This document shows positions 1 to 32,000 of a DNA stretch of 32,000 bases, one piece after another; the first letter of the stretch is position 1; every line of letters begins with the position of its first letter. The stretch is from Promethearchaeia archaeon (GTDB lineage: Archaea; Asgardarchaeota; Lokiarchaeia; Sigyniarchaeales; SOKP01): contig JAWOFX010000061.1 of the NCBI GenBank assembly GCA_046497275.1, positions 60,001 through 92,000 on the forward strand, written 5' to 3'. The notes under the pieces were generated by a model that saw only the letters and a program-made list of their open reading frames with translations, did no database searches and was not told where the DNA came from. A program made the translations under genes and the position numbers.

Positions 1-282
1 AGTAGGAGGGATTGTTCTTGTTAACTTTAAAAACAATGGATATTGAATCTTGATTTTAACCTCCTTTATCGGTGCTCTACTCTCATTTTTAAGCATACAG
101 ACATATTTATATTTACCTAATTGAGGGTTTAACTCAGTATATAGCTTAATTTGATTTTCTTGATCTATATCTTCTGTTTTTTTCGAAATTTTTTCTAATG
201 TTCTGATCTCCGATTTCATATCCCCAAATAGGACTAAATCTTGGAGTTTATTATTTCCATTATCCTTTTCACCGGATTCCAT
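1..282 (-). CDS. Hypothetical protein, N-terminal 94 codons; continues past the left window edge
   Basis: Manual translation from ATG at 282: MESGEKDNGNNKLQDLVLFGDMKSEIRTLEKISKK...LKNESRAPIKEVKIKIQYPLFLKLTRTIPPT, open to base 1. Not in the ORF track because its stop is outside the window. Divergent from 451..1119. Confidence 0.75.
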   Translation of the reverse strand, partial: MESGEKDNGNNKLQDLVLFGDMKSEIRTLEKISKKTEDIDQENQIKLYTELNPQLGKYKYVCMLKNESRAPIKEVKIKIQYPLFLKLTRTIPPT

Positions 283-450
283 TTATTTTACTCGCCGTCT
301 AATTTAGTCAATGATTCAAACTTAAAAAGTTTAAATTCATTTATATTTATCAAATAGAAAGTGAAAAATTTATTAAAAGTTTTGGTTAATTGACGATCAT
401 TTATCATACTTATATATTTTTATTAAAAAGAATTTTATATAAATAGAAAG

Positions 451-1119
451 ATGCTGGAAGAACTAGACGATTTATTTGAAAGCTCAACTATTAGACCCAC
501 TTTTAGTTATGTTCATATCATTTTAGCTTTGTATATTTTCGAAAAACATCCCGAAGGAATTGGACGTTATCGTCTAAAAGAAAACTTATTGATTGGGTCA
601 GGAACAGCGAGGTCATTGATTAATAAATTAAGTGAGGTTGTAGATTTTATAGAAGTCTCTGGAAATAATAAACGAAGAGGACATCTGCTCACAGATAAAG
701 GCTTAAGGTTTCTTAAAATGCTTAAAAAAAAAATTCCCTTATTAGAAGAGGGCAATACAAAAGCTCTAGAAGAAATAATCATTCAAGACAAAAAATTGAA
801 TGCGTATATCTGTCTTATTAAGAATTGTGCTGATAAATTAAATAGCGGGATTGAACAAAGAGATGCAGCGATAAAAGTAAATGGTTCTGGTGCAACATGT
901 CTTATATTTGATGGAAATGATTTAAAGTATCCTAAAAGTCCAAATATACAAAACAATCAAGTAAAAATAGGATATGATCTACAAAAGTATTTCAAATTGA
1001 AAGCAACGGAACATAATACAGAATTAGATAAGGATGATGTTATCATAGTCGGTTTAGGAGATACTTCAGAGAGAGCAAGATTGGCAACCTTAAATTCAGC
1101 ATTAACATTAATAGAATGA
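451..1119 (+). CDS. Winged-helix + DUF4443-family protein (putative transcription regulator)
   Basis: N-terminal wHTH-like pattern (GIGRYRLKENLLIGSGTARSLINKL...RRGHLLTDKG); C-terminal GIEQRDAAIKVNGSGATCLIF motif typical of archaeal DUF4443 proteins. Confidence 0.7.
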   Translation: MLEELDDLFESSTIRPTFSYVHIILALYIFEKHPEGIGRYRLKENLLIGSGTARSLINKLSEVVDFIEVSGNNKRRGHLLTDKGLRFLKMLKKKIPLLEEGNTKALEEIIIQDKKLNAYICLIKNCADKLNSGIEQRDAAIKVNGSGATCLIFDGNDLKYPKSPNIQNNQVKIGYDLQKYFKLKATEHNTELDKDDVIIVGLGDTSERARLATLNSALTLIE

Positions 1120-1141
1120 CAAAATTGAGGTTTTCTTAATA

Positions 1142-1636
1142 TTGAAATTTGAAAAAGATATTATACTTTTTCTCCCGAATAGCATTTTAAAGCAGATGGA
1201 GGATTGTGTGGAAAGTGCTTATCCAAACGAAGCTTGTGGCTTAGCTTTTGGAAAAAGAGAACAAATTAACAATCCAAACGAGAAAAATGATTTTCTCTAC
1301 TATTTTAATATTGAAAGATTCAATTGTATAGACTCAGATAAAAAAAGCCCTATCGCATTTTTAATAGAAAATGTTGAAAAACTTAATCAAATCTATCATG
1401 AAGCCCATCAAAAATTTAATATGAAATTGGTTAGTATTTTTCATTCTCATCCCTCAGGAAATTATCCTAGCGGGGTGGATAGAGAAAATATGGAACGATT
1501 ACAAAATAGTGGGTTAAAATCATTTCAATTTATTATTTGGACGATAATGGATGCTGAAAATAAGGATGTAAAAGGATTTATATTTCTGAATAATGAAATT
1601 AACCAAGTAGAAGTAAAGATAAAAAATTCAAAATAG
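1142..1636 (+). CDS. JAMM/MPN+ (Mov34, M67-type) zinc metalloprotease
   Basis: EACG catalytic Glu plus HSHP-x5-S-x2-D zinc motif (FHSHPSGNYPSGVD); TTG start. Confidence 0.9.
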   Translation: MKFEKDIILFLPNSILKQMEDCVESAYPNEACGLAFGKREQINNPNEKNDFLYYFNIERFNCIDSDKKSPIAFLIENVEKLNQIYHEAHQKFNMKLVSIFHSHPSGNYPSGVDRENMERLQNSGLKSFQFIIWTIMDAENKDVKGFIFLNNEINQVEVKIKNSK

Positions 1637-1643
1637 ATTGTAA

Positions 1644-2285
1644 TTATTCGATTTGTTCGAACCCTTCTTTATCGATAACACAGATTTGAAGATCATAGCC
1701 AGAAGCTATATCACGTTTGCGTGAACTGCTGATTGCATTTTTTATCAATTCAATACCTTCTTGTTTTGTCATATTGGGTTTCCAATCTGCTTCTAATACA
1801 CCTAAAGAGTACGTAGAACCTGATCCGAAGGATAAAAATTTGTCTTCTTCAAATAAAGCACCTAAGAGTTCAATTCCGTATAGTTTTCCGGACTCTTCTT
1901 TAAGAGAGTATCCACCAACTATCATCATAGCCATATAATATGATCGACCAGAAAAGAGGATATTTCGAGTTACATTTGCGATATATTTTGGTTCCGGGAT
2001 TTTCTCTTTCTCTACTTCTCGCAATCTTGATAAAGCTTTAATCTGATTAATTACATATTGAGCGTCCGCAACTCCTCCAGAAATGGTAGCGGCTGTGTAT
2101 TTATTAATCTCAAATAATTTTTGGGCTTGCTTTGACGCAACAGTGTATCCTGCAGTTGCTTGGGATTCGGTTCCGATAACAACTCCATCTTTATAGACTA
2201 GAGCTACGGTTGTGGTGCCAGATTGTACCGCTTTTTTTAGAGTTTCTTCATCTAATTCGTGTATATTAATTTTATCTTCCATCAT
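1644..2285 (-). CDS. psmB: Proteasome beta subunit (Ntn threonine protease) with propeptide
   Basis: Propeptide then SG|TTTVALVYKDGVV; Thr1, Glu17 and Lys33 (ASKQAQK) present in mature numbering; GSG and RDIASG motifs. Confidence 0.96.
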   Translation of the reverse strand: MMEDKINIHELDEETLKKAVQSGTTTVALVYKDGVVIGTESQATAGYTVASKQAQKLFEINKYTAATISGGVADAQYVINQIKALSRLREVEKEKIPEPKYIANVTRNILFSGRSYYMAMMIVGGYSLKEESGKLYGIELLGALFEEDKFLSFGSGSTYSLGVLEADWKPNMTKQEGIELIKNAISSSRKRDIASGYDLQICVIDKEGFEQIE

Positions 2286-2456
2286 ATTTACTATATAAAT
2301 CTACTTTAATTAATAGGTATTTTGTTTTTATTATATAAATAAAATTAAAATAATTAATTAGTTTTTTTGATGCTAATAGGAAGGTAAAACGCAAAAATTT
2401 TAAAGAAATCCAGTATTCATATTCATACAATATAATATTTAAATAGGTTTATTAAA

Positions 2457-2834
2457 TTGGCTCGAAGTCAAGCTCGAAGCAAGAGAAGGTATACCGGAAA
2501 AAAGTATAAGCATTTTCGAAAGAAGAGAAAGAGAGAACTTGAAAGACCCCCAATTGAAACAGAGATTGGAGAGGAAAAAAAGAAGAAACAGAGAACCTTG
2601 GGAGGAAATCATAAATTAAAACTATTTGCAACTTCATTTATCAATATAACCAATCCAAAGAATCATGAAACAAAAAAAGTAAAAATCTTGGGATTTGAAG
2701 AGAATCAAGCTTCTAAAGACTTAAATAGAAGACATATACTCACAAAAGGAGCAGTCGTTAAAACAGAATTAGGAGATGCAAGAATCACAAGTCGACCTGG
2801 CCAAGATGGCCAGCTTAATGGGATTTTAATCTAA
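2457..2834 (+). CDS. rps8e: 30S ribosomal protein S8e
   Basis: RSKRRYTG...RKKRKRELERPP...RTLGGNHK...ILTKGAVVKTELGDARITSRPGQDGQLNG; TTG start with AGGT 8 nt upstream. Confidence 0.97.
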   Translation: MARSQARSKRRYTGKKYKHFRKKRKRELERPPIETEIGEEKKKKQRTLGGNHKLKLFATSFINITNPKNHETKKVKILGFEENQASKDLNRRHILTKGAVVKTELGDARITSRPGQDGQLNGILI

Positions 2835-3007
2835 TTAGAGTTAAGAAGAATTTTCTCCATTCTTAAAGCTTTTCTCATAAATAAGAAAAAATTATCGTTT
2901 TATTTGTTAATTTTATGAGATTTATAATTAGAATTTTAGAAGTTTAATATTGATTAATTATTTATAAAAATGGGATTTAAGAATATAATATCATTAAACT
3001 CAATATT

Positions 3008-3802
3008 ATGGTATCTTTTAGCAAAAAAACAAGAATTTTACAAATTGCTAATATTCTCATTCCAATCATTTGTTTTGCTATTTTAGGAGTACTATCTATA
3101 GGGCAAGGAAATTTTACTGATATTTTTGAATCTGGAGGGGCTGAGAGTCTTATCGATCCAATTGACTTTACATTTGCCATCTGGGGACCTATTTTTTTGT
3201 TTCTTATAATATTTCTGATTTATCAAGCGAGAGGCATACTAAAAAGTTCTGAAGAGAGATCTGAAATGGAATTTGTGGATCAAATAAGCATCTATTTCAT
3301 TCTTTCTACTATTATGACTTCTTTATGGTATATTTTCTGGATATATCAAATAATATGGTTATCTACCCTCTCTATGATTCTCTATCTAGTCTCTCTGGTT
3401 ATCGGATATTTAAGACTTAAAATCAACCTTATAGAACGTTCTAATATTGAAAAAGTAGTTATTTATATTCCGTGGAGTATGTATACAGCATGGATTACAG
3501 CAGCAACAATAGTTTCAATAACAACTTTCTTTGAAAGTATTGGATTCAATAATCCTGTTTTTCTTATATCCGATGCATACTGGGCAATTATTGTCCTATT
3601 AGTAGCTCTTGGTATTTATATTGGAGTTTTATTAACTCGAAATGATTATATTTTTGCTGGAGTAGGGATTTGGGTTCTATTGGGGATACTTTTTCAGCGA
3701 TTAATCTCTCCAGAATTTGTCATAGAAGTAGTTATTACCTCGATAATTGGAATAATAGTCTTATGTGTAGCGATTATTTACGAAGCTGTCAGGAAACACT
3801 AA
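3008..3802 (+). CDS. TspO/MBR-like (tryptophan-rich sensory protein family) multi-pass membrane protein
   Basis: About 8 hydrophobic segments; motifs PIDFTFAIWGPIF and PWSMYTAWITAAT resemble TspO-family P..F.IW and Y..W...AT motifs. Confidence 0.65.
   Translation: MVSFSKKTRILQIANILIPIICFAILGVLSIGQGNFTDIFESGGAESLIDPIDFTFAIWGPIFLFLIIFLIYQARGILKSSEERSEMEFVDQISIYFILSTIMTSLWYIFWIYQIIWLSTLSMILYLVSLVIGYLRLKINLIERSNIEKVVIYIPWSMYTAWITAATIVSITTFFESIGFNNPVFLISDAYWAIIVLLVALGIYIGVLLTRNDYIFAGVGIWVLLGILFQRLISPEFVIEVVITSIIGIIVLCVAIIYEAVRKH
3526..3802. repeat. 277-bp direct repeat, copy A (3' end of the TspO-like gene)
   Basis: Gapless alignment with 4134..4410 at offset 608; 9 mismatches counted by hand. 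Confidence 0.97.
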
Positions 3803-3955
3803 AATCCTAATATCTTTATTTTTTTCTATTTATTTAGAAATCTCAAAAGCAAAATTAAATTTAAAGTGAGAAATCTATATAAATAAAAAATTTTTAAATT
3901 TCATTTGATACATCCATTATATTATAATATGTTTTAAATTGTAAGAGCTAGAAAT

Positions 3956-4410
3956 ATGAGTCCAAGAAAAAAAAAGAAGAAACAAACCCAAATAAAAACA
4001 TGTCTATTATTAATTTTATTATTAGTATCTTCACTCGTTGCTATAATTGTTGCAAGGATATTCCTTCAAGGATAGTCGTAGAGAACAATTAATCCGAAAA
4101 TGATCCAGAGAAATTCACTCTTGGATCTTTATATTTCTTTGAAAGTATTGGATTCAATAATCCTGTTTTTCTTATATCCGATGCATATTGGGCAATTATT
4201 GTCCTATTAGTAGCCCTTGGTATTTATCTTGGAGTTTTATTAACTCGAAATGATTATATTTTTGCTGGAGTAGGGATTTGGGTCCTATTGGGGATACTTT
4301 TTCAGCGATTAATCTCTCCAGAATTTGTCATAGAAGGGGTTATTACCTCGATAATTGGAATAATAGTCTTATGCGTAGCGATTATTTACGAAGCTATCAG
4401 GAAACACTGA
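3956..4410 (+). pseudogene. Chimeric/broken gene: short basic + TM ORF (3956..4075) followed out of frame by the duplicated TspO-like C-terminus
   Basis: 3956..4075 encodes MSPRKKKKKQTQIKTCLLLILLLVSSLVAIIVARIFLQG*. A second frame is open 4093..4410 (SENDPEKFTLGSLYFFESIGFNNP...EAIRKH*) after a TAA at 4090 and has no ATG of its own. Confidence 0.6.
4134..4410. repeat. 277-bp direct repeat, copy B
   Basis: Matches 3526..3802 at 268/277 positions and ends at TGA where copy A has TAA. Confidence 0.97.
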
Positions 4411-4684
4411 AAAATTCATTATTATCCTATTTTTTCTTATTTTTCTAATTCTATTCCTGAATCTTCATTTATACATATAAAAATCAATACTTTGTTGATT
4501 TTATTATTATATTCTTCGACATTTGTCTTTTTCTAATTATTAAGATACAATCTATGTGAAAAAAAATAGTAAATATCATTGAAAATTTTTAAAAAAATAT
4601 AGTTTTTGATCTCTTTCAAATTTTTTTTTTATAAATACCTAAACTGTTTTTCTTTTTAAAAATATATCTAAATGTTTAAAATAT

Positions 4685-7378
4685 ATGAAATTAAAACATT
4701 TTCGGAAGTTCTTAAACCTTAATTTTGGACTTCAAGATATTATTTGCATATTTATTGGTATAATTGTAATTAGTTGTACTCTCTTTAGAGCTCCAAATTA
4801 CTTTATTTATTATTTCTTAGGGATAACATTGATAGTTTCAATAATATTTGAAAACGCGGTTCAAAAACTATTATTATTCAATATACCAATTTTCTATGTT
4901 ATTTCATATTTATTCGGGTTAACCTTAGAGAGTAATTATTTATTAAACATTTTCTCTAATAATTTATCGAACCCAATGTCATTTTTACAGTTATTAACAA
5001 TTTTAGTAATTATTGGTTTGATTATATTCTCAAGTAGCTTTATACCTATTATTTATCTAAAATGGAAGGATGATGAAAAGAAAAAAAGGCATCTATCTAA
5101 TATAATTAATTACACAATAATTATTCTTGGTCTTATCCAGGCAATTTTATTCTCAAAGAGCATTCAAACTGAAACTTTTTCCTTTTTATCCACATTTCCG
5201 GATGATTCTATTTCTATTTTTTTAGTAAATTTGAAATTTTTACTAAATGTCTATATTTCTTTTATGACCTTTTCACTGATATATTATGATTTGAGTGGAC
5301 TTTTTTTTCATCTAATTATCGGAGTTTTTTATTCTATAAATAAAATTAAATTCAAATTAGAAAAAAATCTTAGTAGTAAATCTAGTAATAATTTTAGGAG
5401 TGAATTATTTGATTTGAAAGAACCGAAAGAGGAAATATTCCTTCTGCAAAAAGATTGGGGTTTTTTAAATTGGGATCCACCTGGTACTCAAAATTCACAT
5501 CAAAATGCTATTAAGGCGGCAGCTAAATATTTTAAACAGAAAATTCTTAAAAATTTTAAAAATGAAAAAGACTTATTAATAAAAATTCCCACTACTATCG
5601 AATTAAAAAATAAAGGACATAATGATTTCTTAAATGCTATATATCGCCGAAAGATCTCTTATAATGCTATTTTAGTTGAATGTGGGTTCCAACCCAATCA
5701 AATGAAGGATAAATGGCATCTTTTTGATTGGAATAATAGTGGTAATCCAAGGTCGAAGAAAAAAGCTATAGAGAATGCAAGTAATTTTTTACTTCAAAAT
5801 ATAATGAATGAAAAATTCATAAATGAATTTGATTTAAGGGAACACCAATCTCCAACCCAAAAACAAATAGAAAAATATCATAAAGGTTATCTAAGTGCTA
5901 TTTACAAGAGAGATATAACTCTAACTGATGTTATTAAAATAACAAATCTAAAACATAATAAAAAAATTGGAAGATGGGATATGTTTAATTGGGGTAAAAA
6001 TGACAAACCCAGATCTAAATCTTCCGCATTAAAAAATGCAAGTAATTATTTAATGAATACTTTGTCCAAGATTGATGACTTAAATGAGTGTTTAACTGAA
6101 GAATACCTAAAAGAACTAGGCCATAATGATTTTATAAGTGCAATAGAATCTAGAAAATTATCTTATAATGATATTCTGAGAAAATCAGGATTAAAGACAA
6201 ACATATCAAAAGGAAAATGGAGTTTTCTCAATTGGAGTCAGAAAGGAATTCCTCGAACTAAGAAACAAGCTCTAGAAAATGCGGCAGAATATTTTTTAAA
6301 AAATATTATGAAGAAGAAAATAAAGATAAGTCTAGGATTAGAAGATTATGAAGCTCCTACGCGAGAAGAATTGTTTGACTTAGGATACCAAAAGTTTTTT
6401 TATGCGATCTATAATCAAAAATTGAGTTATAATGATATATTAAGAAAAGCGGGATTAAAGTTAAATCTATCAAAAAGAAAATGGAGTTTTCTCAATTGGA
6501 ATCAGAAAGGAATTCCTCGATCTAAAGAACAAGCTTTACAGAATGCAGCAGAATTTTTAAAAAATAATATTTTAACAAAAAATTTTAAGGAAAATTACAA
6601 TCTTAGTGATTCAGAGGCTCCTGTAACCAGTATAAATGATAAAATATTAAAAAATTTTTTATATAGAGGATTGTATCCAAGGGGTTTAACTTATAACGAA
6701 GTATTAGATATTGCGGGATTTCTTTTACATGAACAAAGTGTTTATGCTAAAATAGGTAGAATGATGCATTGGATTGCTGAACGCATTTTTCTTGAATATA
6801 CTAGAAATAATGGATGTCTTTCATTTTATGAAATTTATCCTAATAAATATGATAAAAAATACAATTCATTCCATTGCGATAATACTGTTTTAGTTAACGA
6901 AAGATTAAAAGATTTTTTTAAAAATCCTACAATATTAGACGAAAACATTAAAATGATTAATATTGATTATTTCTTAGGTGCATCAGAAAAAAGAATAAAA
7001 GCACATTGTCTTAAAGGATACCAAGGAAAATTTAAGTTATTAATTTTAGTCCCAATTAATTTGAAGGCTTCAAAATCACCTCCTATAAAAATTCCATACA
7101 AAAGAAATGTTAAAATAATGTCTCCTCTTGATTTTTCAAGATTTTTTGGATATCAAGAATCCTTCTGTAGTGAGTTTAAACAAATGGTCGAGATTGTTAA
7201 GAAGGCAACTTATAAGAAAAAGTTTCAAAATATTTTAGAGATTCAATCTAAAAAAAGCAGAAAGACAATTATTAGACATTATAATTTTGGACAAATACAG
7301 TTAGAGCAAGAATTAAAGGATTGTATTAACTTATTAAAGTATCATCCAGAAGGCTCCTCATTGGATTTTTATATATAG
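4685..7378 (+). CDS. 897-aa protein: N-terminal multi-TM domain, five ~85-aa tandem repeats, C-terminal putative PD-(D/E)XK-like nuclease domain
   Basis: About 6 hydrophobic segments in aa 1-220; five units starting W-x-F/L/M-x-x-W and ending around S/T-Y-N-x-I/V-L-x3-G (aa ~256-683); C-terminal G..H..AE / YE / CD / IDY / K.YQ pattern. Confidence 0.6.
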   Translation: MKLKHFRKFLNLNFGLQDIICIFIGIIVISCTLFRAPNYFIYYFLGITLIVSIIFENAVQKLLLFNIPIFYVISYLFGLTLESNYLLNIFSNNLSNPMSFLQLLTILVIIGLIIFSSSFIPIIYLKWKDDEKKKRHLSNIINYTIIILGLIQAILFSKSIQTETFSFLSTFPDDSISIFLVNLKFLLNVYISFMTFSLIYYDLSGLFFHLIIGVFYSINKIKFKLEKNLSSKSSNNFRSELFDLKEPKEEIFLLQKDWGFLNWDPPGTQNSHQNAIKAAAKYFKQKILKNFKNEKDLLIKIPTTIELKNKGHNDFLNAIYRRKISYNAILVECGFQPNQMKDKWHLFDWNNSGNPRSKKKAIENASNFLLQNIMNEKFINEFDLREHQSPTQKQIEKYHKGYLSAIYKRDITLTDVIKITNLKHNKKIGRWDMFNWGKNDKPRSKSSALKNASNYLMNTLSKIDDLNECLTEEYLKELGHNDFISAIESRKLSYNDILRKSGLKTNISKGKWSFLNWSQKGIPRTKKQALENAAEYFLKNIMKKKIKISLGLEDYEAPTREELFDLGYQKFFYAIYNQKLSYNDILRKAGLKLNLSKRKWSFLNWNQKGIPRSKEQALQNAAEFLKNNILTKNFKENYNLSDSEAPVTSINDKILKNFLYRGLYPRGLTYNEVLDIAGFLLHEQSVYAKIGRMMHWIAERIFLEYTRNNGCLSFYEIYPNKYDKKYNSFHCDNTVLVNERLKDFFKNPTILDENIKMINIDYFLGASEKRIKAHCLKGYQGKFKLLILVPINLKASKSPPIKIPYKRNVKIMSPLDFSRFFGYQESFCSEFKQMVEIVKKATYKKKFQNILEIQSKKSRKTIIRHYNFGQIQLEQELKDCINLLKYHPEGSSLDFYI
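5450..6733 (+). repeat. Intragenic tandem protein repeat, 5 units of 81-88 codons
   Basis: First Trp codons of the units at 5456, 5714, 5975, 6218 and 6482 (spacing 258, 261, 243, 264 nt); 6204..6261 and 6468..6525 match at 55/58 nt. Confidence 0.93.
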
Positions 7379-7386
7379 TTTGATAA

Positions 7387-7758
7387 TTATTCTTGGATTT
7401 TTATTCGGGACACATTCGCATTTTTTCCTTCCAGTATTTCAGTATCTTTACTTTCACAGTATTTACATTGAAATAATTGGAGTCCAGTAAGTTGTGCCTC
7501 TTCGGTAATAGTTACAATAGATACCTTCCCACATTTCCTACATTTAATTTTTCCCGGTGTCATTTCAATTCTTAATTTGGCACCTTCAGCAATGCTTCCT
7601 GTAGTCGCCATTTTGAATGATTGCCTAAGCAATTCTGGAACAATTAATGTTAATTCGCCTACTTCTAGGTATACTTCTGTAATTTTTTTGGCATTATACT
7701 TTTTGGCAGTTTCTTCTGCAATCTTAAAAATATTGTGAGCAAACGCAAATTCATGCAT
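7387..7758 (-). CDS. hypA: Hydrogenase maturation nickel metallochaperone HypA
   Basis: MHE Ni-binding N-terminus, LEVGELT, and two CxxC pairs (CRKC, CKYC). Confidence 0.95.
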   Translation of the reverse strand: MHEFAFAHNIFKIAEETAKKYNAKKITEVYLEVGELTLIVPELLRQSFKMATTGSIAEGAKLRIEMTPGKIKCRKCGKVSIVTITEEAQLTGLQLFQCKYCESKDTEILEGKNANVSRIKIQE

Positions 7759-7767
7759 AGTTGATGG

Positions 7768-8061
7768 TCATTTTCCCCGCATCTTTTTTATTTCCTTAGC
7801 AATTTCTTTAATAATTTTTGACTTTTTCTTGCCCTTCGAATTAATCAACACTCTACCCGATTCTTCCCACCATGATTTTGGATATTTTAATATAGGTTCA
7901 ATTTGGATCTGATAATCTAATCGTTTAGCCGCAGCCGCAATCTCCTCCACTGAAACTTTCTCAATAGCTAAATTTTTCGGAAGTCTCCTTCCTTGACTCC
8001 TTGTTTTTTTCAGATCAAAGTATTGTGGCCAATAAATTAGAAAGGGCGTCCTTTTTCGCAT
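7768..8061 (-). CDS. srp19: Signal recognition particle subunit SRP19
   Basis: IYWPQYFDLKKTRSQGRRLPK...YPKSWWEESGRVLI...KSKIIKEIA. Confidence 0.95.
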   Translation of the reverse strand: MRKRTPFLIYWPQYFDLKKTRSQGRRLPKNLAIEKVSVEEIAAAAKRLDYQIQIEPILKYPKSWWEESGRVLINSKGKKKSKIIKEIAKEIKKMRGK

Positions 8062-8209
8062 AAAAATAGTTCTTTCTATTAATTATGATTATAAAAATAT
8101 AATAAAATAAATAACTTATTGATTAGGCTAAAAATTATAGGAATTATTAATCTAATTCAAGTTCTATAAGTGAAGAGGATAAAAAAAATGAAAAATAAAA
8201 ATAAATTTG

Positions 8210-9037
8210 TTATTTACCTTTAAATTCTGGCTTTCTTTTCTGTAAAAACGCAGAGACACCTTCAACTACATCCTTCGATTTGGAATTAATAGCATAGCCC
8301 ATTTGCTCGAATTGAAGACCTACATCTAATGGTACTTGCGTTCCATAATCGATAGCTTTTTTAATTACAAAAAGACTGTTCGTGGCAGCGTTTCCTAACC
8401 AAGAAGCTTTTTCATGTAGGAATTCCTCAAATTTATCATCATCTATTAAAAATGAAACAATTCCCCATTCATGCATTGTTTCTGCTGAATAATGATCTCC
8501 GAAAAACATAAGCTCTTTCACTCTATACTTTCCAAGATGTTGAATTAAGCGCTGAGTTCCTCCATTTGCTGGGAAAATACCTCTTGTAATTTCTGGAAAC
8601 CCAAATGTCGATCTTTTTGAAGCAATTATGATATCACATACTAAGGCCAGCTCAAAACCTCCACCTAATGCATAACCATCAATAGCAGCGATTAATGGTT
8701 TCGGAAACTCTTCTATTAAATTATACCATTTGTGCCTTCTGTACATTGCATGACTCTGGTGTCTCAAATTATCTCGATCTAAATCGGGAAATCCCCGTTC
8801 TGATAGATCTGCTCCTGCTGAGAATGCAGGTCTTTTTGTATAATCTTTAGTACCTCTTAATATCACACATCGAGCTCTAGAATCAACTTCTAAGGTTTTT
8901 AAAGCATCTGCAATTTCTTCAAGTGTTTGATTTTGAAGTGCATTTAATTTATCTGGACGATTTATTGAGACTACTGCATAATTTCCATCCTCTACAAATT
9001 CAATCTTTATGTGTTCAAACTTTTTTTCTTCTGACAT
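8210..9037 (-). CDS. Enoyl-CoA hydratase/isomerase (crotonase) family protein
   Basis: INRPDKLNAL, FSAGADL, KPLIAAIDGYALGGGFELAL, FGFPEI..GIFP..GGTQRL. Likely start is ATG 9037 (the track uses TTG 9049). Confidence 0.95.
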   Translation of the reverse strand: MSEEKKFEHIKIEFVEDGNYAVVSINRPDKLNALQNQTLEEIADALKTLEVDSRARCVILRGTKDYTKRPAFSAGADLSERGFPDLDRDNLRHQSHAMYRRHKWYNLIEEFPKPLIAAIDGYALGGGFELALVCDIIIASKRSTFGFPEITRGIFPANGGTQRLIQHLGKYRVKELMFFGDHYSAETMHEWGIVSFLIDDDKFEEFLHEKASWLGNAATNSLFVIKKAIDYGTQVPLDVGLQFEQMGYAINSKSKDVVEGVSAFLQKRKPEFKGK

Positions 9038-9230
9038 GTTAAATACCAATTTTTATAATGTATTGGATTAATTATATTATTTTGTAATAATAATAGAAGT
9101 AATTTAGATAATAAAACACTCTGCCAATCTTTTATATCTTAAATGTGAAGATAATCAACCTTATTAAAAGAGAGGGATATATTTATATCAATCACATAGC
9201 ATTTAACAAATCAAAAGTGAGGAAATTAAA

Positions 9231-9437
9231 ATGCCAATTGTTAATGTTCAAGTTTGGAAAGGTATTTCAGAAGAATATGTAAAGAAAATAATCAGTGGGA
9301 TAACTGATGTATTTGTTGGTATCGGGATTCCAAAGCAGGCTGTCGAGGTAATAGTTCAGGAAATTCCTAAAGGGCATTGGGGAGTTAATGGAAAACCTGC
9401 AACTGAATCTCTTCCAGATGAAAAACCTCCAATATAA
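9231..9437 (+). CDS. 4-oxalocrotonate tautomerase family protein
   Basis: Pro after the initiator Met (MPIVNVQVW), 68 aa, VEVIVQEIPKGHWGVNG; SD-like GTGAGG upstream. Confidence 0.9.
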   Translation: MPIVNVQVWKGISEEYVKKIISGITDVFVGIGIPKQAVEVIVQEIPKGHWGVNGKPATESLPDEKPPI

Positions 9438-9685
9438 TTGATTTAAAAAAATTCTCATATCTTTTTAAATAAAATAAGTTATTAGTAAGACTTTTATTAA
9501 GATCTTCTATATAACTAAGAATTTAAAAGAAATGATATGATAATGATATTTGAAAGAAGATTCGTTTTAGTATTATCTATCTTAAAAAAGAGGTTATTTT
9601 TAGACAAAAGACATGATATAATATTATGATTTATTGGTTAAATGGTTTTTCTTAATTAAATATATGGTTAAGGATGTTTTCCTAG

Positions 9686-10153
9686 ATGATAAATTTGAAT
9701 TTAAAAGAAAAGATTAGAGAATTTTGGAAAAAATATGATAAATTTCATCTAATTTTTTTATGTGGATTTATTTTTGGTATATTTTTTATGAATTGGATGT
9801 TGTTTTTTTTAGGAATAATAGACCTGAGAACTCCGATTTTCTTTTCAATTTTCACTGTACTTTTGGGTAGTATTGCACTACTAAGCAAATCTAAATATAA
9901 ACAAACAACAGCAAAAATAGTTTATATCGGATTTGGAGGAATTGGCTTGGGTGGTATAATATGGTTTATTATTGGGTATATATTTGTAGCCGCCCCTTGG
10001 GCTCCTTTGAGAATTTTACCCCCTGTCTTAAGAGGGCGAATCTTTCTATCTATTCTATTTGGTTCGTGGGGATTGGGTGCGTTAATTGGGTATTTTTTAG
10101 GCAAAAAAAGAAACTGGAAAACAATTTTTACTGAACAAGTCAATAATGAATAA
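9686..10153 (+). CDS. Hypothetical membrane protein (about 4 TM)
   Basis: 155-aa ORF with four hydrophobic segments; no family recognised. Confidence 0.75.
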   Translation: MINLNLKEKIREFWKKYDKFHLIFLCGFIFGIFFMNWMLFFLGIIDLRTPIFFSIFTVLLGSIALLSKSKYKQTTAKIVYIGFGGIGLGGIIWFIIGYIFVAAPWAPLRILPPVLRGRIFLSILFGSWGLGALIGYFLGKKRNWKTIFTEQVNNE

Positions 10154-10386
10154 TTAATATTTGTAAAAATAATTCTGGTACGATAAATAGTATTAAAACA
10201 CAAGATATCATAACTTTAGAATTATTACTAACTTCATATCTCATAATCATATTAATTTAAAGCTTTTTGAGTTTATAAAAAGAAAATGATGGATTTCAAT
10301 ATTTATCTTCATATATCAAAATAAGAATTAAAATTATCTAATATCCCATATTTTGATTTTCTTATTATAGGTATGAAGGTAAATAA

Positions 10387-10460
10387 TGGGAGAGACGGGA
10401 TTCGAACCCGCGACCTCTCAGCCCCCAGCCGAGAATCATACCAAGCTAGACTACCCTCCC
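10387..10460 (-). tRNA. tRNA-Pro(GGG), no intron, CCA not encoded
   Basis: Reverse complement GGGAGGG...CTCGG-CT-GGG-GG-CTGAG-AGGTC-GCGGG-TTCGAAT-CCCGT-CTCTCCC-A folds as a full cloverleaf. Confidence 0.96.
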
Positions 10461-10712
10461 ATTTTTTTCTATATGATTGGAAATCTTTTTTATTGATAGA
10501 TCTAAGAACATTCCTTGTTTTTTTAATTTTTTCTAACTGGAAAAACTACGAAAAAAAGGAAGTATCACCCTACTATTATCTGGATATATATCTTTGATCC
10601 AGAAACATCTATTTCACGAAGAATTTTTTTTAGATTAATGAAAATATTTTAAAGTAAAAAGACCATTTTATCAAATCAATACTATTAAAAATTTATAATA
10701 GGTTAAGAGAAA

Positions 10713-11363
10713 ATGGTTTTTCAAGTTTTTCAAACACCAACAGAAGATGCATTAGGTATCCTAAGAGTGCCCGATAATTTCAATTTCTATGTAATTTTTC
10801 TTTTAGTCGCTGTGCTATATATTTACTTCAATGAAATGAATAAAACAAATTGGAATGGAATAGCTGCGGGGTTAATGCTTTATACAATTCATTGGTTTGT
10901 GGAGATTATCAACGGAATTATTCAATTTTTTTCAGGGTATGCTTTATGGACAATCCCCACCGGTACTGCATATTTAATTCTAATAGGTTTAGGTGTAGAA
11001 TTAAATTTAATGTTTGCTATAGCAGGTTTAGCAACAAGTAAACTATTGCCAGAGGATCGAAGTGAGAAAGTATTTGGTATTCCTAAAATGCTATTAATTG
11101 GAATAGGAAATGCGGCATTAGCGTCTATAATAGAGATTTTCCTAATTATGACTCCAGCATTTGTATGGATATATCCTTGGTGGAATGCGTTGACGGTTTT
11201 TATCTTTGTCTATATCCCATTTTTTGTAGGAGCTGCGTACGCATATTATTGGGAACCAAAAAAGCAAAAGTTAATTATTGGGGGATTAGCTGTTATAGAT
11301 GTAATCCTTATTTTAATATTTGCTGTTATTTTACCCGCCATTTTAGGTACTACAGTAATCTAA
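10713..11363 (+). CDS. Conserved-looking hypothetical multi-pass membrane protein (6-7 TM)
   Basis: 216-aa hydrophobic ORF with HWFVEIING and GLGVELNLMFAIAG segments; function not recognised. Confidence 0.75.
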   Translation: MVFQVFQTPTEDALGILRVPDNFNFYVIFLLVAVLYIYFNEMNKTNWNGIAAGLMLYTIHWFVEIINGIIQFFSGYALWTIPTGTAYLILIGLGVELNLMFAIAGLATSKLLPEDRSEKVFGIPKMLLIGIGNAALASIIEIFLIMTPAFVWIYPWWNALTVFIFVYIPFFVGAAYAYYWEPKKQKLIIGGLAVIDVILILIFAVILPAILGTTVI

Positions 11364-11505
11364 ACCTTAACTCTTTTTATTTTATTATTTATTTTTCCTT
11401 AGAATTAAGAAAATTGAACAAATTTCAAGAATCCGTCTTTATTTTATAAAGGAAATACTTTTTAGATTAAATAGAAGTATATAACTAATAGAATTAAATA
11501 GTTAG

Positions 11506-12342
11506 GTGAAAAAAATAGAACTAACCATCAATTCCACAATAGAATTAAACAATGGTCTTGAAATGTTTCGATTTGGGCTTGGTACATGGAAATTAAAACG
11601 GAGTTCTGTCGTAGATCCTGTTAAATGGGCTCTCAGCGAAGGATATAGATTAATAGATACTGCTACATTTTACAAAAATGAAAAATATATTGGGCAAGCC
11701 ATAAAAGAGAGTGAGATTCCAAGGGAAGAGCTATTCATCACATCTAAAGTCTGGGATACAGATCAAGGATATAACAGTACATTAAAAGCGTTTGAAAAAA
11801 GTCTTGAAAATTTAGATACTGACTATTTAGATTTATATTTGATTCACTGGCCACGAAAAAAACGGAATGAGACGTGGGAAGCTTTAGAAAAATTATATTC
11901 TGAGGGCAAGGTAAAAGCGATAGGAGTAGCGAATTTTGCCGTTCATCATTTGAAAGAATTAATAGAGAATTATGAGGTAGTTCCAGCAGTAAATCAGTTT
12001 GAACTCCATCCTTTTGATTATTCCGATGAAAAGGATTTGATTGATTTTTGTAGAAAAAATAATATTGCAGTGGAGGCATATAGCCCTCTTACACACGGAA
12101 GAAAACTTAACCATGCAAAATTAAAAGAAATTGCAGGGAGATATAATAAATCAACTGCTCAGGTCTTAATTCGCTGGAGTTTGCAACATGATTTTATTTG
12201 CATACCAAAATCTGGAAGTGAAGCGCATATCATAGAAAATGCCAATGTATTTGATTTTGAATTATCTGATGATGATATGAAAGAAATAAATACTATTAAA
12301 GAAGATTTTAGATTATTAAATGACACCAGTAAATGGAATTAA
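11506..12342 (+). CDS. Aldo/keto reductase (AKR5-like), copy 1
   Basis: GLGTW, IDTATFY (Asp/Tyr), TSKVW (Lys), LIHWP (His), IPKS; GTG start. Confidence 0.95.
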   Translation: MKKIELTINSTIELNNGLEMFRFGLGTWKLKRSSVVDPVKWALSEGYRLIDTATFYKNEKYIGQAIKESEIPREELFITSKVWDTDQGYNSTLKAFEKSLENLDTDYLDLYLIHWPRKKRNETWEALEKLYSEGKVKAIGVANFAVHHLKELIENYEVVPAVNQFELHPFDYSDEKDLIDFCRKNNIAVEAYSPLTHGRKLNHAKLKEIAGRYNKSTAQVLIRWSLQHDFICIPKSGSEAHIIENANVFDFELSDDDMKEINTIKEDFRLLNDTSKWN

Positions 12343-12379
12343 AATATAATCATAATTAAAACATAGAGGAATAATTTCA

Positions 12380-13198
12380 ATGAATTTGAGTATAAATTCA
12401 ACCTGGAAACTTAATAATGGAGTTAAAATTCCAGTAATGGGTTTCGGAACATGGGGGTTAGAAGGCAAAACAGCTATTAATGCAACTAGGTGGGCTATTG
12501 AAACAGGATACCGATTAATTGACACTGCATTTATTTATGGAAATGAGGTAGAAGTAGGAAAAGCGATAAAAGCAAGTGAAGTGCCTCGTGAGGAGATTTT
12601 TCTTACAACTAAAGTCTGGCAAACAGATATGAGATATAAAAAGACATTTAAATCTTTTGAAAGGAGCTTAAAAAATTTGGATACTGACTATTTAGATTTA
12701 TTTTTGATACATTGGCCGAGGGAAAAGCGTTTAGAAACATGGCGTGCCATGGAAAAAATATATGAAGAGGGGAAAGTAAAATCGATCGGAGTGAGTAATT
12801 TTACGATTTCAAATCTCAAAGAACTCTTAAGTCATTCAGAAACCATACCAGTAGTCAATCAAGTGGAATTTTCTCCTTTTCTGTACCAAAAGGATTTGTT
12901 AGACTTTTGCCATCAGCATAAAATACAATTGGAAGCATACAGCCCCTTAACGAGGGCTAATAAGTTAAACAATCCGGTTATTAAAGATATTTCTGATAAA
13001 TATAAAAAATCTACCGCACAGATTTTATTAAGATGGGCTCTCCAACATCAAATAATAGCGATTCCCAAATCAAGCAGTAAGAAACATATCGGGGAAAATG
13101 CGAATATTTTTGATTTTGTAATCGAGGAGGCAGATATGGAAAAACTTGATAAATTAGATGAGGGTTTTAGAGTTGTAGAAGATACCATCTTTAACTAG
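12380..13198 (+). CDS. Aldo/keto reductase (AKR5-like), copy 2
   Basis: GFGTW, IDTAFIY, TTKVW, LIHWP, IPKS; tandem paralog of 11506..12342. Confidence 0.95.
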   Translation: MNLSINSTWKLNNGVKIPVMGFGTWGLEGKTAINATRWAIETGYRLIDTAFIYGNEVEVGKAIKASEVPREEIFLTTKVWQTDMRYKKTFKSFERSLKNLDTDYLDLFLIHWPREKRLETWRAMEKIYEEGKVKSIGVSNFTISNLKELLSHSETIPVVNQVEFSPFLYQKDLLDFCHQHKIQLEAYSPLTRANKLNNPVIKDISDKYKKSTAQILLRWALQHQIIAIPKSSSKKHIGENANIFDFVIEEADMEKLDKLDEGFRVVEDTIFN

Positions 13199-13385
13199 AA
13201 TATTTTATCTTAGTTTTGTAACATTTCAATATTATATCATTTTTTTTTTAATGTTTTAGCAAGGTAAAAATAGAAAAGATTTATTATTAATATTTTATTA
13301 AATAGAACTTAGATATTTAAGAATATATTTAAATAAAAATAGACTTAAATTTATAGAATAAATAATTAGATAAGAGGGAAAGAAT

Positions 13386-13898
13386 TTGACAGAAGAACCT
13401 AGTGAACCACCTAAAGAACCTAAAAAACCTAAGCCAGAATCTAGTTCCGCATGGGATTCTCTTGAAGAACCAGTAACCTGGATTGGGAAATTAGCATGGA
13501 TTTTTTTATTAGTTGCTGCTATTCTTGAAATTCTTTTGGCTATTTTGAATATTGCAAGACAAGTGGCTACCAATGCAAGATTAGCTTCTCTCATACCAGG
13601 TTATACACCAACTTATAGTCTAGGATTTCCTATTTGGCAAATTATAGGTGGTGTTATCTCATTACTATTTTCTATTATTATCGTTAGACCTAGATTTTCT
13701 AAAAAATGTGGTGAGAAAGATTGGGATTTCTTATTAAATGATGTTTTGAAATTAGGAGATTTCAGATTTCCATGGATGTTTGTTTGGGCTATTATCGCCA
13801 CAATTTTTGGATGGTATTGGGGTGGAGCTGCAATTTGGTTTCCCGCTATAATTTTAGTTGTTGCGGGACCTAAACCATATAAATGGACAGAAGAATAA
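13386..13898 (+). CDS. Hypothetical membrane protein with Pro/Glu/Lys-rich N-terminus
   Basis: 170-aa ORF, TTG start, 3-4 hydrophobic segments, Trp-rich C-terminal part. Confidence 0.75.
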   Translation: MTEEPSEPPKEPKKPKPESSSAWDSLEEPVTWIGKLAWIFLLVAAILEILLAILNIARQVATNARLASLIPGYTPTYSLGFPIWQIIGGVISLLFSIIIVRPRFSKKCGEKDWDFLLNDVLKLGDFRFPWMFVWAIIATIFGWYWGGAAIWFPAIILVVAGPKPYKWTEE

Positions 13899-13903
13899 AT
13901 CTG

Positions 13904-13916
13904 TTTTTTTTTTTTT
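13904..13916 (+). terminator. Oligo-T tract, likely archaeal intrinsic terminator
   Basis: Run of 13 T starting 6 nt after the stop of 13386..13898, between convergent genes. Confidence 0.5.
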
Positions 13917-13966
13917 AATTTTCTAAGGATCGCTTAAATTCTTTTAATTAGAAGCATTAGATATTA

Positions 13967-14839
13967 TTATTCTAATAGACTATATGCTAAAACCAAAGCG
14001 CCATATATTTCATTTAAATTTCCAACTCTGGAAGTGTCAACCAAAATTCTGTCCAAACCCATATAAACAGCACCATATGCTTTTCCAGATCCTAAATGTA
14101 CTAAAGTTCTGTAAATAAGATTACCTGAGATTCCTTCAGGAGCCAAAATTAAATTTGAATTATTTTCTATTGCACTTTCTATAAGGATCTCATCGTGAGA
14201 TATCATTATATCAGGATACATTTCTTTAAAATGTTTTACTACTTCTTTAGCTTCCTTAATCGTTTGATCAACATGTTCATCTCGTCCTAGGTCACCCTCT
14301 CTTCCTCCACTTAAAATACTAATTTGGGGATAAATTCCAAACGATTTCAGCTGGTCTATCGCAAGGTTAATAAAATCTAACTTTGAAGGTAAATCATTAC
14401 ATTCATCGATCCCAACCGGACCATAAAAAAACTGACTTCCACTATGAGTTTCTAATAAAGCGAGTCTTTGAACTTTTTTAACATTAAACTGCTCTTTTAC
14501 TAATTTTAAAAATTTAGATGAACTTAGAGATCCTCTGATAATCGTATTTATTTTATAATGATCAAGGTAATCGAATATGGTTTTTGTAGGCTCTTCAGAC
14601 TCAATTAAAATAATTTTTTCTCTGTTTTTCTCATAACTTGAATTATCTGAAATTAAATCAATAGATTTCTTTGTTCCAAATAAATAAATTTTTAAAAATT
14701 CATTATCTTTGAATTGATTCAAAAACTTAATTGTTGCATAAAATATTTTGTTATTATGATATTCTGAATCGCCTAATCCAATACCTATATTAGCTACTTT
14801 ATCCATTGAACCCGTTTTTATTTTATTTAAAATACTCAT
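13967..14839 (-). CDS. mtxX: MtxX / methanogenesis marker protein 4-like (PTA/PTB-fold) protein
   Basis: IRGSLSS, FYGPVGIDE, LSGGREGDLGR, GISGNLIYRTLVHLG, AYGA, VDTSR motifs recalled from the Mmp4/MtxX family. Confidence 0.75.
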   Translation of the reverse strand: MSILNKIKTGSMDKVANIGIGLGDSEYHNNKIFYATIKFLNQFKDNEFLKIYLFGTKKSIDLISDNSSYEKNREKIILIESEEPTKTIFDYLDHYKINTIIRGSLSSSKFLKLVKEQFNVKKVQRLALLETHSGSQFFYGPVGIDECNDLPSKLDFINLAIDQLKSFGIYPQISILSGGREGDLGRDEHVDQTIKEAKEVVKHFKEMYPDIMISHDEILIESAIENNSNLILAPEGISGNLIYRTLVHLGSGKAYGAVYMGLDRILVDTSRVGNLNEIYGALVLAYSLLE

Positions 14840-14858
14840 AGACGCATTCTACCTTTTC

Positions 14859-16001
14859 TTACTTATTTTCAATTTTTTTTAATATGTAATAACTAATAAA
14901 TGATATTATCATTAATAATATAATAATTAAGATGTAAGTACTTAATGCTTTGTAGGTTCCATTATAAAATAAAAATCCAAAAATAACCGTAATGGAGTTA
15001 TAAACTCCGTGAAGGGTTATTGGAGCAGTTAAATTTTCATTTCTGGTGTGAAATAAATAACCTAGTAATATAGAAATTGCAAAATAAGGGAAGAACATTA
15101 AAATAAGATTAATAATAAATGAAATTGGTGATATAAGTATTAAAATAAATGTAGCTGGTAAGTGCATACCTGTAAAAATTAAAGCAGTTATAAATAAACC
15201 TGCTTTATCTCCTACATTTCTAACCAATCCTTTTTGCATATAACCACGAAAAGCTATTTCTTCAGAAGGTCCAACAATCGCAAGCATAACTATTACTAAT
15301 AAAATAATTTCTATCAAGTTTGCTGAACCAGTAGGATCTATTTGGCTACTAGAGTCTACTGAAACGTTTGGGAAGAGATTTACAATAAATTCTAAAAAAA
15401 GTGAAATAAAATTAACCATAAAGAAAGCCACCACAGCAAAAGCTAATCCTAATATTATTTCTTTGATAATTTTAACCTTAGATCGATTATTAATGGGAAT
15501 TCCCAAAATTCCAAATCGATTTCTTAGACTTGGTTTTTTCAAGTAACTTCCCGCTGATATTAAAGGAATAATGATGAAGATAAGTTCAGTGAATGAAGCT
15601 AATATCAAAAATGTCGTAGAGTTGAGGAAATTCTCAATAATTTCGATATCTGGCATCCCTATTGCGAAAAAAACTAGAAGAAATGTAATAGCTGTGACTA
15701 TTCCTTGCATAATAGTAAAAGCAAGAAGAGGAAATAAGATAGCGGGTGGATTTTCCCATAATGGCTTCTTGACATTCTTAGAAATTTCTTCCTCTGTTAA
15801 TTTTTTTTCAGAAATTTTATATTCCGTACGTGCTATCTTTCCAATAGTCCCTTTTTGTTTTAAAGCCTTAAGATTTGATCCACAATAAGGACAGAAAGTA
15901 ATATGATCTACATTATGAAGAAATTCTTTTCCACAATATGGACAAAAGCGCCATTTAGAACCAATATCTTCTATATTATTATTTAAATCTTGATCGCTCA
16001 T
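14859..16001 (-). CDS. Zinc-ribbon + CPBP (CAAX protease/Abi, Rce1-like) intramembrane glutamic protease
   Basis: N-terminal CPYC-x13-CPYC; EEIAFRG, FTGMH and HGVYN motifs; multiple TM segments. Confidence 0.88.
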   Translation of the reverse strand: MSDQDLNNNIEDIGSKWRFCPYCGKEFLHNVDHITFCPYCGSNLKALKQKGTIGKIARTEYKISEKKLTEEEISKNVKKPLWENPPAILFPLLAFTIMQGIVTAITFLLVFFAIGMPDIEIIENFLNSTTFLILASFTELIFIIIPLISAGSYLKKPSLRNRFGILGIPINNRSKVKIIKEIILGLAFAVVAFFMVNFISLFLEFIVNLFPNVSVDSSSQIDPTGSANLIEIILLVIVMLAIVGPSEEIAFRGYMQKGLVRNVGDKAGLFITALIFTGMHLPATFILILISPISFIINLILMFFPYFAISILLGYLFHTRNENLTAPITLHGVYNSITVIFGFLFYNGTYKALSTYILIIILLMIISFISYYILKKIENK

Positions 16002-16148
16002 CTTATATTATAAAAAAATCTATAATTTATGAATAACTGTCTTTTTAAAATTAATATCCGAAGAAATTTAAAAATGTCGGAATTAAAACCCTTTTTGTGA
16101 AATATTATTAAACAAAGTATGTAGATGAGAAAATTTAAAGTTAAGAAA

Positions 16149-17915
16149 TTAATGAGTAAAATAACATAGTAAACTATTTCCTTCAAATTTTATAGGATTC
16201 ACGAATCCATATCTCTCAAATTGAATAGTTTTTCTCAGAGGAATGTCTTTTAAATTAATTTCTCCATAACCATTAGAATAAGTTCCATCAGGTTTTAATA
16301 TAGATACATCAATTTTTTGTTGTTCGGGAACCCATTGTATTATTGAATATTCTCTATTCAATTCTTTGCTGTGATAATCCGCTTGAATAAATTTATTGGG
16401 CTTATCAATAATTTTGATTTCTATATTCATCAAATCCTTTAATCTTATAATATCATCTACAGAAAGATTCTTTACGTCTTCATTAGAAATGTAAATGATT
16501 ATTTTACCCTCGTTAATTTCACAATGAATTTCTCTTATTCCCTTTTCTGGTTTTGTGGGTAAAAGAAGAGGTTTAGCCGTAATCTTATCAAGAGGAATAT
16601 TTATTATCTCAATTTTTATAGGATCTTCCACAAAGAAATATCTATTAGAGATATGATCAATTAATTCCTGATTCTTTGAGTAAAGCCAATTCACCGAAAA
16701 AGTGATTCCGGACAGAGACATACCTAAATCTAATAAAGTTTTTCGAACAGCTTGTGGTTGAAAGCCTCTTTTTTTTAAGGATTGAAGACTCCATGTTCTA
16801 GGATCATCCCAGCCCTCATATTCACCAAGTTCAATTTTATTTCGCGCATCTGTCTTACTTAATTTCATATCTGGAAAATTAATACGACCATAATGAAGAA
16901 ATTGAGCTTTTTGCCATTCAAAATGATCCCAAATGAACTCTTCTATATAATCTTCTTTTATGAGATCAGATCCTCGTAAAATATGCGAAACTCCTATTAA
17001 ATGATCATCTACCGCCCATGAGAATTCCAACATTGGCCATATTAAGTATTTTGTTCCTACTCTGGGATGGCTTGCTTCCGATATTCTCATAATGATTTGA
17101 TCTCTAAGGGCGGGATCTTTATGATTCATGCCTGTTTTTAACCTTATAACAGCATCTCTTTCTTTATAGTCCCCTTTTAACATTTTCTGCCATTCTTGGA
17201 TATTTTTCTCAACCGAGTGATTCCTATGTGGACAATCACGCTTTTGTTTTTTGAATTTTTCTCTAAATTCAGCAGCAGAACAAAAACACACATAAGCAAA
17301 ATTATCTTTTATCAATTTTGAACAATAGTCATAGTATATCTCTAGTCTATCACTTTTATAGTAAATTTTAGAGTATTTCACATCCAACCATTCCAATCCT
17401 TCTTTAATTAAATCATATGCTTCAGGCAACACATATTTTGCTTTCTCGGGTTGAGTTTCTCGTAATGATTTTGGACTACCGATGGTATCATCAAAGAATA
17501 AGATAAGTTCTCCATCATTTTTCTTAACATATTCATCATTTAAAATCACCATGCGAGCATTGCCTAAATGTAAAGCTCCACTTGGATATGGTGCCATTCT
17601 CATAATTATGTTATCATATTTTTCTTTATTCGGAAGTTTAGGCAATTCCTTTTCCTCCTCTTCTTGATCTTCTTCTTTTAAAGCGTTGGGATCCATTTCC
17701 AAAAGTTTAGCTTTTTGTTCCTCTATGGTCAGTTCTTTAATCTTCTCTATTATATCATCTATTGTAGGCAAAACCTCTTGCGCATGAGGTCTAAGATCCT
17801 TTCTTTGGGCCATCAACTTTCCCATTATTGCTTTTTTATTAGGGATGCCTTCAAACTCAACAGAATTTTTTAATCCACTTTCCCATATGATTTTTTCAAC
17901 TTCTTCCTTATCCAT
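16149..17915 (-). CDS. gltX: Glutamate--tRNA ligase (archaeal type)
   Basis: RMAPYPSGALHLGN (HIGH), KLSKT (KMSK), archaeal N-terminal extension and C-terminal QFERYGF. Likely start is ATG 17915 (the track uses GTG 17924). Confidence 0.97.
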   Translation of the reverse strand: MDKEEVEKIIWESGLKNSVEFEGIPNKKAIMGKLMAQRKDLRPHAQEVLPTIDDIIEKIKELTIEEQKAKLLEMDPNALKEEDQEEEEKELPKLPNKEKYDNIIMRMAPYPSGALHLGNARMVILNDEYVKKNDGELILFFDDTIGSPKSLRETQPEKAKYVLPEAYDLIKEGLEWLDVKYSKIYYKSDRLEIYYDYCSKLIKDNFAYVCFCSAAEFREKFKKQKRDCPHRNHSVEKNIQEWQKMLKGDYKERDAVIRLKTGMNHKDPALRDQIIMRISEASHPRVGTKYLIWPMLEFSWAVDDHLIGVSHILRGSDLIKEDYIEEFIWDHFEWQKAQFLHYGRINFPDMKLSKTDARNKIELGEYEGWDDPRTWSLQSLKKRGFQPQAVRKTLLDLGMSLSGITFSVNWLYSKNQELIDHISNRYFFVEDPIKIEIINIPLDKITAKPLLLPTKPEKGIREIHCEINEGKIIIYISNEDVKNLSVDDIIRLKDLMNIEIKIIDKPNKFIQADYHSKELNREYSIIQWVPEQQKIDVSILKPDGTYSNGYGEINLKDIPLRKTIQFERYGFVNPIKFEGNSLLCYFTH

Positions 17916-18092
17916 TAATAACACAAATCTTTTTTTTATTTAAATTATAAATATTAAAAACGAGGTTAACATGAAATAATAATGTAGAGTCTCAAAAAAA
18001 TTAGATGTTTAGTAAGAATTTTAAATAAAATCAAACTAAGAAATATAAACACTTAAAACAATTTTAATTATTAACGATTGAGTTGATGTAAA

Positions 18093-18380
18093 ATGGGTTA
18101 TTATCGTGGATATATATTAATTCGTTTAAAAATGGTAGGAAAAGAATGGGATGTCGCAAATAAGTTAAAAGGGCTCAGCTCTAAAGAAGAGGGCGAGGAT
18201 TGGAGAATTACTTATTCCACTCCTATATATGGCGGATGGGATGTTATAGTTGAATGTTCCTTTTCTGATTTGAATGAATTGGACAAAATCGTGACATATT
18301 GCCGCACGGATCCTGAATTAAGCGCTGCAATAGAAGAGACTACTACTTTAATGGGAACTAAAGACGATTATGATTTTTAA
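18093..18380 (+). CDS. Stand-alone Lrp/AsnC ligand-binding (RAM) domain protein
   Basis: 95 aa, YILIRL...GKEWDVANKL...IYGGWDVIVEC...TTTLM pattern; no HTH. Confidence 0.75.
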   Translation: MGYYRGYILIRLKMVGKEWDVANKLKGLSSKEEGEDWRITYSTPIYGGWDVIVECSFSDLNELDKIVTYCRTDPELSAAIEETTTLMGTKDDYDF

Positions 18381-18479
18381 ATATTAAATTTTATTCTATT
18401 AGACTTTTCTTTTTGTTTTTCCTTTAGAATAATTAAAATGATTGATCAGATATAGTTTCAAATAAGAAGGTAAAAGAAT

Positions 18480-19088
18480 ATGAATAAAAATTTATTTGAT
18501 GCTTTAAGATCCGTGTTCTTTGACCTAAATGATAATGATTTAATTGAAAATATTTCAAGTATTTTAGCCTATGTCTTAGAGAATAATAAAATTACTACAA
18601 GAATAATTCTGAATCTTTCAGACAAGAATTATGAAGACGTTTTATTTATACTTTTTGAGAAAAGACTTTTAATTCCAGAAAATTCTTACAGGGGACTTGA
18701 GTGGCAAGAGTGTAGATTTTCGCTTGACATGGATCAAACATACAGAATGCCGATAATAATAAAGAATTTAGTTAAATTTTCGATGAAATCAGGAATTTGG
18801 AATTTAGAAGAAGCTATATTACATACTTTCATAAAGATTGGTGATAAAAATTATAAGAAGATGCCAATCTTAGTTCATAAATTATATGAAAAATCAAAGA
18901 ATTACAGAATTAAAGGTAAGAGGATAAGAGAAATTTGTATGGATTTAGGATTAGAAGAGAGAACAAGCGCTCTTATTTCTGAACTAAAAGGTGTCGGTAT
19001 AATGAGTCCTGAATTAAGCAGGTCTCTATTTTCATCTTTAAAAGAAAAAACTCCTATCTATGAATTAAATCCTTCTCTTTATCAGTAA
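18480..19088 (+). CDS. Hypothetical protein, possible winged-helix C-terminal domain
   Basis: IREICMDLGL...ALISELKGVGIMSP...IYELNPSL resembles a wHTH; family not recognised. Confidence 0.6.
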   Translation: MNKNLFDALRSVFFDLNDNDLIENISSILAYVLENNKITTRIILNLSDKNYEDVLFILFEKRLLIPENSYRGLEWQECRFSLDMDQTYRMPIIIKNLVKFSMKSGIWNLEEAILHTFIKIGDKNYKKMPILVHKLYEKSKNYRIKGKRIREICMDLGLEERTSALISELKGVGIMSPELSRSLFSSLKEKTPIYELNPSLYQ

Positions 19089-19172
19089 ATTGTATGAAAT
19101 TGACTAAAAAAGAATTTAATATAGAGAAATGATAATTCAAATCAATGATCAAAGTATTTTTCCAATAAAATT

Positions 19173-20276
19173 ATGAAGGAATTATCAAAAAAAGTATATT
19201 ACAACAAAGTTTATGGCTCTTGGTTAGGACGCATTTCAGGAGACTTTGTGGGTGCCCCTATTGAGTTTTTGCCAATTATACTAAGAAAACTCATTTACGG
19301 AGAGATTCATTACTATCCAAGAACTGTAGATATTAATTATGTAAATGATGATGAGATGTATGAAATTTGCGCTCTTGTTGCTTTACAGAAGAATGGCATA
19401 AGAATATCATCTCAAGATATCGCCCAAGAATGGGTAAATCTCCTTTATACTCAAAACTTTACAGCTGAAAAGAAAGCTTTGAATAATTTGAAAGGAGGAA
19501 TATTGCCACCAGAATCAGGAAGACGAAATAACATATATTATGACGCCATTGGAGCTCAGATGAGGGCAGATATTTGGGGTCAAATCTCTCCAGGTCTTCC
19601 AGAATTAGCAAAACAATATGCTCAAATTGATGGGAGAATTTCTCATGCTGGTATAGGGGTTGAAGGCGAGATTTTCATAGCAGTATTGATTTCCCAAGCG
19701 TTTTTTAAACCAGATATTTGCAGGAATATAATAAGTGCTCTCGAATATCTTCCTTCCACCCGTGAAAGTTTATATACTCAAATGGTTGAAAATGCCATCA
19801 GATTATATGAGCAATATCCAAATGATTATAAAATAGCACGGCAAGAACTCATCCAATATTGGCATTATATAAGAAGAAATGTGTTGTTAGAAGAGGAAAA
19901 CCTATTTAATGAAAGAAGTATAAAATATCTTAATAGATTTATCTCAGGAGTCCATGTACTCCCTAATGCTGGGATTATCACTTTAGCACTTTTATATGGT
20001 TCAATGAGTGGAGACCCTCTTGGTAAATCCATCTGTATTGCTGCTTCGATGGGGTTAGATACAGATTGCAACTGCGGAAATATAGGAGCTATTTTAGGAG
20101 CCCAAATTGGTGCAACTAATATTCCAATGAAATGGAAAGCCCCTCTACGTAATACATTTTCAACTTATGTGAAAGGACATGAAAGATGGAAAATTACAGA
20201 GCTAGCAAAGCAGATTTATAAAGTTGGGTTATCTGTTATTAAAGAAAAAGGAGAGGAGATAATAAGGATTATTTAA
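19173..20276 (+). CDS. ADP-ribosylglycohydrolase (ARH/DraG) family protein
   Basis: GSWLGRISGDFVGAPIE, NDDEMYE, DGRISH, GLDTDCNCGNIGAILG Mg-binding motifs. Confidence 0.9.
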   Translation: MKELSKKVYYNKVYGSWLGRISGDFVGAPIEFLPIILRKLIYGEIHYYPRTVDINYVNDDEMYEICALVALQKNGIRISSQDIAQEWVNLLYTQNFTAEKKALNNLKGGILPPESGRRNNIYYDAIGAQMRADIWGQISPGLPELAKQYAQIDGRISHAGIGVEGEIFIAVLISQAFFKPDICRNIISALEYLPSTRESLYTQMVENAIRLYEQYPNDYKIARQELIQYWHYIRRNVLLEEENLFNERSIKYLNRFISGVHVLPNAGIITLALLYGSMSGDPLGKSICIAASMGLDTDCNCGNIGAILGAQIGATNIPMKWKAPLRNTFSTYVKGHERWKITELAKQIYKVGLSVIKEKGEEIIRII

Positions 20277-20306
20277 TAGAATTAATCTTGAACTAATTTC
20301 CATAAT

Positions 20307-20975
20307 TTAAAAATAAGCTAGTTCTAAAAGGTTTTTAATAACATCTTCAAAAATAACTAACCCCATTCCTTTATATCCTTGAACTGAAAAATGTAATCCA
20401 TCAGAATAAGCATATTCTGGTTTTAGATTTCCTTGAGCATCTGCCATCCCATTAAATAAATCAGCATAAGGAATTTCCTCTCTTTTAAAATATGCCTTTA
20501 ATTTTAGATTTAATCGAAATTTTCGCTCATGATAATTTCCACTTGTTAATTCTTGGCGAATTGGTGGGATAGTAGCCCCGATTGACTTAATGTTTTTATT
20601 CTTGGATTGAATATGCAAAGATTTAATATTCTCAAAAATCTTTTCATTTGATATTCCCCATCCCAAATCATTGGTCCCTCCAATAATTATTGAATAATCT
20701 GGTTTTGGGGAATAATTCAATAAATCTATTTCTATTCGGTTTAAAAGATTTCTTGTCAATTCACCTGGAATTCCCTTGTTAATAAACTTAAGTTCCCCCA
20801 TGATGAAATCATCAATCTTGCCGAGATTCTTCTCGAGAAATTCGATACAATAATTATATAACCAGTATTCATATTGGAATTTTTCATCCCCATAACCATT
20901 AGAGATCCCATTTATAGAGGGAGAATATCCCGGATATCCCGATGTGAGTGAATTACCAAAACATAGAAAGATCAT
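20307..20975 (-). CDS. SGNH/GDSL hydrolase family protein
   Basis: Block I FGNSLT (GNS variant of GDS), block II GIPGE, block III GGTND, block V DGLH. Confidence 0.9.
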   Translation of the reverse strand: MIFLCFGNSLTSGYPGYSPSINGISNGYGDEKFQYEYWLYNYCIEFLEKNLGKIDDFIMGELKFINKGIPGELTRNLLNRIEIDLLNYSPKPDYSIIIGGTNDLGWGISNEKIFENIKSLHIQSKNKNIKSIGATIPPIRQELTSGNYHERKFRLNLKLKAYFKREEIPYADLFNGMADAQGNLKPEYAYSDGLHFSVQGYKGMGLVIFEDVIKNLLELAYF

Positions 20976-20992
20976 GTTAAAATAATTTTTTC

Positions 20993-21655
20993 CTATTTAT
21001 TTTTAATTAAATTAAGAATCTTTTTTGAGTTCAGCTTTTTTAGATCAGATAAAACCAAATCAGCTTTGGTTAATTCTTCCTTTGGGTGGGTGCTCGTGAG
21101 AGCGATTACTTTCATATTTGCTCTCTTCGCAGCTTCTATTCCTACCGGCGCGTCTTCAATCACAAGACAATTTTCGGAATCTAAATTCAAATTCTCGACA
21201 GCTTTAAGAAATACATCGGGAGCGGGTTTACTTTCGGTCACATTAGCAGCGGTCAATATTGTATCAAAATAATGCTTAATACCCAAGCTCTTCAATAGTA
21301 ATTCAACATTTTCAGGTGGTCCGCTGGAACCAACAGCGAGTTTGAATCCTTTTTCTTTTAATTCGTTTAATAGACTCATTACTCCGGGTAATGGTTCTAA
21401 TTTTTCTTTTACAATTTTTCTATAATATTTTTCTTTCAAATCTGCCCATTCCTTTATCTTTGTTTCGCTGAGTCCTTCTCCCACTAATTTTCTCGTGATG
21501 GGTACGCTCTGTTGACCGAATGTATTTTCAAAAAATTCTCGGTCAAATTCAGCCCCAATTTTATTAGCTAGCATCTTCCAACTCTCGTAATGCGCTTCGG
21601 CTGTATCGGAAAGTACACCATCCATATCAAAAATAACTAGTAAATTTTCAAACAT
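20993..21655 (-). CDS. HAD-superfamily phosphatase (beta-phosphoglucomutase-like)
   Basis: FDMDGVL, AVGSS, KPAPDVF, VIEDAPVGIEAAKRANM. Confidence 0.92.
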   Translation of the reverse strand: MFENLLVIFDMDGVLSDTAEAHYESWKMLANKIGAEFDREFFENTFGQQSVPITRKLVGEGLSETKIKEWADLKEKYYRKIVKEKLEPLPGVMSLLNELKEKGFKLAVGSSGPPENVELLLKSLGIKHYFDTILTAANVTESKPAPDVFLKAVENLNLDSENCLVIEDAPVGIEAAKRANMKVIALTSTHPKEELTKADLVLSDLKKLNSKKILNLIKNK

Positions 21656-21737
21656 AATCTTAACAAATATCTTTAATTATGTATTTATTATTGATGAGAA
21701 AAATATTTTAAGCATTTGTAAATACTTTTATAAATAT

Positions 21738-21841
21738 GACCCTGTAGTCTAGTGGATAGGGCGCTGGCTTGCGGTGGTACTTAATTTCTATGTGCTGTAA
21801 AAAGCCAGAAGTCGAGGGTTCAAATCCCCCCAGGGTCGCCA
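21738..21841 (+). tRNA. tRNA-Arg(GCG) with a 28-nt intron at 37/38 (21775..21802) and encoded CCA
   Basis: Acceptor GACCCTG/CAGGGTC, anticodon stem CTGGC/GCCAG, anticodon GCG at 21771..21773; BHB made of TTGC/GTAA central helix, GGT and AAA bulges, GGTAC/GTGCT outer helix. Confidence 0.95.
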
Positions 21842-21850
21842 TTCATATTC

Positions 21851-22606
21851 TTATATATATTGAAGAATTTCTGAAATCTCATCAATCTTTTCAAAATCAT
21901 CAATCGGAATCTCTTTTTCGAAGGGAAATTCAACTTTTCTCTGGAAAAAGATCTTTTGCAATCCTGCACGATGAGCCCCCATGATATCAGCATATTCATC
22001 ACCACACACTAAAATATGCGCGGCATCATTCTCATTGAATCCCATCTCCTTTAGCGTATATATGAAAATTTCTGGATTCGGTTTTCGTTTCCCATAATCC
22101 GCGGATGTAATAACAACTTCAAAATATTTGGATAAATTATGTTTATTTATTAAAGCCTCAATGGTTTGATGATGTGGATGATTTGAAAGTAATGCTAATT
22201 TAATATTCAATTTTTTTAGTTGTTTCAGTGTTTTTTCGGTATTTTTGAATGGAAACCATTCATCTTCTTCACAAGAGTGATAAAGTGTAGCTAATTCCTC
22301 GCTTACCTCATTATCTACCTTTTTATTCATTATATTAAAAATTTCCTTAATAATCTCTGTAGTGGGGAATTCTTGAGTTGTTTTTCTGCTTAATTTTAAT
22401 GATTCCATTCGTTTTTTATTAAAAATTTTTTTAAATTGCCGTTTCTCAGAAGAATTCTTTAAAAGTTTCATATCATATAATTTTTGGATGCATTTCTGGA
22501 GCCCTTGCTTATAGCAATTCATATATTTTTCCACAGTTGCATCTTTAAAATAATAAAGTGTAAAGCCAAAATCGAAGATAATTGCTTTGATTCCTTTGAA
22601 TTGCAT
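21851..22606 (-). CDS. HAD-superfamily hydrolase (DxGxT variant)
   Basis: IIFDFGFTL, LLSN, KRKPNPEIF, CGDEYADIMGAHRAG. Confidence 0.9.
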   Translation of the reverse strand: MQFKGIKAIIFDFGFTLYYFKDATVEKYMNCYKQGLQKCIQKLYDMKLLKNSSEKRQFKKIFNKKRMESLKLSRKTTQEFPTTEIIKEIFNIMNKKVDNEVSEELATLYHSCEEDEWFPFKNTEKTLKQLKKLNIKLALLSNHPHHQTIEALINKHNLSKYFEVVITSADYGKRKPNPEIFIYTLKEMGFNENDAAHILVCGDEYADIMGAHRAGLQKIFFQRKVEFPFEKEIPIDDFEKIDEISEILQYI

Positions 22607-22792
22607 TCTAATTTAATTATGTAATTTCATAATTTTAATTTAACTCTAAAGAATTAAAATAAGTGTTTAAAGACTAGACTGCTCAAAAAAAAATAAGTAT
22701 TTAACTGAATTTTATCTTAATAGTATTCATTAAATAATTAGAAGTATAAAGAATAATTGAATATTAATTACCTAAATTATTTTAATTTAAAA

Positions 22793-23257
22793 ATGGTAGA
22801 AATCAAATCAGAGCTGTTAGCTCCTTGTGGACTCTATTGCGGAGTCTGTTCTATTTATATCGCGCATCGTGATAATAATCAAAAGTTTAAGGATGCATTA
22901 ACAAAAGTTTACAAACCATTTGTAAAAGGGATTGAAGATATTAAATGTACTGGGTGTTTATCTGATGGAGTAGTTTTTCCAGTATGTAGAAGTTGTCCTA
23001 TTAAAAAATGTACACAAGAAAAGAATATTAATGGTTGCTATGAATGTGATGAGTTTCCTTGTAAATATATTGAAAATTTTCCAATAAAAGTGGGTAAAAA
23101 AGTTATTATGAGAGCAATTCCAACTTGGAGAGAACTAGGCACTGAGAAGTTTGTTGAACTTGAAGAAAAAAGGTATCATTGCCCAGAATGTGGTAGCACT
23201 TTATTTCGAGGAGCAAAACGTTGTAATAAATGTGGAATAAGCGTTGACGTCGATTAA
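22793..23257 (+). CDS. DUF3795-like cysteine-rich protein with C-terminal zinc ribbon
   Basis: APCGLYCGVC, CTGC, CRSCPIKKC, CYECDEFPC, CPECG/CNKCG. Likely start is ATG 22793 (the track starts at 22757). Confidence 0.85.
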   Translation: MVEIKSELLAPCGLYCGVCSIYIAHRDNNQKFKDALTKVYKPFVKGIEDIKCTGCLSDGVVFPVCRSCPIKKCTQEKNINGCYECDEFPCKYIENFPIKVGKKVIMRAIPTWRELGTEKFVELEEKRYHCPECGSTLFRGAKRCNKCGISVDVD

Positions 23258-23298
23258 TATAAAAAGAAAAATTAATTCATAAATAAATCTTAAGGATT

Positions 23299-23844
23299 AT
23301 GTCAATCGATAAGTGGCTTGAAGATGAAGAGTGGGTTGAAAAGAAAAGGAAAAAGGAGGAACAATATAAAAAATTAAGTGAAGAAGAAAAAAAGAGGTTA
23401 GAAGTTAAAAGTATTAAAAATTTAATTGGGAAAAATCAACAAGAAACTCAAAAAAACAAAGGGGAAATCAAAAACGAAAAGGATTATCTATTAGACAAAA
23501 TTATTGATTTTAAAAATTGGTTAGACAAGAGGACGTATCTTAAAGGAGATAGAATTGAGATTAAAATGTGGGTTTCAAATCTCTATAGGATACTTGAATC
23601 TAATACCCAAAATAACAAAACCCAGGAAAATCGGGAAACAAAAAAAGAATTAATTAAAAAATATAGAAGAATTCCCCCTAATTTATTAGATGAGAAAACA
23701 AGGGTCGCAATTAATAAAAAATTGTATAGAGATGAAATGACAAGTTCCGATAAATATTATCTGAGAAAACTAAAGAAAGAAATAGAAGAAAAGTTAAAAG
23801 AATTAAAATATTATGAAATTTTAGAAGATATCTTAGATTTTTAA
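23299..23844 (+). CDS. Hypothetical highly charged, helical protein
   Basis: 181-aa Lys/Glu-rich ORF with ATG start; no family recognised. Confidence 0.75.
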   Translation: MSIDKWLEDEEWVEKKRKKEEQYKKLSEEEKKRLEVKSIKNLIGKNQQETQKNKGEIKNEKDYLLDKIIDFKNWLDKRTYLKGDRIEIKMWVSNLYRILESNTQNNKTQENRETKKELIKKYRRIPPNLLDEKTRVAINKKLYRDEMTSSDKYYLRKLKKEIEEKLKELKYYEILEDILDF

Positions 23845-23877
23845 ATATCTAATTTACATATAATAAAAAAAATACTA

Positions 23878-24975
23878 ATGTCTCCCACTAAAATTATATT
23901 CCCTATAGCTGGAGTAGGGAAAAGATTGCAGCCATTTACTTTTTCGAAGCCCAAAGCATTCTTGAAGGTGGCTGGGAAACGATTGATCGATCATATTCTT
24001 ATAAAACTCAAAAAAACATTTCCGGAAGGAACAGAGATCCTATTTATTGTAGGATACAAAAAACGACAGATAACTGAGTATCTCTCCAATCATTATGCTG
24101 ATTATTTTACTCTACATTTCCGTGAACAAAAACCAATGGGATATATTGATGAAACCCCATATTTTTCTGGGTTAGGAGATGCTATCTTTTTGGCTAAAGA
24201 TTTTATTGAGAATAATGATATTTTCATTTGTTTGAGCGACCGATTACCAATGGAGGATTATAGCTCAATACTTCTCACATTTCATCAAGAAAATTGTGAA
24301 GGGGTCATTAATGTTAAAAAAGTTGATAATCCTCAATTCTATGGAATTACAGAAATAGATAATAAAGGTGTTATAACAAAAATCGTGGAAAAACCGAAGG
24401 AATATGTATCAGATTATGCTGTTTCAGGTGCATATTTATTTGGAAAAGAAATTGTAGGTAGATTATTCGAACTGTTAGAAGAGCAATATAAAACGGAATT
24501 AGAAAATGGAAAAGAGCATCAATTTACACCTATTATTCAAAAATTAATAGATGATGGATCTAAAATAAAAATAAACGAAATGAAAAATAAGATCCTAGAT
24601 TTTGGGAGACCCGAGAGCTTATTAGAAGGAAATCGATTTTTATTATCTGAACTAAAGCTTGACGACCCGCTATACGAAAATCTCTTTAAATTGGGAAATA
24701 TTGTAGATTGTAAAATTGTTCCTCCTGTCTATATCGGAGAGAATGTTATAATAAAAAATTCTGTTATAGGACCAAATGTCTCAATAGGTGACAATGTGAA
24801 AATAGAAAAATGTATTCTTTTTGAATCTGTGTTAGGAGATGGGGCGCATCTGAAGAAAATAATCTCTTCTGACAGCATTATCGGGGATTATTCCACTTTA
24901 GAAGATTTAATAAAAAAGAAGATCAATATTGGGGATAGCACATATATTACCACAACAAATCTTAAGTCTTTTTAG
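23878..24975 (+). CDS. Sugar-phosphate nucleotidyltransferase with C-terminal left-handed beta-helix
   Basis: PIAGVGKRLQPFTFSKPK, VEKP, AVSGAYLF, DFGRPESLL, hexapeptide repeats (VYIGENVII, VIGPNVSIG). Confidence 0.92.
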   Translation: MSPTKIIFPIAGVGKRLQPFTFSKPKAFLKVAGKRLIDHILIKLKKTFPEGTEILFIVGYKKRQITEYLSNHYADYFTLHFREQKPMGYIDETPYFSGLGDAIFLAKDFIENNDIFICLSDRLPMEDYSSILLTFHQENCEGVINVKKVDNPQFYGITEIDNKGVITKIVEKPKEYVSDYAVSGAYLFGKEIVGRLFELLEEQYKTELENGKEHQFTPIIQKLIDDGSKIKINEMKNKILDFGRPESLLEGNRFLLSELKLDDPLYENLFKLGNIVDCKIVPPVYIGENVIIKNSVIGPNVSIGDNVKIEKCILFESVLGDGAHLKKIISSDSIIGDYSTLEDLIKKKINIGDSTYITTTNLKSF

Positions 24976-25958
24976 AATTTTTTCAATTCTATTATAAATT
25001 TAGTGCCATTGTTAAAATCATTCTCATTATTATCTTCCACCCAAATCTTACCATCATAATTATCTATTATATGTTTTACTAAATATAGTCCAATACCCAT
25101 TCCATTTTTACTCTCAGTAATTACATCTTTGAATAGCTTTTCCTTAATCGCATTACTTATACCCGGACCATTATCCAAGAATACAATTCTAATGAAATTT
25201 AAATTAGAGTCTTGATCCTCCTCTATAAGAATTTTGATTTTAATTGGCACAGACTCATTATGTATTATAGCATTATTAAGAAGATTTTCAAATACATCCA
25301 ATAAAAATTCATTCGCTTCGACATAGATTCGTGTTTTAGGTGGGTCAAATATAAATTCTATATTTTTATTATTGTAGACCTTGAGAATATTTTTTTTTGC
25401 AGTTTCTAATAAACTTATTAGATCCATCTTTTTTAATTCAATTGCCTTATCTCGAACTTGCGAAAGCTTATATACATTATTAGCTAACTTTTCCCCCCTT
25501 TTTATTTGAGTTTCAATAACATCAATAAGTTCTAAGATTTTCTCCTCATTTGTTTCAGAATTCTCAAAATAAATTTCAAATAATTCTATTGCTGATTTTA
25601 TGTTTTGAAATATATTTTTTACATCGTGGGCGAATAAATTTTTATACAATTCTGTTTGGTGATATAACTTATTTAACTTTTCTTCTCTCTCCTTTAGATT
25701 TTTTTGATGTTTTTTTTGTATAAAGAGATGTAAGAAAAATAGCCAAAAGAGAGGGATTATTATTGCTAAATAGTCTTCATATTCAGAGAGTACAATGTTA
25801 ATATTCGCCCATTCTAAAACATTAATCAAATGATAAAAAACTAAGAGAGCTAAAATAATGGCTAAAACCATATTCTCTGCTTTATCAAAGTATGAATCTT
25901 GATAAATGATTAAAAAAAGTAAAGCAATAATGATTAAGAGTGCTGAAATGAAATCCAT
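24972..25958 (-). CDS. Membrane sensor histidine kinase (3 TM + HisKA + HATPase_c)
   Basis: H-box FAHDVKN, N-box VFENLLNNAI, G1 DNGPGI, G2 GMGIGL. Confidence 0.93.
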   Translation of the reverse strand: MDFISALLIIIALLFLIIYQDSYFDKAENMVLAIILALLVFYHLINVLEWANINIVLSEYEDYLAIIIPLFWLFFLHLFIQKKHQKNLKEREEKLNKLYHQTELYKNLFAHDVKNIFQNIKSAIELFEIYFENSETNEEKILELIDVIETQIKRGEKLANNVYKLSQVRDKAIELKKMDLISLLETAKKNILKVYNNKNIEFIFDPPKTRIYVEANEFLLDVFENLLNNAIIHNESVPIKIKILIEEDQDSNLNFIRIVFLDNGPGISNAIKEKLFKDVITESKNGMGIGLYLVKHIIDNYDGKIWVEDNNENDFNNGTKFIIELKKF

Positions 25959-25968
25959 TATACTAATC

Positions 25969-26250
25969 TCAATTATGGTTTTCCGCCCTCCTTCTTTTCA
26001 TTATTAAAATAATCCAAATAAAAATAAACATAGAACTTAACACATAACAAATGTGTTCAATATAATTTAAAAGATCATAGAGTATTATTGCTTCAAAAAC
26101 TGTAGCACACCATGCAATTAAGATTAATATTATCGAGATAAAGAAGAATTTAAATTCTGGGATTGTTTTCAGGTTTTTATAATTTATTGTTATAAAGATG
26201 AAAACAACTATTCCAAGTATAAATACTATTAATTCCCCTTCTTCAATCAT
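25969..26250 (-). CDS. Small 3-TM protein directly upstream of the histidine kinase
   Basis: 93 aa with three hydrophobic segments; 10-nt gap to the kinase start on the same strand. Confidence 0.8.
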   Translation of the reverse strand: MIEEGELIVFILGIVVFIFITINYKNLKTIPEFKFFFISIILILIAWCATVFEAIILYDLLNYIEHICYVLSSMFIFIWIILIMKRRRAENHN

Positions 26251-26418
26251 TGAATTAATAAGGTTGAATGGTTAAAAGATATGAAATTTTTGTTTGATTA
26301 GAAAAAATAAATTATCTCTTATTATAATTTGCTTTTCTTCAAAAAAAAAAAGATAATAACACTTTTGTTAATTCAATTAATAAATAATATAAAAAAAAAG
26401 ATTAGATTAATTATTTTC

Positions 26419-27087
26419 TTATTTTTCACGTTGAGGTCTATGACAAAGCCACCAGTCAAAACAGGTAATGTTTGGGTCTTCTAATCTCTCTTTAGCGGTT
26501 TTTACATCTTTCGCGGGTGGAACTATTACATGATCTCCGATTAGTTCATTATTTGGCCAATTTGCAGGTACTGCGGCATTTTCTTTATCTGCTGTTTGGA
26601 GTGCTCTAAGCGCACGAATTATTTCATCCATATTTCGCCCAATTTCTTTTGGATAATATAAGATTATTCGAACTACACCCTCAGGGTCTATGATAAACAC
26701 GGCTCTAACAGTACTCGCACCTTGACCAGGATGAACCATCCCTAATTTTTGGGCAACAATTCCATGGTCTGCGATTATAGGAAAAGGGATTTCTGTATCT
26801 AAATTATCTTTTATCCATTCTGTCCATTTTATATGAGCAAAGACTTGATCGATAGAAAGTCCAACCAATTCTGTATTTAATTCTTGAAACTTATCAAATC
26901 GAGTTGCAAAACCGTGAAATTCTGTTGTGCATACCGGAGTAAAATCTGCAGGATGACTAAATACAATTAGCCATTTACCTTTAGAGGTTACATCATCAGG
27001 TAATGTCATCATTCCATGAGTAGTTTGGACTTCCATTTTTGGAAATTTATCCCCTATAAGGGGAATTCCAACTTCTTTTTCTGCCAT
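26419..27087 (-). CDS. Peroxiredoxin (archaeal Prx6/TPx type)
   Basis: [12 protein letters not shown] peroxidatic motif, [17 protein letters not shown]-terminal CFDWWLC. Likely start is ATG 27087 (the track uses GTG 27096). Confidence 0.96.
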
Positions 27088-27117
27088 TTTGTTCACTTAG
27101 AATAAATATTTTTGTTA

Positions 27118-27134
27118 TTAATAATTATTATTAA
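27118..27134. promoter_or_regulatory. Fur/PerR-type operator, perfect inverted repeat TTAATAAT-T-ATTATTAA
   Basis: Read directly at 27118..27134 between divergent prx and fur. The 7-1-7 core differs from the B. subtilis Per box TTATAAT-N-ATTATAA at one position per half-site. Confidence 0.65.
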
Positions 27135-27192
27135 CTAATATCTTATTGCATTAAATAATTGATTTTATAATCTATTAATAGTTCCAATATAT

Positions 27193-27627
27193 ATGGAAAA
27201 AGATTTTCTCAAGTTAAAGCTTCATAATCATAATAAAAGAATTACCCCTCAGAGGGAAGCAGTATATAATGCTCTATTAAATGATACAAATCATCCCAGC
27301 GCAGAGGAAATACATAAAGGCATAATCGATAAGTTCCCTAATTTAAGTTTAGCCACGGTATATCAAATTTTAAACATGTTTGAGAATGAATTAAATTTGG
27401 TTAAAAGTATTATCGTAGATAATACAAAACATTATGAAGTAGATTCTCAATTCCATGTTCATCTCATATGTCCTGAATGTAATCAAATTCGCGATATTTA
27501 TTCTGAGAAGATTAAATCTTTTTGGGAAAATCTTGTTCATGAATTAGATATTAATCCTAAAGATCAAACTATCAAAATTTATCAAGTATGTTCTGATTGT
27601 GAGAAAAAATTAAAAGAAAAAAATTGA
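27193..27627 (+). CDS. Fur-family transcriptional regulator, PerR-like
   Basis: ITPQREAV, HPSAEEI, LSLATVY, HVHLICPEC, CSDC; divergent from the peroxiredoxin. Confidence 0.92.
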   Translation: MEKDFLKLKLHNHNKRITPQREAVYNALLNDTNHPSAEEIHKGIIDKFPNLSLATVYQILNMFENELNLVKSIIVDNTKHYEVDSQFHVHLICPECNQIRDIYSEKIKSFWENLVHELDINPKDQTIKIYQVCSDCEKKLKEKN

Positions 27628-27669
27628 AGATTATAGAGAGAATTCGATTCTTTTGTATGAGTAGTTTTT

Positions 27670-28380
27670 TTAATACTGTTCTTCTTCCTCTTCGGTTTGA
27701 CTTTTCCATCTGATATATTCTAAAAATGATTCATTCCGAATTTTTTCTTCTTTTGTTGTCTTTCTTTGCTTATTAATTTCATTAACATTTCTTATCAAAA
27801 AGAAGACTAGTAAAAAGAGGCATACAATGAGCAAAATTTCTAACCAAAACCATCCTATGCGAAATTCATAAAAATATTGCCAGGTTGAAACTCCCATAAT
27901 ATAATTAATATTAAATTCAGATTGAACTTCCTCTGGTACTCCGCTTACATTTACTAAAAGAGTTATAGAACCATAAGCAGTAAAATTATCATTTTTATTA
28001 AGATTAGCATTAAATTCATAAAGATAACTTTCTTTTGGACTTCCAAATACCGTCTCATCTGATATAATTAATAGATCATTAGCTTGTATCGTACAATCAA
28101 TTTCTGATATTCCAATGATTTGATCCGTCTGATTAGATGTATAAGAGATATAAAATACAGATTTATATCTATCTATTTGATTATTATAATCAAGGTCTAT
28201 TATATAATTAACTTCAATACTATTCCCACCATATACCATTTTATCGGTTTTTTCGATTTGATAATGTCCAAGATCTAATATGGAATCCAAATTAAAAATA
28301 ATAAAGAGGGAAAGAGCATTTAGGATTAATAAAATTAAGATAATGAATAATGTAATATACGACTTTTTCTTTACTTTCAT
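27670..28380 (-). CDS. Hypothetical membrane protein (N-terminal TM, probable extracellular domain, C-terminal TM, charged tail)
   Basis: Basic N-terminus + hydrophobic helix, ~150-aa polar region, second hydrophobic helix, acidic C-terminus. Confidence 0.75.
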   Translation of the reverse strand: MKVKKKSYITLFIILILLILNALSLFIIFNLDSILDLGHYQIEKTDKMVYGGNSIEVNYIIDLDYNNQIDRYKSVFYISYTSNQTDQIIGISEIDCTIQANDLLIISDETVFGSPKESYLYEFNANLNKNDNFTAYGSITLLVNVSGVPEEVQSEFNINYIMGVSTWQYFYEFRIGWFWLEILLIVCLFLLVFFLIRNVNEINKQRKTTKEEKIRNESFLEYIRWKSQTEEEEEQY

Positions 28381-28676
28381 TCTAATTATACATGTTTTTT
28401 TTATCTTAATTATTAAAATTTTTTATCCTTTAAATTTGTTTGAATTTCCTTAGTTTTTTAAGTTACTTATCAAAATATCTATTCTTTCTTTATTTTTATT
28501 TTATACTTTTTAAAAACACGGTTTCTGTTCAAGAATTATTTTCTACCGATAATTTCCTTGATTATCAAAACTTTCTCTATAAATTAAAAATTAAATAATC
28601 GAAAATGAGACTATTATAATTTTTCAATATATTCTGAATATATTAAAAAAATTAGAAAAAAATAGGGATTTTAATT

Positions 28677-30092
28677 TTAAAGTTGGGGTCTTTTATCTTG
28701 CCAAGGTTGTAAATCTTCAAAGGCTTTTGATACCTGAAGGACTTTTTGCTCATCAAATCGTTTCCCAATAATTTGCATTGCAATGGGAGTGCTTTCAGCC
28801 GACCAGCCACAAGGGATTGATGCAGCAGGATTACCAATTAGGTTTACTGGGAAAGTAAATGCTTGCCAAGCGGTTGGTGAAACATTCTGATTATTTATTT
28901 TAGAAGGGAAAGATTTTCCTAAATCGAATGCAGTTACGGCGGTAGTTGGTGTGATAAGGAGATCATAATCTTTAAAAACCTTAAAGAAACCTTCATAAAT
29001 GTTTTTTCTTACATCCATAGCTTTAATAATAGACAAACCATCATAATTTAACCCACCTTCAATCATTCTTATCAGATCAGGATCCATTTTATTGCGCCAT
29101 TCGTTTAATTTTGGTTTCATACTGAAAGCAATTTCAGAGGTCCAAATTGTATAAAAAGCTAGCTCTGGTTTTCTCAATTTCATTCTCACTTTGTCTATAT
29201 TCCAATCAAGAGATTCTAATTTTTCAATTGAATTCATTATAGATCTTTCTACTTCTGAATCGATTATTTTGGCATATCCCATATCCAAAGAATAAGCTAT
29301 TTTTAATTTTTCAGGAGTGTTTTCGATTGTTTTATAATAGCTAATATTATTATCAGGGAGAGAATATCTATAACCTTCAAAATAACCTTTCATCGCATCT
29401 AACATTAATGCGGCATCTTTTACATATCGCACAAGTGGGCCAACAGCAGATAATGTATGAGCAAAAATATATTCTTTAGGATATACTGGTACTCTGCCGA
29501 ACGTTGGTTTTATACCATAAACTCCATTTAAACTCGCAGGAATTCTTATTGAACCTCCTCCATCAGATCCTTGAGCTAAGGGGCTTATACCAGATGCGAC
29601 CGCAGCTCCAGCCCCTCCACTTGAACCTCCACATGTTTTATTCAAGTTCCAAGGATTTTTTGTCGTTCCAAAAATCTCATTATCAGTAACCCCTTTAAAA
29701 CCAAATTCGGGAGTATTAGTCTTTCCTAAAATAACACATCCCGCATTTTTCAATCTTTTCACATAAACACTATCTACATTTGGAATGAATTCTTCATAAA
29801 TTTTGGAACCAAAGGTGGTTCTTATACCTTTTGTTAGTGATAAATCTTTTAGAGAGGTTGGAATCCCATTCAATATTCCTAATGTTTCTCCTTTTTTAAC
29901 TGCCATATCTGCTTTTTTTGCCATATCTCTGGCAAGATCAAAAGTAGGAGTACAATATGCATTTATTTTTTTATTAATATTATTTGCCCTTTCAATAATC
30001 GCTTCCGTTATTTCTAAGGAAGTTAATTCTTGTGTTTTTATCTTTTCAAACATCTCATAGGCGGGTAAATAACAAATATCTTCTTTATTCAT
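28677..30092 (-). CDS. Amidase signature family enzyme
   Basis: PTSLKD (Lys), GKTNTPEFG, GGSSGG, GSDGGGSIRIP (Ser-cisSer-Lys triad). Confidence 0.93.
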   Translation of the reverse strand: MNKEDICYLPAYEMFEKIKTQELTSLEITEAIIERANNINKKINAYCTPTFDLARDMAKKADMAVKKGETLGILNGIPTSLKDLSLTKGIRTTFGSKIYEEFIPNVDSVYVKRLKNAGCVILGKTNTPEFGFKGVTDNEIFGTTKNPWNLNKTCGGSSGGAGAAVASGISPLAQGSDGGGSIRIPASLNGVYGIKPTFGRVPVYPKEYIFAHTLSAVGPLVRYVKDAALMLDAMKGYFEGYRYSLPDNNISYYKTIENTPEKLKIAYSLDMGYAKIIDSEVERSIMNSIEKLESLDWNIDKVRMKLRKPELAFYTIWTSEIAFSMKPKLNEWRNKMDPDLIRMIEGGLNYDGLSIIKAMDVRKNIYEGFFKVFKDYDLLITPTTAVTAFDLGKSFPSKINNQNVSPTAWQAFTFPVNLIGNPAASIPCGWSAESTPIAMQIIGKRFDEQKVLQVSKAFEDLQPWQDKRPQL

Positions 30093-30255
30093 GGTTTTGA
30101 AAGTAATTTTTTTATTATATGAAAATACGATAGAAATTCATTTAAATTCTTTTCTTTTATTTTAGATTATAAAATCTATAATCTATATTCAAAAACTCTA
30201 TATTAATCCGTATTATAATTTTCATATAGTATTATTTTAACAAGGTAATTTTTAA

Positions 30256-31908
30256 ATGAATGAATATAAACTTGAAAAATTGGATAGTTTTTCAGGAAGG
30301 GAAGGACCATTAACTCTTATTATTATGGATGGAATTGGTTTGGGGGAAAAAACTGAAACTAATGCGTTTTATCGGGCGAATACTCCATTTTTAGATAAGT
30401 TAATTGAAGAATCCTCTAAAAAGGGACAATATACAACTTTGAAAGCTCATGGAACAGCTGTTGGGCTTCCAACAGATAAAGAAATGGGAAACTCCGAAGT
30501 GGCACATAATGCTTTAGGATCGGGTAGAATTGTGAAACAAAGAGCAACCTTAGCAAAAGAATCCATATCTTCCGGAGATTTATTTAAATCTAAAAAATGG
30601 GAATCTTTTACATCAAAGATAAAAAACCAAGAAAACACATTACATTTTATTGGATTATTATCTGATGGATATGTCCACAGTCATATTACACATTTATATG
30701 GGCTTTTAGACGGAGCTGTAGATTCAAATATTAAAAAAGTTCGGATTCATACATTATTAGATGGAAGAGATGTACCACCTCAATCATCATTGGAATTTAT
30801 AGATCAATTAAATGATAAATTAATGGGCATAAATAAATTAAATATGTATGATTATCAAATAGCGTCTGGAGGTGGAAGAATGAGAGTAACGATGGATCGA
30901 TATTATTCAGATTGGGAAGTAGTGAAAAGAGGGTGGGAAGCTCATGTTTGTGGAGTTCCAGAACAAAATTCTGATTATAAAGGATATTTCTTCTCAGCAA
31001 AGGAGGCAATACAAAAAGCAAGGGAACTAGAACCTAACATAAGTGATCAATATCTACCATCCTTTGTAATAATTGATGAGGAGAATAATCCTGTAGGAAA
31101 AATGAAGGATGGAGATGGGGTGATAAATTTCAATTTTAGAGGAGACCGTGCTGTAGAAATATCGCAAGCCTTTGATAATACTAATTATGGTTTTGAAAAA
31201 AGCTGTAATCCTAAAGTTATTTATTACGGATTAGAACAATATGATAAGAAGAAAAACTTACCAGAACACTATTTTATCGTTCCCCCTGAGGTTGAGGATC
31301 CACTCGCAAAATACCTTTGTTATGAGAAAATTCAGCAATTTGCGATAGCAGAAACTCATAAATTTGGGCATATTACGTACTTTTGGAATGGAAATAAAGA
31401 AGGATATGTTTGTGAGAATTATGAAAAATATATCGAAATAAAATCAGATCCAAGCGAAATGATTGAGGATAATCCTAAAATGAAAGGATATCAGGTAAAG
31501 GATGCACTTCTTGAAGCCTTAGAAACAGAGGATTATAGGTTTTTAAGAGCTAATTGGGCAAATGGGGATATGGTTGGTCATACGGGAAATATTAACTCTG
31601 CTATTATTGCAGCTGAGACAGTTGATGAATGTGTAAAGGATGTAGTTCACAAGGTAATGGATTTAAATGGTATTGCTATTGTCACCGCAGATCATGGAAA
31701 TCTTGAGGAAATGGGGAAAGGACATTCAACAGCTCATTCTTTAAATCCCGTAATGTTTGCGATTATCGATCAGCATTATAATAATGAATACGAAATAAAT
31801 AAAAATATAAAGGAACCAGGTTTAGGAAATGTAGCAGCAACTATTCTGAATTTATTAGGCTATAAAAAACCGTCGACATTTATGGATTCATTAATAAAAT
31901 TTAACTAA
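30256..31908 (+). CDS. gpmI: 2,3-bisphosphoglycerate-independent phosphoglycerate mutase (GpmI type)
   Basis: MDGIG, GNSEVAHNALGSGR (phospho-Ser), LSDGYVHSH, DGRD, NFRGDR, NGDMVGHTG, TADHGN. Confidence 0.96.
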   Translation: MNEYKLEKLDSFSGREGPLTLIIMDGIGLGEKTETNAFYRANTPFLDKLIEESSKKGQYTTLKAHGTAVGLPTDKEMGNSEVAHNALGSGRIVKQRATLAKESISSGDLFKSKKWESFTSKIKNQENTLHFIGLLSDGYVHSHITHLYGLLDGAVDSNIKKVRIHTLLDGRDVPPQSSLEFIDQLNDKLMGINKLNMYDYQIASGGGRMRVTMDRYYSDWEVVKRGWEAHVCGVPEQNSDYKGYFFSAKEAIQKARELEPNISDQYLPSFVIIDEENNPVGKMKDGDGVINFNFRGDRAVEISQAFDNTNYGFEKSCNPKVIYYGLEQYDKKKNLPEHYFIVPPEVEDPLAKYLCYEKIQQFAIAETHKFGHITYFWNGNKEGYVCENYEKYIEIKSDPSEMIEDNPKMKGYQVKDALLEALETEDYRFLRANWANGDMVGHTGNINSAIIAAETVDECVKDVVHKVMDLNGIAIVTADHGNLEEMGKGHSTAHSLNPVMFAIIDQHYNNEYEINKNIKEPGLGNVAATILNLLGYKKPSTFMDSLIKFN

Positions 31909-32000
31909 ATTATAATCTATAAATTAGTAAATCTTTTTTATTTAAAAGTAAAATATTTAAGTAAAATTAGTGTATTAAAAATTTATTATATTAATAAAGC

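What the first reader, a model, noticed from the sequence alone, without database searches (positions are those of the whole stretch)
4685..7378. Candidate membrane-tethered, repeat-array DNA nuclease (TM + 5 repeats + PD-(D/E)XK-like domain)
Seen in sequence: one uninterrupted 897-codon ORF with three parts: about six hydrophobic helices (aa ~1-220), a linker plus five tandem ~85-aa basic/aromatic units (aa ~256-683), and a ~214-aa C-terminal alpha/beta domain. Established: the unit core PT..EL...G...F..AI..R..SYN.IL..AGL recalls homing-endonuclease-associated repeats (PT..EY...G.......FGSWN.AL..AGL), which are thought to bind DNA. Membrane-anchored antiviral nucleases that cut DNA at entry are known in bacteria (E. 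coli PD-lambda-1/SNIPE, which uses a GIY-YIG domain). Inference: this is a membrane-anchored DNA-sensing nuclease, perhaps anti-virus/anti-plasmid defence at the membrane or chromosome-membrane tethering, with an architecture I do not recognise from any described archaeal system. It sits alone in a disturbed accessory block next to a fresh duplication.
Basis: partly seen in the sequence, partly recalled or inferred. Interest (0 to 1): 0.85.

Follow-up and report, generated by a model that had tools for sequence, protein, structure and literature searches.

The report
Membrane gene fused to repeat-array nuclease
The 897-codon gene is real, but it is a one-off in-frame fusion, in one Asgard archaeon, of a normally separate membrane-protein gene with a member of an uncharacterised family of tandem-repeat, restriction-enzyme-like nucleases; the family is the more interesting part.

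Summary
Window 4685-7378(+) is one open 897-codon frame with 6-7 hydrophobic helices (aa 1-~216), five tandem ~86-aa basic helical repeats (aa 255-683) and a 214-aa C-terminal domain.

The C-terminal domain models at pLDDT 95 as a PD-(D/E)XK (restriction-endonuclease-like) fold. Its conserved polar residues are all present in this copy.

The repeats plus nuclease belong to a family of about 120 cluster representatives. It was found in 59 of 400 genomes sampled from the phylum, 57 of them (this genome included) in this organism's own taxonomic family. It is often multi-copy or decayed, and always a lone gene among housekeeping genes.

None of 127 relatives carries the multi-pass membrane part. 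That part (aa 1-~245) matches, end to end, a rare stand-alone ~247-aa protein that elsewhere heads a cell-surface operon. The only AGGAG in the ORF sits 18 nt before an in-frame TTG at codon 244, which is where one gene call starts.

The closest congener has the flanking genes adjacent, without this ORF. A second assembly carries the identical fused frame.

Verdict: this is a chimeric gene. The nuclease fold is supported. The purpose-built "membrane-tethered defence nuclease" is possible but unproven and not a family trait. The link to HNH-associated repeats failed the Pfam test. The role (selfish or defence) is inferred.

The parts
4685..7378 (+). Whole 897-codon ORF (stop at 7376-7378), a chimera of two gene modules
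   Evidence: The identical ORF is in a second assembly, GCA_964385245.1.
4685..5413 (+). Module 1, aa 1-243: a complete 6-7-TM membrane protein, elsewhere a stand-alone ~247-aa gene
   Evidence: phmmer matches aa 5-236 to P0045 (247 aa, 40% identity, E 1e-42) and P0060 (249 aa, E 2e-29). The alignment runs end to end, including the Lys/Ser-rich tail.
5396..5416 (+). AGGAGTG (5396-5402), Shine-Dalgarno-like, plus the in-frame TTG at 5414 (codon 244): probable relic or alternative start of the nuclease gene
   Evidence: It is the only AGGAG in the ORF, and TTG 5414 is the only in-frame start codon between codons 204 and 300. SD-like motifs are 4-10-fold enriched upstream of starts in this genome. 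A database gene call (P0002, 654 aa) starts here.
5447..6733 (+). Five tandem ~86-aa basic helical repeats (nt 5447-5701, 5705-5962, 5966-6205, 6209-6469, 6473-6733)
   Evidence: AF2 model of one unit: four helices, pLDDT 88. No known fold match.
6734..7375 (+). C-terminal PD-(D/E)XK-fold nuclease domain (aa 684-897)
   Evidence: AF2 pLDDT 95.4, pTM 0.85. Structural neighbours are nearly all restriction-endonuclease-fold proteins.
6767..7036 (+). Conserved putative active-site residues: H695, E699 (helix 1); E716 (strand 1); D732 (strand 2); D761 (strand 3); K777-G-Y779-Q780; K784 (strand 4)
   Evidence: Conservation over 69 family domains: H 66/69, E699 60/69, E716 66/69, D732 68/69, D/E761 69/69, R/K777 69/69, Y779 68/69, Q780 61/69, K/R784 63/69. 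All are present in the window copy.
4620..7386 (.). Approximate extent of DNA present here but absent between the same flanking genes in the closest congener (G002)
   Evidence: In G002 the 264-aa membrane-protein gene, a small ORF and hypA lie within about 360 bp. The window has 3.66 kb between the collinear blocks. HypA is intact in both.
3526..4620 (+). Tandem ~608-bp duplication just upstream (copy 1 at 3526-4133; copy 2 at 4134-~4620, decayed after 4433)
   Evidence: Four of the five differences between the two assemblies fall in copy 2.

Best explanation
The ORF is a chimera of two formerly separate genes.

Codons 1-~245 are a complete copy of a rare multi-pass membrane protein. In other Lokiarchaeota-type genomes it is a stand-alone ~247-aa gene, followed 2 nt later by secreted or surface-protein genes.

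Codons ~244-897 are a member of an uncharacterised accessory family confined almost entirely to this organism's taxonomic family of Asgard archaea. Members have a variable N-terminal region, 1-6 tandem ~86-aa basic four-helix repeats, and a C-terminal PD-(D/E)XK-fold nuclease domain.

The likely mechanism of the soluble module is inferred. The basic repeat array binds nucleic acid, most likely DNA, and positions a metal-dependent endonuclease. Its acidic residues are E716, D732 and D761. The usual strand-3 lysine is missing and is probably replaced by R/K777 or K784.

The family's biology looks like that of a lone selfish (homing-endonuclease-like) gene or an innate-defence nuclease. It is patchy, often multi-copy, frequently decayed, and a single-gene presence/absence difference between conserved housekeeping genes.

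In this lineage the nuclease gene came to lie directly behind the membrane-protein gene, and the stop codon between them was lost. The long frame now encodes a membrane-anchored form, probably with a cytoplasmic nuclease. The retained AGGAG-TTG(244) may still yield the free 654-aa protein.

Shown: the anatomy, the fold, residue conservation, the distribution, the chimeric origin, and reproducibility of the frame in two assemblies. Inferred: catalysis, DNA binding, the selfish or defence role, the stop-loss route, and which product or products are actually made.
For: Chimeric origin:
- Exhaustive phmmer finds 125 proteins. The repeat and nuclease parts hit about 120. The TM part hits only two stand-alone proteins of 247 and 249 aa.
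- The three TM proteins align end to end, and the stand-alone ones stop at the equivalent of aa ~246-250.
- In three other genomes or contigs the TM gene is followed 2 nt later by the same unrelated surface-protein genes. These genes were not found in the own genome.
- The TM gene was found in 2 of 400 genomes of the phylum.
- No relative has a multi-TM N-terminus.
- The single AGGAG and the sole in-frame start codon sit at the module boundary, and SD motifs are used in this genome.

Nuclease:
- AF2 gives pLDDT 95.4 with an alpha-beta-beta-beta-alpha-beta core.
- VIA-align neighbours: Can2 Z 6.2 (rmsd 3.1, 115 aligned), AF1548 Z 6.1, Can1 Z 6.1, R2 RLE Z 5.8, McrC Z 5.4, then type II restriction enzymes.
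- Foldseek against PDB, AFDB and the Atlas gives the same fold class.
- The conserved residues are intact in this copy.

Accessory, mobile-like behaviour:
- 59 of 400 genomes have a match, 57 of them in family f1 (G000 included). Many matches carry internal stops or are short fragments.
- By whole-protein search no close copy was found in the six congeners. By the domain profile only G002 has two weak, diverged matches.
- The ORF is a single-gene indel against G002.
- Homologues are lone genes among housekeeping genes.

Reality of the frame:
- The identical ORF is present in the second assembly, with 5 differences in 13.4 kb.
- The soluble part carries a net charge of about +44.
Against: - Structural Z-scores are modest (about 6 at most). 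The tool notes that Z under 8 can reflect only a common arrangement, so the call rests on the consistency of the hit list plus the motif pattern, not on one strong match.
- The canonical (D/E)xK lysine is absent from strand 3 (D761-Y-F), so activity is not assured.
- The repeat unit has no fold or family match, so DNA binding is inferred only from charge, from the domain context, and from paralogues that carry Zn-finger arrays in the same position.
- No target site, terminal repeats or target duplication define a mobile unit. No family member was found in viral contigs.
- The two assemblies may derive from the same reads, so a shared base-calling error near the junction is not excluded. An A7 run lies at 5361-5367, and read-level checking was unavailable.
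- The TM module is fully intact. That is also what a selected, functional fusion would look like.
Confidence: 0.6

Rival explanations
1. One reading: this is a purpose-built membrane-anchored DNA nuclease that works like SNIPE. The TM domain holds a promiscuous nuclease at the membrane, away from the chromosome, so that it cuts incoming viral or plasmid DNA. The fusion is adaptive and the 897-aa protein is the functional product.
For: - The fused frame is open over 897 codons and identical in two assemblies.
- The TM module shows no decay.
- Positive charge clusters at the N-terminus (+4), the 126-139 loop (+3 net, 6 K/R) and the post-TM tail fit an N-in/C-in topology with the nuclease in the cytoplasm.
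- SNIPE shows that a TM anchor can prevent self-cleavage by a DNA-binding nuclease, and its homologues also have very variable N-termini (PMC13190303).
- One distant family member (P0129) independently carries a single-pass N-terminal TM helix.
Against: - None of the other relatives has the multi-TM domain.
- The anchor is a whole, otherwise independent gene with its own operon partners.
- A start signal for the soluble protein is retained at the junction.
- There is no hit to any PADLOC defence model.
- The neighbours are proteasome, JAB, HypA and SRP19 genes, not a defence island.
- There is no DUF4041 or GIY-YIG.
- Topology was judged only by hand. Seven hydrophobic peaks could instead put the C-terminus outside the cell.
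Confidence: 0.2
2. There are really two genes. The membrane protein and the nuclease are made as separate polypeptides. Either a 1-nt error shared by the assemblies hides the stop codon, or translation of the nuclease starts at TTG-244 and the read-through product is negligible.
For: - One gene call for this locus starts at codon 244 (P0002, 654 aa).
- AGGAGTG lies 18 nt upstream of that TTG and is the only AGGAG in the ORF.
- Both alternative frames stop just before the TTG. In the +1 frame the stop is TGA at 5410-5412, 1 nt before it. This mimics the 2-nt gene junctions seen after the TM gene elsewhere.
- Homopolymers A7 and T8 lie just upstream.
Against: - The frame-0 tail (KLEKNLSSKSS...) aligns with the Lys/Ser-rich tails of the stand-alone homologues up to about aa 235, so any frameshift would have to fall in a stretch of about 25 nt.
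- Two assemblies with different accessions agree base for base across the ORF.
- The other assembly's annotation calls the 897-aa form.
- The SD spacing (AGGAG starting at -18) is at the far edge of the range used in this genome.
Confidence: 0.2
3. The C-terminal domain is a catalytically dead restriction-endonuclease-like fold, and the repeats are a protein-binding scaffold. The family would then act as a structural or regulatory factor and not cut DNA.
For: - The strand-3 lysine of the classical motif is missing.
- Inactive PD-(D/E)XK-fold domains occur among the structural neighbours, for example TIP26 and the YqgP N-terminal domain.
- The repeat fold matches nothing that binds DNA.
Against: - Three acidic residues on adjacent strands, plus H, E, R/K, Y, Q and K, are conserved at 87-100% over 69 diverged sequences. 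That level of conservation is typical of an active site.
- The module is strongly basic.
- Relatives carry Myb, HTH, HhH and Zn-ribbon modules.
- A patchy distribution with frequent pseudogenes fits a selfish or defence nuclease better than a housekeeping scaffold.
Confidence: 0.1

Closest known systems
PD-(D/E)XK (restriction-endonuclease-like) nucleases, e.g. the nuclease domains of Can2/Card1/Can1, McrC, MspJI, the RLE domain of R2 retrotransposons, and type II enzymes such as Eco47II and EcoO109I
   Same: The alpha-beta-beta-beta-alpha-beta core is shared. A Glu lies in the first helix, acidic residues lie on strands 2 and 3, and basic residues are nearby. The domain is C-terminal to a variable recognition region.
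   Different: There is no sequence-level match to any Pfam, NCBIfam or PDB entry. Strand 3 reads D-Y-(F/Y) in place of (D/E)-x-K. A conserved (K/H)-C-x-(R/K)-G-Y-Q loop and an extra conserved Glu on strand 1 are present. No cyclic-nucleotide sensor, methylase or GTPase partner accompanies it.
SNIPE / PD-lambda-1 (E. coli membrane-bound anti-phage nuclease; Nature 2026, PMC13190303)
   Same: In this one copy the layout is alike: an N-terminal membrane anchor, a basic putative DNA-binding middle region and a C-terminal nuclease. In both families the N-terminal regions vary greatly between homologues.
   Different: SNIPE has a single-pass TM, DUF4041 and a GIY-YIG nuclease. Here the anchor is a 6-7-TM whole-gene fusion, the middle is a novel repeat array, and the nuclease has a PD-(D/E)XK fold. 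In SNIPE 59% of homologues have one predicted TM domain and 7% two, against 1 of 127 here. No PADLOC hit was found.
Free-standing homing endonucleases with modular DNA-binding extensions (I-TevI or I-HmuI type), and haloarchaeal HNH enzymes carrying the 'homing endonuclease associated repeat' (Pfam PF18780)
   Same: A nuclease is joined to tandem small helical modules. The distribution is sporadic, copies are often decayed, and the gene is a single-gene indel between conserved genes. The second half of the repeat shows a loose pattern resemblance (P-T ... Y-N-x-I-L-x-x-A-G-L).
   Different: The nuclease class differs. PF18780 does not match above threshold: best E 0.0066 in 2 of 140 units, and no hit in the own genome or in five family-bearing genomes. 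No homing site or intron/intein context was shown.
Own-genome paralogues on contigs C141 and C71 (about 690 aa), and the AFDB 'treble clef zinc finger domain-containing protein' A0A6M1ZJ69
   Same: They have the same C-terminal nuclease motifs (H-x-I-x-E, E, D, I-D-F, K-N-Y-Q) and one or two half-repeats of the same type.
   Different: Most of the repeat array is replaced by tandem Cys/His treble-clef zinc-finger modules, and there is no TM part.

Membership tests
PD-(D/E)XK / restriction-endonuclease-like fold superfamily | Four-stranded mixed sheet flanked by helices (alpha-beta-beta-beta-alpha-beta core) | tested here: met
   The AF2 model (pLDDT 95.4) has H88-113, E117-122, E136-141, E162-168, H173-180 and E189-195. 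The top 50 VIA-align hits are almost all from this fold, with Z up to 6.2. Foldseek against PDB, AFDB and the Atlas agrees.
PD-(D/E)XK / restriction-endonuclease-like fold superfamily | Conserved acidic residues at the start of strand 2 and in strand 3 | tested here: met
   D732 is conserved in 68/69 and D/E761 in 69/69. E716 (66/69) and E699 (60/69) add to them. All are present in the window copy.
PD-(D/E)XK / restriction-endonuclease-like fold superfamily | Lysine two residues after the strand-3 acid ((D/E)-x-K) | tested here: not met
   Strand 3 reads N-I-D761-Y-F. The x+2 position has no conserved residue in the family and is Phe, not Lys, in the window copy. Conserved R/K777 and K/R784 are candidate substitutes, as in known variant families (from general knowledge, not tested).
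PD-(D/E)XK / restriction-endonuclease-like fold superfamily | Divalent-metal-dependent phosphodiester cleavage | not testable with these tools
   This needs biochemistry.
Pfam PF18780 HNH_repeat (homing endonuclease associated repeat) | Match to the family HMM at or above the gathering score (26 bits) | tested here: not met
   P0001 gives no hit at E up to 10. Of 140 repeat units, 2 match, best E 0.0066. P0004 scores 16.7 bits. There is no match in the own genome or in five family-bearing genomes. Remote homology was not tested by profile-profile comparison.
SNIPE / PD-lambda-1 | DUF4041 domain plus a GIY-YIG nuclease domain | tested here: not met
   No Pfam hit to either. The nuclease domain has a PD-(D/E)XK fold. 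No PADLOC model matches. The SNIPE architecture is taken from PMC13190303.
SNIPE / PD-lambda-1 | N-terminal transmembrane anchor with a cytoplasmic nuclease | tested here: inconclusive
   The window copy has 6-7 hydrophobic helices. Charge distribution favours a cytoplasmic C-terminal part. No topology predictor or experiment was available, and the anchor is absent from the other family members apart from a single-pass helix in P0129.
Free-standing homing endonuclease gene | Presence/absence polymorphism at a conserved locus, with sporadic distribution and decay | tested here: met
   G002 has the flanking genes adjacent without the ORF. The family is in 59 of 400 genomes, with many copies carrying stops or reduced to fragments.
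Free-standing homing endonuclease gene | The enzyme cleaves the empty allele of its own insertion site | not testable with these tools
   This needs a cleavage assay on the G002-type intergenic sequence.
Insertion sequence / transposon | Terminal inverted repeats and a target-site duplication bracketing the gene, with near-identical copies in the genome | tested here: not met
   No inverted or direct repeat brackets ~4620-7386. This subfamily has a single copy in the genome.

The most novel reading that the evidence does not exclude
The family could be a natural modular repeat-array nuclease, loosely comparable to a TALE-nuclease. Each ~86-aa unit would contact a short stretch of DNA, so that repeat number and sequence set the target. 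In this genome the enzyme would have been captured behind a multi-pass membrane protein to give an archaeal functional analogue of SNIPE, cutting invading DNA at the membrane while sparing the chromosome.
Probability: 0.1. Interest if true: 0.8.

Novelty: new variant of a known kind. Interest (0 to 1): 0.45.

Why it matters
- It defines an unannotated protein family with no Pfam, NCBIfam, PADLOC or PHROG model. The family is specific to one family of Asgard archaea and joins a previously unclassified tandem helical repeat to a variant restriction-endonuclease-like nuclease.
- If the repeats read DNA, the family would be a new kind of modular DNA-recognition array. [quoted passage not shown]
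- The window copy is a clean, datable example of gene fusion by loss of a stop codon. It happens to recreate the layout of a recently described bacterial membrane-bound anti-phage nuclease, so it offers a natural test of whether tethering alone changes what such a nuclease does.
- For annotation: the two assemblies call this locus differently (654 aa against 897 aa), and the reason is now clear.

Tried and rejected
- **Sequence searches.** Pfam, NCBIfam and PDB sequence searches of the whole protein and of each part gave nothing significant. Profile searches of PDB with the domain and repeat alignments gave only noise.
- **TM part.** The ESM Atlas feature search of the TM part gave no usable hit.
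- **Defence and virus libraries.** PADLOC and PHROGs gave no hits for eight family members. IMG/VR viral contigs held no relative (the scan is pattern-limited).
- **Repeat fold.** The best PDB match was Z 4.8, and the only AFDB match was a family member. No fold was assigned.
- **HNH_repeat link.** It failed the HMM test. PF26683, which appears as a faint precomputed hit on two homologues, is not in the searchable library.
- **Host-gene capture idea.** I tested whether family members routinely capture host genes at their N-terminus. Scans of 20 N-terminal regions, each on its own, found only short partial hits (a 55-aa RhaA-like stretch, HTH, Zn-ribbon), and no match was found in 16 of the 20. 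An aspartyl-protease domain occurs in P0006 and P0007, and a Myb domain and two TopoV HHH matches came up in the pooled scan of 54 N-terminal regions. Rejected as a general pattern.
- **Native locus of the TM gene.** The idea that it sits near its native locus was rejected. The orthologues of its usual upstream neighbours are on another contig (C13) with unrelated genes downstream.
- **IS element.** No terminal repeats or target duplication were found.
Full report
**1. Observation**

Window 4685-7378(+) is a single 897-codon ORF. The region is about 26% G+C, and stops are expected at about 0.093 per codon. An open frame of 897 codons has P of about 1e-38, and the first 243 codons alone about 5e-11. 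Both parts are therefore real coding sequence in one frame.

Hydropathy shows 6-7 membrane-length hydrophobic segments within aa 9-216. Five tandem units follow, each opening with W-x-(F/L/M)-(F/L)-(N/D)-W. They lie at aa 255-339, 341-426, 428-507, 509-595 and 597-683. Each is net basic, +2 to +8. Units 4 and 5 are still 80% identical in DNA. The last 214 residues form a separate domain.

**2. The C-terminal domain**

No Pfam, NCBIfam or PDB sequence match exists for any part of the protein. I aligned 69 family sequences covering the last repeat plus the C-terminal domain (A2). AlphaFold2 then gave a very confident model: mean pLDDT 95.4, pTM 0.85. It has a long helix, three strands, a helix and a fourth strand.

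- Foldseek against PDB found only weak hits (best E 0.028). Most are restriction-endonuclease-fold nucleases: MspJI, Can2, R2 RLE, HindIII, EcoT38I, Avs3, McrC, NucC and Bax1.
- The Foldseek-independent VIA-align scan of 48,161 chains gave Can2 at Z 6.2 (rmsd 3.1, 115 aligned), AF1548 at 6.1, Can1 at 6.1, R2 at 5.8 and McrC at 5.4. A long list of type II enzymes followed, all over model residues ~88-230.
- AFDB clusters and the ESM Atlas added 'Restriction endonuclease', NERD, DUF559, Mrr, Eco47II, Card1 endonuclease and PDDEXK_4.

The Z-scores are modest. It is the uniformity of the list and the motif pattern that make the fold assignment secure.

Across the 69 sequences the conserved polar positions are as follows:

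| Residue | Location | Conservation |
|---|---|---|
| H695 | helix 1 | 66/69 |
| E699 | helix 1 | 60/69 |
| E716 | strand 1 | 66/69 |
| D732 | strand 2 | 68/69 |
| D/E761 | strand 3 | 69/69 |
| R/K777 | after helix 2 | 69/69 |
| Y779 | after helix 2 | 68/69 |
| Q780 | after helix 2 | 61/69 |
| K/R784 | strand 4 | 63/69 |

All are present in the window copy. The classical strand-3 lysine is absent (D-Y-F), so this is a variant active site. Catalysis is inferred, not shown.

**3. The repeats**

A profile built from the five units finds 275 units in the family, at 1-6 per protein. A model of one unit from 140 sequences gives four helices behind a Trp-rich N-terminal cap (pLDDT 88).

The unit matches no solved or predicted fold. 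The best PDB Z is 4.8, and the only AFDB hit is a family member.

The proposed kinship with the Pfam 'homing endonuclease associated repeat' (PF18780) did not pass:
- P0001 gives no hit even at E of 10.
- 2 of 140 units match, best E 0.0066.
- There is no match in the own genome or in five family-bearing genomes.

A faint precomputed hit to Tyr_recomb_halo_N on two homologues keeps remote homology open.

Nucleic-acid binding is inferred from three things:
- The soluble part carries a net charge of about +44.
- The array sits in front of a nuclease.
- Relatives carry Myb, HTH, HhH or Zn-ribbon modules. Two own-genome paralogues (contigs C141 and C71) carry tandem treble-clef zinc fingers where most of the repeats would be, with the same nuclease motifs.

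**4. The family**

The word-indexed search found 8 relatives and the exhaustive phmmer search 125. Of these, 68 have a full-length nuclease domain, nearly always C-terminal. N-terminal regions are very diverse and mostly unannotated, with an aspartyl-protease domain in P0006 and P0007.

In 400 genomes sampled from the phylum the nuclease domain is found in 59, of which 57 (G000 included) are in this organism's own taxonomic family. That is 56 of the 134 other genomes sampled there. It is often present in 2-4 copies, and many copies carry internal stops or are short fragments. By whole-protein search none of the six congeners has a close copy. By the domain profile only G002 has two weak, diverged matches.

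Homologues are solitary genes among housekeeping genes: MutS/MutL and EF-1, TPP enzymes, Elp3 and GatDE, acetyl-CoA synthetase. One lies beside a group II intron reverse transcriptase. There is no conserved partner and no methylase.

No PADLOC or PHROG model hits, and nothing was found in IMG/VR. The genome encodes several strong actin homologues (up to 444 bits). A homologue of the TM gene comes from a record annotated as a Lokiarchaeota MAG. Both fit an Asgard archaeon.

**5. The membrane part is a separate gene that has been fused**

The only proteins matching aa 5-236 are two stand-alone proteins of 247 and 249 aa, at 40% and 37% identity with E 1e-42 and 2e-29. A third stand-alone copy of 246 aa was found in genome G261.

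The alignment runs from Met1 through the Lys/Ser-rich tail. The stand-alone proteins end at the equivalent of aa ~246-250. That is where the first repeat's leader begins.

In all three other contexts the TM gene is followed 2 nt later by the same secreted protein and then a large surface protein. Neither partner was found in the own genome. The orthologues of the usual upstream neighbours sit on a different contig with unrelated genes downstream.

None of the 127 relatives has a multi-TM N-terminus. One distant member (P0129) has its own single-pass helix.

At the junction the ORF contains its only AGGAG, at 5396. It lies 18 nt upstream of the only in-frame start codon between codons 204 and 300, TTG at 5414. 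SD-like motifs are 4-10-fold enriched upstream of starts in this genome. One database gene call begins at that TTG (654 aa), while another assembly's call is the full 897 aa.

The simplest history is that the nuclease gene came to lie directly behind the TM gene and the intervening stop was lost.

**6. Locus history**

In the closest congener (G002) three genes lie within about 360 bp: the upstream 264-aa membrane-protein gene, a small ~40-codon membrane ORF, and hypA. The window has 3.66 kb between the same collinear blocks. HypA is intact in both.

The extra DNA has two components:
- A tandem ~608-bp duplication of the 3' end of the 264-aa gene plus the small ORF. The copies are 93% identical over 300 nt, and copy 2 is decayed.
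- About 2.8 kb that is essentially the fused ORF with about 65 bp of upstream sequence.

No inverted repeats or target duplication bracket it. The ORF is therefore a lineage-specific single-gene insertion, or a loss in G002, at a housekeeping locus. It is not part of a defence island.

**7. Is the fused frame real?**

A second NCBI assembly, GCA_964385245.1 (61-kb contig), carries the same locus with 5 differences in 13.4 kb. None is in the ORF. This argues against a random assembly error, although the two assemblies may share reads. An A7 run at 5361-5367 and stops in both alternative frames just before TTG-244 keep the two-gene alternative alive.

**8. Interpretation**

The best-supported reading is a chimeric gene. 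The informative part is a new, Asgard-family-restricted repeat-array PD-(D/E)XK nuclease with the population behaviour of a selfish or defence gene. The membrane anchor is a one-off acquisition.

Charge distribution suggests both ends of the TM module face the cytoplasm: N-terminus +4, the 126-139 loop with 6 K/R, the 159-177 loop at -3, and a basic tail. The nuclease would then be cytoplasmic and tethered. That resembles SNIPE in layout only (PMC13190303); none of SNIPE's defining domains is present.

Whether the tether is used, tolerated or bypassed through TTG-244 cannot be decided from sequence.

**9. Scores**

The anatomy is confirmed and the nuclease fold is supported. I rate this a new variant of a known kind: a variant PD-(D/E)XK nuclease with an unclassified repeat array, once fused to a membrane protein. 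Interest is moderate.

Noticed in passing
window 3526-4620: There is a tandem ~608-bp duplication of the 3' end of the 264-aa membrane-protein gene plus the downstream small ORF. The copies are 93% identical over 300 nt, and copy 2 is decayed with a ~123-bp deletion. Four of the five differences between the two assemblies of this locus fall in copy 2, which suggests assembly collapse or gene conversion between the copies.
   Followed up: partly
window 3956-4075: A 39-codon ORF has a Lys-rich N-terminus followed by one hydrophobic helix. A homologous ~40-codon ORF lies at the same place in congener G002 (L029, about 2483-2605), so this is probably a real, conserved micro-membrane-protein gene.
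   Followed up: partly
G000 contigs C141:783-2852 and C71:29962-32034: Two ~690-aa paralogues combine one or two half-repeats of the same type, several tandem Cys/His treble-clef zinc-finger modules, and a diverged copy of the same nuclease domain. A decayed fragment lies on C186.
   Followed up: partly
L007:6272-10225; L008; L043:1-2208: In other Lokiarchaeota-type genomes there is a conserved operon: the 247-aa multi-TM protein, then 2 nt later a ~345-aa secreted protein rich in N-x-S/T sites, then a ~720-aa surface protein with terminal anchors. The function is unknown, and the TM gene was found in only 2 of 400 genomes of the phylum.
   Followed up: partly
P0006 and P0007 (L003:8001-10286): These family members have an N-terminal retropepsin-like aspartyl-protease domain (PF13650, E 5e-5) ahead of an HTH-like module, three repeats and the nuclease. 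This domain combination is unusual.
   Followed up: no
L047:633-5589: Family member P0021 (1051 aa) lies 300 bp downstream of a group II intron reverse transcriptase/maturase gene.
   Followed up: no
P0129: This distant family member has a genuine single-pass N-terminal TM helix (aa ~41-60, followed by KRRK). It then carries seven or so ~55-aa 'W-x-x-L-Y/F-E-K-Y/H-G' helical repeats in place of the 86-aa units, then the nuclease domain.
   Followed up: no
window 6154-6589: Repeat units 4 and 5 share 80% nucleotide identity over 172 nt, against about 61% for older units. This points to a recent unit duplication inside the array.
   Followed up: partly
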